Shown in pieces: positions 1 through 64,000 of a stretch of 64,000 bases of DNA (positions are counted from its first letter, which is position 1; every line of letters starts with the position of its first letter). A program made the translations under genes and the position numbers. This stretch comes from Escherichia virus TH41: sequence record MT446412.1, one strand, 5' to 3'. Under the pieces are notes generated by a model. The model made no database searches, was not told where the DNA came from, and worked only from the letters and a program-made list of their open reading frames with translations.

Positions 1-55
1 ATCAAAAGCTCTTAAAGCATTGGCCAACAAATTATATCTTGAGGTGCAACCGTGA
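1..55 (+). CDS. 3' end of an upstream CDS truncated by the window edge
   Basis: Frame-2 reading frame open from position 2 to TGA at 53-55; no start codon inside the window. Confidence 0.3.
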   Translation, partial: SKALKALANKLYLEVQP

Positions 56-315
56 GACTTTATGATTTTAATGAAGCGGGGCTTGAACATATCCGCGAAT
101 GTGATGTGGTTGACGACGATAATCAACCGAATACTATTAAGTATTGGTTTGAAGCTATCACTGACCGGGAAACTGGTCAACTTATCAAAGTCTATGTAGT
201 CACCGATTGGGCCGTAGAATTTAGCTTTAATGTAATGGAAGATGATACTCCAGAGACATTAATCCATATGGCTGAATCATGTATCAAGGATGCTTATTAT
301 GATGAAAATGTATAA
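52..315 (+). CDS. hypothetical protein (87 aa, GTG start)
   Basis: ORF with GAGGTG Shine-Dalgarno 7 nt upstream of GTG; sits upstream of gene 46. Confidence 0.45.
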   Translation: MRLYDFNEAGLEHIRECDVVDDDNQPNTIKYWFEAITDRETGQLIKVYVVTDWAVEFSFNVMEDDTPETLIHMAESCIKDAYYDENV

Positions 316-514
316 ACATGATTTTCATATTGGCGATGGCTGGTTCGGTAATGTAGAATGGGACGTGGATGGTTCTTGGTATACCGGAACTATGTATGTC
401 ACTTCTGAATATTCTGAAGGTGTTTCATGGGCCATGGAACTTGACGACGTGTTTGCTTCTTCCGAAGAAATGCTAGAATATGCTGAACAAACAATTCGTG
501 AGAACAATACATGA
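308..514 (+). CDS. hypothetical protein (about 68 aa)
   Basis: ORF 290..514, probable ATG at 308; stop overlaps gene 46 start (translational coupling). Confidence 0.45.
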   Translation: MYKHDFHIGDGWFGNVEWDVDGSWYTGTMYVTSEYSEGVSWAMELDDVFASSEEMLEYAEQTIRENNT

Positions 515-2193
515 AAACGTTTAAGTTAAAGAAAGTAACGTATAAAAATATTATGTCGGTAGGCCAGCAACCTATTACAATCCAACTTGATAAGGTCCAA
601 AAGACCTTAGTCACCGGTAAAAATGGCGCTGGGAAATCTACGTTCCTTGAAGCTGTTACATTTGCTCTGTTTGGTAAGCCTTTTCGTGATGTTAAGAAAG
701 GGCAATTAATTAACTCAAGTAACAAGAAAGACCTTTTGGTCGAACTGTGGATGGAATATGATGGAAAAGAATACTATATCAAACGCGGGCAAAAACCCAA
801 TGTTTTTGAAATCTCTTGTGGCGGTAAACGTCTTGATGAATCTGCCAGCAGTAAAGACTTCCAAGCGGAATTTGAACAGCTCATCGGAATGTCCTATGCA
901 AGCTTCAAACAAATTGTCGTACTCGGCACAGCTGGATATACCCCTTTTATGGGCCTATCCACTCCTGCAAGAAGAAAACTCGTCGAAGACCTTTTAGAGG
1001 TTTCTGTACTGGCCGATATGGATAAGCTGAACAAATCTCTTATCCGCGAAGTCAATAGTCAAATCCAGGTGCTGGATGTGCAGCATGATGGTATTGTTCA
1101 ACAGATTAAAATCTATCAGGACAACGAAGACCGTCAAAGAAAATTATCAGGTGATAATCTGTTGCGGCTGCAAACGATGTATGATGAACTTGCCACAGAA
1201 GCACGTGGAATCAAAACGACTATCGAAGAAGCAACGACAAGACTGACCGAGATAATCTTGGGAGAAGACCCTGAGCATGAACTCACGAAGTTAAAGCAAG
1301 AATCATTCCTGATTAAGTCGAAGATAGACGATTACCGAAAGGTTGTTGGTCTGTACGAGAAAGGTGGTTGTTGTCAGACTTGTGCCAGCCAGTTGCATCC
1401 AGGAGACCCTATTGTCGCCAGGATTGAGTCAAAGATTGAAGAATGTAATGTATCAGCTGATAACCATAAAGCTCGCCAGAACGCTGTTCAGGAGCAATTT
1501 GATGCGTATTCTGCTGCAAGACAAAAACAACGTACAATAGCTCAAGACATTCAAACTAAGAAACAAACCTTAGTTCAGACTGTCGAAAAAGCTAAAAAGG
1601 TTAAAGCATTAATCGAGCAAGCTAAGTCAGAATTCATTGACCATGCGGCAGACATTAAAATGCTTCAAGACCAGCTTGATAAAATAGTCAAACAGAAATC
1701 CGACCTTGTGATGGAAAAATATCAACGTGGTATCCTAACGGATATGTTGAAAGATTCCGGTATCAAAGGTGCGATTATTAAGAAATATATTCCTATCTTT
1801 AATAAGCAGATAAATGCTTACCTTAAAGTTATGGAAGCTGATTATAGTTTTACGTTAGATGAAGAGTTCAACGAAACGATTAAATCTCGTGGACGTGAAG
1901 ACTTCAGCTATGCATCATTTAGCCAGGGTGAAAAAGCTCGTATCGATATTGCATTGCTGTTTACATGGCGTGATATTGCTGCGAAAGTATCTGGTGTTAA
2001 TATTAACACCTTGATTCTGGACGAAGTTTTCGATTCAGCTACTGATGTAGAGGGGGTTAAAGCAATTGCTACCATCCTGAACAAATTGGAAGACACCAAC
2101 ATCTTTATTATCAGTCACCGAGACCATGACCCGGAAGCATACGGGCAACATCTCCAGATGAAAAAAGTTGGTCGATTCACTGTTATGGAATAA
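511..2193 (+). CDS. 46: recombination endonuclease ATPase subunit gp46 (Rad50/SbcC-like)
   Basis: 560 aa, same length as T4 gp46; Walker A GKNGAGKST, long coiled-coil centre, C-terminal LILDEVFDSATD Walker B/D-loop. Confidence 0.93.
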   Translation: MKTFKLKKVTYKNIMSVGQQPITIQLDKVQKTLVTGKNGAGKSTFLEAVTFALFGKPFRDVKKGQLINSSNKKDLLVELWMEYDGKEYYIKRGQKPNVFEISCGGKRLDESASSKDFQAEFEQLIGMSYASFKQIVVLGTAGYTPFMGLSTPARRKLVEDLLEVSVLADMDKLNKSLIREVNSQIQVLDVQHDGIVQQIKIYQDNEDRQRKLSGDNLLRLQTMYDELATEARGIKTTIEEATTRLTEIILGEDPEHELTKLKQESFLIKSKIDDYRKVVGLYEKGGCCQTCASQLHPGDPIVARIESKIEECNVSADNHKARQNAVQEQFDAYSAARQKQRTIAQDIQTKKQTLVQTVEKAKKVKALIEQAKSEFIDHAADIKMLQDQLDKIVKQKSDLVMEKYQRGILTDMLKDSGIKGAIIKKYIPIFNKQINAYLKVMEADYSFTLDEEFNETIKSRGREDFSYASFSQGEKARIDIALLFTWRDIAAKVSGVNINTLILDEVFDSATDVEGVKAIATILNKLEDTNIFIISHRDHDPEAYGQHLQMKKVGRFTVME

Positions 2194-2217
2194 TGCTTTA
2201 AACAAGGATGTTATAAT
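2192..2217 (+). promoter_or_regulatory. candidate MotA-dependent middle promoter
   Basis: aaTGCTTtA MotA-box-like motif, 11-nt spacer, TATAAT; coordinates +/-2. Confidence 0.4.
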
Positions 2218-2227
2218 AGAGGCTATT

Positions 2228-2419
2228 ATGGCTGACTTCTTAACCGGGCAGCATTTACTGGCTGTCCCTGAAATTAAACGGTATGTGTTAGTTAATACCT
2301 TTTCGAAAGATGAACACCTTGTTACTGAACGTGACTTACAAAACGCTTTCGGTGAAGAATATGTTAAAATAATCGCGAACAGACACAAAGCCTGGTTCGC
2401 ATATGAATACTTTGATTAA
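2228..2419 (+). CDS. hypothetical protein (63 aa; T4 45.2 position)
   Basis: ORF 2168..2419 with ATG at 2228; small ORF between 46 and 45 as in T4. Confidence 0.5.
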   Translation: MADFLTGQHLLAVPEIKRYVLVNTFSKDEHLVTERDLQNAFGEEYVKIIANRHKAWFAYEYFD

Positions 2420-2443
2420 TTGATAATGAATAGAGAGAATATT

Positions 2444-2851
2444 ATGAACAACGTAACTGCTAAAGATATCCAAGTTAAAACCATCCGCACCGACGCCAAC
2501 CCACATAACCAAAACCGCATCCGCAAATCCTGGGTCCTGGCATGTGATGAAGCATCTGCTACCCGTCTGCAGTCTCTGCCGCAAGAAATTAAATTCATGC
2601 TGTACGGTGTGATTGATACTGATGTATCTGATAAGTGGATTGAACTGATGCGTAATCACTACAACGATTCACTGGCTGCTGGTGCTAAACTGGTTATCGA
2701 CCGTGACGGTTCCGAACGTCTTGAAGATGATTATTGTGTTAACTCTGACGACCATCTGGTGCAAGCTGGTTCTATTATTGCTGCGCAACTTCCAGAGTAT
2801 ATTGAATCTCTTCCGGAAGCTATCCGCAAACAAATGGCAGTTGTTGCTTAA
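2444..2851 (+). CDS. hypothetical protein, RpbA-like by position (135 aa)
   Basis: ORF 2420..2851, ATG at 2444; directly upstream of gene 45 where T4 has rpbA; sequence identity not verified. Confidence 0.4.
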   Translation: MNNVTAKDIQVKTIRTDANPHNQNRIRKSWVLACDEASATRLQSLPQEIKFMLYGVIDTDVSDKWIELMRNHYNDSLAAGAKLVIDRDGSERLEDDYCVNSDDHLVQAGSIIAAQLPEYIESLPEAIRKQMAVVA

Positions 2852-2878
2852 TTTTTGATTTGAATAAAAGGTAATTAA

Positions 2879-3574
2879 ATGAAATTCTCTAAAGACACTA
2901 TCGCAGTTCTGAAAAACTTCACCTCCATTTACTCTGGCATTATGCTTAAGCCGGGTAATACCATCCTGACTCGTTCTGTAACCGGAGCGTCATATGGTGA
3001 ATCTGAAATCAATGATACAATCGACTTTGAAGCTGCAATTTATGACCTGAACGGCTTCTTAAGTATCCTGGGTCTGGTAACTGACCAAGCTGAAGTATCT
3101 CTGGCTGAAGATGCATCGAATATCATTATCAAAGACCAACGTTCAACGATTCACTGGCCTGCAGCTGACCCGAGCACTATCGTGTTCCCTGCTAAGAAGA
3201 TTCCTTTCCCGGTAGCTAAGGTTATCTTCGACCTGAAAGGTAGTGACCTGCAGCAGCTTCTGCGTGTGGCTGGTGGGTTGTCTCTGGATACTTTTGCAAT
3301 CACCAACAAAGACGGTAAGATTGTTATCCATGGTTATAACCAGCTCGAAGATAAAGAATTAGCACGCCCATTGTATTCCCTGGTGTGTGGCGATTACGAA
3401 GGCGATGCAGCGTTTAAATTTATCATTAACAAACTGAACATGAAAATGATTCCGGCTGATTACCGTGTTATGCTTTGGGCGAAAGATGATAAATTTGCTA
3501 CGAAGTTTGAAGGCACACAAGCAAGCTATGTGATTGCAATGGAACAAGGCTCTAGCCACGAATTCCAAGATTAA
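2879..3574 (+). CDS. 45: sliding clamp gp45
   Basis: 231 aa; N-terminus MKFSKDTIAVLKNFTSIYSGIMLK and later blocks closely match T4 gp45. Confidence 0.93.
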   Translation: MKFSKDTIAVLKNFTSIYSGIMLKPGNTILTRSVTGASYGESEINDTIDFEAAIYDLNGFLSILGLVTDQAEVSLAEDASNIIIKDQRSTIHWPAADPSTIVFPAKKIPFPVAKVIFDLKGSDLQQLLRVAGGLSLDTFAITNKDGKIVIHGYNQLEDKELARPLYSLVCGDYEGDAAFKFIINKLNMKMIPADYRVMLWAKDDKFATKFEGTQASYVIAMEQGSSHEFQD

Positions 3575-3577
3575 TAA

Positions 3578-3595
3578 ATGGGGCTTCGGCCCCAT
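3578..3595 (+). other. TTCG-tetraloop hairpin without U-tract (intercistronic 45/44)
   Basis: ATGGGGC-TTCG-GCCCCAT inverted repeat just after gene 45 stop. Confidence 0.4.
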
Positions 3596-3632
3596 GGAGT
3601 ACAAAGTAGAAACTAATATGAGGAAAATAATA

Positions 3633-4610
3633 ATGGCAACAGTAATTAACGGTTTGACAGTCAACGAATCCGACTTCATGTGGGAACAAAAATACCGCCC
3701 AGGTACATTATCAGAGTGTATTCTCCCGGCCCATGATAAAGAAACATTAGAGGCGATTGTTAAAAAAGGTTTGATTCCTAACTTGATTCTGGTCAGTAGT
3801 TCCCCTGGTACTGGTAAGACAACAGTTGCAAAAGCTATGTGTGCAGATACGAATTCTGATATGCTGTTTGTTAACGGCTCCGATTGCCGAATTGACTTTG
3901 TGCGTAATGAATTGACTCGCTTTGCATCATCCAAATCAATCGAAGGTCGCCGCAAGGTAATCGTTATCGATGAGTTTGACCGTGCAGGTCTGGCTGAATC
4001 ACAACGGCACCTCCGTAGCTTTATGGAAGCTTATTCGAGTAACTGTTCAATCATTATGACCGCGAACAATATTGATGGCATCATCACTCCGTTGCAGTCT
4101 CGTTGTCGCGTCATTAAGTTCGGTGAAGCAACTCCGGCTGACCAGACTACCATGATGAAAGAGATGATTCATCGTGCAGTTGCGGTATGTAAAAATGAAG
4201 GCGTTGAAATCGAAGACCTGAAAGTTGTTGCTGCTCTGGTTAAGCATAACTTCCCGGACCTGCGTAAGACAATTAACGAGCTTGACCGTTACTCTGCAAA
4301 GGGTGTTATCGATTCTGGTATTCTGAGTATCGTGACAAACAATCGCACGCCAATTGATGATGTGATTGATGCCCTTAAGGACCGTAATTTTAAAGTTCTC
4401 CGTGGTCTGGCTCCTAAGCATGCAAATGATTATTCAAGCTTCATTGCAAAGCTGGCTGATGAAATGTATGGCAAACTGACTGGTGCAAGTATCATCCGCA
4501 TGTATGAGATTGTAGGTGAGAATAATCAGTATCATGGCATTGCGGCCAATACCGAAGTTCACTTGACTTATCTGTTTGCTCAACTGGCTGGGGAAATGAA
4601 ATGGCTGTAA
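3633..4610 (+). CDS. 44: clamp loader large subunit gp44
   Basis: ATG at 3633 after AGGAAAA RBS; P-loop SPGTGKTT; AAA+ clamp-loader blocks near-identical to T4 gp44. Confidence 0.93.
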   Translation: MATVINGLTVNESDFMWEQKYRPGTLSECILPAHDKETLEAIVKKGLIPNLILVSSSPGTGKTTVAKAMCADTNSDMLFVNGSDCRIDFVRNELTRFASSKSIEGRRKVIVIDEFDRAGLAESQRHLRSFMEAYSSNCSIIMTANNIDGIITPLQSRCRVIKFGEATPADQTTMMKEMIHRAVAVCKNEGVEIEDLKVVAALVKHNFPDLRKTINELDRYSAKGVIDSGILSIVTNNRTPIDDVIDALKDRNFKVLRGLAPKHANDYSSFIAKLADEMYGKLTGASIIRMYEIVGENNQYHGIAANTEVHLTYLFAQLAGEMKWL

Positions 4611-5179
4611 GTCTCTTTGATGATGACGTTCAATTAAACGAACATGAGGTTGCGTGGAAATCACGCGACTTTAACAAAATTCAGGAATTGTCCGATTCAT
4701 ACAAAGAGAAAGCAGAAAATGAATTGTTCGCGATTCTTAACGACATAACCGTTAGCAAAAAACCACGGAACCTGATTCAATCGGAAAACTACAATAAATT
4801 CTGGCTGGATAACGCATTGAGTCAACATGTTGATTGCATCATGCAGGTGAACGTGATGAACTTAATCGGTTCCGGGTTAACAGACCAGCAGCATTATAAT
4901 TATTTGCTGCATGCAGTTCCGCAAGGTAAGCGTTACGGCAAATGGGCGAAGGCTGAACCGGATGTAGTCAACGTCCAGCTTGTGCTCAAGCTTTTAATGA
5001 AATATTATACAATTAATGCAGATGATGCTTTGATGTATATGGAAACATTGAAAGTCAAAGGTAGTCTTAAAGATGTTTTGAAAAAGACAAAAGGTCTGGT
5101 AACGGATGAATTCTTAAAGACCGTTACCAGTAATGTGAAAGAACAAAAAGAAATTAAAAAACAAATATTGGAATGGTAA
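4601..5179 (+). CDS. 62: clamp loader small subunit gp62
   Basis: 192 aa, start overlaps gp44 stop; size and position as T4 gp62. Confidence 0.85.
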   Translation: MAVSLFDDDVQLNEHEVAWKSRDFNKIQELSDSYKEKAENELFAILNDITVSKKPRNLIQSENYNKFWLDNALSQHVDCIMQVNVMNLIGSGLTDQQHYNYLLHAVPQGKRYGKWAKAEPDVVNVQLVLKLLMKYYTINADDALMYMETLKVKGSLKDVLKKTKGLVTDEFLKTVTSNVKEQKEIKKQILEW

Positions 5180-5180
5180 A

Positions 5181-5549
5181 ATGATTGAAATTACATTAAA
5201 GCAACCTGAAGACTTCCTGAAAGTTAAAGAAACTCTGACCCGTATGGGCATCGCAAATAATAAAGACCGTGTGCTGTACCAGAGCTGCCACATCCTCCAA
5301 AAGCAAGGTCGTTATTATATTGTTCACTTCAAAGAAATGCTGCGCATGGATGGTCGTCAGGTTGATATTGACGGTGAAGACTATCAGCGCCGTGATTCCA
5401 TCGCCCAACTGCTTGAAGACTGGGGCTTAATCGCTATCAAAGAAGAAGAGCATAATGAATTGTTCGCAGTAACAAATAACTTCCGTGTTATTTCATTCAA
5501 ACAAAAAGACGACTGGAAGCTCGTAGCCAAATATACAATTGGTAATTGA
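5181..5549 (+). CDS. regA: translational repressor RegA
   Basis: 122 aa; MIEITLK..VLYQSCHILQK..FRVISFKQK..KYTIGN matches T4 RegA. Confidence 0.93.
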   Translation: MIEITLKQPEDFLKVKETLTRMGIANNKDRVLYQSCHILQKQGRYYIVHFKEMLRMDGRQVDIDGEDYQRRDSIAQLLEDWGLIAIKEEEHNELFAVTNNFRVISFKQKDDWKLVAKYTIGN

Positions 5550-5550
5550 T

Positions 5551-5766
5551 ATGAAGCATGAAATTGAAACATGTGAACGCCTTAAAGAAGTATATGGACT
5601 TTCCCCAACTCAAACTATTTTTGACCTTTCCGAAGAACTTCAAATAGAATTTCAAAAGGAACTCAATAAATTATTGCATCCTGGACAGAGAGTCTTCCAG
5701 GCTATGGTTAGAACTAAAGATGAAAATGGTAATCCGACCATCGAACGTCGTACAATAGAAATTTAA
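5551..5766 (+). CDS. hypothetical protein (71 aa)
   Basis: ORF 5539..5766 with ATG at 5551 directly after regA stop. Confidence 0.5.
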   Translation: MKHEIETCERLKEVYGLSPTQTIFDLSEELQIEFQKELNKLLHPGQRVFQAMVRTKDENGNPTIERRTIEI

Positions 5767-5771
5767 AGCAA

Positions 5772-5790
5772 AGGGACTTCGGTCCCTTTT
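5772..5790 (+). terminator. intrinsic terminator (TTCG tetraloop)
   Basis: GGGAC-TTCG-GTCCC followed by TTTT; a TATAAT follows at about 5795. Confidence 0.7.
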
Positions 5791-5851
5791 GTAGTATAAT
5801 AGCGTCAAGTCATAAAACAAAAGTCAATCACTCGACTATAAAGGAAATCAA

Positions 5852-8566
5852 ATGCAAGAATTTTATTTAACTATCGAACAAATCGGTGACAACCTACTCG
5901 AACGATATATTGACAAGAATGGTCATGAACGTGTTCGTGAAATCCCTTATGCTCCATGCTTGTTTATGCACGCCCGCGAAGACCAAGCTGCAAAGTATAC
6001 AGACATCTATAATAAAGGTTGTGTGAAAAAAGAATTCGATTCCATGCGTGATGCATCCCAGTGGATGAAGCGAATGAATGACATGGGTCTCGAAGCTATG
6101 GGTATGGACGACTTTAAACTCGCATACTTGTCCGACCGTTACCCACACGAAATCAAATATGATTCAAGTAAAATCCGTGTTGCTAACTTCGATATCGAGG
6201 TGACATCTCCTGATGGGTTCCCTGAACCGTCTGAAGCACGTCACCCTATTGACGCCCTGACGCACTATGATTCGGTAGACGATAAATTCTATGTCTTTGA
6301 CCTTTTGGGCTCACCATACGCCACTGTGGAGCAATGGTCTATTGATATTGCTGCTAAGCTGCAGGAAGACGGTGGTGATGAAGTCCCGGAAGAAATCCTG
6401 GAAAAAATTGTTTATATGGCTTTCGATTCAGAAGAAGAAATGCTCCAGCAGTATTTGGTATTCTGGAACGAGAAAACTCCGGTTATGTTAACTGGTTGGA
6501 ACATCGAGAAGTTTGATATTCCATATATCTACAACCGCCTTAAAAATGTATTTGGTGAAGCTACAGCAAAACGTCTGAGCCCACATCGTCGTACAAAAGT
6601 TAAGGTCATTAACAACGGCTTTGGCGAAGAACAAGAAATCATTCAGATTCTGGGTATCTCTGTTCTGGATTATCTGGACCTGTATAAAAAGTTCAGCTTC
6701 ACAAACCAACCGTCTTATTCGTTGGATTATGTTGCGGAATCTGAACTGGGTGTTGGTAAACTCCCGTATGATGGCCCGATTTCTAAACTGCGCGAATCAA
6801 ATCACCAGCGGTATATTTCTTATAACATCATCGACGTTTATCGTGTTGTGCAGATTGACCGTAAGCGACAGTTTATTAACCTGAGTCAGTCAATGGGTTA
6901 TTACGCAAAAATGCAGATTCAGTCTGTATTCAGCCCAATCAAAACTTGGGATGCGATTATCTTTAACAGCTTGAAGACTCAAAACAAAGTTATTCCGGAA
7001 ACCAAATCGCATGTTCGCCAATCGTTCCCTGGTGCATTTGTTAAGGAACCTATTCCGAACGCATACAAATATGTAATGAGCTGTGACTTAACATCTCTGT
7101 ATCCGAGCATCATCCGACAGATTAACATCAGTCCAGAAACGATTGCCGGGTCATTTGCGCCAGCCCAGATGTATGAATACATCGCAGGAACTGCTGACCG
7201 TCCATCTGATACATTTAGTTGTGCTCCAAATGGTATGATGTATTTTAAAGATGTTGCGGGTATTATTCCGACAGAAGTCACCAAGGTGTTTAATCAGCGT
7301 AAAGAGCACAAAGGCTATATGCTTGCGGCTCAACGTAATGGTGAACTGATTAAGGAAGCTCTGCGTAATCCAGGAACTGGCACAACCGAACCAGAAGTTG
7401 ATTATCGTCATGACTTTGATGACAATATGAAAACGGCCCTGCATGGTCTGAATCAAACAGTCCTAAATGGTATGCTGTACAAAGCGCAGATGGAAGAAGT
7501 TGCAGGCATGACCGCACAGATTAACCGTAAACTGCTTATCAACAGTTGTTATGGCGCTCTGGGTAATATCTGGTTCCGTTACTTTGACCTGCGAAATGCA
7601 ACCGCGATTACATCTTTCGGACAACTTGCACTGCAGTGGATTGAGCGTAAAGTTAACGAATACTTCGATAGTGTTTGTGGTACAAGCGGTGAAACTTATG
7701 TGTTCTATGGCGATACTGACTCCATTTATATCCAGTGCGATAACCTGATTAAAAAGGTTGGTGGCGAATCTAAATTCCGCGATACAAACCACCTGGTTGA
7801 CTTCATGGACAAGTTTGCGAAAGACCGTCTGGAACCGGCAATCGATAAAGCTTTCCGTGAGCTGGCTGAATACATGAACAACAAACAGCACCTTATGTTT
7901 ATGGACCGTGAGGCGATTGCATGTCCTCCGCTGGGTTCGAAGGGTGTGGGTGGATTCTGGACGGCGAAGAAGCGTTATGCGTTGAACGTGTACGATATGG
8001 AAGGCACACGTTATGCTGTTCCAAAATTGAAAATCATGGGTCTGGAAACTCAAAAGTCGAGTACTCCAAAGGCATGTCAGAAAGCTCTGAAAGAATGCAT
8101 CCGCCGTATGCTGCAAGAAGGTGAAGAATCTCTGCAGACATACTTCAAGGAATTCAATAAGGAATTTAATGAGCTTAACTACATGACCATCGCAGGGGTA
8201 TCATCGGTTAACAACATCCAGAAATATAATGAAGGTGGTTTCCCTGGATTTAAGTGCCCGGCTCATATCAAAGGTGTGCTTGCATATATGCGTGCAACTA
8301 AAGGTCTGAAGACTGTTCCGCAAATCATGGAAGGGGAAAAGGTGTATGTACTTCCTCTTAAAGTCGGCAACCCATTTGGTGAAACCGTGATTGCATGGCC
8401 ATCAGGGATTGAACTCCCGATTGAAATTCGTGACCAAGTCTTGCAGTGGATGGACTACAACACACTGTTCCAGAAGACTTTTGTCAAACCGTTAACAGGT
8501 TTCTCTGAAGCTGCAAAGGTTGATTACGAAAAGAAAGCAACTCTTTTTGATATGTTTGACTTTTAA
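5852..8566 (+). CDS. 43: DNA polymerase gp43 (family B)
   Basis: 904 aa; exonuclease and polymerase motifs (FDIE, YGDTDS); C-terminal clamp-binding tail TLFDMFDF. Confidence 0.95.
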   Translation: MQEFYLTIEQIGDNLLERYIDKNGHERVREIPYAPCLFMHAREDQAAKYTDIYNKGCVKKEFDSMRDASQWMKRMNDMGLEAMGMDDFKLAYLSDRYPHEIKYDSSKIRVANFDIEVTSPDGFPEPSEARHPIDALTHYDSVDDKFYVFDLLGSPYATVEQWSIDIAAKLQEDGGDEVPEEILEKIVYMAFDSEEEMLQQYLVFWNEKTPVMLTGWNIEKFDIPYIYNRLKNVFGEATAKRLSPHRRTKVKVINNGFGEEQEIIQILGISVLDYLDLYKKFSFTNQPSYSLDYVAESELGVGKLPYDGPISKLRESNHQRYISYNIIDVYRVVQIDRKRQFINLSQSMGYYAKMQIQSVFSPIKTWDAIIFNSLKTQNKVIPETKSHVRQSFPGAFVKEPIPNAYKYVMSCDLTSLYPSIIRQINISPETIAGSFAPAQMYEYIAGTADRPSDTFSCAPNGMMYFKDVAGIIPTEVTKVFNQRKEHKGYMLAAQRNGELIKEALRNPGTGTTEPEVDYRHDFDDNMKTALHGLNQTVLNGMLYKAQMEEVAGMTAQINRKLLINSCYGALGNIWFRYFDLRNATAITSFGQLALQWIERKVNEYFDSVCGTSGETYVFYGDTDSIYIQCDNLIKKVGGESKFRDTNHLVDFMDKFAKDRLEPAIDKAFRELAEYMNNKQHLMFMDREAIACPPLGSKGVGGFWTAKKRYALNVYDMEGTRYAVPKLKIMGLETQKSSTPKACQKALKECIRRMLQEGEESLQTYFKEFNKEFNELNYMTIAGVSSVNNIQKYNEGGFPGFKCPAHIKGVLAYMRATKGLKTVPQIMEGEKVYVLPLKVGNPFGETVIAWPSGIELPIEIRDQVLQWMDYNTLFQKTFVKPLTGFSEAAKVDYEKKATLFDMFDF

Positions 8567-8568
8567 GT

Positions 8569-8598
8569 GTTTACAACGGCAATGGATTGCCGTATGAT
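8569..8598 (+). promoter_or_regulatory. early promoter (cassette type) with spacer hairpin
   Basis: GTTTACA -35, 8-bp inverted repeat ACGGCAAT/ATTGCCGT in the spacer, TATGAT -10; leader CATCAACTGATGA before the imm ATG. Confidence 0.55.
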
Positions 8599-8635
8599 TA
8601 CCCCATCAACTGATGAATAACTTGAGGATATTAAA

Positions 8636-8878
8636 ATGGAAACATTAATTGCGGGTACTGTTGTTCTTGGTGCAGGTTCTTTCTTCCTGGCTGCACTGGC
8701 ATATTTTCTGCCGTGGATTATCGCGCTACTGCGTGGAACCAAAAGTAATTGCGGAATCTTCTTTGTTAACCTCCTGTTAGGTTGGACAATGGTCGGATGG
8801 TTTATTGCATTTATCTGGGCACTCGTTGCTGAACGTAAATCAAACGCACAAGTAATTATCATCAAGGAATCAAAATGA
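8636..8878 (+). CDS. imm: superinfection immunity membrane protein Imm-like
   Basis: 80 aa, two TM helices, YFLPWIIALLRG...LLGWT.VGWFIAFIWAL; T4 imm position downstream of 43. Confidence 0.55.
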   Translation: METLIAGTVVLGAGSFFLAALAYFLPWIIALLRGTKSNCGIFFVNLLLGWTMVGWFIAFIWALVAERKSNAQVIIIKESK

Positions 8879-9018
8879 AGATAATTACAATTATTGTATT
8901 GATTGCATTTTTTAGTATGTCAATCTATTGGGCAATAATGACTCCACATATGATTCCAACTTTAATTTTGGGTTGGGTATTTTTGGGGCTCCAAGCCCGC
9001 TATGAATGTTTTAATTAG
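8875..9018 (+). CDS. small hydrophobic protein (47 aa)
   Basis: ATGA overlap with imm stop; MKIITIIVLIAFF... single TM; below the ORF-track size cutoff. Confidence 0.3.
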   Translation: MKIITIIVLIAFFSMSIYWAIMTPHMIPTLILGWVFLGLQARYECFN

Positions 9019-9026
9019 GAAGCAAA

Positions 9027-9530
9027 ATGAAAAAGTTAGCTATCGCAGCTGTTATGCTGCTATCTGGTTGTGCTTACCAGGGTGATGTTGTTAATGCCAA
9101 CGAGATTGGTAAAGCGCGAATTGCTGCAGACCGTCAGGTGCATAATGGTTCCTTTGATTTCAAAGGTGGTACTGGACTTATCTACAAACGCGACAACAAT
9201 CAATGTGGAAACAACTGCGCGAAATATGCTCAACAAGAAATTGAGTACAAACGCGAGCAAGCTGCGAAGCATGACGAAATCATTGCCAAGCTGGAAGCAG
9301 AAACCAAGCGACAAAATGACCTGGACACTGTTAACCAGATTTCACAGGTCTGCATGTCATACATCAATATGCAGATAAACATCATGCGCGCAGAAGCTTA
9401 TCAGGCAGCGGAGATGGGTTCTCCAAAAGCTAATGAGTACCGCGATATGTATCAGCGTTCTGCTCAAAACCGTCTGAGCTATATTAATAAATGTGTAGCT
9501 AAAGAGAAAGCACGCCAAGGTATTAACTGA
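9027..9530 (+). CDS. putative lipoprotein (167 aa)
   Basis: Signal peptide with lipobox LLSGC; coiled-coil-rich; occupies the slot between imm and uvsX. Confidence 0.6.
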   Translation: MKKLAIAAVMLLSGCAYQGDVVNANEIGKARIAADRQVHNGSFDFKGGTGLIYKRDNNQCGNNCAKYAQQEIEYKREQAAKHDEIIAKLEAETKRQNDLDTVNQISQVCMSYINMQINIMRAEAYQAAEMGSPKANEYRDMYQRSAQNRLSYINKCVAKEKARQGIN

Positions 9531-9637
9531 TGTTATTATTACTTCTGATTGTTGTAACAGTAATTGGTTTGCTGCTATTAGAAAAGCGTAATAAGCATTT
9601 GGCTGAAGAAAACTGGAAATGTGGTAACGTTTACTGA
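9530..9637 (+). CDS. tiny membrane peptide (35 aa)
   Basis: ATG overlaps lipoprotein stop; MLLLLLIVVTVIGLLLL...; speculative. Confidence 0.25.
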   Translation: MLLLLLIVVTVIGLLLLEKRNKHLAEENWKCGNVY

Positions 9638-9721
9638 GTTAATTGCTCTAAAAATACAGTGATATAATTATCCTATCTTAAACCTGTGAGAAAAATATAA
9701 TGGTGCCTATGGAAAAAATGA

Positions 9722-10900
9722 ATGTCTATTGCAGATTTGAAATCCCGTTTGATTAAAGCTTCTACATCCAAAATGACTGCGACTCTTACCAAGTCCAAGT
9801 TCTTTAATGATAAAGATGTAGTTCGTACAAAAATCCCGATGCTGAACATTGCAATCAGCGGTGCACTAGATGGTGGTATGCAGTCAGGTTTGACTATTTT
9901 TGCTGGTCCGTCAAAACACTTTAAATCCAATATGGGTTTAACGATGGTCTCTGCATATATGAACAAATACCCCGATGCAATCTGTTTGTTCTATGATTCA
10001 GAATTTGGTATCACAGAAGCATATCTTCGTGCAATGAAAGTTGACCCGGAACGTGTTATCCATACACCAATCCAGTCGGTTGAACAATTGAAAGTTGATA
10101 TGGTTAACCAGCTTGAAGCAATTGAGCGTGGTGAAAAAGTCATTATCTTTATTGACTCAATCGGTAACATGGCGTCGAAAAAAGAAACAGAAGATGCGAT
10201 GAACGAAAAAGTTGTTGGCGATATGACTCGTGCTAAATCCCTGAAATCTCTGTTCCGTATTGTTACCCCATATTTTAGTATCAAGGATATTCCTTGTGTC
10301 GCGGTTAACCATACAATTGAGACGATTGAGATGTACAGCAAAACCGTTATGACCGGTGGCACAGGTGTTATGTATTCCGCAGACACCGTATTCATTATCG
10401 GCAAACGCCAGATTAAAGAAACTGGTAAAGAACTTGAAGGCTTCCAATTTGTTCTGAACGCCGAAAAATCTCGTATGGTCAAAGAGAAAAGTAAATTCTT
10501 CATTGATGTAAAATTCGATGGGGGTATTGACCCGTATTCTGGCCTGCTTGATATGGCAATGGAAATCGGATTTGTGGTGAAACCAAAAGTTGGTTGGTAT
10601 AACCGTGAATATCTTGATGTTGAGACCGGCGAAATGGTCCGCGAAGAAAAATCATGGCGCGCAAAAGATACTAACTGCACCGAATTCTGGGGTCCGCTGT
10701 TCAAGCACGAACCTTTCCGTGATGCAATTAAACGCCATTACCAACTGGGTGCAATCGATAGCAATGCTGTTGTTGATGCTGAAGTTGATGCGCTTATTGC
10801 CTCCAAGGTTGAAAAATACTCTGCTCCTGAAGGTAAGACAAAACCGTCCGCTGCAGATATCGAAAACGATTTAGATATGATGGAAGACCTTGATGAATGA
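9722..10900 (+). CDS. uvsX: RecA-like recombinase UvsX
   Basis: 392 aa; Walker A GPSKHFKS; near-collinear match to T4 UvsX. Confidence 0.95.
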   Translation: MSIADLKSRLIKASTSKMTATLTKSKFFNDKDVVRTKIPMLNIAISGALDGGMQSGLTIFAGPSKHFKSNMGLTMVSAYMNKYPDAICLFYDSEFGITEAYLRAMKVDPERVIHTPIQSVEQLKVDMVNQLEAIERGEKVIIFIDSIGNMASKKETEDAMNEKVVGDMTRAKSLKSLFRIVTPYFSIKDIPCVAVNHTIETIEMYSKTVMTGGTGVMYSADTVFIIGKRQIKETGKELEGFQFVLNAEKSRMVKEKSKFFIDVKFDGGIDPYSGLLDMAMEIGFVVKPKVGWYNREYLDVETGEMVREEKSWRAKDTNCTEFWGPLFKHEPFRDAIKRHYQLGAIDSNAVVDAEVDALIASKVEKYSAPEGKTKPSAADIENDLDMMEDLDE

Positions 10901-11234
10901 TATCGATTTATCTGATTTAGATAATTTCGAGAAAGATGCGGAGGGAGCTAAGGCTCCTTCTGTACCTTACTACGAAAAAAGTTTGGAGATTATCCGGCAA
11001 TCCATGGGAACCGTACGACAGGAAATTCTGTTATCACTCCCTGATGGGTCCAGTCACATTGTGTACGTAACCGGAATTAAAATTGAACCATCTGGAAAAG
11101 TTTCAGTTGATTTCGGCACCCCTTCTGAAGACCGCAAAGCGGAGCTTGCAGTGCATGTAGAAAAGTGTGTTACAATGCAAATACAAGATGAAATTGATAA
11201 GATTAAAATGAAAAAGAGGTGGTGGAAGTGGTAG
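10890..11234 (+). CDS. gp40-like protein (114 aa)
   Basis: Size and position between uvsX and 41 as T4 gene 40; sequence not independently recognised. Confidence 0.45.
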   Translation: MMNDIDLSDLDNFEKDAEGAKAPSVPYYEKSLEIIRQSMGTVRQEILLSLPDGSSHIVYVTGIKIEPSGKVSVDFGTPSEDRKAELAVHVEKCVTMQIQDEIDKIKMKKRWWKW

Positions 11235-12658
11235 AAACTATTTTATCCCAGCTACTCTTTAACAAGGAATATTTTGTTAAAGTCTGGCCATATCTGAATA
11301 ACACATATTTTGAAAAGGGTCCAGCAAAGACCCTTTTTAATACGATTAACGAACACGTAAAAGAATATCAAGCGGTACCAACTAAGACTGCACTTGATAT
11401 CGCGCTCGACAGTTCTGACCTTTCTGAAGTCGAATATGAAGGCACAAAGAAACTCTTAGGAGTCCTGGCCGATACTCCAGAAGACCAGGAATGGTTGGTT
11501 AAAGAAACCGAGAAGTATGTACAGAAGTCTGCGATGTTCAATGCCACATCCAGGATTATCGAAATCCAGAGCAATGCCGAACTTCCGAAAGATAAACGTG
11601 ATAAACGAATCCCGGATATTGGTGCTATCCCTGACATCATGCGCGATGCATTGTCTATCTGTTTTGACTCTGCTCTGGGCCATGACTGGTTAAACGATTA
11701 CGAAGCTCGATTCCAGACTTATCTGAACAAATCGAAGAAGGTTCCGTTCCGTATTAACATCCTGAATAAAATCACGAAGGGCGGGGTTGAGTACGGTACA
11801 GAGAACGTTTTACTGGCCGGGACGAACGTCGGCAAATCCCTTGGACTTTGTTCGCTGGCGGCTGACTATCTTCAGACTGGTCATAATGTGCTTTATATAA
11901 GCATGGAAATGGCTGAAGAAGTATGTGCCAAACGTATTGATGCCAACTTGCTGGATGTGTCTCTGGATGATATTGATGAAGGTCATGTGTCATGGGCGGA
12001 ATACAAAAGTAAGATGGAAAAATGGCGTGCAGCCGGGACCCTTGGGACTCTGAAGATAAAACAATATCCAACTGGCGGTGCTCATGCGGATACCTTCCGT
12101 GCATTGCTGAATGAATACAAACTGAAGCAAGGGTTTGTGCCGGATGTGATTATTGTTGACTACCTGGCAATCTGTGCAAGCTCAAGACTGAAAACGTTTA
12201 CCGAAAACAGTTACGGCCTGATTAAGATGGTTGCAGAAGAACTTCGTGGTCTGGCGGTCGAGAAAAATGTGGTCCTGTGGACTGCAGCGCAGACAACCAG
12301 GGGTGCGAACGTTGCAGCTGAGATTGATATGGCTGACATCGCTGAATCTTTTGGTATTGCTCACACGGCCGACTTTATGTTGGGTGTTGTTGAGACCGAA
12401 GAATTCGCTCAAATGGGACTACAGTTAATCAAACAGCTTAAGTCTCGTTACGGCGATAAGAACTACTATAATAAATTCAAGATGGGTGTTAAGAAAGGTA
12501 ATCAGCGCTGGTACGAGGTTGATGATGATTCAGCTCCTAAACAAGGCCCTACGGTTAAAGAAGCCACTGGTGAGATGAATCGCCAGGCTGAAATGAATAG
12601 ACAAACCAGGGTCAACAGGAGCGACCTGGACGACCTTGCTGCTCAAATGAAATTCTAA
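11219..12658 (+). CDS. 41: replicative DNA helicase gp41 (DnaB family)
   Basis: Walker A GTNVGKS, DnaB-like blocks matching T4 gp41; start probably GTG at 11228 (M-V-E-T-I-L) overlapping gp40 stop. Confidence 0.93.
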   Translation: MVEVVETILSQLLFNKEYFVKVWPYLNNTYFEKGPAKTLFNTINEHVKEYQAVPTKTALDIALDSSDLSEVEYEGTKKLLGVLADTPEDQEWLVKETEKYVQKSAMFNATSRIIEIQSNAELPKDKRDKRIPDIGAIPDIMRDALSICFDSALGHDWLNDYEARFQTYLNKSKKVPFRINILNKITKGGVEYGTENVLLAGTNVGKSLGLCSLAADYLQTGHNVLYISMEMAEEVCAKRIDANLLDVSLDDIDEGHVSWAEYKSKMEKWRAAGTLGTLKIKQYPTGGAHADTFRALLNEYKLKQGFVPDVIIVDYLAICASSRLKTFTENSYGLIKMVAEELRGLAVEKNVVLWTAAQTTRGANVAAEIDMADIAESFGIAHTADFMLGVVETEEFAQMGLQLIKQLKSRYGDKNYYNKFKMGVKKGNQRWYEVDDDSAPKQGPTVKEATGEMNRQAEMNRQTRVNRSDLDDLAAQMKF

Positions 12659-12677
12659 AGACCTTCGGGTCTTTTTC
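12658..12677 (+). terminator. intrinsic terminator (TTCG tetraloop)
   Basis: AGACC-TTCG-GGTCT followed by TTTTT right after gene 41 stop. Confidence 0.65.
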
Positions 12678-12685
12678 ATTTAGAG

Positions 12686-12715
12686 GTTTACAACACCATA
12701 AAAAGGGTGTACTAT
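12686..12715 (+). promoter_or_regulatory. early promoter cassette
   Basis: GTTTACA, spacer hairpin ACACC..GGTGT, TACTAT; leader CATCAACTACTGATGAGG. Confidence 0.5.
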
Positions 12716-12746
12716 TATCCCATCAACTACTGATGAGGATAATAAA

Positions 12747-12995
12747 ATGTTATTAGTTAATGTGCAGTACCAGTTCAAATCTGAAGAAGCTCTCCAAAAG
12801 TATGCTGATATTTGTGAGCATAATAAAAGAACAGCTGCCATTGTTGGTCTGAAGCCTTTTAAAATTTTGGATTGCTCCTTGAACAGAGCAAGACGCTGGT
12901 GTAGTGTTGCCTGTCATGCTTCAGTTGAAGGGAATGATTATTTTTTCATTACTTTCAATGCACAAGATTTTCATTTAATTAATGAATTAAAATAG
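12747..12995 (+). CDS. hypothetical protein (82 aa)
   Basis: ORF with RBS, preceded by cassette promoter and leader. Confidence 0.55.
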   Translation: MLLVNVQYQFKSEEALQKYADICEHNKRTAAIVGLKPFKILDCSLNRARRWCSVACHASVEGNDYFFITFNAQDFHLINELK

Positions 12996-13024
12996 TGTAC
13001 AAGCCCCTTGTCTTAGGACATAAT
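12995..13024 (+). promoter_or_regulatory. early promoter cassette
   Basis: GTGTACA, 17 nt, CATAAT; leader CCATACTGAGTT. Confidence 0.6.
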
Positions 13025-13073
13025 GATTCCATACTGAGTTACACAATAAACCAACTGTTAAAAGGAAAACCAT

Positions 13074-13376
13074 ATGTTTAATCAAACCGATATGAACCGT
13101 TACTATTTTGGTCAGTTCGCTCGCCGTGATGAAAACTGTGCTGCTCTTATCGCATCAGGCATTCAAACTGGTAAATTAATAAAGCTCAAAAGCGATGTTC
13201 AACCTTCATCTGTTCGCAGCTCTCTTCGTGAGTATCTGCTTGCAGGCGGGGCAGTATATGTTATCGCTGAACCTTTTGTTAACGTGTGCGACGATTACAC
13301 AATTAGTGTGACTGTTATGCACCCAACTACTGGGAAAATTCGTTGTCTGACTATGCACAACTATGAGTTGGCGTAA
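13074..13376 (+). CDS. hypothetical protein (100 aa)
   Basis: ORF following the cassette promoter. Confidence 0.55.
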   Translation: MFNQTDMNRYYFGQFARRDENCAALIASGIQTGKLIKLKSDVQPSSVRSSLREYLLAGGAVYVIAEPFVNVCDDYTISVTVMHPTTGKIRCLTMHNYELA

Positions 13377-13383
13377 GTGAATA

Positions 13384-13406
13384 AAGGGGCTTACAGCCCC
13401 TTTTTC
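13384..13406 (+). terminator. intrinsic terminator fused to a -10/leader
   Basis: GGGGCT-TAC-AGCCCC followed by TTTTT, then TATAAT and leader CTATCAACTACTGGAG. Confidence 0.65.
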
Positions 13407-13444
13407 TTATGTTATAATGACTCTATCAACTACTGGAGAATAAA

Positions 13445-13762
13445 ATGAAAACCATTGATTGCAAGGCAGAATACAAAGTTTATTATCATGGGTCAAGTTC
13501 TAATGCTGGAATCCAAAATATGCTTTGTCCTCCTGATGCAACTGGTGTTCTGTCAGAAGTTGGGCGTAAGAAAAATTTAGGGCGTGTGTTTTTTACTGAA
13601 GATATTGGTTTGGCGCGTATCTATGCAGGAAGAGCAGCTCGCTCATATGGAGGAGAACCCCGTCTTTATCGTGTGATTGCACCTGTTGACGTGGTTTGTT
13701 TAAATGATACTAAAGGCGCAACAGTTTATCACGCTGACTGGGCCTTCTGTGAGGAAATCTAA
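13445..13762 (+). CDS. hypothetical protein with PARP/diphtheria-toxin-like H-G-S motif (105 aa)
   Basis: YYHGSSSNAGIQNM then GRVFFTEDIGLARIYAG pattern; see findings. Confidence 0.55.
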   Translation: MKTIDCKAEYKVYYHGSSSNAGIQNMLCPPDATGVLSEVGRKKNLGRVFFTEDIGLARIYAGRAARSYGGEPRLYRVIAPVDVVCLNDTKGATVYHADWAFCEEI

Positions 13763-13966
13763 ATGTATAAATTAGAGAACGTAGTATTTATTGGTTGGTT
13801 TGAAAATGGTAATATGTTTACCAAAGAAACCGCGCTGGATGTCAGTGACAAAAATATGATTGAATGGGTTACAGTGCAGTATGCGGAAGTGAATAATGCG
13901 CTGGTTAAAGCCTTTGTTAATGACAATAAAGTTTTTGAATATGATGCCCGCATTGAGGAAATCTAA
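13763..13966 (+). CDS. hypothetical protein (67 aa)
   Basis: ORF abutting the previous stop; shares NALVKAFVND block with the next ORF. Confidence 0.5.
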   Translation: MYKLENVVFIGWFENGNMFTKETALDVSDKNMIEWVTVQYAEVNNALVKAFVNDNKVFEYDARIEEI

Positions 13967-14308
13967 ATGACTTTTAATCCAGAAGACCGCGTAAAAGTAA
14001 CAATCAAAGTGAGTGCCGTTGGCGTTCCATCTTTTGAGCGCTCAAGTATGTTCCATCCCGCAGGTATTCACTGGTATGTTCAGAAGACTGCTGATAACTA
14101 TAATGCGCTTGTTGAAGCTTTTGTTGATGGCGAGCTAATCCATAAAGTAGACATGCGTAAGGGCACTGCATTGCGTAATCTTATCTTGACCGTTGAAGCT
14201 CAACTGGTAAATGAAGAAATCTGCCTTACTGATATTGAAGCAGCTCTTCATATTGCACGTGCTGAATATTACAAATTGACTGGTTTTTCAGTTGAAGGTG
14301 AAAAATAA
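13967..14308 (+). CDS. hypothetical protein (113 aa)
   Basis: ORF; NALVEAFVDG block paralogous to the previous ORF. Confidence 0.55.
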   Translation: MTFNPEDRVKVTIKVSAVGVPSFERSSMFHPAGIHWYVQKTADNYNALVEAFVDGELIHKVDMRKGTALRNLILTVEAQLVNEEICLTDIEAALHIARAEYYKLTGFSVEGEK

Positions 14309-14338
14309 GTGTACATCAAAGGGGTAATGCAGTATATT
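14309..14338 (+). promoter_or_regulatory. early promoter cassette
   Basis: GTGTACA, 17 nt, TATATT; leader CTATCAACTACTGAGGAG. Confidence 0.6.
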
Positions 14339-14366
14339 ATCCCTATCAACTACTGAGGAGATTGAA

Positions 14367-14660
14367 ATGAAAAAGTTATTAATCGCAGCAATTCTTACCG
14401 TAGCATCATGTGGTACAGCCCCAGTTACTGCTGGGCTTGATAAAGACCTTTGTGAGTGGTCCATGACTGCGGACCAGACTGATGTTGAACACCAGATTTA
14501 TGCTGACATCATGAACATTACTAAACGTGACCACCCAGATATGGTTAAAGAAGTATCTGACCAACTGGCTTCTGGTGACGTTATGCAGTATAACTATGTT
14601 CTGTATTGCGATGCTTCATTTGACAACAGCAAGATTGTTCAATGGGTTACAGGTGAATAA
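14367..14660 (+). CDS. putative lipoprotein (97 aa)
   Basis: Signal peptide with lipobox TVASC. Confidence 0.55.
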   Translation: MKKLLIAAILTVASCGTAPVTAGLDKDLCEWSMTADQTDVEHQIYADIMNITKRDHPDMVKEVSDQLASGDVMQYNYVLYCDASFDNSKIVQWVTGE

Positions 14661-14661
14661 A

Positions 14662-15102
14662 ATGATTAACAGAAATTTAGTTATCAAAAAACTTCGTTGT
14701 AAAAATCAAAATGCACAAGCATACAGGATGTTTTGGAGCGACGAACCCATTCAATACCTGGGTTATTTTCTTGTTGATAGTGATAATAGAATTACGTTTG
14801 CTCATAAACTTCTTAACAAAGAATTAAACCATTGGCAAGAACTTATTGCGGTCAAGTCTAAATTATTTTCGCGCAATACAATGCACCAATTGGTTTATTT
14901 TTTCGCTGACGGTATTCCTGACAAGGTTGAGTTTGATGGGTTTGAATTTAAAGACATCACCCCTGATAATGAATTGAATGACAGTATTGTTAATATGGGT
15001 ATCCCGGGTAAGTACATCAAAAACAGTCTTTTGAAACTTCTGGAAACCCCTGTATATTCAGTTGACGACCAGATTTTTAATGCCTTCATGAAGCGAGATT
15101 AG
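14662..15102 (+). CDS. hypothetical protein (146 aa) with C-terminal DDQIFNAFMKRD tail
   Basis: ATG at 14662 (track ORF 14527 is a GTG-extended version overlapping the lipoprotein); tail shared with next ORF. Confidence 0.55.
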   Translation: MINRNLVIKKLRCKNQNAQAYRMFWSDEPIQYLGYFLVDSDNRITFAHKLLNKELNHWQELIAVKSKLFSRNTMHQLVYFFADGIPDKVEFDGFEFKDITPDNELNDSIVNMGIPGKYIKNSLLKLLETPVYSVDDQIFNAFMKRD

Positions 15103-15103
15103 T

Positions 15104-15463
15104 ATGAGTTATTATAATTTTCTGAATTTTGAACTGGCGAGCAATAATGATGGTAATGCTCATTATGAATTTCGTGAGCCACGGTTTAATCAAGCGATTG
15201 GTTATATTATCGTCAAAGATGATGTTATCATAAAGGCTCGCTCATTTATGGTAATGAATGGACCTTATGAAGATACTCGCGGCTATCCATTTGATAAAAA
15301 GAATGTGCGCGATTGTGCAGCATGGATAACCGGAAACCCCGAAATTGGGGTCATGATATCTACTGAAGCGAATGACATTCTGGAAGGGGTTTGGGCCAAA
15401 GCTCAAGAATCGTCTATTGCTATTGACGACCAGATTTTTAATGCCTTCATGAAACGAGGTTAA
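15104..15463 (+). CDS. hypothetical protein (119 aa) with C-terminal DDQIFNAFMKRG tail
   Basis: ORF; last about 36 nt nearly identical to the 3' end of the preceding gene. Confidence 0.55.
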   Translation: MSYYNFLNFELASNNDGNAHYEFREPRFNQAIGYIIVKDDVIIKARSFMVMNGPYEDTRGYPFDKKNVRDCAAWITGNPEIGVMISTEANDILEGVWAKAQESSIAIDDQIFNAFMKRG

Positions 15464-15464
15464 T

Positions 15465-15686
15465 ATGTTTGTTTTAACTCAATTTTCTAAAGCAACATAT
15501 AGCTACTCTTGTCAATGGGAAGTCTTCATTGATACACCGTCTCCCAAGTATGGAGTTTTCGGACGAGTAACTACACAAGCTTATGTTGCGCGACCAACCA
15601 AACGTCAGATTCGTAAGCTTAAAAAGGCGCATCGCCAACTGATTAAAAGAAGGGAACAATATGAGTGCAATGTGTACGGGCTCTAA
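15465..15686 (+). CDS. hypothetical protein (73 aa, basic C-terminus)
   Basis: ORF starting 2 nt after the previous stop. Confidence 0.45.
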   Translation: MFVLTQFSKATYSYSCQWEVFIDTPSPKYGVFGRVTTQAYVARPTKRQIRKLKKAHRQLIKRREQYECNVYGL

Positions 15687-15852
15687 GATTTCCGTATTCG
15701 AGATTTTTGAAGAATATGAAATCGTGTCGCAAGACCAAGAAGCAATCCATGTTATCGCTGATGATGGTGTTACCTGGATTATTCCGTTGTATCATGAAGA
15801 CACTTATGAAGTGACTGATGCAAATGGTGATAAAGCTGTCTTCGTTGTATAA
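15661..15852 (+). CDS. hypothetical acidic protein (63 aa)
   Basis: ORF overlapping the previous ORF end. Confidence 0.45.
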   Translation: MSAMCTGSKISVFEIFEEYEIVSQDQEAIHVIADDGVTWIIPLYHEDTYEVTDANGDKAVFVV

Positions 15853-15855
15853 ATA
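15848..15855 (+). promoter_or_regulatory. late-promoter-like TATAAATA box
   Basis: Exact TATAAATA 17 nt upstream of a small ORF ATG; overlaps the preceding stop codon. Confidence 0.4.
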
Positions 15856-15871
15856 GCGGAAAGGGGGTGTT

Positions 15872-16039
15872 ATGAAAACATTCAAAGATTTTATCAACGA
15901 AAATATGGTTGCCGGTGATGCAGGTGGAAATCCAACTAATATCGCAACAGGTACCACTTCCGGGGCAGTTGTCAATAAAGGCCCTGAACAAATCCCATCA
16001 AAAAAGCGTAAGAACAAAGACGATAAACCTACAGTATAA
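15872..16039 (+). CDS. small hypothetical protein (55 aa)
   Basis: ATG after GGGGGTG RBS; MKTFKDFINEN...KKRKNKDDKPTV; below the ORF-track size cutoff. Confidence 0.35.
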   Translation: MKTFKDFINENMVAGDAGGNPTNIATGTTSGAVVNKGPEQIPSKKRKNKDDKPTV

Positions 16040-16071
16040 TGGTCCTCCGGGGCCATTGAAATGAGGAAACT

Positions 16072-17100
16072 ATGTCATATATTGATAAAGAATTTGCGGT
16101 TAGAGCTTTATCGTATCAACCACGTTATAGAGAAGTCACCGGGAGCACATTTAAAGCAAACTGTCGTTGCAAGGTTTGTGGGGACTCCCAGAAAGATTCA
16201 CACAAGGCTCGATTCTGGGCGTATACTAATCCGGCTGATGGCGCGGTTTACGTGAAATGTTTTAACTGTGACTACTCCACGCATATAAGCAAATACATAA
16301 AAGAGTTTGAGCCGGATTTACACTGGGAATATATGGTTGAGAAGTATAAGGAGAATGCCTTTGGCAGACAACGTAATGAAGTTGCCGAAACTCCGAAAGA
16401 ACCAGAAAAAACTCCGGTTATCGAAGAGCTTGCTTTTTGTGAAAGACTCGATACTTTACCAGAAGCGCATCCTATAATTAAGTATGTAAAAAGTCGGTGT
16501 ATTCCTAGCAATGTTTGGAACCGGTTATGGTTTACAAACAAATGGCCTGCATTAGTTAACTCCGTTAATCCTGGGACGTATAAGAATGAAACGAATGAAC
16601 CACGCTTGGTTATTCCTATCTTCAACGGCAAAAAAGAAATCGAATCTTTCCAAGGACGAGCTCTTCGCAAAGATGCACCACAAAAATATATCACAATCAA
16701 AGCTCACCCAGAAGCTTCCAAAGTCTATGGTGTAGACAAGATTGATGAGCGCAAGCGCGTGTGGGTAATGGAAGGTCCGATTGATAGTTTGTTTATCCCT
16801 AACAGCATTGCGATAACTGGTGGAACATTGTCATTGGAAGCCGTTCCTTATCCAGAAACCAGAGTATGGGTAATGGACAACGAACCAAGACATCCGGATA
16901 CGATTAAACGTATGAAGAAGCTCGTTGAAGCTGGCGAAGCTGTTATGTTCTGGGACAATGCACCATGGCATACGAAAGACATAAATGAGATGGTTAAATC
17001 AGAAGGAGCAACCCCTGAACAAATCGAATCATATATGGCTGATAACGTTGCCCAAGGATTGATGGCGAGAATGCGACTTTCGAAGTACGCAAAAGTTTAG
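16072..17100 (+). CDS. 61: DNA primase gp61
   Basis: 342 aa as in T4; N-terminal zinc ribbon CRCKVCGDS...CFNCDYS plus TOPRIM-like core. Confidence 0.93.
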   Translation: MSYIDKEFAVRALSYQPRYREVTGSTFKANCRCKVCGDSQKDSHKARFWAYTNPADGAVYVKCFNCDYSTHISKYIKEFEPDLHWEYMVEKYKENAFGRQRNEVAETPKEPEKTPVIEELAFCERLDTLPEAHPIIKYVKSRCIPSNVWNRLWFTNKWPALVNSVNPGTYKNETNEPRLVIPIFNGKKEIESFQGRALRKDAPQKYITIKAHPEASKVYGVDKIDERKRVWVMEGPIDSLFIPNSIAITGGTLSLEAVPYPETRVWVMDNEPRHPDTIKRMKKLVEAGEAVMFWDNAPWHTKDINEMVKSEGATPEQIESYMADNVAQGLMARMRLSKYAKV

Positions 17101-17297
17101 GAAGGGATTCCGGTAAAGTAACCAATAATAGAATGGATATGTTCCATTGTGACCTGAGGTAAGTGCACCCCTTGTGTTGCGGCGATGGGTACAACCAGTA
17201 AGTTCCACAGGAAAACATCAAGAGCTAAAAAGCCCATGATGAGCTTCTTGTCTTTCTTACTGGTTAATTTCCAAATCTGATAGAATAATGTTCCCAT
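17097..17297 (-). CDS. small membrane protein (66 aa), paralog A
   Basis: Antisense ORF convergent on gene 61; GGTGG RBS; TM segment FLWNLLVVPIAATQGVHLP. Confidence 0.5.
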   Translation of the reverse strand: MGTLFYQIWKLTSKKDKKLIMGFLALDVFLWNLLVVPIAATQGVHLPQVTMEHIHSIIGYFTGIPS

Positions 17298-17305
17298 AGT
17301 TCCAC

Positions 17306-17503
17306 CTATATAAGGCCGATTAATGCCAGTGAAACATCTACAACTGATTCGAGCGCGACGACTGGTAATATAACACCATGTGCCAATGCAATAGGGGCAA
17401 CAATGAAATTCCAGAGTAGAACTAAACAGAGTACCGAAAGGACCAGAATCGTTCGCTTACGACTGCCTTTGATGGCTTGAATTAGACTAGATAGTTTTAG
17501 CAT
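17306..17503 (-). CDS. small membrane protein (65 aa), paralog B
   Basis: Strong AAGGAGGA RBS 7 nt upstream; TM segment LLWNFIVAPIALAHGVILP paralogous to the neighbour. Confidence 0.5.
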   Translation of the reverse strand: MLKLSSLIQAIKGSRKRTILVLSVLCLVLLWNFIVAPIALAHGVILPVVALESVVDVSLALIGLI

Positions 17504-17523
17504 ACATCCTCCTTTCTTGTATT

Positions 17524-17549
17524 TATGCTTTAAACCAATACGATATAAT
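17524..17549 (+). promoter_or_regulatory. candidate MotA-dependent middle promoter for gene 56
   Basis: taTGCTTtA, 11-nt spacer, TATAAT. Confidence 0.45.
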
Positions 17550-17587
17550 TAACATACAAACAACATGAATTGATAAGGAAAAATATA

Positions 17588-18106
17588 ATGGCACATTTTA
17601 ACGAATGTTCTCAACTGATTGCTGGTGTTGATAAAGCTCAAGGCGCTTATGATAATGCAATTTTTGAAGGCACTGACCCACTGCAAATTATGCTTGATAT
17701 GCAGAAATCGTTGCAGGTTCGTCTGGCTAAAGAAAAACCAGAATATAACGAACATCCTGATAACCTGGCGACTGCTGGTGAAGTTGTTACCTGGCTCCGC
17801 AACCAGAAAGATTATATTGATGATGAATTCCGTGAACTGATTACTGCATTAGGTGGCATGTCCAATGGCGAGAAAGCTGCCTCGGCCGTATGGAAGCCTT
17901 GGAAAGCACAACATGGCGAAATGCAGCAAACCCTAATTAATGATTTATCTCCTGAAGACCAGCTCGAAATTAAATTTGAGATGATTGATATCCTGCACTT
18001 TGTTCTGAATATGTTCCATGGCCTTGGACTGACTGCAGAAGAAATCTTTAAATTGTATTACCTGAAAAATGCTGAGAACTTTGCTCGTCAAGACCGAGGT
18101 TATTAA
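17588..18106 (+). CDS. 56: dCTP pyrophosphatase gp56 (MazG-like)
   Basis: ATG at 17588; MAHFNEC N-terminus and later blocks match T4 gp56. Confidence 0.85.
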   Translation: MAHFNECSQLIAGVDKAQGAYDNAIFEGTDPLQIMLDMQKSLQVRLAKEKPEYNEHPDNLATAGEVVTWLRNQKDYIDDEFRELITALGGMSNGEKAASAVWKPWKAQHGEMQQTLINDLSPEDQLEIKFEMIDILHFVLNMFHGLGLTAEEIFKLYYLKNAENFARQDRGY

Positions 18107-18387
18107 TGGCTCGTTTAAATAAACGTCAGCTTAAGAAAGCTCGCAAGAAATATATTAACGATATAATTGAAAATGTTAATACCGAAATCTTCGTAGAACT
18201 CTTATCTAATCAACTAAAACATTTATCTAAACATGAAATTGATATGAATACTGAAAATGCTAAAAATGTAATTGAAACTCATAATGCTTTTGCTAATGCA
18301 ACAGCAGAATGGATGGCGAATCCTACTGCTGAAAATCTAGCTAAAATGACTGAAGCCAATAAAGCAGTTCAAGCCATCAAATTGTAA
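18106..18387 (+). CDS. hypothetical protein (93 aa)
   Basis: ORF overlapping gp56 stop. Confidence 0.5.
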   Translation: MARLNKRQLKKARKKYINDIIENVNTEIFVELLSNQLKHLSKHEIDMNTENAKNVIETHNAFANATAEWMANPTAENLAKMTEANKAVQAIKL

Positions 18388-18389
18388 GT

Positions 18390-18397
18390 TATAAATA
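18390..18397 (+). promoter_or_regulatory. late promoter TATAAATA upstream of soc
   Basis: Exact TATAAATA about 30 nt upstream of the soc ATG. Confidence 0.5.
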
Positions 18398-18428
18398 CAC
18401 CTGTAATTAAACAACAAAGGAGTTAATT

Positions 18429-18662
18429 ATGGGTGGTTTCGTTAATATCAAAACCTTTACGCATCCAGCTGGTGAAGGTAAAGAAGTTAAAGGTGTTGAA
18501 GTATCTGTTCCGTTTGAAATCTATTCAAATGAGCACCGTATTGCCAATGCTCATTATCAGACTTTTCCTTCCGAAAAGGCCGCTTATGTCACCGTAGCGT
18601 CTAGTGCAGCTGATTGGCGAACTAAGAACGCGGCGATGTTTACGCCTACCCCAGTAGTTTAA
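18429..18662 (+). CDS. soc: small outer capsid protein Soc
   Basis: 77 aa; GFVNIKTF...HYQTFPSEKAAY blocks match T4 Soc; late promoter upstream. Confidence 0.7.
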   Translation: MGGFVNIKTFTHPAGEGKEVKGVEVSVPFEIYSNEHRIANAHYQTFPSEKAAYVTVASSAADWRTKNAAMFTPTPVV

Positions 18663-18665
18663 TTA

Positions 18666-18690
18666 TAGGGAACCTTCGGGTTCCCTTTTT
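18666..18690 (+). terminator. intrinsic terminator (TTCG tetraloop)
   Basis: GGGAACC-TTCG-GGTTCCC followed by TTTTT. Confidence 0.7.
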
Positions 18691-18738
18691 GCTTTTAATA
18701 GAAGCGGTATAATTATTTCAATTACAGAGGAGAATACT

Positions 18739-18936
18739 ATGTTAAACCGTTGGATTAAACCAAATAAAACTTTAGATGAAGTTATTGCCCATGATGTCCA
18801 TTTTAAGTATGGTCTGGGTGTGTTTGATGAGGTTGTCGTACATTCATTCATGATGCACGATGATGATTCTTTAGAATTCAATATTGAAATCCGTTGTGAT
18901 GATGGTAAAGTTGAATTTAAACGAGGTTTTCTATGA
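18739..18936 (+). CDS. hypothetical protein (65 aa)
   Basis: ORF with AGGAGA RBS. Confidence 0.45.
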   Translation: MLNRWIKPNKTLDEVIAHDVHFKYGLGVFDEVVVHSFMMHDDDSLEFNIEIRCDDGKVEFKRGFL

Positions 18937-19274
18937 TTAGTTGGCTCAAGAATTTATTCAAGACCAAACCGAATGAAGGTGTGGTTCCCGTTAGCCTACC
19001 GGATGTTAAGCTAAGAGAATATGTTTACATGGGCGATGGCATGATGGAAGAAGTGGTCAAATCAAAATCAAAAGACCTATATTCTACAATGTCAGAAGAA
19101 GACTTACAAAAACGTTTAACTCGACTGCAAGAACAAAGAGCTCAAGCCCAAAGCAGTATCGATACTACTTCGATTGTGGTTACCGCTGCTGCAGTTAGTT
19201 CGTGGACTGGTGATTCGTCTTATTCCTCCTATGATTCAGGAAGCTGCGATTCGTCTTCCAGCTCGTGTGATTAA
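18933..19274 (+). CDS. hypothetical protein (113 aa) with Ser/Cys-rich C-terminal tail
   Basis: ORF; C-terminus SSWTGDSSYSSYDSGSCDSSSSSCD. Confidence 0.5.
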   Translation: MISWLKNLFKTKPNEGVVPVSLPDVKLREYVYMGDGMMEEVVKSKSKDLYSTMSEEDLQKRLTRLQEQRAQAQSSIDTTSIVVTAAAVSSWTGDSSYSSYDSGSCDSSSSSCD

Positions 19275-19469
19275 ATGAGAATTACAAGTTGGCTTAAAGA
19301 TTGGTTGGTTACTCCAGGGATTGATGATTCCTGGGTGGCCAGAGCCGAGGAAGAAATGCAGCGCGAAGCTGAAGAATGGGCTGCTACAGGGCTTAAAGCT
19401 ATGCAGGAAAAGAAGACCGAACGAGCTGCGCTTAAACTGATGCGTGATATCTACGGAGATAAATCATGA
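19275..19469 (+). CDS. hypothetical protein (64 aa)
   Basis: ORF immediately downstream. Confidence 0.45.
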
Positions 19470-19611
19470 CACAAGAAGAAGCTGAACGCCGGGCAAAAGA
19501 AGCACTGGATTTGCTTTTGAAAATTGGCAGTAAAATGATGGAAGAAAATGAAAAGTACATCAAGGAAAATAAAGTTCCTGATGGTCCATTAGTTGGTAAG
19601 AGGAAAACATT

Positions 19612-20100
19612 ATGAAAGTATATGAATTAGAATTCTATGTCCGTGATTCTGCTGGGCAAACACGACCTTACGATGCAACAGCCTGTCTTATCTTTGCATA
19701 TAATGGCATGGATTCGGTTACTGAGTTGGAAACAAAATTAATGAACCTGACGATGCCAGAAAACGTTATGCTGAAGGTATTTCATAGAAAAAACGTTAAT
19801 GTGGCTGAAGGGTGTCCGTTTACTGTTTCCGAAGCTCTGCATATCAAAGGCTATCGTCACCCGGACCCATATGCAGAAGGTACTGCGGATATTTTCTATA
19901 AAGATAGAGATAAAATGGCCACTGAACGTCTCCAAGGTCGCACATATCTGATTTCCACTACCGACGACCTTGCTGAAGTTGAACGTCAGATTTGGAAGCA
20001 CTTTGATATCGGCTTGCGCTTTACTTTAACAGAAGAAGCTATTCAAGATACTAAAATGCGTGCTCGTATGTATGGTTACGGTCCTATCGGTGGCTACTAA
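19612..20100 (+). CDS. hypothetical protein (162 aa; T4 mrh position)
   Basis: Size and position between soc and the ADP-ribosyltransferase genes as T4 mrh; sequence not independently recognised. Confidence 0.5.
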
Positions 20101-20275
20101 TGGATTTATTTGAACTTTTTGAAGAGCCTAAAGCTCCTACGGAAGCCCGTGTGGACCTAGTTGACGAACTTGATGCGATTATACAGAAGCATGGTTTTAG
20201 TCTCCCAATGGAAGTTCTACGCGACCTGGCCTCATATTACGACGACCCACCTCCATGGGCACCATGGGTGAAACG

Positions 20276-20509
20276 ATGAACTGGTTAACAAATATCCCCA
20301 CATCGGCGCTGGATATCGACCGTAAACACGCTCATAAGGAAATTGAGCAACAAAAAATTAATCGCTTACAAAGGATTAAGACTGAATCCAAGACAATTAA
20401 AGCCGAACGCCCGACAGAATCGAAAAGTTCTTACTCATCATATCAATCTCCGATTGGCATGGCCGCAGACATTGCAGTCTTTGGCGTCCCACTTGGAGTA
20501 TTTAAGTAG
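20276..20509 (+). CDS. hypothetical protein (77 aa)
   Basis: ORF 20255..20509 with ATG at 20276. Confidence 0.45.
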   Translation: MNWLTNIPTSALDIDRKHAHKEIEQQKINRLQRIKTESKTIKAERPTESKSSYSSYQSPIGMAADIAVFGVPLGVFK

Positions 20510-20565
20510 TTTACTTACTCCCCTCCTAATGACATAATGGTCTTTCTTACAACAGAGAGGCCATT

Positions 20566-21126
20566 ATGAACATCATCAAATCTGATACCGAACCCAACCA
20601 GTTAAAATTTAATGAAATGGAGATAGCTTCATTATTTGAATGCCGCGCATCAAAGGTTGATAAGACCTTACATTCAAACATCAACTCAATCATCAAGTCA
20701 AGGTTGTCTATACCTGATACAGTCTTGTATCGTGGGGTAACCCAGCAAGAGATTGATTTGTTAGATGAAGCAAAAGAATCAATGCAACCTTTTGAATTTG
20801 GAAGGATAACCTCCTTTACAGAAGACTATGGTATTGCCAGGGATTTTGCTGCAATGGAATATGTGTCAAGGACTATCATCAGATTGAATCATACAAAAGC
20901 TTTTTGTTATCATGATGCGATGCGCAAAATCGCGCTTGACGTTCCACTGGAATTCTTCAATACAGCCTCTGGTTCCGAACAGGCAGCAACGTTAAGGCGT
21001 GAAGAATACATGGACATGATTGATTCTGAGCTTGAATGGTTTGTTCCAGTTGACCAGAAATTCGTGATAGTTGATGCTGGATTTGTTGATGATTATTATG
21101 TTCTTGACTGTGTACAAGAGCAATAA
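20566..21126 (+). CDS. mono-ADP-ribosyltransferase, ModA/ModB family (first copy)
   Basis: R-S-E motif set: LYRG, TSFT, ELEWFVP; 186 aa; T4 modB position. Confidence 0.6.
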   Translation: MNIIKSDTEPNQLKFNEMEIASLFECRASKVDKTLHSNINSIIKSRLSIPDTVLYRGVTQQEIDLLDEAKESMQPFEFGRITSFTEDYGIARDFAAMEYVSRTIIRLNHTKAFCYHDAMRKIALDVPLEFFNTASGSEQAATLRREEYMDMIDSELEWFVPVDQKFVIVDAGFVDDYYVLDCVQEQ

Positions 21127-21170
21127 GACACGTTAAGATGTTCCTATCAACTACTGATGAGGATAATAAA

Positions 21171-21785
21171 ATGCTGTACACTGATGACGTTTTGAATGGA
21201 ATTATTGACATTGCCGCTTCTAGTGAGTCTTTTCGTAACCAATGTCAAGCGGAGATTGATGCTCTTTATACAGATAATGAACAATCAGTACTCTGGCAGT
21301 GTATGGAAAATAAACCCGACCTGATTCAAGAAGACTTAACCAGGATTATCCGCAACAATCTGAATACTGCACCACCTGCGGCATTGTTCCGTGGTATATC
21401 AAAGAAAACTATGGAATACCTGGAAGATTTCAGATATGTTGGTGCAACGATTGAGTTCAATCGTGTGATGAGTTTTTCCAGGGACTGGCAGGTTGCAAGA
21501 AATTTCGCATCATACAGTTTCTATGGCACAAGGAATATTTTCTGCATAAACAATGCACCATATGCGTATAACTATCAGGAAGCAATCTTTAAAATGATTT
21601 GTGGCGCTCCTCCTGAAGAGTTCAATGGTGCATATCCAGAAGCAACCAGGAAGTCAAACTTACACCTGGTTAATGATGAGGATGAGTTTATGTTTCCCGC
21701 TGGGACTACGCTTCGCGTAGACTTGATTGAGACACACCCATTGAATAACCTTTATACTGTTTGGCATTTGACTGTTTTGAACTAA
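21171..21785 (+). CDS. mono-ADP-ribosyltransferase, ModA/ModB family (second copy)
   Basis: LFRG, SFSRD, DEDEFMFP; ATG at 21171 after leader CTATCAACTACTGATGAGG; 204 aa. Confidence 0.6.
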   Translation: MLYTDDVLNGIIDIAASSESFRNQCQAEIDALYTDNEQSVLWQCMENKPDLIQEDLTRIIRNNLNTAPPAALFRGISKKTMEYLEDFRYVGATIEFNRVMSFSRDWQVARNFASYSFYGTRNIFCINNAPYAYNYQEAIFKMICGAPPEEFNGAYPEATRKSNLHLVNDEDEFMFPAGTTLRVDLIETHPLNNLYTVWHLTVLN

Positions 21786-21844
21786 CTAAAGACCTTAGAA
21801 CCATTATACACAGTAAAAATAAAAGCGTTAAAGGCGAAAAAGTA

Positions 21845-21873
21845 GTGTACACACCCAATGGATGGTGTATAAT
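21845..21873 (+). promoter_or_regulatory. early promoter cassette
   Basis: GTGTACA, 16 nt, TATAAT inside ATGGAT..ATCCAT inverted repeat; leader CCATACTGAGTT. Confidence 0.6.
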
Positions 21874-21920
21874 GAATCCATACTGAGTTGCCAAATCGTC
21901 CGTAAGATGAGAAAAATATC

Positions 21921-22667
21921 ATGACTTTATCAAAAACCAAAACGTTGAAAGTTAAACGTCGTCTGGAACACACTCAAGCTTCCGCTAAACGCCGCGGTAA
22001 AGACTTTAACCTGGATTTTGATTATCTGGTTAATATTCTTGACCAAAAAGTTTGTGCTTATTCTGGTGAGACATTTAATAACTCTATTGAAGGTGAGAAG
22101 TTATCATTAGAGCGTTTTAACAATGATATTGGTTATATCAAGGGTAATGTTATTCCTGTTAAAAAGAAATACAATACCATGCGTTCTGATTGGTCCTTGG
22201 ATGAGCTTAAACAACGTCGCGATGATGTTGCTGTAAAAATTGCTCGCCCCTCTGCCAAGAAGATTGAAAAGTTAAATCTGACTTCAGAGAAATGGGAACA
22301 GATTAAAAAGTCATATACTCATATCAAGAACATCCAGCACAAACGTGATAATCGCGTTAAGCATTATGCTCAAATGAGTAAATCAGAGCAGTCCAAAGAA
22401 AACCAATTAAAAATGGTTGCTCTGAAGGCTCGCATTGATGGTTCCCGTGTTGCGGAAGGACATGAGCTTACTAAATTGAATGTCCTGCTCAAAGGTAATG
22501 ACTGGAAAGTTACCAAGAAATTAACTGATGCTGAAACGCTTTTTGATTGCTATGATAAAATCATTCAAGGTCTTGAGCGTTTTGAGAAGATTGGTTTTAT
22601 TGGTAAATTAAAACTGAAACGTGGTCTGCCTTTGAACGCGTCAATTTTTAAACTGATTAGAGGTTAA
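21921..22667 (+). CDS. hypothetical lysine-rich protein (248 aa; T4 srd position)
   Basis: Position downstream of the ART genes and upstream of dda; size close to T4 Srd. Confidence 0.4.
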   Translation: MTLSKTKTLKVKRRLEHTQASAKRRGKDFNLDFDYLVNILDQKVCAYSGETFNNSIEGEKLSLERFNNDIGYIKGNVIPVKKKYNTMRSDWSLDELKQRRDDVAVKIARPSAKKIEKLNLTSEKWEQIKKSYTHIKNIQHKRDNRVKHYAQMSKSEQSKENQLKMVALKARIDGSRVAEGHELTKLNVLLKGNDWKVTKKLTDAETLFDCYDKIIQGLERFEKIGFIGKLKLKRGLPLNASIFKLIRG

Positions 22668-22671
22668 TGTG

Positions 22672-22968
22672 ATGTACTACGCATATGTGCTGGTTCACAA
22701 AGATAAAGATGGTTTTGAACGCCCATTGGAGTATGATGGAAAGGTTACCTTATACACCACAAAACCGGGCGCAGAGTATGAACTTGCCAACTATTTATAT
22801 ACTACAAACCGCTATTTACGCATGGGACGTATTGAAACACGGTATACTCCCAGAAAATGGTGGTTTGATAAGCGGGAAACAAAAACTGTTTTTCCTACTG
22901 AAGAACACGCACGAGAATTGAAATTAGTTTTAGATACTTTATATGTTAAGCGAGTAAAATTGGCATGA
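22672..22968 (+). CDS. hypothetical protein (about 98 aa; T4 dda.1 position)
   Basis: ORF 22669..22968; ATG at 22672. Confidence 0.5.
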   Translation: MYYAYVLVHKDKDGFERPLEYDGKVTLYTTKPGAEYELANYLYTTNRYLRMGRIETRYTPRKWWFDKRETKTVFPTEEHARELKLVLDTLYVKRVKLA

Positions 22969-24293
22969 TTAAATTTGAAGACTTGAACACAGGACAAAAA
23001 GAAGCTTTTGATTATATCACTGAAGCTATTCAGCGACGTTCAGGGGAATGTATCACTCTGAATGGTCCAGCTGGTACAGGTAAGACCACTCTGACAAAAT
23101 TTGTCATTGACCATCTAGTGCGTAATGGAGTTATGGGAATTGTGCTTGCTGCGCCAACTCACCAGGCGAAAAAAGTTTTATCTAAATTGTCTGGTCAAAC
23201 CGCGAATACAATCCATAGTATCCTGAAGATTAACCCGACCACATATGAAGACCAAAACGTTTTTGAACAACGCGAAATGCCTGACATGTCAAAATGCAAT
23301 GTTCTGGTTTGTGATGAAGCAAGTATGTATGACGGGTCTCTGTTTAAGATTATTCTTAACTCTGTTCCTGAATGGTGTACTATTCTTGGGATTGGTGATA
23401 TGCACCAGCTGCAGCCAGTTGACCCAGGAAGCACACAACAAAAGATAAGCCCATTCTTTACGCATCCTAAGTTCAAACAGATTCATCTGACTGAGGTCAT
23501 GCGAAGCAATGCTCCTATCATTGAAGTGGCGACAGAAATTCGTAATGGTGGTTGGTTCCGTGACTGTATGTATGATGGTCATGGTGTACAGGGTTTCACC
23601 TCACAAACCGCTTTAAAGGATTTCATGATAAACTATTTCAGTATTGTAAAAGATGCTGATATGTTGATGGAAAACAGGATGTATGCGTACACGAATAAAT
23701 CAGTTGAAAAACTGAACAATATTATTCGTCGCAAGCTCTATGAAACGGATAAAGCATTTTTACCGTATGAAGTCCTGGTTATGCAAGAGCCACACATGAA
23801 AGAGCTGGAATTTGAAGGCAAGAAATTCAGCGAAACCATTTTTAATAATGGTCAGTTGGTTCGCATCAAGGATTGCAAATACACTTCCACCATTCTCCGT
23901 TGTAAAGGCGAATCGCACCAGTTAGTGATTAATTACTGGGACCTGGAAGTTGAGTCAATTGATGAAGATGAAGAATATCAGGTTGACCGCATTAAAGTTT
24001 TACCAGAAGACCAGCAACCAAAATTCCAGGCATATCTGGCTAAAGTTGCTGACACATACAAACAGATGAAAGCCGCTGGTAAACGTCCGGAGTGGAAAGA
24101 CTTCTGGAAAGCTCGCCGGACCTTCTTGAAAGTTCGTGCTCTTCCGGTCAGTACAATTCACAAGGCCCAGGGCGTTTCAGTGGACAAAGCATTCATCTAT
24201 ACTCCATGCATCCATATGGCCGAAGCTTCATTAGCGAGCCAGTTGGCTTATGTAGGAATCACACGAGCGAGGTACGACGCATATTATGTATAA
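22965..24293 (+). CDS. dda: DNA helicase Dda (SF1)
   Basis: 442 aa; Walker A GPAGTGKTT, Walker B VLVCDEASM; size of T4 Dda. Confidence 0.9.
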   Translation: MIKFEDLNTGQKEAFDYITEAIQRRSGECITLNGPAGTGKTTLTKFVIDHLVRNGVMGIVLAAPTHQAKKVLSKLSGQTANTIHSILKINPTTYEDQNVFEQREMPDMSKCNVLVCDEASMYDGSLFKIILNSVPEWCTILGIGDMHQLQPVDPGSTQQKISPFFTHPKFKQIHLTEVMRSNAPIIEVATEIRNGGWFRDCMYDGHGVQGFTSQTALKDFMINYFSIVKDADMLMENRMYAYTNKSVEKLNNIIRRKLYETDKAFLPYEVLVMQEPHMKELEFEGKKFSETIFNNGQLVRIKDCKYTSTILRCKGESHQLVINYWDLEVESIDEDEEYQVDRIKVLPEDQQPKFQAYLAKVADTYKQMKAAGKRPEWKDFWKARRTFLKVRALPVSTIHKAQGVSVDKAFIYTPCIHMAEASLASQLAYVGITRARYDAYYV

Positions 24294-24531
24294 AGTACAT
24301 AAAGAAGATTTAGATACTCTTATCTATGGTATTCAGGACGCGGTTGAATTTTTCGAAGATAATCCGACTATCGTCGTGCAGGGTAATTACGTTTTACTGG
24401 AACTGAATCTTATTCGGAAACGTATGGCCGCGATTGAATATTTTAACAATGAAGAGCCAGGGATTTTTATCTCCGACTATGTTGCTGGTGAAATTCAGAA
24501 ATTAAAAGAGATGTGCGATGGTTGCTGGTGA
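24286..24531 (+). CDS. hypothetical protein (81 aa)
   Basis: ORF whose 3' end lies in the tandem 40-bp duplication. Confidence 0.5.
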   Translation: MYKVHKEDLDTLIYGIQDAVEFFEDNPTIVVQGNYVLLELNLIRKRMAAIEYFNNEEPGIFISDYVAGEIQKLKEMCDGCW

Positions 24532-24560
24532 AATTCAAAAATTAAAAGAGATGTGCGATG
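24481..24560 (+). repeat. perfect tandem duplication, 2 x 40 bp with 1 mismatch
   Basis: GTTGCTGGTGAAATTCA(G/A)AAATTAAAAGAGATGTGCGATG repeated head-to-tail; second copy ends in the dexA start codon. Confidence 0.9.
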
Positions 24561-25241
24561 ATTGATGCTATTATTGACTTTGAAACTCTGGGAAACGGCT
24601 CGAAGGGAGCCGTTATTGACCTGGCTCTGATTACATTCGAATCTGACCCTGCTATTGTGGAATCATTCGAAACCCTGGTTAATCGCGGCAAACGTATCAA
24701 GTTTAGCCTTGAATACCAAAAAGGTAAGCGTCTGTTCGATACAACAACCATGAGTTGGTGGAAAAAGCAATCAGCAGAAGCCCGTGTTAACTTGGCTCCT
24801 TCTGCGCAAGATGTTGATACTCTGACCGGTATCCAACAGGCAATTGATTATCTGAATGGTAATGGAATTAACAAATACGAAAGCCTTATGTGGTGTCGTG
24901 GAATGTCTTTTGACTTCCCGTTGTTTGTTGACCTTATCCGTGACCTACAGCGCAATGAGGGTATTCCCGAGCGTGAATTGAATACATATGGCCTGGAGCC
25001 GGTTGTATTCTGGAACCAGCGAGATATCAGGACAGCAATCGAAGCCCTATCACTCGTCCGTAAGATGTGTGAAACTCCATTACCAAAGGGGGCTTTAGAT
25101 GGATTTGTGGCGCATGATTCGGTGCATGACTGCGCGAAAGATATTTTGATGCTTAAGTATGCCCAGCGCTATGCTCTTGGTTTGGATGAAGTTCCTTCCG
25201 AAGAAGATGCAGACCCGTTATCTTTACCGAAAAAACGATAA
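24558..25241 (+). CDS. dexA: exonuclease A DexA
   Basis: 227 aa as in T4; DEDDh-like N-terminus IIDFETLG. Confidence 0.8.
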   Translation: MIDAIIDFETLGNGSKGAVIDLALITFESDPAIVESFETLVNRGKRIKFSLEYQKGKRLFDTTTMSWWKKQSAEARVNLAPSAQDVDTLTGIQQAIDYLNGNGINKYESLMWCRGMSFDFPLFVDLIRDLQRNEGIPERELNTYGLEPVVFWNQRDIRTAIEALSLVRKMCETPLPKGALDGFVAHDSVHDCAKDILMLKYAQRYALGLDEVPSEEDADPLSLPKKR

Positions 25242-25247
25242 AAAGTA

Positions 25248-25277
25248 GTGTACAAGGCCAATGGAAAGAGACATAAT
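25248..25277 (+). promoter_or_regulatory. early promoter cassette
   Basis: GTGTACA, 17 nt, CATAAT; stem-loop CTCATCA-actac-TGATGAG in leader. Confidence 0.6.
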
Positions 25278-25308
25278 CATCTCATCAACTACTGATGAGG
25301 ATAACAAA

Positions 25309-25566
25309 ATGATTACTTCTTTTGAAATTGGCCAACAATATGAAATGTCTGCTTTTCAAGCTGCTGAAGCAGGTCTGACTGAAGCGTTTGAATGTGCATT
25401 TACAAATATTCGTGGTAAAATCTTTACTGTCAATAAAATTGCGGTATATGATAAAGAAACAGACATGAACAAAGGCATCTACTTGAACGTGTCAAACGCA
25501 AAAGGCCGTCGTGAAATTATGGTTGTACAACCTAACCAACTGGCGATGTTCAATAAGGTTACATAA
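25309..25566 (+). CDS. hypothetical protein (85 aa)
   Basis: ATG at 25309 right after the leader. Confidence 0.5.
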   Translation: MITSFEIGQQYEMSAFQAAEAGLTEAFECAFTNIRGKIFTVNKIAVYDKETDMNKGIYLNVSNAKGRREIMVVQPNQLAMFNKVT

Positions 25567-26321
25567 TGAAACCAGAATTTATTGACTTTGATGTTGTAAG
25601 CATGTATGTTCGCCCAATTAAACCATTAAAACTTGAGAAACAAAATATGACTATTGAAATTAACAAAACTTATCAACTGATTGAACCTATTATTCAAAAC
25701 GCAGCTATGGTTTCTGGGTATAATACTCTGACTGATGCTTTAGGCGAAGGTGAATTTATTGTTGAAACTTTTGTAAAAAGTAACTGGTTTGATAAAGCAT
25801 ATATTTTGCATGCACGTCGCCTTGATACAAATGAAGTAGAAAAAATTATGGTTTATGAAGCTGAGATTGAACTCTTCAAAGAAGTTGAAGAAACTCCCAT
25901 CAAAGTTGGTAAAACCTATCAGCTTATTGAAGATGCCAGTCAGTTTGGAAAGACTGTTGCAATGCATGCCGGGTGGCGGGTACTGAAAGGTATTTTTGGA
26001 TTTGCTCCATTTACCGTTAAAACAGTTAAGTACCACAATCACCAAAGCATCTTTGAATTTACTGCGGTCAATGAATCAGGTGACAATCTTGAAGCTATCC
26101 TTTATCCGCGTGAATCTGTACTGCTGGAAGAAGTTAGCGAGCTTGGCGACCCTATTGACTTGCTATGTAAACCAGTTCAAATCAAACGCCCATTTAACAG
26201 TTCCATTTGTGGTTGGGTAACAGACCAGTGGATTGAAGATGGTGTTGAACTCCTGAACGTTGTTCATTGTGGTAGTTTTACTGTTGTACCACGTTCCATG
26301 GTTGTTGAAATTTTTAATTAA
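25566..26321 (+). CDS. hypothetical protein (251 aa) with internal repeat
   Basis: Internal duplication (INKTYQLIEP / VGKTYQLIED) and C-terminal domain shared with the ORF at 26398. Confidence 0.55.
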   Translation: MKPEFIDFDVVSMYVRPIKPLKLEKQNMTIEINKTYQLIEPIIQNAAMVSGYNTLTDALGEGEFIVETFVKSNWFDKAYILHARRLDTNEVEKIMVYEAEIELFKEVEETPIKVGKTYQLIEDASQFGKTVAMHAGWRVLKGIFGFAPFTVKTVKYHNHQSIFEFTAVNESGDNLEAILYPRESVLLEEVSELGDPIDLLCKPVQIKRPFNSSICGWVTDQWIEDGVELLNVVHCGSFTVVPRSMVVEIFN

Positions 26322-26325
26322 ATTT

Positions 26326-26355
26326 GTGTACAAACTCGTGGGGCCAGAGTATAAT
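26326..26355 (+). promoter_or_regulatory. early promoter cassette
   Basis: GTGTACA, 17 nt, TATAAT flanked by GGGGCCA..TGGTCCC imperfect inverted repeat. Confidence 0.6.
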
Positions 26356-26397
26356 GGTCCCACTGGAGAATAAACTTATTAATCAAGAGAGAAAATT

Positions 26398-26889
26398 ATG
26401 AAAGTTGAAGCTGGTGATATTGTACGCGTTTCTAAAGAATCTCGTTCTAAAGCTGCTGGTCGTTTTGTTGAGGTTGTGGGTCTTCGCACTAATTTAGTAG
26501 GTGGAATTAAAGAAGTTAAAGTGCGTATTATTCCTAAAAATGGCCAGACTGAAACTCAATTGGCTTATGTACATCCTAAATTCCTGGAATCAACTGAATT
26601 TACTGGATATATCGCTCCTGTGGTTGAAGAAGTTGAAACCATTGACCAGTCTCATGTTGGGGTTGATTTTAAATGGAAATTAGGTAAAGGTGTCTTTTTC
26701 GTTTCACCTAAACCGTTTGAATACAATTGCAAGTATGGTCCGACTTATGAAACCACTAGCATGTCTGGTTATATCACAGACCAGTGGGTTGAAGAAGGGG
26801 TTAAACTGTATAATATTGTGTTCCTTGGAACCTTTAAGGTTGTTCCTGAAAGTTTTATCGTTGAGTATGCTGATATTCATTTTGCCTAA
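26398..26889 (+). CDS. hypothetical protein (163 aa), paralog of the C-terminal domain of 25566..26321
   Basis: Shared block ITDQWVEEGVKLYNIVFLGTFKVVPESFIVE. Confidence 0.55.
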   Translation: MKVEAGDIVRVSKESRSKAAGRFVEVVGLRTNLVGGIKEVKVRIIPKNGQTETQLAYVHPKFLESTEFTGYIAPVVEEVETIDQSHVGVDFKWKLGKGVFFVSPKPFEYNCKYGPTYETTSMSGYITDQWVEEGVKLYNIVFLGTFKVVPESFIVEYADIHFA

Positions 26890-26939
26890 ATTATAAAATA
26901 ATGATAGGGTAATTTTGCCCTATCAATGAGGAGAATATT

Positions 26940-27170
26940 ATGTTTAATGAAGATTGCGTGACCACTTCCCTGACCGCTGAAGAGTTCTGGGAAACCGCTG
27001 AAAGTGATAAAGTGATTGTTAAGAAAAACATCAATGAATTTCTTTGCACCACTGATATCATTTATGTGTATGCGTATGAAGGCGCGGAATTACCTAGCTA
27101 TGCACTGTTCCGTGAAGAATCAGAAGATGGCACAGATTTTTGGAAGGAGACTTATCATGTTGAAATTTGA
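26940..27170 (+). CDS. hypothetical protein (76 aa)
   Basis: ORF with GAGGAGA RBS. Confidence 0.5.
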   Translation: MFNEDCVTTSLTAEEFWETAESDKVIVKKNINEFLCTTDIIYVYAYEGAELPSYALFREESEDGTDFWKETYHVEI

Positions 27171-27531
27171 AACTGATAAATGGTATTATTTTAAAGATAA
27201 TGTTGCTGAAAGCAGATTTCGTTTGTTATGCTCTGATAATGATAATATAGCTGATGCTATAATCAATGGTGAAGGATTTAGACCAGTCGGAATTGAAGGT
27301 GGTGATGTATATCGGATAGAATTTTCGACCGGTGGAATAGAGAGAATATTCATAAAGGAAGATGAGCGTCGTTTCTTTGAAGAAGAAAAAGATGACGATA
27401 CTGAAGACGAATGCGAAGACGCTGATGAAGCATTTGAACCAAGCGAATTCCCTTTGACTAAAATCACCATTTCTAATAACTCTGAAGCCTGGACCGTTTA
27501 CCAGATGTTGAAAGCACACTTTAAGGAATAA
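27157..27531 (+). CDS. hypothetical acidic protein (124 aa)
   Basis: ORF 27016..27531 with ATG at 27157; acidic C-terminal half. Confidence 0.5.
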   Translation: MLKFETDKWYYFKDNVAESRFRLLCSDNDNIADAIINGEGFRPVGIEGGDVYRIEFSTGGIERIFIKEDERRFFEEEKDDDTEDECEDADEAFEPSEFPLTKITISNNSEAWTVYQMLKAHFKE

Positions 27532-27532
27532 C

Positions 27533-27709
27533 ATGCCACTTTATGATTACAAATGCCAATCCAATGACTGCGCGAAAGAATACGAAAAAATCAAGAAAAT
27601 CTCTGAAAGAGATAATGATGTTTGCCCTGATTGCCATCGGCTGGCTGTTCGGTTAGTCTCGGCTCCTAAACATGTTAATGGCGGTTTTTACGACCTGCTG
27701 ACTAAGTGA
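27533..27709 (+). CDS. small zinc-ribbon protein (58 aa)
   Basis: MPLYDYKCQSNDC...CPDCH; two Cys pairs in FmdB-like arrangement; below the ORF-track cutoff. Confidence 0.4.
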   Translation: MPLYDYKCQSNDCAKEYEKIKKISERDNDVCPDCHRLAVRLVSAPKHVNGGFYDLLTK

Positions 27710-27715
27710 GGAATT

Positions 27716-27976
27716 ATGAAATACATTAATCGTTCTATTGCAGCACTGGTACTGGCGGTTTCATTGGCTGGTTGTACTGATGCAGATAATGCCATTCGTG
27801 TATTAGATGCAAACGGCTATGAGCAAATCCAAATCACCGGATATAATTGGTTCTCTTGCGGTAAAGATGATTTTCAACACACAGGTTTTACAGCCGTGGG
27901 CCCAACTGGTAAGAAAGTTGAAGGAACCGTTTGTTCTGGATTGCTGTTTAAGAATTCAACCATCCGATTCGAATGA
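27716..27976 (+). CDS. putative lipoprotein (86 aa)
   Basis: Signal peptide with lipobox LAGC. Confidence 0.55.
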   Translation: MKYINRSIAALVLAVSLAGCTDADNAIRVLDANGYEQIQITGYNWFSCGKDDFQHTGFTAVGPTGKKVEGTVCSGLLFKNSTIRFE

Positions 27977-27983
27977 GGATATT

Positions 27984-28382
27984 ATGTTTAAAATTGGAAA
28001 GAGTTATTGCATTAAAGATTTAGATGGCTTCCTTAAACATGTCGGTATGCCTGGTAGCATTTTGAACCAACAAGGAACCTCTATCATTGATTTGGTTACT
28101 ACCAAAGAGTTTTCAGTCACTAAGATGGAAGCAAATGTTGTTACGGAATTTAGTACTATAGATGGAACTGGATTTTCTTTCCATAGTCGTAATGGAACCG
28201 GTCTTATTTTTGGTGATGAATTTAAATATTTTGAAGAAGTCCCGGAATGTGATTCTGAAATAACCGAACAGGAATCAAAAGAGGATATCGTTGTTACCGG
28301 CGGCGATGTTATTATTACGGTTAAAACTGAAGCCGGCCGTCTACAAGCTATTAAAATGTTAGAGCAGCTTCGATTCAAATAA
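27984..28382 (+). CDS. hypothetical protein (132 aa)
   Basis: ORF 27807..28382 with ATG at 27984 after GAGGA RBS. Confidence 0.5.
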   Translation: MFKIGKSYCIKDLDGFLKHVGMPGSILNQQGTSIIDLVTTKEFSVTKMEANVVTEFSTIDGTGFSFHSRNGTGLIFGDEFKYFEEVPECDSEITEQESKEDIVVTGGDVIITVKTEAGRLQAIKMLEQLRFK

Positions 28383-28383
28383 A

Positions 28384-28401
28384 AGGCCTTCGGGCCTTTT
28401 T
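28384..28401 (+). terminator. intrinsic terminator (TTCG tetraloop)
   Basis: AGGCC-TTCG-GGCCT followed by TTTTT. Confidence 0.65.
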
Positions 28402-28425
28402 GCTTTAAAATATGTGACTTATAAT
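28399..28425 (+). promoter_or_regulatory. candidate MotA-dependent middle promoter for gene 39
   Basis: ttTGCTTtA, 12-nt spacer, TATAAT. Confidence 0.45.
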
Positions 28426-28447
28426 ACCTCCATACACAAGAGGAAAG

Positions 28448-30280
28448 ATGATGATTAATAATGAAATTAAAGTACTCTCGGACGTCGAGCATATCAAAAA
28501 ACGTTCCGGGATGTATATTGGTTCCAGTTCAAATGAAGCGCATGAGCGATTCTTGTTTGGTGAATATAAGTCTGTAAGCTATGTTCCTGGTATTGTAAAA
28601 CTGATTGATGAAATTATCGATAACTCTGTTGATGAAGCAATTCGCACCAGTTTTAAATTTGCCAATAAAATTGATGTTCAAATTAAAGATAATCAGATTT
28701 CGGTTTCTGATAATGGTCGTGGTATTCCTCAAGCAATGGTTACAGACCAAAACGGTGAACAAATCCCTGGCCCTGTTGCAGCATGGACTATTCCAAAAGC
28801 CGGTGGCAACTTCGGTGATGATGCTGAACGTAAAACTGGCGGGATGAATGGTGTCGGGTCTTCTCTGACCAATATTTTCTCTGTATTGTTCACCGGGATT
28901 ACCTCTGATGGAGCAAACGAAATTACTGTTAACTGCTCCAACGGTATGGAAAACAAAGGTTGGTCCACCAAGAAATCTAAGGGCAAAGGTACAACTGTTA
29001 TATTTGTTCCAGATTTTAGTCACTTTGAAGAAAATAGTCTGTCCCAGATTTATCTGGATATTACATTGGACCGTTTACAGACTCTCGCGGTTGTTTATCC
29101 GGATATTCAGTTCACCTTTAATGGTAAAAAGGTTGATGGTAATTTCAAGAAGTTCTCCAAGCAATTCGGAACCGAAGTTGTTATCCAGGAAACTGATACA
29201 GTATCAATGGCTTTTACGACCAGCCCGGATGGTTTCCGTCAGTTGACTTATGTCAACAACATTCATACAAAGAATGGCGGACACCACGTTGAATGTGTTA
29301 TGGATGATATCTGTGAACACCTTCAGCCTGCGATTAAGCGCAAATATAAAGGCATCGAGGTGACCAAGGCACGAGTTAAAGAATGCCTCACCATGCTTAT
29401 GTTCATCCGCGATATGAGCAACATGCGATTTGATTCCCAGACCAAGGAGCGATTGACTTCTCCGGCTGGTGAAATTCGAAATCACATTAAGATTGATGCT
29501 AAGAAAATCGCACAAGCTATTCTGAAAAATGAACCGCTGATTATGCCGATTGTTGAAGCTGCATTGGCTCGTAAATTGGCTGCAGAGAAAGCAGCAGAGA
29601 CCAAGGCGAATAAGAAAGCTTCGAAGGCCAAGGTGCAGAAACACATCAAGGCAAACGAATGGGGCAATGATAAGCTGGAAACGACTCTATTCCTGACCGA
29701 AGGGGATTCTGCAACTGGTCCATTTATCAAGGTTCGCGACCGTGAATTGCAAGGTGCTTATCCATTACGTGGTAAGTTTAAAAACACATGGGGTCTGAAA
29801 GCTGTTGAAGTTATGAAGAACGCTGAAGCCTTTGATGTGTGTGCAATTACTGGGTTAACGATTGGACAACCGGCCGAGAATATGAATTACCGAAACATTG
29901 CTATCATGACAGATGCGGATGTGGATGGTGTCGGTAGTATCTATCCATCGTTATTGGCGTTTTTCAGTAACTGGCCAGAGTTGTTCCATGAAGGACGAAT
30001 TCGCTTTGTGAAAACACCTGTTATTATTGCACAGCTCAAAGATAAACAAGAATGGTTCTATTCTCTTCCTGACTATGAAGAAGCTAAGGATAAACTTCCG
30101 AAGCACACCATCCGATATATCAAGGGGCTTGGTTCTCTGGAAGATTCCGAGTACAAACGCGTATTGCTCGAACCGGTATTCGAAGTTGTTCAATTGCCCG
30201 ACAACTGGAAAGAACTGTTCGAAATGCTATTCGGTAAAGATTCCCAGCAGCGTAAAGACTGGATGAATGCGACGCTATAA
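28448..30280 (+). CDS. 39: DNA topoisomerase II large subunit gp39 (GyrB-like), uninterrupted
   Basis: 610 aa; GHKL ATPase and TOPRIM blocks collinear with T-even gp39; no separate gene 60. Confidence 0.93.
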   Translation: MMINNEIKVLSDVEHIKKRSGMYIGSSSNEAHERFLFGEYKSVSYVPGIVKLIDEIIDNSVDEAIRTSFKFANKIDVQIKDNQISVSDNGRGIPQAMVTDQNGEQIPGPVAAWTIPKAGGNFGDDAERKTGGMNGVGSSLTNIFSVLFTGITSDGANEITVNCSNGMENKGWSTKKSKGKGTTVIFVPDFSHFEENSLSQIYLDITLDRLQTLAVVYPDIQFTFNGKKVDGNFKKFSKQFGTEVVIQETDTVSMAFTTSPDGFRQLTYVNNIHTKNGGHHVECVMDDICEHLQPAIKRKYKGIEVTKARVKECLTMLMFIRDMSNMRFDSQTKERLTSPAGEIRNHIKIDAKKIAQAILKNEPLIMPIVEAALARKLAAEKAAETKANKKASKAKVQKHIKANEWGNDKLETTLFLTEGDSATGPFIKVRDRELQGAYPLRGKFKNTWGLKAVEVMKNAEAFDVCAITGLTIGQPAENMNYRNIAIMTDADVDGVGSIYPSLLAFFSNWPELFHEGRIRFVKTPVIIAQLKDKQEWFYSLPDYEEAKDKLPKHTIRYIKGLGSLEDSEYKRVLLEPVFEVVQLPDNWKELFEMLFGKDSQQRKDWMNATL

Positions 30281-30283
30281 ATA
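30276..30283 (+). promoter_or_regulatory. late-promoter-like TATAAATA box
   Basis: Exact TATAAATA overlapping the gp39 stop, about 40 nt upstream of a small ORF. Confidence 0.35.
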
Positions 30284-30286
30284 GAT

Positions 30287-30306
30287 ACGGGAGAATATTC
30301 TCCCGT
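30287..30306. other. perfect 20-nt palindrome
   Basis: ACGGGAGAATATTCTCCCGT is fully self-complementary. Confidence 0.5.
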
Positions 30307-30322
30307 CTTATAGGAGAAGTCC

Positions 30323-30475
30323 ATGAAAAAGTGGTGGGTTACGTTGTCAAATGGCGAATACGGTTATCTGTGGGCCGATACTAAACCCCTGTTTGCATCC
30401 TTTGTCACCATTATGTGCGAGACCTGGGATGGTGAATACTATACCGCGTATGGGCAAGTCTATAAAGTTGAGTAG
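30323..30475 (+). CDS. small hypothetical protein (50 aa)
   Basis: ATG after GGAGAAG RBS; MKKWWVTLSNGEYGYLW...; followed by terminator. Confidence 0.35.
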   Translation: MKKWWVTLSNGEYGYLWADTKPLFASFVTIMCETWDGEYYTAYGQVYKVE

Positions 30476-30478
30476 CCA

Positions 30479-30501
30479 AAAGGACCTTCGGGTCCTTTTT
30501 T
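30479..30501 (+). terminator. intrinsic terminator (TTCG tetraloop)
   Basis: AGGACC-TTCG-GGTCCT followed by TTTTTT. Confidence 0.7.
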
Positions 30502-30551
30502 ATTATGTACAAGCCATAAAAATTGCGTTAAGATGTCCTTGAGGTGAAAAT

Positions 30552-30836
30552 ATGATTATGTCTGACGGAAGTTTAGTTAATCTACAGAATGTTGCTCGTT
30601 GTATTATGGAAGCAGGCCTGAGGAAGGTGCAGGAGCTCCCAGATAGCGACAGGAAGCGAAGTTACTTGTTGGCTGTAAGAGCATCAGCCATGAGCATTAA
30701 GGCTGGCCAGAAGGTTCCTGAGGAGCGAATTGAAGCACTCCTTGCATTGATATACCATGGCCAAGAACATAAAGCTACCATGCGTAGTATGAGAAAAATA
30801 TTACAGGAGATTGGAAATGACGAACTTCAAAGTTAA
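30552..30836 (+). CDS. hypothetical protein (94 aa)
   Basis: ORF with GAGGTGA RBS. Confidence 0.5.
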   Translation: MIMSDGSLVNLQNVARCIMEAGLRKVQELPDSDRKRSYLLAVRASAMSIKAGQKVPEERIEALLALIYHGQEHKATMRSMRKILQEIGNDELQS

Positions 30837-31020
30837 TATGGAACTGTTTGATAAGGCTATCCATAAAGAGTACCGTGTTATCCAACGATTTTTTGATATA
30901 AGAGAAGCTGAAGAGTTTAAAGAACGCTTCAAAGAAATCCGTATTAAAATAGCTTCAGACACCGCAACAAAGGATGAACTTCTTGAAGTTGCAGAATTAA
31001 TCAAACGTAACATAAAGTGA
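30817..31020 (+). CDS. hypothetical protein (67 aa; T4 rIIA.1 position)
   Basis: ORF 30811..31020; ATG at 30817 after GGAGA. Confidence 0.45.
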   Translation: MTNFKVNMELFDKAIHKEYRVIQRFFDIREAEEFKERFKEIRIKIASDTATKDELLEVAELIKRNIK

Positions 31021-31027
31021 GAAAAAC

Positions 31028-33262
31028 ATGATTTTAGAAACTGAAAAGGAAACAATCCTTGGTAATGGTGCCAAGGCATCAGCATTCACAATCCAGGCAT
31101 CTCCAAAGGTGTTTAAGATTCTGACCAGCGACCTTTATACAAACAAGGTGCGTGCGGTTGTTCGTGAGCTGATTACCAATATGATTGATGCTCATATGCT
31201 CAATGGTTGTCAGGATAAATTCATTGTGCAAGCTCCTGGTGAACTGGACCCACGTTTTGTATGCCGTGACTTTGGTCCGGGTATGAGTGATTTCCAGATT
31301 CGTGGTGATGAAAATACCCCAGGTCTGTATAACAGTTTCTTTGCATCATCCAAGGCTGAATCCAACGATTTTATTGGCGGCTTTGGTCTGGGCTCTAAAT
31401 CTCCGTTCAGTTATACAGAGACGTTTAGCCTGATTTCATATCACGATGGTCAAGTTAATGGTTATGTCGCTTATATGGACGGCGATGGCCCACAGATTAA
31501 ACCAACCTTTAGCGAACCAATGAAACCTGGTGACCGCACGGGGATTGAAGTTGTTGTCCCGGTTGATAGTAATGATTTTGGTAAGTTCCGCTACGAGATT
31601 GCATATATCATGCGTCCATTTGCTGGACTGGCTGAAGTGCAAGGCGTAAGCGAAATTGAATACTTCCCGGAATTTGATGATTATTATGCTCCAGAGCGTA
31701 TTAATTATAGCAGCCCAGAACGTTATGGTCTTTATGCAATTTACGGTGGAATTGTTTATCCAATTGCCGACGGTTATACAAAGAAAACCTGGATGACTGC
31801 CAAAAACGATGTTGTCTTTATTAAGTTCCCGATGGGTTCGTTGGATATTGCACCTTCTCGCGAAGCATTATCACTGGATAAACGTACGGTCGCAAATATC
31901 GTTGAACGTATTGAATCCCTTGATAAGAAAGTCATGGAAGATGATTGTAAGAAATGGCAGGAATCAGAATGTATCCGCCACACGTATCGCGAATTACAGA
32001 GTCTGAGTTATGAAGCTCGTAATTTTCTGAAAGCTCGTAATGCTGAAACGAAATTTACGAAATCGCAATTGACCTTTAACCAGATGTATGAAATGTTCGA
32101 GCTGGACAAAGACCTTATTAATGCCGGGGTTGTCTATGATATCTATAGCACTACCCGTCTGAAACGTCTGCGTAACTCAAGCTCGAACACGAATACTGCA
32201 AGTCTGACGAGCATGTTTGGTATTCAGAATAATACCTTGAACATTGTTATTGACGATGCTAAAGGGCGAATTGCGATGATTCGTGGTATCAGTTCAATGC
32301 TATATGACACCAGCGCGAAAGCCAAAAAGCTCAAAGCATCTGGTAAAGTCCCGACTGTACAAGGTAGTAGTCTATTGTTCGTTGACCCAACCAGCGAAAT
32401 TCAAACACGTCTGATGGTTCAACTTCAAGAACGATTTAAAGGCGATACAGTTAATATCTATCGTACGTCTGAACTGACCGCCCTTGTAAAAGACTGGATT
32501 CCGGTTGCTGACCCGAAAGCGCGCGTTAAGTCAAAGACTCCATCATTGATTCGTTGGACTAAAACTAATGGCAAATGGCAGTCTGTTGAAGAATTTACAT
32601 GTGCAGCTGATGCAGAGGAAATCGATGGTTATGCTGTATTCATTAACCGCAGTAGCATTTCCCCGTTGAATCAAGAATATGGCACCACGACCTTCGGGAC
32701 CCAGACATTGTGTAAACTGGCAAACCTGTTGGAAATCAATGAATTCTGTGTTATTCGTCCACAGCTTCAGAAAAAGATTACCAAGCTGGCGCAGTGTGAT
32801 TGTCTGATTGAAGCTGCAGTCAATCGTTATGTGGAATTGATTGATGCGGTTGATGCGGACCAGTACATTGCCGCTTCAAGCCGTTCGCGTTATTATATTC
32901 CTATCCTGTCTGAATATGCAGAACTGAATTTTATGTTCAAGTATTTTTATGCAAAAGATGTTCAGAAAGATGTGAATACTGACTATGCCGAATTAATGCA
33001 GTTCAATAAGTTCTTTGCTTATAACGCATATAACAGTGGAACAGTTGATAAGACCATGCAGGAAACTCTGGTCCTTTGTAATAAGATTTATGACGACCTG
33101 ACCAAAAACGCTTCGGTAACAAGCGATAAAATGGTTTTTGAATTTGAAAAGAATCACCCGATTGTTTCACACTTTTTATATAACCGTAACGCCATGTCAA
33201 CTGAACAAGTACAGAACGTTGCTCAAATCATGAAGGCCGTGGAAGCGGCCAATAAGGAATAA
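31028..33262 (+). CDS. rIIA: rIIA protein
   Basis: 744 aa; N-terminal GHKL-ATPase-like region; size and position as T4 rIIA. Confidence 0.9.
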   Translation: MILETEKETILGNGAKASAFTIQASPKVFKILTSDLYTNKVRAVVRELITNMIDAHMLNGCQDKFIVQAPGELDPRFVCRDFGPGMSDFQIRGDENTPGLYNSFFASSKAESNDFIGGFGLGSKSPFSYTETFSLISYHDGQVNGYVAYMDGDGPQIKPTFSEPMKPGDRTGIEVVVPVDSNDFGKFRYEIAYIMRPFAGLAEVQGVSEIEYFPEFDDYYAPERINYSSPERYGLYAIYGGIVYPIADGYTKKTWMTAKNDVVFIKFPMGSLDIAPSREALSLDKRTVANIVERIESLDKKVMEDDCKKWQESECIRHTYRELQSLSYEARNFLKARNAETKFTKSQLTFNQMYEMFELDKDLINAGVVYDIYSTTRLKRLRNSSSNTNTASLTSMFGIQNNTLNIVIDDAKGRIAMIRGISSMLYDTSAKAKKLKASGKVPTVQGSSLLFVDPTSEIQTRLMVQLQERFKGDTVNIYRTSELTALVKDWIPVADPKARVKSKTPSLIRWTKTNGKWQSVEEFTCAADAEEIDGYAVFINRSSISPLNQEYGTTTFGTQTLCKLANLLEINEFCVIRPQLQKKITKLAQCDCLIEAAVNRYVELIDAVDADQYIAASSRSRYYIPILSEYAELNFMFKYFYAKDVQKDVNTDYAELMQFNKFFAYNAYNSGTVDKTMQETLVLCNKIYDDLTKNASVTSDKMVFEFEKNHPIVSHFLYNRNAMSTEQVQNVAQIMKAVEAANKE

Positions 33263-33263
33263 T

Positions 33264-34238
33264 ATGTTTAATATCAAATGTATGTCTAAAGCCGAACAAG
33301 CTGATGTGGTCCAGATGTATTCAACGGGCAATTATACCCAGCCTGAATTGGCAGAATATTTTGCTGTGTCCGTTGACACCATTCGTCGCGTTTTGAAAAA
33401 TGATAAAGAATCAAAATTAGCTAAAACCATTTCTGCATCACTGAAAGCCGCTGTCGGGGTGGCGATTAATGCTCCGGTGACAGTAACGGTTGAAGTCCCG
33501 GTTGTTGAAGATACAATCGGCGGTAGCCGTCCAGAAATCGTATGGAACGCCTCAAGCAAATTCGTTTCCATCACTGAAGGTCGTACAGTCTGGAACGCAA
33601 CAAAAGACCATAAACACTTTGATGATATTATTCAGGCACTCAAAGAATCTCGTTTTGATGATGCTATCGAGTTTATCTCAATCAAAGCTGCAGTACAAAA
33701 ATATGTGAAAGGTGATGTGCGTATTGAAGGTGGTAGTTTGTTCTATCAGGGAATTGAACTGCGCTCTGGCCTGGTTACTCGTATCATTGATTCAATGCAA
33801 AATGGCGAAGACTTTGAATTCTATCTACCGTTCCTTGAGAATCTCCTTGAGAACCCGAGTGAGAAAGCCGTACAGCGTTTGTTTGACTTCCTGGTTGCGA
33901 ACGATATCGAAATCACCGAAGACGGCCATTTCATCGCATGGAAAATGGTTCGTGCAACTTACAAAGATTGTCACTCAAACACATTCGACAACAGCCCTGG
34001 TCAATATGTTAAAATGCCGCGCTCTCGTGTGAATGATAATGACGAACAGACCTGTTCAACCGGGTTGCATGTTTGCTCTAAAGGCTATATCGGAAGTGGT
34101 TTTGGTCATGGTGATGGACGCATCGTATCCTGTAAAGTTCACCCGCGTGATGTTGTAAGTATCCCGGTTGATTATAACGATTCCAAAATGCGGGTCTGTG
34201 GTTACCTGGTTCTTGATGATGTAACTGAACAATTCTAA
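33264..34238 (+). CDS. rIIB: rIIB protein
   Basis: 324 aa starting 1 nt after rIIA stop; size and position as T4 rIIB. Confidence 0.85.
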   Translation: MFNIKCMSKAEQADVVQMYSTGNYTQPELAEYFAVSVDTIRRVLKNDKESKLAKTISASLKAAVGVAINAPVTVTVEVPVVEDTIGGSRPEIVWNASSKFVSITEGRTVWNATKDHKHFDDIIQALKESRFDDAIEFISIKAAVQKYVKGDVRIEGGSLFYQGIELRSGLVTRIIDSMQNGEDFEFYLPFLENLLENPSEKAVQRLFDFLVANDIEITEDGHFIAWKMVRATYKDCHSNTFDNSPGQYVKMPRSRVNDNDEQTCSTGLHVCSKGYIGSGFGHGDGRIVSCKVHPRDVVSIPVDYNDSKMRVCGYLVLDDVTEQF

Positions 34239-34244
34239 ATTAAT

Positions 34245-34260
34245 CGGGGCTTCGGCCCCT
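34245..34260 (+). other. TTCG-tetraloop hairpin without U-tract
   Basis: GGGGC-TTCG-GCCCC after rIIB stop. Confidence 0.4.
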
Positions 34261-34271
34261 AATGAGGCTTT

Positions 34272-34469
34272 ATGTTAGGTTTCCAAGCACGTGTAGTTGA
34301 AGAACATGACCAGCTGGTTTTGAAAATCAATGCTCTTGAAGAATTTATTAAGGGCGGTGTTTTTGAAACTCTCGATGCTCGTCAACAAGGTCTTTTGATT
34401 GCCCAGTTAGATGCGATGGGCGCATATGCTCATATTCTGGCAACTCGTATCTCTTATTTTGGTGAATAA
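34272..34469 (+). CDS. hypothetical protein (65 aa)
   Basis: ORF. Confidence 0.5.
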   Translation: MLGFQARVVEEHDQLVLKINALEEFIKGGVFETLDARQQGLLIAQLDAMGAYAHILATRISYFGE

Positions 34470-34472
34470 ATT

Positions 34473-34793
34473 ATGATTAACTATATGAACGTTGGCGATG
34501 AATCTATTAATGAAATTCGGTTGCATGGTAATCATGTTGCGGATATTGTTTATTGTGTTGATTGTCATTATGCTTCTACAAAGTCAACTGGCCGGTTATA
34601 TGCGAGAGACATCATTCTTGCAACGAAAGAAGAACTTCGTAGTCTGGACCATTCTACTCTAGCCGAAAGTGCCAGAATTTATTATGGCGTCGTTCATGTA
34701 GACAAAGTTTATATTGGCAGTGATTATCAAGAGCAAGCTGAGCAAAATTCTTTGGATATTGTCGAAAAATCCGATATGTATTTTAAAGGATGA
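34473..34793 (+). CDS. hypothetical protein (106 aa)
   Basis: ORF. Confidence 0.5.
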   Translation: MINYMNVGDESINEIRLHGNHVADIVYCVDCHYASTKSTGRLYARDIILATKEELRSLDHSTLAESARIYYGVVHVDKVYIGSDYQEQAEQNSLDIVEKSDMYFKG

Positions 34794-34797
34794 GCTG

Positions 34798-35391
34798 ATG
34801 ATTCAGAAGAGTAAAACATGGGAGCATCTGAAAAAGATGCCCTCCTTTCTTTATACAAAGGAAGACTTAACCCCCGAATCCCTGCAAAAGATTGTAGATA
34901 CAGCCAGGTATTCATTGCGTAAAGACCCGGGTCAGGACCGTGAGCAAGTCATGCAAAGATGTATGGTGGCTACAATGGCTGAACAAGCTATTGCTAAATG
35001 GACTTCAGGTTTTTTATGTGGCGGTGATGAAGATTACGATAATCCTTATTCCTTTGCATTTGATGTAGTTTCGAAGGAAGGGGTAAGAATCGAAGTCAAG
35101 ACTCATCAGTCTGGTTCCAAATGGATATCCGTACATACTGGTCACCAGGGTGATTATCCACATGGTTACGGGGTTAATCTTGGCCCTTTTATGCAGCACA
35201 AGCTTGCTGACCTTATGATTATGTTTAATGTAAAAGAGACTCTCAAAGGTTATAGATTTAAACCAAAATTCCTTGCTGGGCCTGGTGCTTTCGTTCCTGA
35301 GTCTGGTCTTGTGCAGAAATCACAAGGGGATGGCTGGTACCTCCGTTCTTGTTCAGAAGAAAAATTTCCCTATCACCGGTTTACAAGCTGA
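34798..35391 (+). CDS. hypothetical protein with PD-(D/E)xK-like nuclease motif (about 197 aa)
   Basis: ORF 34714..35391 with ATG at 34798; FAFDVV...IEVKT resembles D...E-x-K; in the region where T4 has denB. Confidence 0.5.
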   Translation: MIQKSKTWEHLKKMPSFLYTKEDLTPESLQKIVDTARYSLRKDPGQDREQVMQRCMVATMAEQAIAKWTSGFLCGGDEDYDNPYSFAFDVVSKEGVRIEVKTHQSGSKWISVHTGHQGDYPHGYGVNLGPFMQHKLADLMIMFNVKETLKGYRFKPKFLAGPGAFVPESGLVQKSQGDGWYLRSCSEEKFPYHRFTS

Positions 35392-35403
35392 ACCAACTGT
35401 GTA

Positions 35404-35437
35404 ATAATGTCCTCATACCAACAAATGAGGACATTAT
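35404..35437 (+). promoter_or_regulatory. 13-bp stem-loop sequestering the RBS of the downstream ORF
   Basis: TAATGTCCTCAT-accaacaa-ATGAGGACATTA perfect stem; GAGGA Shine-Dalgarno lies in the 3' arm, ATG at 35439. Confidence 0.6.
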
Positions 35438-35438
35438 C

Positions 35439-35714
35439 ATGGAACACGTTACTACTCACAACATCAAACAAATTCTTATCCAAGCACTCAAAAACAACAA
35501 CATCAATTTTCCAACCCATGAAATTTTTGATGTAGCATTCAACGAAGTCCAGGGTCAAGTTGCATATTATGACGTTATCGTTTATCTTTCAGAATTTGAA
35601 GTCTACCACCTGACTGAAATTGCTTTCTATCTCTATCGTGGGACTGCAGATTTTACTGGGGTCGTGAATGCAGTTGGCGCATATAAAGAAGTTAAAGAAC
35701 AAATGCACAATTAA
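35439..35714 (+). CDS. hypothetical protein (91 aa)
   Basis: ORF 35349..35714 with ATG at 35439. Confidence 0.5.
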   Translation: MEHVTTHNIKQILIQALKNNNINFPTHEIFDVAFNEVQGQVAYYDVIVYLSEFEVYHLTEIAFYLYRGTADFTGVVNAVGAYKEVKEQMHN

Positions 35715-35724
35715 TTAAAAAGTA

Positions 35725-35754
35725 GTGTACATCAGTATGGAGTCTATGTATAAT
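35725..35754 (+). promoter_or_regulatory. early promoter cassette
   Basis: GTGTACA, 17 nt, TATAAT; leader CCATACTGAGTT. Confidence 0.6.
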
Positions 35755-35788
35755 GATTCCATACTGAGTTACCAAACTGGAGAATAAA

Positions 35789-35944
35789 ATGAAACCTGCT
35801 CAATATGCAATGACTTTATACCTTGAAGTTAATGGCGATATTACTGAATTTTTTAAATTAATGCAACAGCGCGGAAAAAGTTTTGCAGTTACTGAGCGTC
35901 AATTTTACGCTTGCCGTAAAAATACATACAATCGTTATGCGTGA
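35789..35944 (+). CDS. small hypothetical protein (51 aa)
   Basis: ATG after GGAGAA RBS directly after the cassette leader. Confidence 0.35.
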   Translation: MKPAQYAMTLYLEVNGDITEFFKLMQQRGKSFAVTERQFYACRKNTYNRYA

Positions 35945-35954
35945 GGAAAACAGA

Positions 35955-36221
35955 ATGGATATTAAATTATACTACGCCAAACACAAAGTTACAGGTATGG
36001 TTGTTGCTGCTATGTATGATGCGTCAGGTGATGGTGATGATATTACTACAGAATTGTCTCTTTCTGAATGTAAATTTCTTCGCCCGCTAGTTGCCTCAAA
36101 GCGTGATTTAAAAAAGCTTATTGATGGAAAACTGGATAATGTTGATGGCATAGATATTCTTTATGACCTTCGCACCGCATTGCACAGGGGTCTGATTGAA
36201 ATAAAAGAGGTGATATTTTGA
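35955..36221 (+). CDS. hypothetical protein (88 aa)
   Basis: ORF 35883..36221 with ATG at 35955. Confidence 0.5.
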   Translation: MDIKLYYAKHKVTGMVVAAMYDASGDGDDITTELSLSECKFLRPLVASKRDLKKLIDGKLDNVDGIDILYDLRTALHRGLIEIKEVIF

Positions 36222-36311
36222 GCAGCAAAACCTGGTGTCTTATCTGGATGTTGTGTATCCCAGTAATTTGCGTTTGTTTTAGTTTATTATTAATGAAACT
36301 TGCATAAAAGA

Positions 36312-36340
36312 GTGTACATCTCCGGTGGTTGTAGTATAAT
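36312..36340 (+). promoter_or_regulatory. early promoter cassette
   Basis: GTGTACA, 16 nt, TATAAT; leader CTATCAACTACTGGAG. Confidence 0.55.
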
Positions 36341-36360
36341 GAACCTATCAACTACTGGAG

Positions 36361-36483
36361 ATGATTATGAAAAAGTTACTTAAAGCCATTTGGAACATGT
36401 TTGTACTGTTTGTTGTCCTGAGCATTTTCCCAATTGTTTTTATGATTGACCATGTACGCGTTTACTTTAACTATTTCTTTTGA
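36361..36483 (+). CDS. small membrane peptide (40 aa)
   Basis: ATG after the leader; MIMKKLLKAIWNMFVLFVVLSIFPIVF. Confidence 0.3.
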   Translation: MIMKKLLKAIWNMFVLFVVLSIFPIVFMIDHVRVYFNYFF

Positions 36484-36493
36484 GGATAATATT

Positions 36494-36700
36494 ATGAATT
36501 ACAATTCACAATTTCAGAAATCTAATCGTCGCTTTGACTTTATGTTCAAGTTTATTGTGGCAATGATTATCCTGATTTTCATTGGTGCCATTGCAATGAT
36601 TGGTTTCCAGCTCTGGATTGCTGCTGAAGTGTTCACACAAATCCAGGATAATGGTTTGAAGTCTGTTGTTGATGTAATTTGGAATGGTGCTAAGCAATGA
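36494..36700 (+). CDS. small membrane protein (68 aa)
   Basis: ORF 36446..36700 with ATG at 36494 after GAGGA. Confidence 0.45.
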   Translation: MNYNSQFQKSNRRFDFMFKFIVAMIILIFIGAIAMIGFQLWIAAEVFTQIQDNGLKSVVDVIWNGAKQ

Positions 36701-36942
36701 AACTTTTTAAAGACATTGCAGTTGGTGAAAAATTTGTCCTGGGTAATGGTCAACAACTGATTCGCATTTCGCCTTTAATGGATAACAGTGAGCGCCCTGT
36801 GCGTACTGAAAACTGTTTGGATTATCCTTTTTATCAGAAACGTTTTGCAATTGAAAATAATACTGAGTGCTTCACAGTTGATGAACTGATGGAATCATCA
36901 GAAGAAGTTGACTTGTGGGATGGCGCGGTAGATGTAGAATAG
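36697..36942 (+). CDS. hypothetical protein (81 aa)
   Basis: ORF overlapping the previous stop. Confidence 0.5.
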   Translation: MKLFKDIAVGEKFVLGNGQQLIRISPLMDNSERPVRTENCLDYPFYQKRFAIENNTECFTVDELMESSEEVDLWDGAVDVE

Positions 36943-36971
36943 TGTACAAACTCATGGGAGCAGAGTATAAT
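36942..36971 (+). promoter_or_regulatory. early promoter cassette
   Basis: GTGTACA, 17 nt, TATAAT. Confidence 0.6.
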
Positions 36972-37009
36972 GTTCCCGTGGATAATAAAATTTAATTGAG
37001 GAAAATATT

Positions 37010-37354
37010 ATGTCTAAAGTATTTTTTGGTAATCGCAACATTATGTTCTTTAAACAGATTAGCATATCAGAAGCATTTGATTTAAGTTATTCAGGTGGTA
37101 CAAAAGCTGTTAACCTTAAAAATTTGATGTCTGCAGAATTTGCATTCTATCAGGACCCTGAAACTGGTTTCTATAAATTTATTAAGTTCCGCATGACTAT
37201 GGACCGCGATTATCGCGATGTTTATTATACAAGTTATGAAAGTGTTGTGAATGCAATTCGTGAAGCTTATGGGTTGGATTCGTTGTCTCTTGACCGTCTG
37301 TATAATGCAAGCCTTTACACCAGTGGATTTATTTTAGAACAACTACAAAAATAG
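37010..37354 (+). CDS. hypothetical protein (114 aa)
   Basis: ORF after the cassette. Confidence 0.55.
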   Translation: MSKVFFGNRNIMFFKQISISEAFDLSYSGGTKAVNLKNLMSAEFAFYQDPETGFYKFIKFRMTMDRDYRDVYYTSYESVVNAIREAYGLDSLSLDRLYNASLYTSGFILEQLQK

Positions 37355-37383
37355 TGTACAAACTCTTGGGGTCAGAGTATAAT
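37354..37383 (+). promoter_or_regulatory. early promoter cassette with -10 inside a perfect hairpin
   Basis: GTGTACA, 17 nt, TATAAT; GGGGTCA-gagtataa-TGACCCC 7-bp inverted repeat (37368-37389). Confidence 0.6.
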
Positions 37384-37427
37384 GACCCCACTGGAGCACA
37401 AAACTTTAACTTACTGAGGAAATTAAT

Positions 37428-37877
37428 ATGACTACTTACATGACCCGTCGTGACGTACTGAATGCTGGTGCTACCACTGTTGCTTATATCCATAATGGTA
37501 ATTATGTTGCCGGTCGCCCAACTAAAGAAGCTATCGCTCAACCAGGTTTTTATTTCGTGGTTAAAGGTGAAGGCGAATCACGTATTGTTGCTGCACGTTT
37601 TTATGTTGGTAACCAACGTTCACAACAAGGGTTTGACACTGTATTAAGTCACATCCGCAAACAACGTTCACAATTGTCTCGCACAATGGCGAACAATGGT
37701 GTTATCTATGAAGTCCTGTTTGTTCCAGTTTCTAAAATGAAACCCCTGACAACTGGTTATGGTAAAGGTCAAATTGCGATGGCGTTCACTCGCTCACATA
37801 GTTCTGATTGCCAGACCCTTTCAGAAATGAATCGCATGCTTGCTGATAACTTTAAATTCATTCTGCAGAGCTATTAA
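37428..37877 (+). CDS. Ndd-like protein (149 aa)
   Basis: Size and position (between rIIB and 52) as T4 nucleoid-disruption protein Ndd; recalled similarity, not verified. Confidence 0.5.
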
Positions 37878-37878
37878 T

Positions 37879-38052
37879 ATGAGACATTTCTTTACAATGG
37901 GTTACCTATTTGTTTTAGCCCTATTTGTTATTACAGGAGCCTTTATAGCCTTTGGTGCTCCATTTAATGATAAAGTTGCTGTTACTATGTGCTTTAGTGG
38001 TGGGTATATCTGTTTTGAACGCTTATGCAAAATGTGTGGTATATATGAGTAA
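37879..38052 (+). CDS. small membrane protein (57 aa)
   Basis: ORF 37840..38052 with ATG at 37879. Confidence 0.4.
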
Positions 38053-38132
38053 TTTCCATAACGAACATGTGATGCAATGGCATCGTCATAATCTGAAATT
38101 AACCGGCGTCTTCGGACGTCCTTGAGGAAAAT

Positions 38133-38288
38133 ATGAATAAATTTGTTCATGGTGTAGCTTTTTTCTGCTGGTCATTTTTATTTGTTGGAACATTAATAAC
38201 TGGTGAAACTTCAGTATTTCTGCAGTCAACAGCTCAAGGTGTATTAGCAGTTTTATCACTATTTAAATTATTGGATAAAAATGATTAA
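38133..38288 (+). CDS. small membrane protein (51 aa; T4 ac position)
   Basis: ATG after GAGGAAA RBS; MNKFVHGVAFFCWSFLFVGTL... Confidence 0.4.
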   Translation: MNKFVHGVAFFCWSFLFVGTLITGETSVFLQSTAQGVLAVLSLFKLLDKND

Positions 38289-38421
38289 GAAAATCCTGGG
38301 CTACTCGTTAGCCCTTGCTGCCTTATTGGTGGCGCTGTATTATGGAGTTGTATTTGCATTAGTGCAGGTTGTGCTTTTTATTTCTGATGCTATAATGGCA
38401 GTACATTCGTTAATCTGGTAA
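38281..38421 (+). CDS. small membrane peptide (46 aa)
   Basis: Overlaps the previous stop; MIKKILGYSLALAALLVALYYGVVFALV. Confidence 0.3.
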   Translation: MIKKILGYSLALAALLVALYYGVVFALVQVVLFISDAIMAVHSLIW

Positions 38422-38429
38422 GGTGATAT

Positions 38430-39809
38430 ATGTCTGACGTTTTAAGTATGATGTCCAAACAGTTCAGTGATTCTATGGGGACCCTTAACCCACGCAGTCT
38501 AAAAGACATTATTGACGTGGAAGCATTGTCATATGCTATCTACACTGTGGAAGGTCGTGCCATTCCAAACATGATTGATGGTTTTAAACCAGTTCACAGA
38601 TTTGTTATGGCGAGAGCATTAGACCTGGCTCGTGGTGATAAGAATAAATTCCATAAGGTTGCATCCATTGCAGGTGGCGTAGCTGATTATGGTTATCACC
38701 ATGGCGAAGCATCAGCGGAAGAAGCAACTTCTGGTTTGGTCGCAACATATAAAAATGAATATCCTATGTTTGATGGGCAAGGTAACTTTGGTTCCAGAAT
38801 GGTTCCAGAAGCATCATCAGCTCGTTATGTATTCGCAAGGGTTTCAAAGAACTTTTACAACTTGTTTAAGGATACAGAATATGCTCCGGTCCATCCTGAT
38901 GAAGAACATAAGCCTCCTGCTTTTTATCTTCCTGTTATTCCTACTGTATTACTTAACGCCACTTCTGGGATTGCTGTTGGCTTCGCTACTGATATCCTTC
39001 CTCATTCGTTCCAGGACGTCAAGGAAGCTGTTAAAGCTATCGTGGAAGGTCGTGAGCCGGTTGCTCCGAAAGTAAAATATCCAGAATTCCGTGGTAAAGT
39101 TGTTGAGCTGGAAGAGCCTGGTAAGTATGAACTTCACGGCACATACAAAATGACCTCAAGGACTCAAATGGAAATTACTGAAATCCCGGTCCAATGGAAC
39201 CTGGAAAAATATACAAGTAAAATCCTGGACCCACTGGAAGAGAAAGGTTTTATCACCTGGAAAGATAACTGCGGCGAGCATGGTTTTGGGTTTAAGATTA
39301 AATTCCGCAAAGAATACAAGTTGGATGGCACTGAAGAAGAGAATCATGAGAAAATCATGAAAGACTTTGGTCTGATTGAGAAACTCTCCCAGAACTTAAC
39401 TGTGCTTAATCACAAAGGCAAATTAGCTGAATACACCAACACGCTTGACCTGATTCGCGATTTCGTTGATGTCCGTAAGACCTATGTTCAAGTGCGAATT
39501 GACAGTAAGATTAAAGAAACTGAAGCGGCATTTAAACTGGCCCGGGCAAAAGTCTTCTTTATTAAAGAAGTGATTGATGGTAAGGTTGTTATCCAGGGGA
39601 AACCTCGTAAGAAGTTGATTGAGGAACTCCAGGCGAGTGAAATATATGGCGATTATGCAGAGAAGTTAGTGGCGATGAACATCTACCATATGACCTCTGA
39701 TGAAGCCAAGAAGCTTGCAGACGAAGCAAAGGCTAAGAAAGCTGAGCATGAGTACTGGAAGACAACTGATGTTAAAACTGAATACCTTAATGATTTGGAG
39801 GCTCTATGA
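38430..39809 (+). CDS. 52: DNA topoisomerase II medium subunit gp52 (GyrA-like)
   Basis: 459 aa; breakage-reunion domain blocks; size and position as T4 gp52. Confidence 0.93.
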   Translation: MSDVLSMMSKQFSDSMGTLNPRSLKDIIDVEALSYAIYTVEGRAIPNMIDGFKPVHRFVMARALDLARGDKNKFHKVASIAGGVADYGYHHGEASAEEATSGLVATYKNEYPMFDGQGNFGSRMVPEASSARYVFARVSKNFYNLFKDTEYAPVHPDEEHKPPAFYLPVIPTVLLNATSGIAVGFATDILPHSFQDVKEAVKAIVEGREPVAPKVKYPEFRGKVVELEEPGKYELHGTYKMTSRTQMEITEIPVQWNLEKYTSKILDPLEEKGFITWKDNCGEHGFGFKIKFRKEYKLDGTEEENHEKIMKDFGLIEKLSQNLTVLNHKGKLAEYTNTLDLIRDFVDVRKTYVQVRIDSKIKETEAAFKLARAKVFFIKEVIDGKVVIQGKPRKKLIEELQASEIYGDYAEKLVAMNIYHMTSDEAKKLADEAKAKKAEHEYWKTTDVKTEYLNDLEAL

Positions 39810-39901
39810 GTTTTGGAGTTGAGTTTGCATTGCTTTGTATTTTTGCGGCAATCGCAGGTGTGATTGTTGGTATGTTTATTGGCAATAAGATAGATAAAGA
39901 C

Positions 39902-39926
39902 TAGGACCCTTCGGGGTCCTTTTTAT
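39902..39926 (+). terminator. intrinsic terminator (TTCG tetraloop)
   Basis: AGGACCC-TTCG-GGGTCCT followed by TTTTT. Confidence 0.7.
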
Positions 39927-39938
39927 TTTAAAAAAGTA

Positions 39939-39968
39939 GTGTACAAGTCCCTTGACCTGATGCATAAT
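39939..39968 (+). promoter_or_regulatory. early promoter cassette
   Basis: GTGTACA, 17 nt, CATAAT; leader CCATACTGAGTT. Confidence 0.6.
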
Positions 39969-40017
39969 GATTCCATACTGAGTTACACAATGAATCACAA
40001 AAACTTTGGAGAATAAA

Positions 40018-40233
40018 ATGTTTACTGCACAACAGAATGAAGGTCAAGAATACATTAACGCTAAATTCAAATCTAATAAAGAAGCTTGCTATTACTACTT
40101 TGACATGTTCAAACTGGCAAACTCTAAAGAAGAACGTAAACAAGCGATTGATGTGATTGTTTCTACTTCCCATATGAAACGTACTGTGGTACAATCATAT
40201 GCATCAAATTATATGAAATCTATTAAGGGATAA
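40018..40233 (+). CDS. hypothetical protein (71 aa)
   Basis: ORF 40006..40233 with ATG at 40018. Confidence 0.5.
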   Translation: MFTAQQNEGQEYINAKFKSNKEACYYYFDMFKLANSKEERKQAIDVIVSTSHMKRTVVQSYASNYMKSIKG

Positions 40234-40235
40234 TT

Positions 40236-40844
40236 GTGAACAAGTTAAATTATATCGTTAAATGCTCCCAGAATGCTCTACATGAGACTGATGTTAATGC
40301 TCTGGTGTTTGTATACAAAAACAACTTCGTGCGTCCTGAGGTTGTTTTAGGCCAGCAGAACACGTCAATTGATAGCGTGCAGACATTGTTGAATAACAAC
40401 TATGTTGAAGCTTCTGGTGATGGTTTGATGGTTACAGAAAAAGGTGTTGACCTTATTCTGGATGCAGCTGAACTTTGGGCAAATGAAAATAATCCTGACC
40501 TTCTGGAAGTGAAGAAGACAAGAACAAAACGCGGTGTGACTGATGAAATGGAAGCGACTGCAGAATATATCAAAGAGCAATTGTTGTCTATTGGTATTGA
40601 CTTTAAGAGCATTTCAGAAGACCGCAGCAATCTGATTGTGAAGTTCAAGCGTGTCAAGACATTAAAACAGATTGATGTTCGTCGTGATGGTCAGATTCGC
40701 GTGCATGCGTATAATACTGAACAAAAGATAGTAAAACAGTTTACAGACGTGGGATTTAGCGTTAAAGTAGGTGGATTGAATACCTACATTGACAATCATA
40801 TGTCAACTGAAAACATTCAACATGTTATTAACATCTTAAAGTGA
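40236..40844 (+). CDS. motA: middle-transcription activator MotA
   Basis: 202 aa, GTG start; ASGDGLMVTEKGVDLI and C-terminal QFTDVGFSVKVGG blocks resemble T4 MotA. Confidence 0.75.
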   Translation: MNKLNYIVKCSQNALHETDVNALVFVYKNNFVRPEVVLGQQNTSIDSVQTLLNNNYVEASGDGLMVTEKGVDLILDAAELWANENNPDLLEVKKTRTKRGVTDEMEATAEYIKEQLLSIGIDFKSISEDRSNLIVKFKRVKTLKQIDVRRDGQIRVHAYNTEQKIVKQFTDVGFSVKVGGLNTYIDNHMSTENIQHVINILK

Positions 40845-40851
40845 GGAAATT

Positions 40852-41184
40852 ATGAATAAGCTGAATATTGTTAATGAATTGCGTGCTTGTGTAGAACCCA
40901 CTCAAGAGGGTTGGGATGTTTGGTATCATGGCGCTTACCTTGGGACTATTGTCAAGGTCAAAGCTGGTCAGTATCTTATCCATCGCCAGGATGATGCAGT
41001 AGCTCCATTTGGTGCTCGCAAGAACTTCATGGCGGCGATTGGTGCCTTTGTTCCAGCAGCATATGAAGTCTATAAAGCTGACTATAAAGAATACCTGGAA
41101 TCACAACCAGTTATTCGCTCAATTGGTGTTAATAAAGCTCAACAGAAAAGTCTGTGGCAACGTGTTAAAGGTTGGTTCAAATGA
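40852..41184 (+). CDS. hypothetical protein (110 aa)
   Basis: ORF. Confidence 0.5.
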   Translation: MNKLNIVNELRACVEPTQEGWDVWYHGAYLGTIVKVKAGQYLIHRQDDAVAPFGARKNFMAAIGAFVPAAYEVYKADYKEYLESQPVIRSIGVNKAQQKSLWQRVKGWFK

Positions 41185-41519
41185 TTCCTATGGAACTAAA
41201 TTGGGATGGCGAAGGTCATTCCCTTAAATTGATTGAAGAACAACGTAACGCTTGGGATGAGCGCTGTGCCCTGGTGAATGGTATTAAGAAAACTTATCAA
41301 CTTAACCTCCAGATTGATAATGTTACTCTTGAATTTGGTATGCAGCTATTGCGATTTCTTGAGCTTATTTTTACGGAAAAAGTGAATATAACTTCGTATG
41401 GCGAAGGCAAAACAGTTGATATTAAATTATCATCCTATTATAAAGGTGATTTAATTGAAACCGCCGCTAAAATTCAAGAATTCGCTAAAGATAACGGTTA
41501 TAAGGTGATTTTCAAATGA
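41172..41519 (+). CDS. hypothetical protein (115 aa)
   Basis: ORF. Confidence 0.5.
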
Positions 41520-42127
41520 ATCCATTAAAAGGTAAAGCGTTATCCTTTAAAGACCGTATGGCCTTGTTAGATAAAGCTCTTTCTCGGGAGACTCCTGAAA
41601 GTCTCGCTGCTAAATTACATGCATACGGTGATTACACCGAATATAATGAAGAAGGTAATTGTGAAATGAATCCGTTTATCACTCGTTTAGAAATGTTACC
41701 AGCACCAGAATCGCGTGAAACCCCCAAAAGCCTCGCTGAAAAATTTAAAGCACATGGATACACATGCGATGAAAAAGATATTCTGGAAGAAGTCCCAGAA
41801 ATCTGTTGGCAGATTGCACATTGGAATAACAATGAAAAATATCAGCGACGGATTGTATGTGCCGCCAACCGATTTAAGTTAAAAGATGGTGGGACTCTGG
41901 TTATTCCTGGTGCCAGACATTATTCCAAGGATATGGCAGAAGTGCTTGACCAAGTAAGTGATAAACTTGTGTCAGACCATGTTTGTGGTGTTAATCAAGG
42001 ATTCATTGACCAGTACAGCAATTACTGGACCCGCGAAGAAGCAATGATTATTGCGACTTATGCAAATCAAGTGCGTATTGAACGTGGCGGTAGTGAAAAA
42101 GAACTTTATTCAGAGGACCTTTATTAA
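41516..42127 (+). CDS. hypothetical protein (203 aa) with internal tandem repeat
   Basis: [16 protein letters not shown] / [16 protein letters not shown] repeated N-terminally. Confidence 0.5.
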
Positions 42128-42405
42128 TGAACCTTAAACAACTCCAGATTGATGCAATCGAAACCCATATCAATCATATCAAACGTCTGAACACTATGAT
42201 GGAAGACAACTGGGGAACTTATGTTAACCAGCCGGCTTGGGATGCTTTAGACCATGAATATATAAAGGATATTAGTGATAACACGTATAGAGTTAGAGAA
42301 GGTCTGAAACCCTTCCTACGTGATATGTATATTGCAACTAATAAAGAAATTATCAGTTCTCTTGAATATCAATTAAGGAAATTGCATGAACAATCTGGTA
42401 GCTAA
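42127..42405 (+). CDS. hypothetical protein (92 aa)
   Basis: ORF. Confidence 0.5.
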   Translation: MNLKQLQIDAIETHINHIKRLNTMMEDNWGTYVNQPAWDALDHEYIKDISDNTYRVREGLKPFLRDMYIATNKEIISSLEYQLRKLHEQSGS

Positions 42406-42717
42406 GCACGATTTCAATAAGGCGTCTGTCCATAAGGACAAGAAGAAAACCAAAATGCAGTCCAAACGTAAGCAGAAGCACAAAGGGAATCATTATGAGC
42501 CATAACTTAGAGAACACCATCACCGGTCAACGTACGCACGAGCAGGCTTGCTTTGAGGAATTCCTTGGAGCTGATTTTAAGTTCCAGGAACCAGTTGAAC
42601 AGATGTATCAGGAATATGTTGTACAGATGGAAAATCATGTGTACAACCCAGAGGAATAATAGTATAATACCCTTACTGAATAATTGAATGTCTTATTGAA
42701 TACTTGAGTAAATTAAA

Positions 42718-42993
42718 ATGACTAAATTTGAAATCGTTTCTGAAATTGTTACTATAACTTCAATTTTGATTAAAACCGACCGGGAAGATATTACGATGAA
42801 GCGCGATGTGTTTATCGCGTTTTTGAATGAGTTGGGATTGAGAAATGAGAATGGGAATGAGTTAAACAATGTATCGTTTAACAAGTTGTTTAAAAGTTTA
42901 TCTGAAGATGAAATTGAACAAATTATTGAACAATTTAACGAAGGATTCGAAGATATACACCGTTATCTTATGATGTATACCTCCGGATTCTAA
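42718..42993 (+). CDS. asiA: anti-sigma-70 factor AsiA
   Basis: 91 aa; ITSILIK..REDI..FIAFLNE..QFNEGFEDIHRYLMMYT matches T4 AsiA. Confidence 0.85.
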   Translation: MTKFEIVSEIVTITSILIKTDREDITMKRDVFIAFLNELGLRNENGNELNNVSFNKLFKSLSEDEIEQIIEQFNEGFEDIHRYLMMYTSGF

Positions 42994-43643
42994 CGTGTAC
43001 GCCCAAGCGTACGACCTGCTTGTCCACACATAGAAGAAAGCCTATCAAAACCAAGGTCGGGTTTTTGCTTATACCAGTACAGTGAGACTGTGCCTGCATA
43101 AACGTTTTCCAAATTAAAGAATGGGCAGCTGAACATATATGTGAAGCTGCTTTTTTTCTTTGTTGGTAAGAATACAGATTCCACACTGGATTCAAAATAA
43201 TTACCATTAACCCCCGCCAAATATTCCGCTGAAGTCTTATCTATTGGAAACCCACCTAAATTTTTTTCGTCGACTGTATCAGGCAATATCCCCTCGTAAC
43301 CCACCATATCCACAAAGTAGTTAAGGTTAGTTGGCCTAAAAGAATATATTGCTGTAAAGTCTGCCCCACTTGACGAGTGGACTATCTGGATTTGCTCGAT
43401 AGCTGCAATTTTAAATCTGTTATCCTGGTCTTGCCTTATCATTTCAGTGTATGAGGCATATGAAGCATCCCTGTACGCATCTAAAAGTGCATCACCTTTA
43501 TACCAGATTACCGCCATTAAAAATAATAGAACAATAACTAGTACCCGGGAAAAAACAACTTTCCCGGTCGCATTATCTTTAAAAATTCTATCAAGAAGTC
43601 CAAAAAGTAGGTCGGGTATTGATATTCCTACTTTTGGTTCCAT
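42990..43643 (-). CDS. t: holin T
   Basis: 217 aa; LLFGLLDRIFKDNATGKV, single TM and large periplasmic domain blocks match T4 holin. Confidence 0.9.
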   Translation of the reverse strand: MEPKVGISIPDLLFGLLDRIFKDNATGKVVFSRVLVIVLLFLMAVIWYKGDALLDAYRDASYASYTEMIRQDQDNRFKIAAIEQIQIVHSSSGADFTAIYSFRPTNLNYFVDMVGYEGILPDTVDEKNLGGFPIDKTSAEYLAGVNGNYFESSVESVFLPTKKKSSFTYMFSCPFFNLENVYAGTVSLYWYKQKPDLGFDRLSSMCGQAGRTLGRTR

Positions 43644-43662
43644 ACTTTTCTCCTTTAAAGAT

Positions 43663-43670
43663 ATTTATAG
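43663..43670 (-). promoter_or_regulatory. late promoter TATAAATA for t
   Basis: TATTTATA on + strand, 20 nt upstream of the t start. Confidence 0.5.
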
Positions 43671-43680
43671 CGCTTATGTA

Positions 43681-44460
43681 CTATAACCATGAGCCGTAAA
43701 TTGTGCCTGTAGCACCCCATGATGGGGAGGAACCGAATACTGCTCTACCAGGAGCACCACCACCCGACCTGGATAAGTTATTACCCCATCCATTGCCACC
43801 AGCGCCTCCAGCATCACCGCCATTGCCACCGCCAAATTGGCTTGCATTACCACCGCCACCTGGACCATCATAACTAGCATTGCCGCCTGGCCAATTAACA
43901 CCACCGCCGCCGAGACCAAATGGTCTGCCGCCACCGCCACCTGCTGTAGCATTTGCAGGCCAACTATTCTGTAATGATGCGGCACCGCCGCCACCACCAC
44001 CGGAGGCTATCACACCATAATTCCAAATGCGAAGTCGTCCACCAATATCATTTTGGATTACGTCACCACCATTAGTGCCCGGGCTTCCATTTACTGTACC
44101 GTTGCCACCTCGGCCCCACATATGAACACCACCATGAATATTCAAAGTAACATATTCGTTAGGGGTATCACCGTACATAAAGAACAACGGAACATCTTTA
44201 GTATATGATACTAAGTTGCCTGTGATATTAAACACTATAGGAGCACCGCCGGCTTCAAAGCAACGGTCTCTAAACCATTGCCCGTTAAAGTTGTGGTCCG
44301 CACCAAGTGTGTGAATAATCTCACGGGACCGACCAGCAAATTGCGACATTGATACCGGTAGTCCCAATCTTAACTGTCCAGCCGCTGCAGACATCCATCG
44401 CTGGCCTGTTTCAGCCACTGCTGATGTTCCAATCCAACCAGGAATTCCTACTACTGCCAT
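43681..44460 (-). CDS. 38: long-tail-fibre tip adhesin gp38 (T2 type, glycine-rich)
   Basis: 259 aa; conserved N-terminus [15 protein letters not shown]...[19 protein letters not shown] and C-terminal polyglycine tracts. Confidence 0.8.
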
Positions 44461-44470
44461 AAAAACCTCC

Positions 44471-44486
44471 AGGGCCCGAAGGCCCT
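44471..44486 (-). other. TTCG-tetraloop hairpin between genes 37 and 38
   Basis: On - strand AGGGCC-TTCG-GGCCCT then GGAGG and TTTTT before the gp38 ATG. Confidence 0.4.
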
Positions 44487-44489
44487 TTC

Positions 44490-47400
44490 TTATAATAATG
44501 ATTTAATTAATGCTTTCAACTCAGCAATTTCAGATTTCAATTCCTTGATTTCGTCAGTATGCTCGTTGATAGTAGCAGTATTTAAACCGATAATACCGTT
44601 ATAGTTTAAACGAAGTAAGCCGGTCTCTTTATCTTCAGTCACAAGTTCAGGCAATACTTCTTGAACTTCCTGAGCAATTAAACCAGCAGACGGTTTAACT
44701 TCATCTGTGACAGAGTTTTTAAGCAGATAAGTATAACCGCCTAAGAGTTTAGATTTCTCTTGGGCATTTTCTATAAGCTTAATTTCTGACTTACAGCGAA
44801 TATCAGAACGGATATAAACGTCGTTAACATCGATGTTGTCACGAACATACATACCGGCGTTAACGTTTAGAAACTTATTTTGCTCGGTCGTAATACCGCC
44901 AGCTTCCCAGAAAAATACACTCTGCGCATTAGCATACGCGCCTAGACTACCATCACCTCTAGTAGCAAGACCTGTATCGTTATCGCCAATAGCAATAGAA
45001 GCATTTGGTAATGAACATGATGTACCAATGCCCATTCGAGACGCAGCATTCAAAGCATTAGGGGCGGTTAAGGTGCCGTCGGCGCCAAAAACGTATATCG
45101 CATTAGGATGGCTTGCATCGCCGCTTTCAGCAGAACCCACACGAATAACAGCAGAACCCCAGGTAGCCGCTCCACCTAATCGAATAATACCGAAGTCTGC
45201 TTTAGTAGAATATCCTTCAGTAGCTAGAGTGCTTTTTCCTTTGATAATTGGCATATAACTATCTTTAGGAACGGATTCACCAAAGTCAACGAAATAAGGA
45301 GCTTCTGTTTGCCATTGGTTTCCGTAACCATGACCTTGAGTATTAACCCATGCTCGACCGTTAACATACATGCGATAATAATTCATTTGCATTGCCAGAC
45401 CAGCACCAGAAAGGTCTACGTTGAATTCACCGTTATTGGTGATATACAGGCCACAGTTAGTAGCATAGCTGTAAAGGCCTATTCCATTATCGCTGCCACC
45501 TTTACCGACATACCAGTTGCCGGTACCATTTACATCAGAACGGATATGTGAACTATTACCTGTAGTTGTTCTTAATACTAAAGCATCACCAGGGGCTTCT
45601 ATTGTCAGCTTGCCTGTCATTGTATCGCCTTCTTTAGCAACACGAGTAGCAATGGCATCGCGAATATTAGTTACATCGCCTGCTGAAGTAAACGTTTTCC
45701 AAATATCGGACCAGATATTACCATTTCGGGCAATAGTAGCTTCACCACCACCAACCTGCACGTTATCGGGGAAGTTAACTGTACCATCGGCATTAAATCT
45801 TGAGGTATGACCTTCGGTCCCGTCTTCTTTAAGATGGTGTAAAACAAAAGTCCCGGAATTAATTTCAGTACCTAAAGACCAAACAGCTTTTCCTTGTAAG
45901 AATTTCTGCTTAACAATAGGATAATATTTACTTACTGCGGCATCATCAATTTCTTGGAAAATAGGAGCTGCTTGTGCATATTGAATATCGTAACCGCCTG
46001 CACCAGCCCCATGACCAACAAATTTAATATAGCCGTTTGCTGCGAACGTATTGTAACTTGATTGTAAATCTGGAATAGTAACTTTACCAGTATCTAAAGC
46101 CATACTAAATGGGCGAAGTGGACCGATATCACCGCCCTGTCCTTCACCAAACGCTGTAGGAATAATATGAAGACTTCCTTCTGAGCGACGGAAAATAGCA
46201 CCGTAATCGTCGTTCCAAATTCTAAGGGCATTAACAGCATTACCTGCAATTTCACCATGTGCGCTGATTGTACCATCAAATGTAGCATTTTTTACTACGG
46301 TCAGGTTTTCATTAACAATCTGGGAGCCATTTAGAACCGATTCGACTTTACCAGCAGTTGTTCGTTGAATATATTGCATCCAGCTAGTAGCATCAGATAT
46401 TTCCATTACGTTTTTGCGAGTACCGTCTACAGTGGTAAAAGTATCGCCCCAAACGCGTATATTCATATTATCGACAGAGCTTTGACCAGACGTATAGCTA
46501 CTAAACAGTAAGGTTGAAGCATTACTGCGGCCGTCGATATTAATTAAACCGCCAATCACATCGATATTACCCGGAGTAACCAACAAACCACCCGTGGTGT
46601 TAATGTTTGTAGTGCCTTTACCACGAAAATAGTGGTGATATGCTCCACCTTGATAATATCCTAAAAGAGTTTGTCCATCACCGAAGGCATTATTATCATG
46701 ATAAGTAACAACGGTACCAAGCGCATAGTTTTCTGTCGGCGGCGTAGTTAAATCGTTACCGTTTACAGAATAACCCATGACCATTTTTCTAAGGCTTACA
46801 GTTGATTCAGGGCTGTAAAGGAAAGTTCTCGTACCATTGTTTACTGCATAGAAATAACCATCTTGGTACCATTTTAACCCGGTGTCATTATCACCAAGAG
46901 CAATAGAACCCTTACCTAAGGCTGAATATGTCATAGGCCCTGATTCCATACCCACTGCAATCGAATGTCCAGCTTGAAAACCACCTGAATAAGCAAAAGA
47001 TAACATATAATCAGTAGGGGTTGAACCAGAATACCAACTGATACCGTTATTTTCACAAATTTCATGGAGCATTGCGGCGGCTGCATCAGTACGCACAACA
47101 CGTAAATTATTTTTATCTGTGTTAGAATTATTATTTGCTAATGAATAGATATCATAATCACCAGCTTTCTTACCATTTGTAATAACTTTATCAGTCAGAA
47201 TTTGTGGGGATGAAATAGATTTCCATGCTGATACTTCAGGTGAAGTAAATTGACCATTGCCTGAAAACGCGTAAGTGCTTTCGCTACCAGCGGCATAATC
47301 TTGCACTCGTATATTAACTACCTGAGTTGTCAAACCCGCATTGTTAGGAGAAAAGATAATACCGCGTTCGCGTGATGCACCATCAAAAAAACGAAGATGC

Positions 47401-47756
47401 GAAGTCGATGCACTCTTAGAAATAAGTTCACCACCTTCAGTCATTATCTGACCCGCGGCAATAATATCGCGAGCTACACGAGCAATGCCGGTTAAATTAA
47501 AATCACCAGTTTGGGTAAAAGTACCATTCAGGGTATAATCACCAGTTTGATTGTAATTACCGTTATGAATAACATTACCATCAATATTACCGCCTTTGGC
47601 AAAACCAAGGTCGATAATGGCGCCGGTGTCATCTTTAGTAAAAAGTAAGCGGTCTTTCAGGTTGATAGCCAGTTCACCTTCAGCAAGAACTGTTGGCGCC
47701 GGACGAACGCCGGCAACCTTACTTCTTTTAAATTGTATTTGTTTTAAAGTAGCCAT
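44490..47756 (-). CDS. 37: long tail fibre distal subunit gp37 with C-terminal intramolecular chaperone domain
   Basis: 1088 aa fibrous ORF between 36 and 38; last about 105 aa [14 protein letters not shown]...coiled coil resemble autoproteolytic chaperone modules. Confidence 0.85.
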
Positions 47757-47764
47757 AATGCCTC

Positions 47765-48412
47765 TTAATAATATCCAAAATCTTGTACGGAGTCTTTAAG
47801 AACGATTTGGTCAAAACGAGGCACATGGGCCGGGTCTGATGCTGGGTTCCTAGAGAAGAAATTAGGTGCTGACAAGTTACCTGTCATTGTTTGCAATGTA
47901 CTATTATTTAGTTCTACCTGTTGCTGGTTAGTTACATTACCAAGACCAACTTGAGCTTTTGACGGAGTATTCCCTGGAGAAAATACACGACCTGTTTCAT
48001 CATAAATTTGTCGAGCTAACGTATCACCCATAACAGTAAGACGTTTTGCTCCTGTCGTAGTATCAGGGTCAAAAATAACAAATGGTGTTCCCGTTTCAGT
48101 CTCAAATCCGAATGGTCCTTTAATACGGAAAGATGCTGTAAATGGTGTTCCGCCTGTTCTTGCTCCTAACTTAATCCCGTAACCATTTGAATCGTTAAAT
48201 GTCAGACCCTGTTCGAAATACACATTTGCTTTATAATTACCACCCAGAGCTTTAGAAACAAAATCGTTATCGACTGCTTGTGGCTTGTTATATTCGGAAT
48301 AAATTTTATAAGTTTTGAAATATAAGTCATTACTGACTGGTGTTAATGGGAAATTACCCTGGTGCCAGAGGACCGAACCTCCGGCTGTTGAGCCTAGTTT
48401 TAAATCTGCCAT
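47765..48412 (-). CDS. 36: long tail fibre subunit gp36
   Basis: 215 aa; position between 35 and 37; late promoter upstream. Confidence 0.75.
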   Translation of the reverse strand: MADLKLGSTAGGSVLWHQGNFPLTPVSNDLYFKTYKIYSEYNKPQAVDNDFVSKALGGNYKANVYFEQGLTFNDSNGYGIKLGARTGGTPFTASFRIKGPFGFETETGTPFVIFDPDTTTGAKRLTVMGDTLARQIYDETGRVFSPGNTPSKAQVGLGNVTNQQQVELNNSTLQTMTGNLSAPNFFSRNPASDPAHVPRFDQIVLKDSVQDFGYY

Positions 48413-48447
48413 TTATAAGTCCTCTTCAACCGGCATATGATATTTTG

Positions 48448-48455
48448 TATTTATA
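48448..48455 (-). promoter_or_regulatory. late promoter TATAAATA for gene 36
   Basis: TATTTATA on + strand about 36 nt upstream of the gp36 start. Confidence 0.45.
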
Positions 48456-48458
48456 ACG

Positions 48459-48480
48459 AAAAAAGGACTCCGAAGAGTCC
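48459..48480 (-). terminator. intrinsic terminator after gene 35
   Basis: On - strand GGACTC-TTCG-GAGTCC followed by TTTTTT; overlaps the gp35 stop. Confidence 0.6.
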
Positions 48481-49610
48481 TATTGTTTTTCTCGTAGTTC
48501 GGCTGCGTATATCTTGCCGGCTCTTGGAGCTTGCGCATCCGGGAATGTTACAATTGTATTGCCTGTATTTGTTGCATCGTTTGCATATGACATCCTTATG
48601 CCGTTGACACCAAATTCAGCCGGTTTGAACGCAGAGTCACCTCTGGTTATCTCACCAATAACAATATTGCGTATTGACCCAGTTCCGGTAGCTACAGTTC
48701 TTGATGTTACTACTGTAAAGCCATCAGCTCCTGGCGGAATCTCGACATATCTTTCGAAACTCGCCCAAGCCCCGGCAGGAATGTTTGCTGCGATATCGAT
48801 GTTTGTATTTGATATCGGCGAAGTGCTGGGGCTTTTAAAGAATCGAACCGAAGTCCTTACGGTCCCCGCAGCTTTCAGTGCAGCGTCAAATGACATCTGA
48901 AACTTCAAGTAAAGCACATCCAAAGGTAAAAGGTTATAGGTGTCCATAGGAGTCACCAGGTCCTCTGTGGGGAACCTTTTAATTGTGGTTGATGTTCCAT
49001 CACCTGTTGATGAATACGTGCTCTCGTCTTCCGTTATGCGTACAGGATAGCCTGTTGCTCCTATATCACTAAAGGTATCATAAATGACTTCAAGCGGAGT
49101 CGAAACATCCTCAACTAACTTCCCGTCATTATACTTAACATGCTCCGAAACAATTACATTCCGGCCGGTTATGTAAAAAGCCGAGTACGATGTATCAACT
49201 TTATCAATCAGCCATTTATCTGGGAATGCTCTTGAACCACATTTACGGAACCAATCAATTAATGGCTGTGATGCGTTTAGTTTCCCTGAAGAAATAAAAG
49301 CAATCAATCTTCCGGCTGGAACAGATTCCACAAAGGTGATTAATGCCTGACTGATTGCATCATGTGTGCTAGTTAATGAATAGTTTTTCGTGTTAACAAT
49401 TTTATTCGTAGTTGTATCAATTTCCAATAGAGTCAGACCATTACCAAAAGTAGTTGGTCCAATTCGTTCATCCTGAAATTTGATATACGATTTCACCGTG
49501 GAAAGAGTACAGCTCCCTGCTATACTCATTTTAAATTTAACGGCATTATTTTCTGATATAACTGGCGTTTGGACGTATCCTTGTCCAAACTCTGCCATAA
49601 ATTTTTCCAT
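48480..49610 (-). CDS. 35: long tail fibre hinge subunit gp35
   Basis: 376 aa; position and size as T4 gp35. Confidence 0.7.
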   Translation of the reverse strand: MEKFMAEFGQGYVQTPVISENNAVKFKMSIAGSCTLSTVKSYIKFQDERIGPTTFGNGLTLLEIDTTTNKIVNTKNYSLTSTHDAISQALITFVESVPAGRLIAFISSGKLNASQPLIDWFRKCGSRAFPDKWLIDKVDTSYSAFYITGRNVIVSEHVKYNDGKLVEDVSTPLEVIYDTFSDIGATGYPVRITEDESTYSSTGDGTSTTIKRFPTEDLVTPMDTYNLLPLDVLYLKFQMSFDAALKAAGTVRTSVRFFKSPSTSPISNTNIDIAANIPAGAWASFERYVEIPPGADGFTVVTSRTVATGTGSIRNIVIGEITRGDSAFKPAEFGVNGIRMSYANDATNTGNTIVTFPDAQAPRAGKIYAAELREKQ

Positions 49611-49618
49611 ATTACCTC

Positions 49619-52600
49619 TTATTCAATCCATTCAAACTTAACGGATTTAGTGGTCGGGTCTGGGATGATACGCACGTTACCGATACGCAACCAATCAAGA
49701 ATGGTTAAGTTCCCCATCGTTGTGTTGTCAGCCGGTAATGCGCCAACATCCTCTGCAGACGGAGGGTTATCCGCGGTATAAACCATTGCGAAAGTCGTCC
49801 ATGCTGATTTATTTTTCTGCCATGTACGAGTATAACGAATAGTACCACCGTTCAATCCAGTTGGATAACAAACCCAATCTTGATAGCACGAATCCAGCGT
49901 ATTACCAAACTGAGTCAATGTACCAGGATATTTAATTTGTTTATCACGAACTGAATAGTCAAACCAGGTTCCGCGCAGTTTCTGTCCGGAGCTACCTAAT
50001 ACTTCATCACCGAGTGTACCATCATCAGTACGATAACGAATAGCGGGCGAGGCAAAAGTTCCGTTTTCAGTTAACCAACCAGAAGCATTCCAAACTTCAT
50101 CAGTTACCCCAGCAGGTTTAGTTTGAACCGTATCAATGTTTACTTGACGTTTTAACTTCATTGTCCAATAACCAGGGAACTGGCTATAAGTCGGTTCATC
50201 ATTGATATCGACAGACCAGAAACCAACAGTATCCGCAGTCGGAGCTTGTGCGATAAGACTTGGTTTCGTACCGAATACACGGACCGGAGCATTCACACGG
50301 AGCACACCAGACATTGTATCACCGGCTTGGTTAACAAAGTTTCTATCTACAATCTCAACAGCGTTTTTCTCGGTCAGGACTTTAAATGCGCCGCCACCAT
50401 TTGCTATGATATTGCCAGCATCAAGAGTTTTAAGCACTAAATTCTGCGAGTTATCACCCAGAGCCAGAGTTGCACCAGAAGCTTCACCCGTTGTGGTTGC
50501 GATAGTACGACCATTTAGAACGTAATTATTTTTGGCTTGAACATCATTTCCGGCGCTAAGGTTGTTCAATACAGCAGCATTACCCGAGGCGGTGTTTAAT
50601 GTCAATACGTTAGTCGTATCGCCAATAGTCATTGTCGTTCCGGTGGAAGGAGCGGTGATTTTCCACTTGTTAGTTCCGTTAACAACATTCACAGTTCCGA
50701 ACGTCGAAGTGCCAGCCGTTACATCAGTAAACACTGCAGTGCTCGTCGATACAACCGGAGCAGATATATTTGTCTGTTTAGTAAGAGTTAACACACCTTC
50801 AACAGTCTGAGCAATATCACGACGAATAAACTGGGTCGAATCAAGGTTATCCAGTTTTTCAGCATTAACAGCCATCGCATTTATCGGTAAGAAGTTTTGC
50901 AATACGCGGTTTAATTCGTAAGGCGAAACTGCATAACCAGATTTTGAATAGCTAACCAGTTTACTTGGGTCCGGAGTATACACACCATTTGCATATGTAA
51001 ATCCTGCACCAGTCGTTGTAGTTGCGGCCGAAGTAGCTGTACCAGAAGATAAACGAACAAATCCACGTAGGGTTTCAGATGCTTCCCAGGTTGTTTCCGT
51101 TTGGGCAATATATTTCAGCGCCGACGGACTGATGGCCAAGACTTTTGATGTGCCTGCTGTTGCTTCTGCGTTTGTCGCGATGCGAACAATACCTTCGGCA
51201 TTTTCAGTGGCTTTTTTCGACATCAATTTAAGCGGAGTAACGATTGTTTTATCGTCAGTGCCGGTATTGACTTCACCCTGAGTTGCTAATCTTGCCGTAC
51301 CACGTTGAGTCTCATTTGCTTCAAGAATATTCAGGCTATAATGGTCCCAGAGCGTCCCTGTTTCTACTAAACCACTTAATGCATTAACAGAAGTGCGAGC
51401 AGTATTATTAAATCTAGTTTTAATTTTTAATGGAGTTGAGATACGAGTATCATCAGTTCCAGTATCAAATTCTGATTGCGTAGCAATCTCGGCTATGCCG
51501 GTTAACGTTTCTGATGCTTTACGGTCATTTAACGTTTTAGGAGTCACAGCTCTGGTATAATCAGTTCCTGCATCTGTTTCCACCTGAGTAGCAATCTCGA
51601 TTAAACCGATACGGGAATCAAGAGCAGTTTTGCGATGCAACATTTCTGGAGTAACGACTGCGTTTGCCCATCCAGATTGAGAAGTACCAGCAATTACTTC
51701 ACTTTCAACCGCAAGAATAACCGCACCTTGTTGGGTGTAAGTAGCTTTATACTGGTCAAGAGCTTTCGGAGAAACAACCAGATTAACCGTATTTTTATTA
51801 TAAACGTTTGTACCATTTAATTCACGCGAAGCAGCAGGAGTTGTACCGGTTGTTGAAACGTAAGTTACAATACCAGATAGCGATTCTGAGCCCTGGCGCG
51901 CTTGCAGTTTCTTCGGAGTGATAATTGTGGTATCATCTACACCTGCATCAGTTTCTTGCTGTGTGGCGAGTTCTGCGAGCCCACGTCTCGTTTCTGTTGC
52001 CGTACGTTCATTGAGTTTTTTCGGAGAAATAATTACATCATCAACAAATGCAAAATCACTGTTCTGATTTACTTGAGCAGTCGTTGCGATTCTGGCAATA
52101 CCTCGTTGGTTCTCTTTAGCAACACGGTTGGCCAAAGTCTGAGGGGTAATTGCAAGTTCTTTCTCTGGGTTATTTTCATGGTCAACGTTTGCCTGAGTCT
52201 GGTTTGCCAGAGCAATAACACCAAGACGTGCGCGCGTGGAATCATTTAATGAGTCAACTCGTTCAACAGTCGGAACGTTTTGAGCAACAACCCAATAACT
52301 TGTTCCAGACACTGTATCTTCTGCATATGATAATTCAATAACCGGAGTATAACTGATGTTGCCATTAAAGGTCAATGAATCAACCAACACCCAAGTTGTA
52401 TCCGGTGGATACTCGGAACGTTTAGGGAATTGTAGCAATTTAATGTCAGATGCAATCTTATCGCCAACAGCAGCTCTTATATTAACAGTCTGCGATTTAC
52501 GGAGATAGTTCAATGCAATTTTAACAATATCACCTTGTAAAACATTAGTTGGTAAATCGATATTAATCGTTGCTGGAGTTGAGTTATCTTCACCAAATAC

Positions 52601-53575
52601 AATGATACTTTCGTTTGGTAAAAGTTTAACGCTGTCACGAATAACGCGCAGACGAGTTTTAAAATCGCCATCCCAAACATACCAGAGTTTTTCGGCAGCA
52701 TTATAAACGAAGAAACCATCACCTGTAGTACGGAATTCCATTTGATGCTGACCAGCTTTACCAAGACTAGAACTGGTGTCAAAGGTTTCAACCATCAGGT
52801 GGAACGTTGGTCCCATGCCATCGATATCAACAGATTTGACAATATCACCCTGGTTTGCATACTTAGGAAGAATGAAAGTAATCGGTGCACCAGTTGTATA
52901 ACGACGCATAATAAAGTCGCCAGCTTGTGCATGGAAACGACCTGTCGATGGTTCTACTCTGATGCCACGTTCTTCGTTGCCAGCTTCCCAAAATTGCCAT
53001 AAGCGGTTTGAAAAGATAAGCATGTTATAAGAGAATGGTTTGGTAATTAAAATTTCCGGATACTGATTACCAAAGCGAACAATCTTTTGGTTACCTGCCC
53101 CTGGTACGTTGCTTGACTGGATTTTAATTTCATTGTAACCAACATTCCCACCGATATCTTTAATAACGATGGTATCACCATCAACCGGGTTTGGAGGCAA
53201 TGTAAATGTGGTAAAGCTTGCAGCAGAGTCGACGGCGATAAATTCGCCCGAGTTAAGCTGACGAGTTGGAGATGCAACAGTTTCCCATTTAGGGTCAGTA
53301 CGAGTTGCTAACCAATACTGAGGGGTAAATTCTCCGGCAGGAGCCGCGATATCACGTTGAGCAACCCAAATACGGTTATCGTTAATAACTACAAAGTTCT
53401 TTTTGTATCCGCGTGTTGCATCATATTGTTGAACTGTGTTTTCTTCTATAAAGAAATCTACGTTAACGCCGTCTGATAAAACTGAGTAATCAGCTTTTGC
53501 GACATTAATGACTTTCTCACCAGCAGCGTCGAGACCGGATGTTGCTCTGAATGCTGGTTTTAAAATATCGGCCAT
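49619..53575 (-). CDS. 34: long tail fibre proximal subunit gp34
   Basis: 1318 aa repetitive fibrous protein; first gene of the fibre operon. Confidence 0.85.
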   Translation of the reverse strand: MADILKPAFRATSGLDAAGEKVINVAKADYSVLSDGVNVDFFIEENTVQQYDATRGYKKNFVVINDNRIWVAQRDIAAPAGEFTPQYWLATRTDPKWETVASPTRQLNSGEFIAVDSAASFTTFTLPPNPVDGDTIVIKDIGGNVGYNEIKIQSSNVPGAGNQKIVRFGNQYPEILITKPFSYNMLIFSNRLWQFWEAGNEERGIRVEPSTGRFHAQAGDFIMRRYTTGAPITFILPKYANQGDIVKSVDIDGMGPTFHLMVETFDTSSSLGKAGQHQMEFRTTGDGFFVYNAAEKLWYVWDGDFKTRLRVIRDSVKLLPNESIIVFGEDNSTPATINIDLPTNVLQGDIVKIALNYLRKSQTVNIRAAVGDKIASDIKLLQFPKRSEYPPDTTWVLVDSLTFNGNISYTPVIELSYAEDTVSGTSYWVVAQNVPTVERVDSLNDSTRARLGVIALANQTQANVDHENNPEKELAITPQTLANRVAKENQRGIARIATTAQVNQNSDFAFVDDVIISPKKLNERTATETRRGLAELATQQETDAGVDDTTIITPKKLQARQGSESLSGIVTYVSTTGTTPAASRELNGTNVYNKNTVNLVVSPKALDQYKATYTQQGAVILAVESEVIAGTSQSGWANAVVTPEMLHRKTALDSRIGLIEIATQVETDAGTDYTRAVTPKTLNDRKASETLTGIAEIATQSEFDTGTDDTRISTPLKIKTRFNNTARTSVNALSGLVETGTLWDHYSLNILEANETQRGTARLATQGEVNTGTDDKTIVTPLKLMSKKATENAEGIVRIATNAEATAGTSKVLAISPSALKYIAQTETTWEASETLRGFVRLSSGTATSAATTTTGAGFTYANGVYTPDPSKLVSYSKSGYAVSPYELNRVLQNFLPINAMAVNAEKLDNLDSTQFIRRDIAQTVEGVLTLTKQTNISAPVVSTSTAVFTDVTAGTSTFGTVNVVNGTNKWKITAPSTGTTMTIGDTTNVLTLNTASGNAAVLNNLSAGNDVQAKNNYVLNGRTIATTTGEASGATLALGDNSQNLVLKTLDAGNIIANGGGAFKVLTEKNAVEIVDRNFVNQAGDTMSGVLRVNAPVRVFGTKPSLIAQAPTADTVGFWSVDINDEPTYSQFPGYWTMKLKRQVNIDTVQTKPAGVTDEVWNASGWLTENGTFASPAIRYRTDDGTLGDEVLGSSGQKLRGTWFDYSVRDKQIKYPGTLTQFGNTLDSCYQDWVCYPTGLNGGTIRYTRTWQKNKSAWTTFAMVYTADNPPSAEDVGALPADNTTMGNLTILDWLRIGNVRIIPDPTTKSVKFEWIE

Positions 53576-53606
53576 GTGCTTTATCCTTATTGATTTGGTA
53601 TATGTG

Positions 53607-53614
53607 TATTTATA
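53607..53614 (-). promoter_or_regulatory. late promoter TATAAATA for gene 34
   Basis: TATTTATA on + strand about 32 nt upstream of the gp34 start. Confidence 0.5.
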
Positions 53615-53641
53615 TTGCTTTAAAAATTTTATGCTAATATA
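53614..53641 (+). promoter_or_regulatory. candidate MotA-dependent middle promoter for rnh
   Basis: atTGCTTtA, 13-nt spacer, TAATAT; divergent from the gene 34 late promoter. Confidence 0.4.
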
Positions 53642-53671
53642 ATCGAGTCAACTAATTGAACAGAGGTTCAT

Positions 53672-54616
53672 ATGAATTTAGATTTTTTACTCCCTGAAGA
53701 AGACCGTCAAAAAGATGGTTTTCAGTTACTCGATTTTAGTCAGCTCATCATGGCTGCAGCCTTCCAGGAATTCGGCAAAGACGCAGGCTTTCCGAAGGTA
53801 ACAACTGCAATGACCAGGCACCTGGTTCTGAACTCTATCCGAAAAAATATTGTGCAGTTCAAGAAGCTCGGTTATAAGATTCCGATTATTTGTGTTGATA
53901 ACTCTAAGAATGGCTATTGGCGTCGGACTAAATCTTATTATTATAAGAAAAACCGTGCGAAAGCTCGTGAAGAGTCTCAATTCGATTGGGAAGGTCTACA
54001 TGCGGCCATGCACATCATCATCGATGAAATGGAAAAACATATGCCTTACATCGTGATGAATATGGATAAAGTCGAGGCTGATGACCATATTGCAGTATTA
54101 ACGAAGTTGCTAACTGGACTCGGACATCCGGTTATGATTGTTTCTTCGGATGGTGACTTTACACAGTTGCATAAATTCCCTGGGGTGAAACAATGGTCCC
54201 CGATGCAGAAAAAATATGTCAAAACTAAATCAGGCGATGCCCTTATGGATTGCGTGACAAAGGTTGTTAAAGGTGACAAAAAAGATAACGTGTCGAGCAT
54301 CAAAGTTCGTGGTGATTTTTATTACACTCACGAAGAAGGTGAACGCACTCCACCGACCCGTGCAGCCGAGCTTGAACAAATTGCGCTCAACTATTACGAC
54401 CATGACGTGCTGAAAACGCTTTTAACAGAAGAGCAATATAATAGATTCTGTGAAAACCAATTGTTGATTGATATGGACTTTATCCCAACGGAAATATCCG
54501 CTTCAATCTTAGAACGATATAATAACTACGTTATCCCAGCCAAAAGTAAAGTTTATCCTTACTTTGTTAAGTCTGGTCTGTCTAAACTAACTGCAAACAT
54601 TGCTGAATTTTATTAA
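53672..54616 (+). CDS. rnh: RNase H (5'-3' exonuclease / flap endonuclease)
   Basis: 314 aa; conserved acidic blocks (IICVDNSKNGYWRR, SSDGDFTQLH) as T4 RNase H. Confidence 0.85.
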   Translation: MNLDFLLPEEDRQKDGFQLLDFSQLIMAAAFQEFGKDAGFPKVTTAMTRHLVLNSIRKNIVQFKKLGYKIPIICVDNSKNGYWRRTKSYYYKKNRAKAREESQFDWEGLHAAMHIIIDEMEKHMPYIVMNMDKVEADDHIAVLTKLLTGLGHPVMIVSSDGDFTQLHKFPGVKQWSPMQKKYVKTKSGDALMDCVTKVVKGDKKDNVSSIKVRGDFYYTHEEGERTPPTRAAELEQIALNYYDHDVLKTLLTEEQYNRFCENQLLIDMDFIPTEISASILERYNNYVIPAKSKVYPYFVKSGLSKLTANIAEFY

Positions 54617-54624
54617 GGTATATT

Positions 54625-54894
54625 ATGAAAGAGAAAAAAGTGAAAGTTGAATTTTGTCCTGATACTCATGGTGCTGAACTGGCCAAGCTGATTAAAGCTG
54701 CTTCCGATACCAAATTAAAAATGGAAGCATATGCAGACGAAATTAAAGACCTTAAAGACAAGGCAAAAACTGAATTAGGTGTTGACGGTAAGATGTTCAA
54801 TACACAGCTCGGCCTGTATCATAAAGGCACTCGTGAGCGTTTTGAAGATGAAAAAACCGAAGCTGTGGAGCTCTATGATGTCCTCTTTAGTTAA
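54625..54894 (+). CDS. dsbA: DsbA-like dsDNA-binding late-transcription protein
   Basis: 89 aa as in T4 DsbA; position between rnh and 33. Confidence 0.6.
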   Translation: MKEKKVKVEFCPDTHGAELAKLIKAASDTKLKMEAYADEIKDLKDKAKTELGVDGKMFNTQLGLYHKGTRERFEDEKTEAVELYDVLFS

Positions 54895-55168
54895 TTTTGA
54901 TACACAGAAAACTGAATCGCCTTCCGGGGCGATTAGTAAGCAGCAAAACGGGCTTGATATTGAAGCCATGGTCGAGACAACTGAAATGTCTTATCTGGAA
55001 GCTGCGACTGCCTGGTTGGAAGAACGTGGAATTCCTGAAGGCAATTTTGCGCGATATATCCCTGCGGGAATCGTCGATAAGATTATGAATGAAGCATATG
55101 ATGATAACTTGCTTCGTCCGAGTATGTCTCGTACACAGAAAACTAATACGCTGGACTTTTTGTTATGA
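54875..55168 (+). CDS. 33: late transcription co-activator gp33
   Basis: ORF 54779..55168 with ATG at 54875 overlapping dsbA end; C-terminal TLDFLL tail; position before 59. Confidence 0.5.
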   Translation: MMSSLVNFDTQKTESPSGAISKQQNGLDIEAMVETTEMSYLEAATAWLEERGIPEGNFARYIPAGIVDKIMNEAYDDNLLRPSMSRTQKTNTLDFLL

Positions 55169-55833
55169 TTACGATTCGCATGCCTCCAAATAACAACCGA
55201 TATATAAATGGTAAATCAGTATACCAACTGTACTTATCCATCAAACAGCATTTTTCGGGTCGTTATGATATTATCAAATATAACTGGACCATGCGAATCT
55301 CCGATAGTGCTTATCAAAAACGTCGCGATAAGTATTTTTTCGAAAAGCTTAGCGATAAGTACACTCTCAAAGAATTAACGTTAATATTCATGTCAAACCT
55401 GGTTGCGAACCAGGATGCATGGATAGGCGATATAAGTGATGCCGATGCTCTGATATTTTATAGAGAATACATTGGTAGACTTAAAAGAATTAGACAAGTA
55501 TACGAAGATGATATAAAGAACATCTATTACTTCAGTAAGAAAGTCGAAGTCAAATCGCTCCAAGAGATTTTCGAGTATAATACTAAAGTGAACACAAGTT
55601 ATATTTTCAAACTTCTCCAATCGAATGTTATCTCATTTGAAACGTTTTGTTTGCTTGATTCATTTTTAGGTATTATAAATAAACATGATGAACAGACTAA
55701 CGACTTGGTTTGGGAAAAGTATTCAACCAAACTAAATGCCTATAAGAAAATCTTAAATATAGATTCTCTTGAAGCTCGTAAATTGTTCATCGAGACCGTT
55801 AAAAACTGTCAAATAACGCTTCAATCACTTTGA
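55165..55833 (+). CDS. 59: helicase loader gp59
   Basis: 222 aa; YNWTMRISDSAYQKRRDKYFFEKLSDKY...LVANQDAWIGDISDADA matches T4 gp59. Confidence 0.9.
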   Translation: MITIRMPPNNNRYINGKSVYQLYLSIKQHFSGRYDIIKYNWTMRISDSAYQKRRDKYFFEKLSDKYTLKELTLIFMSNLVANQDAWIGDISDADALIFYREYIGRLKRIRQVYEDDIKNIYYFSKKVEVKSLQEIFEYNTKVNTSYIFKLLQSNVISFETFCLLDSFLGIINKHDEQTNDLVWEKYSTKLNAYKKILNIDSLEARKLFIETVKNCQITLQSL

Positions 55834-55893
55834 AGTATAATTAATACGTAATCAAAACAACTGCTAAAAATCAAATAATCTAAGGAAAATCAT

Positions 55894-56805
55894 ATGTCTA
55901 TGTTTAAACGTAAAAACCCTGCTGACCTGGCTGCTTCCCTTAACGCTCTGAAAGGTGGTGCTGGTTTCTCTTCTGACGATAAAAAAGAATGGAAACTGAA
56001 AGATACTGATGGTGTCGGCTCTGCGGTTATTCGTTTCCTGCCTTCTAAGAATGAAGAAAATCCATCTCCGTTCATCAAGCTCGTTAACCACGGCTTTAAA
56101 AACGCGGGTCAATGGTATATTGAAAACTGTACTTCTACTCACGGTGATTATGAAAACTGTCCTGTGTGTGCGTACATGAATAAGAATGACCTGTACAATA
56201 CAAACGAATCCGAATATCGTAAACTGAAGCGTAATACTTCTTACTGGGCTAACATCCTGGTCATTAAAGACCCTGCTGTTCCGTCTAATGAAGGTCAAGT
56301 ATTCAAATACCGCTTCGGCAAGAAAATCATGGACAAAATCAACCAGATGGTTGAAGTCGATGTTGACATGGGTGAAACTGCTATCGATGTAACTTGTCCG
56401 TTTGAAGGTGCGAACTTCGTACTGAAATCTAAAATGGTTTCCGGTTATAAAAACTACGATGATTCCAAATTCATGAACCAGTCTGAAATCGCTGGTATCA
56501 ATGATGAAGCATTCCAGAAAAAACTTTGGGACGAAATGTCTGACCTGAATGAATTGCTGGTATTTAAATCTCTTGAAGAGAATCAGAAGAAATTCTCTAA
56601 AGTAATGGGTACGGCTGCTCTCGGTGGTGCTGCTTCTAAAGCTGCTGCGCAAGCCGATAAACTGGGCGCTGACCTGGACGATTTTGATAAAGATATGGAA
56701 GACTTCACTTCCAGCAAACCTGCTAAGTCTGAACGCACTGCGACTGCTCCAAGCACTCCAGAGCCTTCTGATGATGGTCTTGACGACCTTCTGGCTGGCC
56801 TTTAA
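55894..56805 (+). CDS. 32: ssDNA-binding protein gp32
   Basis: 303 aa; zinc site [10 protein letters not shown]; acidic C-terminal tail; collinear with T4 gp32 (start may be the second ATG at 55900). Confidence 0.95.
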
Positions 56806-56809
56806 TATA

Positions 56810-56834
56810 AGGGGACCTTCGGGTCCCTTTTTTA
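56810..56834 (+). terminator. intrinsic terminator (TTCG tetraloop)
   Basis: GGGACC-TTCG-GGTCCC followed by TTTTTT. Confidence 0.7.
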
Positions 56835-56847
56835 TTTTCAAAAAGTA

Positions 56848-56877
56848 GTGTACAAGTCCCTTGAGCTAAGGCATAAT
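56848..56877 (+). promoter_or_regulatory. early promoter cassette
   Basis: GTGTACA, 17 nt, CATAAT; leader CATCAACTACTGA. Confidence 0.6.
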
Positions 56878-56915
56878 GATTCCATCAACTACTGATAACA
56901 ACTGAGGAAATAAAA

Positions 56916-57278
56916 ATGGAAATCGGCAAAAAATATGAGTTCAATCCACATCGTATTAAATCTTTCATTGATATTAGTTCATCGAATGCTAGTATGGTTG
57001 ACATCATCCAAGAAAATGGCGGTTGGTTTGAAGTTAAATCAATATCAAGTGCAGACGGCTATGATTATGTAACCGAAATCATTTGTGCTAATGGTGCAAT
57101 CTATAATGATGATGGCATGGGTGATGATTATTTTGAACTTAGTGAAGAAGAGTTTTATTGCTTCCGTGAATACTCTAGTTATACAAAAACACCTTCAGGG
57201 GCGGTTTCTATTAATTGTGTTGTAGATGTTAATAACGTCGACCAAATCATTGAACTTCTACAAAAAGCTTTCAAATAG
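56916..57278 (+). CDS. hypothetical acidic protein (120 aa)
   Basis: ORF; paralogous to 57628..57996. Confidence 0.55.
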   Translation: MEIGKKYEFNPHRIKSFIDISSSNASMVDIIQENGGWFEVKSISSADGYDYVTEIICANGAIYNDDGMGDDYFELSEEEFYCFREYSSYTKTPSGAVSINCVVDVNNVDQIIELLQKAFK

Positions 57279-57280
57279 CA

Positions 57281-57310
57281 GTTTACAACGGGTCTATGAT
57301 TATGTTATTA
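57281..57310 (+). promoter_or_regulatory. early promoter cassette
   Basis: GTTTACA; GGTCTAT..ATAGACC inverted repeat around an AT-rich -10; leader CTATCAACTACATGAGG. Confidence 0.5.
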
Positions 57311-57340
57311 TAGACCTATCAACTACATGAGGAAAATAAA

Positions 57341-57568
57341 ATGGCTAAGGTTAATATTGATATCGTTGATTTTGAATACACTTACGAAGTTATTCGTAAT
57401 CGGTATCCTTCTTTGTGTATGACTTACATTAAAGATACTGAAGTCTTTGGTATTCAAATTGAAGTCCAAGGTCCTCTTGAAGATATTACCCGCTTTATGC
57501 AAAATGAATATTGTGACGGTATGTACCCAGAAGACGCTGAATTTTATATGGGTTTGATTCAAGCTTAG
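57341..57568 (+). CDS. hypothetical protein (75 aa)
   Basis: ORF. Confidence 0.5.
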
Positions 57569-57602
57569 TATACAAACCAACTGGAACATGATAATATGTT
57601 CC
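57568..57602 (+). promoter_or_regulatory. early promoter cassette with -10 in hairpin loop
   Basis: GTATACA; GGAACAT-gataat-ATGTTCC perfect inverted repeat (57583-57602). Confidence 0.5.
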
Positions 57603-57627
57603 CTCAATTGAATATGAGGAAATTAAA

Positions 57628-57996
57628 ATGATGGAAACTGGTAAATTTTACGTATTAGACCCTGCTGCCAAAAAACAATTCATCGCTGGTAGTCCTGATG
57701 ACAATTCGCGTATGATTAAGTTGATGGAACAACATGGTAGTTCCTTCAAAGTCCTGGACATGTGCTTTATTGATGGCGATTATTTTGTTGAAAAAGTTGA
57801 AATGAAAGATGGCACCATCCTGGATAGTATGGATGGTGCTGATGAGTACTTTGAACTCGCTGAATGGGAATTCCGTCACTTCATAGAAGTAGATGGTGAT
57901 GCTCCTGATGTTGATACCCAAACCATTCATGTGCAAGTCAATCACAAAAATGCAGCAGAAGTCATTGCACTGATTAAAGCAACTTTTGGGGTCTAA
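57628..57996 (+). CDS. hypothetical acidic protein (122 aa)
   Basis: ORF; paralogous to 56916..57278. Confidence 0.55.
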   Translation: MMETGKFYVLDPAAKKQFIAGSPDDNSRMIKLMEQHGSSFKVLDMCFIDGDYFVEKVEMKDGTILDSMDGADEYFELAEWEFRHFIEVDGDAPDVDTQTIHVQVNHKNAAEVIALIKATFGV

Positions 57997-58252
57997 CATG
58001 ACTAAAGATGATTTCCTGGATGCAGTAGAAAAAGCAAGCGAACAGTTTGAAGTAATGGGTGTACGAGTTCATAAAGACAGAAATTATGGTCTGGATGTTC
58101 AAACATACTCATTATGGCTTGTTGGTGAGCACAGTCTTGCAACCAATCTGGTGATGGGTATGGATGTTCATCCTTTATTAGTTAAGTTCAGAAGTATGGA
58201 AAAAGCCACCAAGGAAATGATTAAACTTGGCAAATGGCTTGATAAAATTTAA
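57986..58252 (+). CDS. hypothetical protein (88 aa)
   Basis: ORF. Confidence 0.5.
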   Translation: MGSNMTKDDFLDAVEKASEQFEVMGVRVHKDRNYGLDVQTYSLWLVGEHSLATNLVMGMDVHPLLVKFRSMEKATKEMIKLGKWLDKI

Positions 58253-58258
58253 AAAGTA

Positions 58259-58288
58259 GTGTACAACCAAATGGGGCTATGACATAAT
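58259..58288 (+). promoter_or_regulatory. early promoter cassette
   Basis: GTGTACA, 17 nt, CATAAT; leader CCATACTGAGTT. Confidence 0.6.
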
Positions 58289-58329
58289 GGTCCCATACTG
58301 AGTTAACAACTAAAACCCTGGAGAATAAA

Positions 58330-58569
58330 ATGAAATTACAACGTGAGAGCATCAAAGATTCAGAAGTTAAAGGCAAATGGTACTTCACAATCCAGGGTAA
58401 CAATCCAGAAGCTCTGGAAAAAGCTGAAGAAACTTTATGCGCGATGGGTTGGAAAGATGAGTGCGATGGTTGCCCTCTTTATGAAGATGGTAGCTCATCT
58501 GGTTTCTGGATTCACCACTCTGACGTTGACCAATTTAAAGCTGACTGGAAAGTTGCTAAGAAAGCGTGA
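58330..58569 (+). CDS. hypothetical protein (79 aa)
   Basis: ORF after the cassette. Confidence 0.5.
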   Translation: MKLQRESIKDSEVKGKWYFTIQGNNPEALEKAEETLCAMGWKDECDGCPLYEDGSSSGFWIHHSDVDQFKADWKVAKKA

Positions 58570-58579
58570 GGAAAATATA

Positions 58580-60355
<1,776 letters not shown>

Positions 60356-60356
<1 letters not shown>

Positions 60357-60553
60357 TGAATATTCGTATAGTAAACAATAGATACGGCACCAATGAGGTG
60401 CTGTTTGAAAAAATGAACATAAGTCTCGATGAACTGCCTAAAGAGAAAACAACGATTTTTGTCCAGGGTAAAGAACTTTATGTTATGCGTGTTATTAAAT
60501 CGTATGAATATGATGATTTCAATCGGTCTATCTGGTTTATTGTCGAGGTATAA
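60356..60553 (+). CDS. hypothetical protein (65 aa)
   Basis: ORF overlapping td stop. Confidence 0.45.
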
Positions 60554-60614
60554 TGAAAATTCAAATTGCCGGTATTTTATTTCTGGCCGTAATGGTCGGG
60601 CTTAACTTCCTACT

Positions 60615-60914
60615 ATGAAAGCCTGTCGGGTTGTTAACAAATATCAATCCGACTTTGATGTGAATATTCAACGGGGTACCATGTGGGGAAATCCATATAA
60701 AGATGGTACCCGAGAAGAAAACATAAAGAACTTTAAAGAATATTTCATAGCAAAGATTAAATCGGGTGAAATCAAAAGAGAACATCTTGAAACTCTCCGC
60801 GGAATGCGATTAGCCTGCACATGCAAACCGAAGTCATGTCATGGCGACGTTATCGCTCTGGTCGTTAACAAACTTTTCAAAGACACCTTTTCGCTCGAGG
60901 ATTTGGGTACATAA
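60615..60914 (+). CDS. hypothetical Cys-containing protein (99 aa)
   Basis: ORF; GNPYKDG and CTCKPKSCHGD motifs. Confidence 0.5.
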   Translation: MKACRVVNKYQSDFDVNIQRGTMWGNPYKDGTREENIKNFKEYFIAKIKSGEIKREHLETLRGMRLACTCKPKSCHGDVIALVVNKLFKDTFSLEDLGT

Positions 60915-60973
60915 ATACGATTCCGCTTCAGGGCACTGTGATATAATTATTTAAAATTTAATGAGAGGAAATT

Positions 60974-61219
60974 ATGAATTTACGATTTAAACGCCAGTCA
61001 GGCGAAGTCATTTTTGAAATGCCACAATTTACCGAACAGGATTTACCTGCACCAAATTCTTATATCACTATTGACGGAATCAAATTTCTGGCCAAACGAC
61101 ATGAACGTGTCTACTGTCATGATTCAGCCGGTGATGTCCAGTCATATTTTGACATCACTGTCCAGTCAGAAGAAGAATATAATGATGAAATGACTTCGGA
61201 ACTACCAGAGACAATTTAA
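60974..61219 (+). CDS. hypothetical protein (81 aa)
   Basis: ORF with GAGAGGAAA RBS. Confidence 0.5.
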   Translation: MNLRFKRQSGEVIFEMPQFTEQDLPAPNSYITIDGIKFLAKRHERVYCHDSAGDVQSYFDITVQSEEEYNDEMTSELPETI

Positions 61220-61252
61220 GGTTCCCAACCCTTTTGAACTATAGAGGAAAAC

Positions 61253-63508
61253 ATGCAAGTACAAAAAAGTAGTGGTGTATCCCAAGATTTTGATGGCCAG
61301 AAAATTATTAAAGTTCTTTCTTGGTCATGTGAAGGAACCAATATCGACCCATACGAATTATACGAAACAATCAAACCACATCTGCGCGATGGCATGACTA
61401 CTCGCGATATTCAGACGGTTATCATCAAAGTGTCTGCTGGGCTTATCTCGGTTGAAGAACCAGATTACCAATATGTTGCAGCCAAAGCTACGATGTTTGC
61501 TCTGCGTAAAGATGTTTACGGACAATTTGAGCCGCGTTCTTTTATTGACCAGATTTCTTATTGTGTTAATGAAGGCAAATACGACCCGGAGCTGTTGTCA
61601 AGCTACTCCGCCGAAGAGATTACTTATCTGGAATCTCGTATCAAACACGAACGTGATTTTGACTTGACTTATGCAGGCGCGATGCAGCTTAAAGAAAAAT
61701 ACCTGGTTAAAGATAAAACCACTGGGAAAATCTACGAGACTCCGCAATTCGCTATCATGGCTATCGGCATGGCACTGCACCAGGATGAACCAACGGACCG
61801 CCTGAAGCACGTTTGCCGTTTTTATGATGCAGTATCCACCCGACAGGTTTCGTTGCCCACACCTATCATGGCGGGCGCCAGAACACCTACCAGGCAGTTC
61901 AGTTCATGTGTGGTTATCGAAGCGGCTGACTCCCTGAAGTCAATTAATAAGACTGCTAATTCAATCATCGAATATATCAGTAAGCGTGCAGGTATCGGTA
62001 TCAACGTTGGCATGATTCGTGCTGAAGGTTCGAAAATCGGTATGGGCGAAGTCAAGCATACTGGTGTTATTCCGTTCTGGAAACATTTCCAAACGGCTGT
62101 TAAATCATGTTCACAAGGTGGAATCCGTGGCGGCGCTGCTACTGCTTATTATCCTATTTGGCATTTGGAAGTTGAAAATTTACTCGTTCTGAAGAACAAC
62201 AAGGGCGTTGAAGAAAACCGCATCAGACATATGGACTATGGTGTCCAGCTGAATAACCTGATGATGGAACGACTGGCTAAGAATGATTACATCACTCTGT
62301 TTAGTCCACACGAAGCTGGCGGTGAATTGTATTATTCATATTTTGATAACCCGGATAAATTCCGCGAGTTATATGAAGCCTTAGAAAAAGACCCGACAGT
62401 TCGCAAGAAACGTATCAAAGCAAAAGATGTATTTGAATTATTCATGACCGAACGTTCCGGTACGGCCAGGGTTTATCCGCAGTTCGTCGATAACGTGAAT
62501 GACTACACTCCGTTCATCCGTGACAAGGCTCCGATTCGTCAATCAAACCTTTGCTGCGAAATTGCAATCCCGACTACTGATGTGAACAGCGAAGACGCTG
62601 AAATCGGATTGTGCACATTGTCCGCATTTGTTCTGGATAGTTTTGACTGGCAGGACCAAGATAAGATTAATGAACTGGCCGAAGTTCAAGTTCGGGCTCT
62701 TGACAACCTGTTGGACTATCAGGGTTATCCGGTTAAAGAAGCTCTGAAAGCCAAAAAACGCCGCAACCTGGGTGTTGGGGTTACTAACTATGCTGCATGG
62801 TTGGCAAGCAATTTCGCTTCCTACGCTGATGCAAACGATTTAACGCATGAACTGTTTGAGAGATTACAATATGGCCTTATCCGTGCATCAATCAAGCTCG
62901 CCAAAGAAAAAGGACCTTGCGAATATTATTCAGACACTCGTTGGGCTCGAGGCGAATTACCTATCGACTGGTACAATAAAAAGATTGACCAAATCGCAGC
63001 TCCAAACTACGTTTGTGACTGGGCGCAGTTGCGGGAAGACCTGGTTGAACATGGCATCCGTAATAGCACATTATCAGCACTTATGCCTTGTGAGTCATCT
63101 TCCCAAGTTTCTAACAGTACAAACGGTATCGAACCTCCGCGTGGACCAGTCTCTATTAAAGAGTCAAAAGAGGGTTCCTTTAATCAAGTCGTGCCCAATA
63201 TTGAGCACAATAAAGGATTGTACGATTACGCATGGGTGCTAGCTAAGCAAGGTAACAAACCTTATCTGACACAAGTCGCGATTATGCTGAAATGGGTATG
63301 TCAATCAGCTTCAGCGAATACATATTATGACCCGCAGAATTATCCGAAAGGAAAAGTTCCGATGTCTGTTATGCTTGACGACCTGATGTACTTCTGGTAT
63401 TTTGGTGGAAAAAACCTTTATTATCATAACACTCGAGATGGTTCCGGAACAGACGATTACGAAATCGAAGCTCCTAAAGCAGAAGACTGCTCCGCCTGTA
63501 AACTTTGA
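61253..63508 (+). CDS. nrdA: ribonucleotide reductase large subunit NrdA (class Ia)
   Basis: 751 aa; ATP-cone N-terminus, active-site NLCCEI, C-terminal CSAC. Confidence 0.93.
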   Translation: MQVQKSSGVSQDFDGQKIIKVLSWSCEGTNIDPYELYETIKPHLRDGMTTRDIQTVIIKVSAGLISVEEPDYQYVAAKATMFALRKDVYGQFEPRSFIDQISYCVNEGKYDPELLSSYSAEEITYLESRIKHERDFDLTYAGAMQLKEKYLVKDKTTGKIYETPQFAIMAIGMALHQDEPTDRLKHVCRFYDAVSTRQVSLPTPIMAGARTPTRQFSSCVVIEAADSLKSINKTANSIIEYISKRAGIGINVGMIRAEGSKIGMGEVKHTGVIPFWKHFQTAVKSCSQGGIRGGAATAYYPIWHLEVENLLVLKNNKGVEENRIRHMDYGVQLNNLMMERLAKNDYITLFSPHEAGGELYYSYFDNPDKFRELYEALEKDPTVRKKRIKAKDVFELFMTERSGTARVYPQFVDNVNDYTPFIRDKAPIRQSNLCCEIAIPTTDVNSEDAEIGLCTLSAFVLDSFDWQDQDKINELAEVQVRALDNLLDYQGYPVKEALKAKKRRNLGVGVTNYAAWLASNFASYADANDLTHELFERLQYGLIRASIKLAKEKGPCEYYSDTRWARGELPIDWYNKKIDQIAAPNYVCDWAQLREDLVEHGIRNSTLSALMPCESSSQVSNSTNGIEPPRGPVSIKESKEGSFNQVVPNIEHNKGLYDYAWVLAKQGNKPYLTQVAIMLKWVCQSASANTYYDPQNYPKGKVPMSVMLDDLMYFWYFGGKNLYYHNTRDGSGTDDYEIEAPKAEDCSACKL

Positions 63509-63546
63509 TATAATTATGCTCATGGATGAGCTATTGAGGAAATAAA

Positions 63547-64000
63547 ATGAGTACAGTTTTTAATACCACTCCAGTGGATGTTTTAGCCGAGCCGATGTTC
63601 TTCGGTTCTGGATTGGGGATTGCACGTTATGATATCCAGCGCCATAAAGTTTTCGAAGAATTAACAGAAAAGCAATTATCATTCTTCTGGCGACCTGAGG
63701 AAGTCAACCTGATGATGGATGGAGCTCAATTTAATAAGCTTCCTGAACATCAACAAAATATTTTTACCAACAACCTGAAATACCAATCACTTCTGGATAG
63801 TATCCAGGGTCGTGCTCCAGCTGCAGCATTAGCCGCATTAGTTTCTGACCCGAGTCTTGATACATGGATTCAGACCTGGACATTCAGCGAGACAATTCAC
63901 TCTCGTTCTTATACGCACATCATGCGAAATCTCTATACGGACCCGGCGAAGGTATTCGACGAAATCCTGTTAGATGATGCAATCATGAAGCGCGCAGAAT
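63547..64000 (+). CDS. nrdB: ribonucleotide reductase small subunit NrdB (5' part, runs off window)
   Basis: ATG at 63547 after GAGGAAA; frame open to window end; di-iron ligand block (FSETIHSRSYTH). Confidence 0.85.
   Translation, partial: MSTVFNTTPVDVLAEPMFFGSGLGIARYDIQRHKVFEELTEKQLSFFWRPEEVNLMMDGAQFNKLPEHQQNIFTNNLKYQSLLDSIQGRAPAAALAALVSDPSLDTWIQTWTFSETIHSRSYTHIMRNLYTDPAKVFDEILLDDAIMKRAE

Follow-up and report, generated by a model that had tools for sequence, protein, structure and literature searches.

The receptor-recognition tip of T2-type and S16-type long tail fibres is already understood both genetically and structurally. In the gp37-gp38 tip of phage S16 (PDB 6F45; Dunne et al. 2018, via PMC6851490), a gp37 of 749 aa carries a cleavable C-terminal chaperone domain of 112-113 residues with an SDxxxK motif, and gp38 is built from a helical attachment domain, a beta-helix and a polyglycine sandwich, with three anchoring tryptophans, 10 GRMs and 5 distal loops (PMC6851490). 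Elsewhere, the layout of the gp38 family is given as 5 GRMs and 4 HVS (PMC3157838). The S16 cleavage site is DLNVS^SDRRIKK, and the junction predicted for the Yersinia fPS phages is DVYIR^SDGRLKI (PMC7917993). The receptor of S16 is Salmonella OmpC (PMC12892980; also according to the title of a reference in PMC7917993). The classical T2-type module is that of T2, whose gp37 comprises 1341 aa, 99 of them in the predicted chaperone domain. T2 uses FadL (PMC3157838), whereas SV76, which differs from T2 in single residues of two loops, uses OmpF, FhuA and LPS (PMC3157838). RB69, a Mosigvirus, needs OmpF together with FhuA and the full LPS core (PMC3157838), and FL34 is dependent on OmpF and TolC (PMC12032242). 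S74 domains are also present in the K1F endosialidase (3GW6) and in T5 pb1 (PMC4690869); in both they are C-terminal, have a catalytic Ser with a Lys five residues on, are cleaved N-terminal of the Ser and end in a helix or coiled coil. In T5 pb1 the domain comprises 133 residues, the two residues are Ser1264 and Lys1269, and the S1264A change blocks auto-proteolysis (PMC4690869).

We analysed a window of 64,000 nucleotides of Escherichia virus TH41 (MT446412.1), the window being this whole stretch of DNA. Positions 43681-47756 very probably encode the host-recognition tip of a long tail fibre of the T2 (S16) type, in a Gaprivervirus/Dhakavirus-like T-even coliphage. Based on the open reading frames (ORFs) and profile matches, the gene order is g36-g37-g38-t, with 29 nt separating g37 from g38:

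48448-48455, minus strand: late-promoter motif TATAAATA, just upstream of gene 36 (motif scan)
47765..48412, minus strand: gene 36, distal hinge connector (PHROG 1425, E 9.5e-57), next gene upstream, sharing the late transcription unit of gene 37
44490..47756, minus strand: gene 37, long tail fibre distal subunit, 1088 aa, stop codon at 44490-44492 (ORF, PHROG, Pfam)
44471..44486, minus strand: hairpin AGGGCC-UUCG-GGCCCU, in the stretch from the gene 37 stop to the gene 38 Shine-Dalgarno (GGAGG)
43681..44460, minus strand: gene 38, gp38 adhesin (receptor-recognising protein), 259 aa, stop codon at 43681-43683 (ORF, Pfam, PHROG, PDB, model)
43662-43669, minus strand: TATAAATA motif, gene t's own (motif scan)
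42990..43643, minus strand: gene t, holin (Pfam Phage_holin_T, E 1.8e-66), the downstream neighbour of gene 38

The gene order is the same as that of S16, and the layout around gene 38, after gene 37 and before the holin gene t, is common to RB69, T2, T6 and S16. Both the gp38 and the gp37 ORFs were confirmed at the positions given in the preliminary description, and the segment 43681-44810 treated there runs from gp38 through the 29-nt spacer and the stop codon of gp37 to gp37 residues 984-1088 plus the codon for R983. Further ORFs within the glycine-rich part of gene 38, located at 43674-44000 (minus strand), 43703-43873 (plus strand, proline-rich) and 43719-43877 (plus strand), were regarded as by-products of the GGN codon repeats, seen in a different frame or from the complementary strand. 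The folding energy of an 81-nt segment containing the g37-g38 hairpin was not unusual (z = -0.8). RB69, T2, T6, S16 and AR1 have a hairpin at the equivalent position, with compensatory changes in the stem, and the hairpin was accepted owing to this conserved position and these changes, not to its energy. Searches of the whole window against Rfam (gathering thresholds) and for tRNAs gave no matches.

The tip module is ordinary and of a well-studied kind, with nothing new in it, and near-identical copies are already public. The DNA of Escherichia phage ECML-359, which like UGJNEcP3, UGJNEcP4 and EAWsc9 belongs to the Gaprivervirus/Dhakavirus group, is 99.8 % identical over 4.2 kb, the only amino-acid changes relative to TH41 being N223A in gp38 and A95T in gp37; genes 37 and 38 are unannotated in its GenBank record. 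The gp38 of UGJNEcP4 (P0001) is 95 % identical to that of TH41. The record of UGJNEcP3 has a 259-aa gp38 at the equivalent position, which was compared with TH41 over part of its length, and in EAWsc9 both the tip and the attachment domain are of the RB69 type.

The identification of gp38 as a T2-type adhesin, proposed in the preliminary description, was upheld by sequence and by predicted fold. Pfam GP38 (PF05268) matched gp38 over the full profile (1-218/218) with E 8.8e-82 and 274.6 bits (cut-off 25), and Gp38_N (PF21721) matched residues 1-42 with E 1.4e-17 and 63.8 bits (cut-off 25). These two matches, as well as that of Peptidase_S74 in gp37 (see below), exceed the Pfam curated cut-offs and are far beyond chance. 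PHROG 2056, "tail fiber protein; host specificity", matched gp38 with E 1e-106; a second PHROG family, phrog_1121, also matches its first 60 residues. The PDB sequence matches were 9v85 (PP01 gp38 receptor-binding domain, E 4e-73) and 6f45_D (S16 gp38, E 2e-48). When the AlphaFold model of gp38 (pLDDT 86.7, with residues 1-19 at low confidence) was compared to the PDB using Foldseek, the same two entries alone were found at E <= 0.001, with TM scores of 0.79 (query length) and 0.92 (target length) and an rmsd of 1.5 A for 9v85, and of 0.80 and 0.84 for 6f45_D. The alignment with the T2 and S16 adhesins that had been suggested gave identities of 53 % and 46-50 %, respectively. In the model, gp38 follows the three-part plan of S16 gp38, with its attachment domain, beta-helix and polyglycine (PGII) sandwich. 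The parts of gp38 were delimited as follows:

44326..44460, minus strand: residues 1-45, N-terminal attachment domain predicted to dock on the gp37 tip (Gp38_N; W9, W22, S37)
44116..44325, minus strand: residues 46-115, central beta-helix, conserved N-terminal part (entropy, model, S16 description in PMC6851490)
43741..44115, minus strand: residues 116-240, specificity region (Gly runs, entropy, alignment to S16)
43684..43740, minus strand: residues 241-259, conserved C-terminal strands closing the beta-helix (entropy, model)

Glycine accounts for 26 % of gp38 overall and for 55 of the 150 residues at 110-259. The Gly runs are GGGGGG (154-159), GGGGG (174-178), GGGG (184-187 and 201-204), GGGNGG (210-215), GGAGG (218-222) and GGG (233-235). 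Ten glycine-rich segments (116-121, 128-132, 154-159, 174-178, 184-187, 191-193, 201-204, 210-215, 218-222 and 233-235) and the variable loops among them (122-127, 160-173, 188-200, 205-209 and 223-232) were delimited, the boundaries being our own reading of the alignment to S16. Across 118 homologues, the two longest Gly tracts are almost invariant (mean column entropy 0.03 bits) and conservation also extends over the N-terminal 115 residues (0.8-0.9 bits); the mean is 0.81 bits for residues 46-115, whose strands in the model have pLDDT > 90, and 0.95 bits for residues 241-259, which form strands at 241-255. Between the tracts the sequence is variable (1.6-2.5 bits), and it is there that most insertions of other sequences are located. 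The conserved N-terminus and the polyglycine tracts with variable loops noted in the preliminary description are therefore borne out by the Gly runs and the entropy, and the alternation of Gly tracts and hypervariable segments agrees with the published layouts (PMC3157838, PMC6851490). The proposal that the loops are the likely host-range determinants corresponds to the established view of this family (PMC3157838, PMC6851490, PMC12032242) and fits the measured variability profile.

Whereas S16 gp38 has three anchoring tryptophans, TH41 gp38 has two, W9 and W22, the third being replaced by Ser37. Among the 118 homologues, position 37 is a tryptophan in 99, a tyrosine in 12, a serine in 5 and an asparagine in 2; the tryptophan prongs on the three attachment helices are reported as a highly conserved feature, but not as one that strictly defines the family. 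The replacement of the third prong by Ser37 is a point against the S16-type reading. No covariation of Ser37 with the gp37 tip was found, as the final 19 residues of mature gp37 do not differ between W37 and S37 partners: the TH41 tip recurs with W37 in UGJNEcP3 (gp38 L008) and with S37 in a metagenomic contig. Residues 1-45 of gp38 are 82-87 % identical to those of T6, M1 and FL34 and 51 % identical to those of RB69, whose attachment domain is of a different subtype. The specificity region, in contrast, is 90 % identical to that of RB69 and 85 % identical to that of FL34, and the loop sequences of these two phages are nearly those of TH41, from which they differ at N223 and by other loop substitutions. 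As judged from these identities, gp38 is mosaic, its attachment domain being of the T6 type and its specificity domain of the RB69 type. When the "lock-and-key" subtype rule (PMC3157838) was checked, the T6-like attachment domain was found together with an RB69-like gp37 chaperone domain (60 % identity), and the gp37 tip ahead of the cleavage site resembled neither T6 nor RB69 beyond the final DVYIR strand. Apart from that strand, this tip aligns poorly, with 12-32 % identity to T6, T2, RB69 and S16, which is a further point against the T2-type (S16-type) reading.

The gp37 protein matches PHROG 1699, "long tail fiber protein distal subunit", with E 0. It contains a Gp34_trimer-like domain (444-550) and, at the extreme C-terminus of its 1088 aa, Peptidase_S74 (PF13884; residues 984-1040, E 3.9e-12, 46.7 bits, cut-off 22):

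44808..44822, minus strand: residues 979-983 (DVYIR), predicted to form the final strand of mature gp37 and to belong to the putative gp38 docking surface (motif comparison)
44493..44807, minus strand: residues 984-1088, intramolecular chaperone (Peptidase S74, Pfam), with S984 at 44805-44807 and K989 at 44790-44792

The sequence SDIRCK begins at S984, so that the C-terminal piece is exactly 105 residues long, as compared to 112-113 in S16 and 133 in T5 pb1. This piece is homologous to the C-terminus of S16 gp37 (E 6e-24), PDB 6f45_A (S16 gp37) matches residues 915-1087 (E 2e-33), and PF13884 is carried by 119 of the 120 homologues listed for the C-terminal fragment. In a model of residues 900-1088, the closest PDB folds were 7dc3 (MyRF ICA, TM 0.53/0.71) and the endosialidase chaperone 3gw6 (probability 1.0), the sequence of the latter being distant (11-13 % identity). 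Residues 984-1088 of the monomer model have a pLDDT of about 89-98 and end in a helix (1052-1087). The Peptidase_S74 match, the S16 homology, the MyRF ICA/3gw6 fold and the C-terminal helix thus corroborate the suggestion that the last roughly 105 residues are an intramolecular chaperone.

Among 125 gp37 homologues, S984 is kept in 122, D985 in 121 and K989 in 122, and the Ser-x4-Lys spacing of S984 and K989 is that of Ser1264 and Lys1269 in T5 pb1 (PMC4690869). Aligned with the S16 and fPS sites given above, the TH41 junction reads DVYIR|SDIRCK; it is nearly identical to that of T2 (NVYIR|SDIRLK), whose gp37/gp38 module has the same architecture; DVYIR precedes the chaperone domain in T6 and the fPS phages, and DVYVR does so in RB69. 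Because S984 and K989 are conserved and the junction matches that of the fPS phages and aligns with the S16 site, autoproteolytic cleavage at R983|S984 after trimer folding is predicted, and the junction is as expected from the T2-type processing that had been invoked. The computed masses are 116.5 kDa for the full chain, 104.8 kDa for the chain up to R983 and 11.6 kDa for the chaperone domain. In 6f45, the deposited gp37 construct has 204 aa and the modelled chains just 68-72 residues, which fits the loss of the chaperone domain. The TH41 domain resembles those of the K1F endosialidase and T5 pb1 in its C-terminal position, its Ser and Lys, its predicted cleavage N-terminal of the Ser and its helical end; whereas removal of the domain simply finishes the receptor-binding or enzymatic tip in those proteins, in TH41 it would create a docking site for a separate adhesin.

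Taken as a mechanism, genes 36, 37 and 38 would be expressed late in infection, and gp37 would trimerise with the aid of its own 105-residue C-terminal chaperone. Once the triple beta-helix has folded, Lys989 would activate Ser984, the R983-S984 bond would be cut and the 11.6-kDa chaperone released, exposing a flat gp37 tip that ends in DVYIR. A single gp38 could then dock on this tip through its N-terminal helical attachment domain, while the remainder would form a small beta-helix with a "polyglycine sandwich", in which about ten glycine-rich segments would run as PGII helices and the variable loops joining them at the distal end would bind a host outer-membrane protein; similarity to RB69 and FL34 points to the porin OmpF as the most likely one. 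By homology, one gp38 would cap each trimer and belong to the virion, located at the fibre tip; gp37 cleavage, receptor binding and the identity of the receptor are likewise extrapolated from other phages.

It is hardly credible that gp38 is merely an assembly factor for gp37, as T4 gp38 is, and absent from the virion, with recognition residing in gp37. Several database records, among them those of RB69, T6 and JS98, do name the orthologous protein "distal long tail fiber assembly catalyst", and the phrog_1121 match of the first 60 residues would agree with such a role, but gp38 belongs to the adhesin family by sequence and fold, T4 gp38 is very different in sequence (PMC6851490), and a note in the RB69 record itself calls an unrelated "gp38" the adhesin in the T2 subfamily. 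Moreover, amber mutants of T6 gene 38 give normally shaped virions that fail to adsorb (PMC3157838). The T4-type arrangement, in which gp37 has its own needle tip and gp38 is a chaperone only, was rejected, since gp38 is in the adhesin family and a PDB sequence search with the full gp37 at E <= 0.01 detected no T4 gp37 chain, its hits being limited to the S16 gp37 tip and fragments of T4 gp34; in place of a receptor-binding needle, the C-terminus of gp37 is a chaperone domain predicted to be cleaved off. Very improbable as well is that gp37 retains its C-terminal domain uncleaved on the mature fibre, as an inactive relic. Its unusual Cys at position 988, where most homologues have Leu, would be in keeping with this, but the Ser, Asp and Lys of SDxxxK are all present and near-invariant in the family, and the junction is the same as in processed relatives. 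In T2, the fragment removed from gp37 is about 120 residues long. The processing of T2 gp37 was reportedly described by Drexler et al. in 1986. A retained chaperone would also cover the gp38 docking surface (PMC7917993). The reading of a cleaved gp37 capped by a gp38 adhesin is therefore favoured.

As to which receptor this adhesin would bind, OmpF is the most likely candidate, because RB69 and FL34, whose gp38s are the closest two with experimentally tested receptors, are both OmpF-dependent. This call is a weak one, since receptor use in this family can change with a few loop substitutions, as between SV76 and T2 (PMC3157838), and about 10 % of positions in the specificity region differ from RB69. 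The possibility that the module is as described but recognises FadL, OmpC, OmpA, Tsx or an LPS/O-antigen structure is accordingly a substantial one, if less probable than OmpF. Each loop is 1-4 residues off its RB69/FL34 counterpart, as in NASQF versus YTSQF, and a further loop of ten residues differs from the DGWGNHLSRS of those phages; the loops of T2 can be recognised as belonging to this type as well (58 % identity); and the tree of Lutz et al. covers Tequatrovirus, Mosigvirus and Krischvirus only, with Gaprivervirus and Dhakavirus left out. On the other hand, the Tsx, OmpA and OmpC adhesins (T6, M1, FL08, AV119, AR1 and S16) are 47-53 % identical to TH41 gp38 in this region and have unrelated loops.

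A metagenomic relative with an identical gp37 tip apparently keeps one tryptophan prong. Together with the two prongs of TH41, this means that a monomeric adhesin may sit on the threefold-symmetric gp37 tip in a more asymmetric and tolerant manner than is implied by the structure of S16; that gp38 of this lineage in fact attaches with two of the three canonical prongs, in such a looser mode, is a speculative and rather unlikely proposal.

Although this type of fibre tip is well understood and the scientific addition is small, the analysis gives a correct annotation of the genes 37 and 38 left blank in the closest GenBank record, that of ECML-359, which is one of the phages in an E. coli phage cocktail, and it supplies an explicit predicted cleavage site with fragment masses as well as a testable receptor prediction, OmpF. 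The codons of the exchangeable gp38 loops are mapped, which is useful for re-targeting this phage. If the tolerant docking were true, the mosaic build of gp38 and the N223A difference from ECML-359 could make this locus a natural test case for the contacts on which adhesin exchange and fine host range depend.

The span 43681-44810 comprises gene 38, a 29-nt spacer and the part of gene 37 running from the R983 codon to the stop codon, the two genes adjoining on the minus strand. Profile searches placed them between the genes for gp36 and the t holin, in the following layout.

Genes around the receptor-recognition module (window coordinates)
47765-48412, minus strand: gp36, distal hinge connector, 215-aa ORF upstream
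44490-47756, minus strand: gene 37, gp37, 1088-aa ORF; PHROG 1699, "long tail fiber protein distal subunit"
43681-44460, minus strand: gene 38, gp38 adhesin, 259-aa ORF; Pfam GP38 (E 8.8e-82) and Gp38_N (E 1.4e-17), PHROG 2056, "tail fiber protein; host specificity"
42990-43643, minus strand: t holin, 217-aa ORF downstream

Two ORFs still farther upstream of the gp36 gene, of 376 and 1318 aa, are of the length expected of gp35 and gp34. The glycine-rich part of gene 38 is also overlapped by ORFs of 52-108 aa at 43674-44000 (minus strand), 43703-43873 (plus strand) and 43719-43877 (plus strand), and one extra ORF on the strand opposite gene 38 is proline-rich. These extra ORFs are probably artefacts of the repeated GGN codons.

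The conservation of gp38 was analyzed by aligning 118 homologues taken from a search of 5.8 billion proteins. Its calculated mass is 25.8 kDa. Glycine accounts for 26% of gp38 and, at positions 110-259, for 55 of 150 residues, with runs at 154-159, 174-178, 184-187, 201-204, 210-215, 218-222 and 233-235. The two longest tracts are essentially invariant (column entropy 0.03 bits) and residues 1-115 are conserved (0.8-0.9 bits), whereas values of 1.6-2.5 bits mark the segments between tracts (160-173, 188-200, 205-209 and 223-232) as variable; most insertions of other sequences fall in these segments and in the region of about 111-153. The preliminary description of a conserved N-terminus and of polyglycine tracts with variable loops between them was thus accurate, far beyond what chance would give.

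Sequence comparison matched gp38 to the solved adhesins of phage PP01 (receptor-binding domain, 9v85, E 4e-73) and Salmonella phage S16 (6f45_D, E 2e-48, nearly full length). An AlphaFold2 model, for which 78 sequences were used, reached a mean pLDDT of 86.7, with low confidence at residues 1-19, and a Foldseek search of the PDB with this model (E <= 0.001) returned these same two structures only (9v85_C, rmsd 1.5 A and target-normalised TM 0.92; 6f45_D, TM 0.80/0.84). Together with the Pfam GP38 and Gp38_N assignments, these sequence and predicted-fold matches bear out the proposal that gp38 is a T2/S16-type adhesin. In S16 gp38, three N-terminal helices make up the attachment domain; the other parts are a five-ringed beta-helix and a "polyglycine sandwich" of three layers, in which ten glycine-rich motifs (GRMs) are connected by hypervariable loops and five distal loops form the proposed receptor-binding site (PMC6851490). 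When aligned to S16, the gp38 of the window likewise has ten glycine-rich segments, the exact boundaries being our own reading. Earlier genetic work described five GRMs and four hypervariable segments (HVSs), with receptor specificity carried by the HVS block, and T6 gene 38 amber mutants gave normally shaped virions that nevertheless did not adsorb (PMC3157838).

A T4-type arrangement was also considered and was rejected: a comparison of full-length gp37 with the PDB (E <= 0.01) retrieved no T4 gp37 chain, and gp38 is a member of the adhesin family and not of the T4 chaperone family. The "assembly catalyst" labels found in older records are legacy names, as the RB69 record's own note agrees.

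During the comparison, the annotated gp38 proteins of FL34 (L002, 1501-2313) and Bp7 (P0006) were seen to depart abruptly from all relatives near the C-terminus, from about residues 236 and 223, respectively. This would point to frameshifts in the two records, whether real or due to sequencing errors. A 303-aa protein from an E. coli assembly (P0079) combines Peptidase_S74, Gp38_N and GP38; it appears to be a call that begins in the terminal part of gene 37 and continues into gene 38, and it probably arose as an artefact of gene calling or assembly.

Processing of T2 gp37 was reportedly first described by Drexler et al. in 1986. In the gp37 of the window, Ser984 opens the sequence SDIRCK and leaves a C-terminal piece of exactly 105 residues, of which 984-1040 match Pfam Peptidase_S74 ("Chaperone of endosialidase"). 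The S16 gp37 construct of 6f45 aligns with residues 915-1087 (E 2e-33), and the last 126 residues alone match S16 gp37 with E 6e-24. A model of residues 900-1088 had a pLDDT of 80.7 overall and 89-98 in the chaperone domain, with a terminal helix at 1052-1087; its best fold matches in the PDB were the MyRF ICA domain (7dc3), the K1F endosialidase chaperone (3gw6, probability 1.0) and the S16 gp37 tip. The suggested resemblance of the last 105 or so residues to self-cleaving chaperone domains therefore holds at the level of the Peptidase_S74 match, S16 homology and predicted fold.

Among homologous C-termini, Ser984 is conserved in 122 of 125, Asp985 in 121 and Lys989 in 122. The Ser-x4-Lys spacing is that of Ser1264/Lys1269 in T5 pb1, where S1264A abolishes auto-proteolysis and the cut bond is N-terminal to the serine (PMC4690869). 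The S16 chaperone domain is autocleaved at DLNVS^SDRRIKK after trimerisation, exposing the gp38 docking surface, and the junction predicted for fPS phages is DVYIR^SDGRLKI (PMC7917993). The aligned junctions are DVYIR^SDIRCKS in the window, NVYIR^SDIRLKS in T2, DVYIR^SDSRLK in T6 and DVYVR^SDIRVK in RB69. From the conserved residues, the T5 pb1 spacing and these junctions we predict cleavage between Arg983 and Ser984, which would yield a 104.8-kDa mature gp37 chain and an 11.6-kDa fragment, the uncleaved chain having a mass of 116.5 kDa. The modelled gp37 chains of 6f45, only 68-72 residues long from a deposited construct of 204 aa, agree with loss of the chaperone domain. It is important to mention that trypsin cannot reveal this site, because Arg983 precedes the scissile serine and the same C-terminus is obtained with or without autocleavage. 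Farther towards the N-terminus, gp37 residues 444-550 (46107-46427) match the C-terminal trimerisation domain of gp34 (Pfam Gp34_trimer, E 2e-7; PDB 4uxe and 5nxf, E ~1e-15), a fibre-shaft module common to proximal and distal half-fibres.

In S16, three conserved tryptophans of gp38, one per attachment helix, are inserted in three equivalent pockets of the gp37 trimer (PMC6851490). The gp38 of the window retains W9 and W22 and has Ser37 at the third position (codon 44350-44352), where the 118 homologues have W (99), Y (12), S (5) or N (2). The window (S37), UGJNEcP3 (W37) and the metagenomic contig L010 (S37) have the same last 19 residues of mature gp37, so that no compensating change was found in this stretch among the three. 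L010 also has Ser at the second Trp position (S22). An identical gp37 tip with either W37 or S37 argues that the third prong would be dispensable in this lineage; S37 is a minor within-family variation and not a different mechanism.

The gp38 sequence was then compared by region with adhesins of known receptor.

Identity of gp38 regions to related adhesins
Residues 1-45 (attachment): T6, M1 and FL34 82-84% (T6 82%); RB69 51%
Residues 116-240 (specificity): T6 and M1 50%; FL34 85%; RB69 90%

In the specificity region, identity to T2 is 58% and that to Tsx, OmpA and OmpC adhesins (T6, M1, FL08, AV119, AR1, S16) is 47-53%. By these identities gp38 is a mosaic of a T6-like attachment domain and an RB69-like specificity region. 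The gp37 chaperone domain (44493-44807) is about 60% identical to RB69 and AR1, versus 29% to T6, and the gp38 and gp37 pieces of the window do not obviously follow the simple subtype pairing of PMC3157838. RB69 requires OmpF, FhuA and a full LPS core (PMC3157838), FL34 is OmpF- and TolC-dependent (PMC12032242), and according to Lutz et al. the same receptor is recognised by closely related gp38 proteins. Since the specificity region lies near those of RB69 and FL34, both OmpF-dependent, OmpF is our best guess for the receptor. We hold this assignment as somewhat probable and not more, because single loop substitutions, on record for T2-type gp38 adhesins (PMC3157838), can switch the receptor.

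Possible expression signals lie in and around the module.

Motifs and hairpins (window coordinates)
48464-48481, minus strand: stable hairpin with UUCG loop, just upstream of the TATAAATA motif preceding gene 36
48448-48455, minus strand: TATAAATA motif, directly upstream of gene 36
44471-44486, minus strand: stable hairpin with UUCG loop, between the gene 37 stop and the gene 38 ribosome-binding site
43662-43669, minus strand: TATAAATA motif, between gene 38 and t, directly upstream of t

C(UUCG)G hairpins have long been known from T4 intercistronic regions, and the one between genes 37 and 38 occupies the same position in RB69, T2, T6, S16 and AR1, with compensatory stem changes. TATAAATA is the T4 late-promoter consensus; its copies are suggestive of late promoters and no more, because the eight in the window are only a slight excess over the 4.5 expected by chance.

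The 4.2-kb stretch shares 99.8% identity with Escherichia phage ECML-359 (OL631482, Gaprivervirus), which is part of a phage cocktail against E. coli (PMC6219645). The record of this phage is sparse (170 features, 169 kb) and leaves genes 37 and 38 without annotation (3045-7165, corresponding to window 43644-47764); it is the closest in GenBank. Six of the eight nucleotide differences lie in 43699-43794, 96 bp in the 3'-terminal part of gene 38. At the protein level just two substitutions result, gp38 N223A and gp37 A95T; N223A reflects two adjacent base changes where the last variable loop of gp38 begins, and the other four differences of the cluster are synonymous and lie within 16 bp. This cluster looks like a small recombination patch and not like scattered point mutation. 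The gp38 of UGJNEcP4 (95% identity) is annotated as a host-specificity tail fibre protein, as is that of its sister record UGJNEcP3.

The feature is a standard T2/S16-type receptor-recognition module, already characterised and with near-identical public relatives. What the analysis usefully adds is a precise annotation of genes 37 and 38, together with the predicted cleavage site R983^S984 and the prediction of OmpF as the receptor.

Follow-up and report, generated by a model that had tools for sequence, protein, structure and literature searches.

Our analysis showed that the two acidic open reading frames downstream of gene 32 in Escherichia virus TH41 (MT446412.1), which we call ORF A and ORF B, are very probably paralogous copies of the T4 early gene frd.2 (Pfam FRD2) that separated long ago. 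The window, i.e. the whole stretch of 64,000 nucleotides that was analysed, matches Escherichia phage UPEC01 (MW233709; Gaprivervirus, Tevenvirinae) with 100% identity and many other relatives with 93-97%. Both genes lie in the gene 32-frd interval of this T4-like genome, where the T4 replication cluster rnh-dsbA-33-59-32 is followed by frd-td. ORF A (56916..57278, +) encodes a T4-type Frd.2 of 120 aa with a pI of 4.23, or Frd.2a, and ORF B (57628..57996, +) a JS98/Dhakavirus-type Frd.2 of 122 aa with a pI of 4.45, or Frd.2b. The gene family and the arrangement are already annotated: the Shigella phage SP18 (GQ981382, Gaprivervirus) has the same pair in the same order under the names frd.2a and frd.2b, its copies being 97% (A) and 89% (B) identical to those of the window and followed by the same orf84-frd.1-orf113 genes.

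The first-pass annotation had described A and B as an acidic pair with a shared architecture (GGWFEVKSI and DDYFELSEEEF in A, GSSFKVLDM and DEYFELAEWEF in B), and all of this was borne out. The two ORFs and their motifs are present as described, the proteins carry net charges of -12 (A) and -13 (B), and BLASTP aligned them over their full length with 31% identity in 121 residues (E 2e-14). Both cover positions 1-95 of the 96 of the Pfam FRD2 profile (PF03197), A with 121.6 bits (E 2.4e-35) and B with 111 bits (E 4.9e-32), well above the cut-off of 29; phrog_622 is matched by the two as well. This concordance of the direct alignment with the two family assignments indicates that their similarity is a matter of real homology rather than chance. 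ORF A is 79% identical to T4 Frd.2 (NP_049852) over its full length (E 5e-72) and B 32%. Like A, T4 frd.2 is an early-region gene between gene 32 and frd, and the same Pfam model also fits B; T4 has a single frd.2 located after frd.3, whereas the window has two diverged copies flanking it.

The divergence of the pair is old. The synonymous sites of A and B have diverged to saturation (dS about 2.2), and their affinities are mosaic: in global alignments, counting ungapped columns, A is 83% identical to its T4 counterpart versus 62% to the Dhakavirus copy, and B is 90% identical to the copy of Dhakavirus CLBP2. Together, these two observations rule out a recent tandem duplication. Within each lineage, dN/dS is low (0.10-0.22 for A, 0.14-0.24 for B), and selection thus maintains both copies. 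The idea that the A-B likeness reflects chance, or a recent tandem duplication with one copy decaying, has the adjacency of the two genes and nothing else in its favour, and the full-length E value of 2e-14, the purifying selection on both copies, the close orthologs of each in other genera and the saturated dS leave it with a negligible probability. FRD2 homologs occur in 887 phage records, 66 of which carry a B-type gene (at least 60% identity); about 81 records have two FRD2 copies, those sampled being mostly Gaprivervirus and Dhakavirus.

The annotation had further proposed that A and B each have their own cassette promoter and that a third cassette-driven ORF lies between them, and we recovered both features. 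A promoter and an RBS/start repeat precede A, frd.3 and B, at 56848, 57281 and 57568, respectively, and the intervening ORF (57341..57568, +) is frd.3. Each of these three genes is thus preceded by a predicted sigma-70 early promoter and RBS cassette of the PeSL type. The promoters have the form GT(G/T/A)TACA-N-(C/T/G)AT(A/T)AT, close to the early-promoter consensus reported for T4/PST (TTTACW-N17-TAYWAT), and one is found before each of A, frd.3, B and frd.1, as is the repeat GAGGAAAxTAAAATG. Regular-expression and consensus scans of the whole window identified 17 such promoters on the plus strand and none on the minus strand, with 0.7 expected from shuffled sequences. They are located at 12995, 20509, 21845, 25248, 26326, 35379, 35725, 36312, 36460, 36942, 37354, 39939, 42639, 56848, 57281, 57568 and 58259 (all +). 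Many of the seventeen have a lead, AAAAAGTAGTGTACAA, and a tail, GATTCCATACTGAGTT, in common; the lead and the GAGGAAAxTAAAATG repeat are both present at 56848, 57281, 57568 and 58259. Since the cassettes are of the early type, A, frd.3 and B would be predicted to be expressed as early as the first minutes after infection.

The individual cassettes differ in where their secondary structure lies. That of ORF A (GTGTACAA ... CATAAT; 56848..56877, +; found by both scans) draws its stem-loop from the intrinsic terminator hairpin of gene 32 (56809..56830, +; a 9-bp stem containing 5 GC pairs and then a run of T), located 18 nt before the -35 box of A; the cassette also forms a 49-nt direct repeat with that of frd.1, at 58248-58296 (76% identity). 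In the frd.3 cassette (GTTTACAA ... TATTAT; 57281..57311, +; both scans), a hairpin of -13.7 kcal/mol (z -4.9) brackets the -10, as does one with z -3.2 in the cassette of ORF B (GTATACAA ... GATAAT; 57568..57595, +; consensus scan), and the frd.1 cassette (58259..58288, +; found in the scans) has a hairpin overlapping the -10 (z -3.4). Strong hairpins bracketing the -10 (z below -3) occur in 7 of the 17 cassettes, including those of frd.3, B and frd.1. In PeSLs, the stem-loop lies mostly between the promoter boxes or overlaps the -10 (Arbiol 2010, PMC2839356; Comeau 2014, PMC4122927). The window cassettes resemble these elements in their AT-rich lead, sigma-70-like -35 and -10 boxes, a stem-loop at or just upstream of the -10, an SD and ATG, their location in a plastic region and the presence of indel breakpoints inside the cassette. 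They differ in using the variant GT(G/T/A)TACA ... (C/T/G)AT(A/T)AT and in having a strong hairpin in only 7 of 17 cases, and they are known here from sequence. The strict promoter expression had no matches at the T4 and Dhakavirus CLBP2 loci, suggesting that the cassette sequences are lineage-specific.

Comparison with relatives showed that the genes of this interval are gained, lost and rearranged among related phages through homologous recombination between such repeated cassettes. After gene 32, the order is A - frd.3 - B - orf84 - frd.1 in the window (UPEC01), A - B - orf84 - frd.1 in SP18, frd.3 - A - frd.1 (then frd) in T4, B - A - orf84 - frd.3 - frd.1 in Dhakavirus CLBP2, A - orf84 - frd.3 - B - frd.1 in Dhakavirus 04086, and B - orf84 - frd.3 in ECML-359, i.e. 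five different cassette orders among the relatives. SP18 lacks the frd.3 cassette between its two copies, and its B is driven by the promoter that serves frd.3 in the window: the SP18 spacer between A and B has the same sequence as the frd.3 promoter of the window up to the SD-ATG and continues thereafter as B coding sequence. This junction places the crossover of the frd.3 indel inside the 17-nt direct repeat ATGAGGAAA(A/T)TAAAATG, precisely as predicted by the PeSL recombination model (PMC2839356, PMC4122927). Two old paralogs therefore flank frd.3 because of cassette recombination, rather than recent tandem duplication.

The gene between A and B encodes a Frd.3 protein of 75 aa and pI 4.05 (Pfam Phage_FRD3, E 3.4e-35) that is 69% identical to T4 Frd.3. 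Its AF2 model (pLDDT 95.8) has a generic ferredoxin-like beta-alpha-beta-beta-alpha-alpha fold with many equally good structural neighbours, and provided no functional lead. Frd.3 matches only the C-terminal 74 positions of the 391-position phrog_1764, which suggests that some of its relatives may be longer fusion proteins. Downstream of the pair, orf84 (phrog_4423; 57998..58252, +) begins 1 nt beyond the B stop codon without a promoter of its own, and is predicted from this arrangement to be co-transcribed with B. In relatives, orf84 always follows an FRD2 gene directly on the 3' side, overlapping it or separated from it by at most 1 nt, suggesting either that the two are functionally coupled or that FRD2 genes recombine within their conserved 3' end. 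The preceding FRD2 gene is of the B type in Gaprivervirus and of the A type in both Dhakavirus loci; the orf84 sites compared are 57998-58252 in the window, 3386-3646 in locus L004 and 3326-3649 in locus L005.

Elsewhere in the locus, gene 32, encoding the ssDNA-binding protein (55894..56805, +), was assigned from the UPEC01 annotation and by phmmer against the T4 gene 32 ORF (E 3e-119), and frd.1 (DUF5417; 58330..58569, +) by Pfam (E 1.5e-35). The interval between genes 59 and 32 (55833-55894) is without the segG homing-endonuclease gene that T4 and SP18 have there. The UPEC01 GenBank record does not contain frd.1/DUF5417, and has in its place a 60-aa ORF on the minus strand (58221-58403) and an N-terminally extended orf113 (58457-58921, +), which is probably a mis-annotation. 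Family support is lacking for two ORFs on the minus strand within frd.3 and B (57323-57607 and 57655-57999), which were taken as probable antisense artefacts. A search of the whole window against Rfam gave no matches.

To place Frd.2 structurally, a model of A was predicted with AF2 from 46 homologs (pLDDT 87.6). It shows a small SH3/Tudor/LSm-like beta-barrel, bent, five-stranded, antiparallel and N-terminal, with a strand at residues 6-9, two helices, strands at 37-46, 49-57 and 62-64, a helix at 77-82 and a strand at 83-85, followed in the C-terminal part by a poorly ordered acidic linker and a helix at 108-119. On this model, Frd.2 would consist of the N-terminal barrel, a conserved acidic-aromatic segment (D-YFEL-E-EF--F-E) and a short C-terminal strand-helix. 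A Foldseek search of viral models (BFVD) with the model of A gave 59 matches at E <=1e-3, including VR7 GoF (E 5e-6) and T4 MotB.1 (E 8e-5), which independently reproduces the relationship described by Kim et al. 2025 (PMC12152347). The FeoA-type SH3-like structural neighbours of their GoF/MotB.1/Frd.2 'LSm-like fold' family were also found for A. T4 GoF has the full Frd.2 architecture in common, including the acidic linker and the C-terminal strand-helix, while MotB.1 shares the barrel. A sequence search of the PDB with the FRD2 profile yielded only noise (best E 0.028, a kinase), NCBIfam gave no matches and PADLOC a single noise match. In an exhaustive search of representative proteins, giant RTX/HCBP_related and RCC1 repeat proteins (P0112, P0123, P0131) scored against FRD2 in both directions; these scores are sums of many sub-threshold matches to one beta-hairpin, and hence likely artefacts.

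The family is larger in this genome than the A-B pair, with no fewer than three more genes in the window. Whereas Kim et al. 2025 (PMC12152347) dealt with the single Frd.2 of T4, the window has two Frd.2 lineages, a GoF ortholog, an extra FRD2-like gene and a double MotB.1-like ORF. The GoF ortholog (27157..27531, +) matches phrog_622 (E 2.8e-29), to which GoF and Frd.2 both belong, and is 33% identical to T4 GoF (E 1e-12). The narrow FRD2 profile did not detect it significantly in hhalign (E 0.27), so that it is the broader phrog_622 profile, together with structure, that supports the link to GoF. The extra FRD2/GoF-like paralog, beside gene 39 (27984..28382, +; phrog_622 E 2e-17, with a match to the goF C-terminus), is placed by an NJ tree within the FRD2 radiation and is weakly detected by the FRD2 profile in hhalign (E 2e-4). 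The third further member is a 251-aa ORF (25566..26321, +) with two MotB.1-like barrels in tandem that belongs to phrog_2333, the PHROG of T4 MotB.1; its residues 112-223 share 37% identity with T4 MotB.1 (E 7e-17) and its internal repeat is visible in the alignment. All have in common the N-terminal start (E/K)(I/V)(G/N)KxY, an FxV strand and an acidic-aromatic segment of the form E-x-(E/D)-F-x-x-F-x-E-(V/Y). A 101-aa ORF at 25261-25566 has the same EIGxxYE start motif and may be a further member of the barrel family. A small zinc-ribbon ORF (27533-27709; MPLYDYKCQS...), homologous by eye to T4 39.2 (FmdB-like), has the GoF ortholog on one side and a predicted lipoprotein ORF (27716-27976) on the other.

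The frd.2 RNA is present 5 min post-infection (PMC6070864), and frd.2 amber mutants are viable and plate normally (PMC12152347). The 'Fit' call of T4 frd.2 in a CRISPRi-ART screen, which was marginal (score 0.83, p 0.027, as against 3.29 for gene 32; PMC11879866), is at odds with this normal plating. The mutant GoF(D25Y), and not wild-type GoF, stabilises mRNA (the gene 41 leader RNA); an RNA reporter did not respond to wild-type GoF or MotB.1, and essentially GoF alone was recovered in GoF pull-downs (PMC12152347). In our data, negative charge is a conserved property of the family: 30 representatives have pI values of 4.14-5.27 and net charges of -4 to -19, residues 64-90 alone carry a net charge of -8 in A and B alike, and acidic residues are conserved at D70, E74, E77, E79 and E85, of which E79 and E85 are invariant. 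This charge disfavours direct nucleic-acid binding by the wild-type proteins, which we consider less likely, and is consistent with an effect on RNA being confined to the charge-altering GoF mutant.

As part of our main explanation, we tentatively propose, at somewhat less than an even chance, that the Frd.2 copies are early, dispensable accessories of host takeover. Their basic partner, contacted through the barrel and the acidic segment, would most likely be a protein from the RNA or transcription machinery of the host, and this binding would tune gene expression post-transcriptionally; the two copies may have diverged in their specificity for partners or host variants. Because wild-type GoF and MotB.1 left the RNA reporter unaffected and GoF was recovered essentially by itself, the assignment of the partner to the RNA machinery is a conjecture. 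In an alternative that we think unlikely, Frd.2 would be an adaptor of RNA polymerase or Rho, its Tudor/KOW-like barrel (cf. CarD, Mfd, UvrD/PcrA and NusG-KOW) docking on RNAP beta or Rho; such docking would alter termination or elongation early in infection.

Another proposal, which likewise has little probability, is that the acidic-aromatic face that is conserved on the Frd.2/GoF barrel serves as a decoy for the nucleic-acid-binding or RNAP-docking surface of a host factor, with Rho, the RNAP beta lobe, RNase E/degradosome or a nucleoid protein as candidate targets. If this were true, the two Frd.2 lineages, GoF, the extra FRD2-like gene and the double MotB.1 would make up a small arsenal of paralogous decoys that differ in target or host-allele specificity and move between genera as promoter cassettes. 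It is improbable, too, that Frd.2 acts as an RNA chaperone or binder of the Sm/Hfq type. The five-stranded bent barrel of the A model, the presence of Hfq among the structural neighbours reported by Kim et al. 2025 (PMC12152347) and the stabilisation of the gene 41 leader RNA by GoF(D25Y) would be in agreement with such a role; the set of hallmarks of Sm/Hfq proper (Sm1/Sm2 motifs, an N-terminal helix before the barrel and ring oligomers) was not found for Frd.2.

The first-pass suggestion that these acidic duplicated proteins could act as DNA mimics received no support. Frd.2 would here imitate the phosphate backbone of DNA to sequester DNA-binding proteins of the host, for example restriction enzymes or nucleoid proteins; in favour of this are the low pI of A and B, the maintenance of acidity across the 30 family representatives, its clustering in a conserved segment and the early expression predicted from the cassettes. 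There are also precedents, since CarS is an SH3-like DNA mimic and T4 encodes the DNA mimic Arn. The acidity of A and B is moderate, however, placing them among the most acidic 11-16% of the ORFs in the window, and no known mimic family was matched by sequence or fold. Frd.2 is small, acidic and early, as are the phage mimics T7 Ocr, ArdA and T4 Arn, but it was not found to be related to them in sequence or fold, its charge density appears to be much lower and, unlike the case of these mimics, the only genetics of its family concerns mRNA. Taken together, we consider DNA mimicry very doubtful.

Our study adds little that is new, given that the phage genome is published, that both genes belong to a curated Pfam family, and that the fold family and the mechanism of cassette shuffling are both already in the literature. 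What the locus offers is a clean, base-resolved case of PeSL-type exchange, with the crossover at frd.3 lying in the SD-ATG repeat and five gene orders among close relatives. Frd.2 is a widely conserved early protein of T4-like phages, with a marginal fitness signal in one screen. With conservation across 887 phage records and a fitness signal of this kind, a natural system of two paralogs, such as the one described here, could therefore help to dissect the function of Frd.2.
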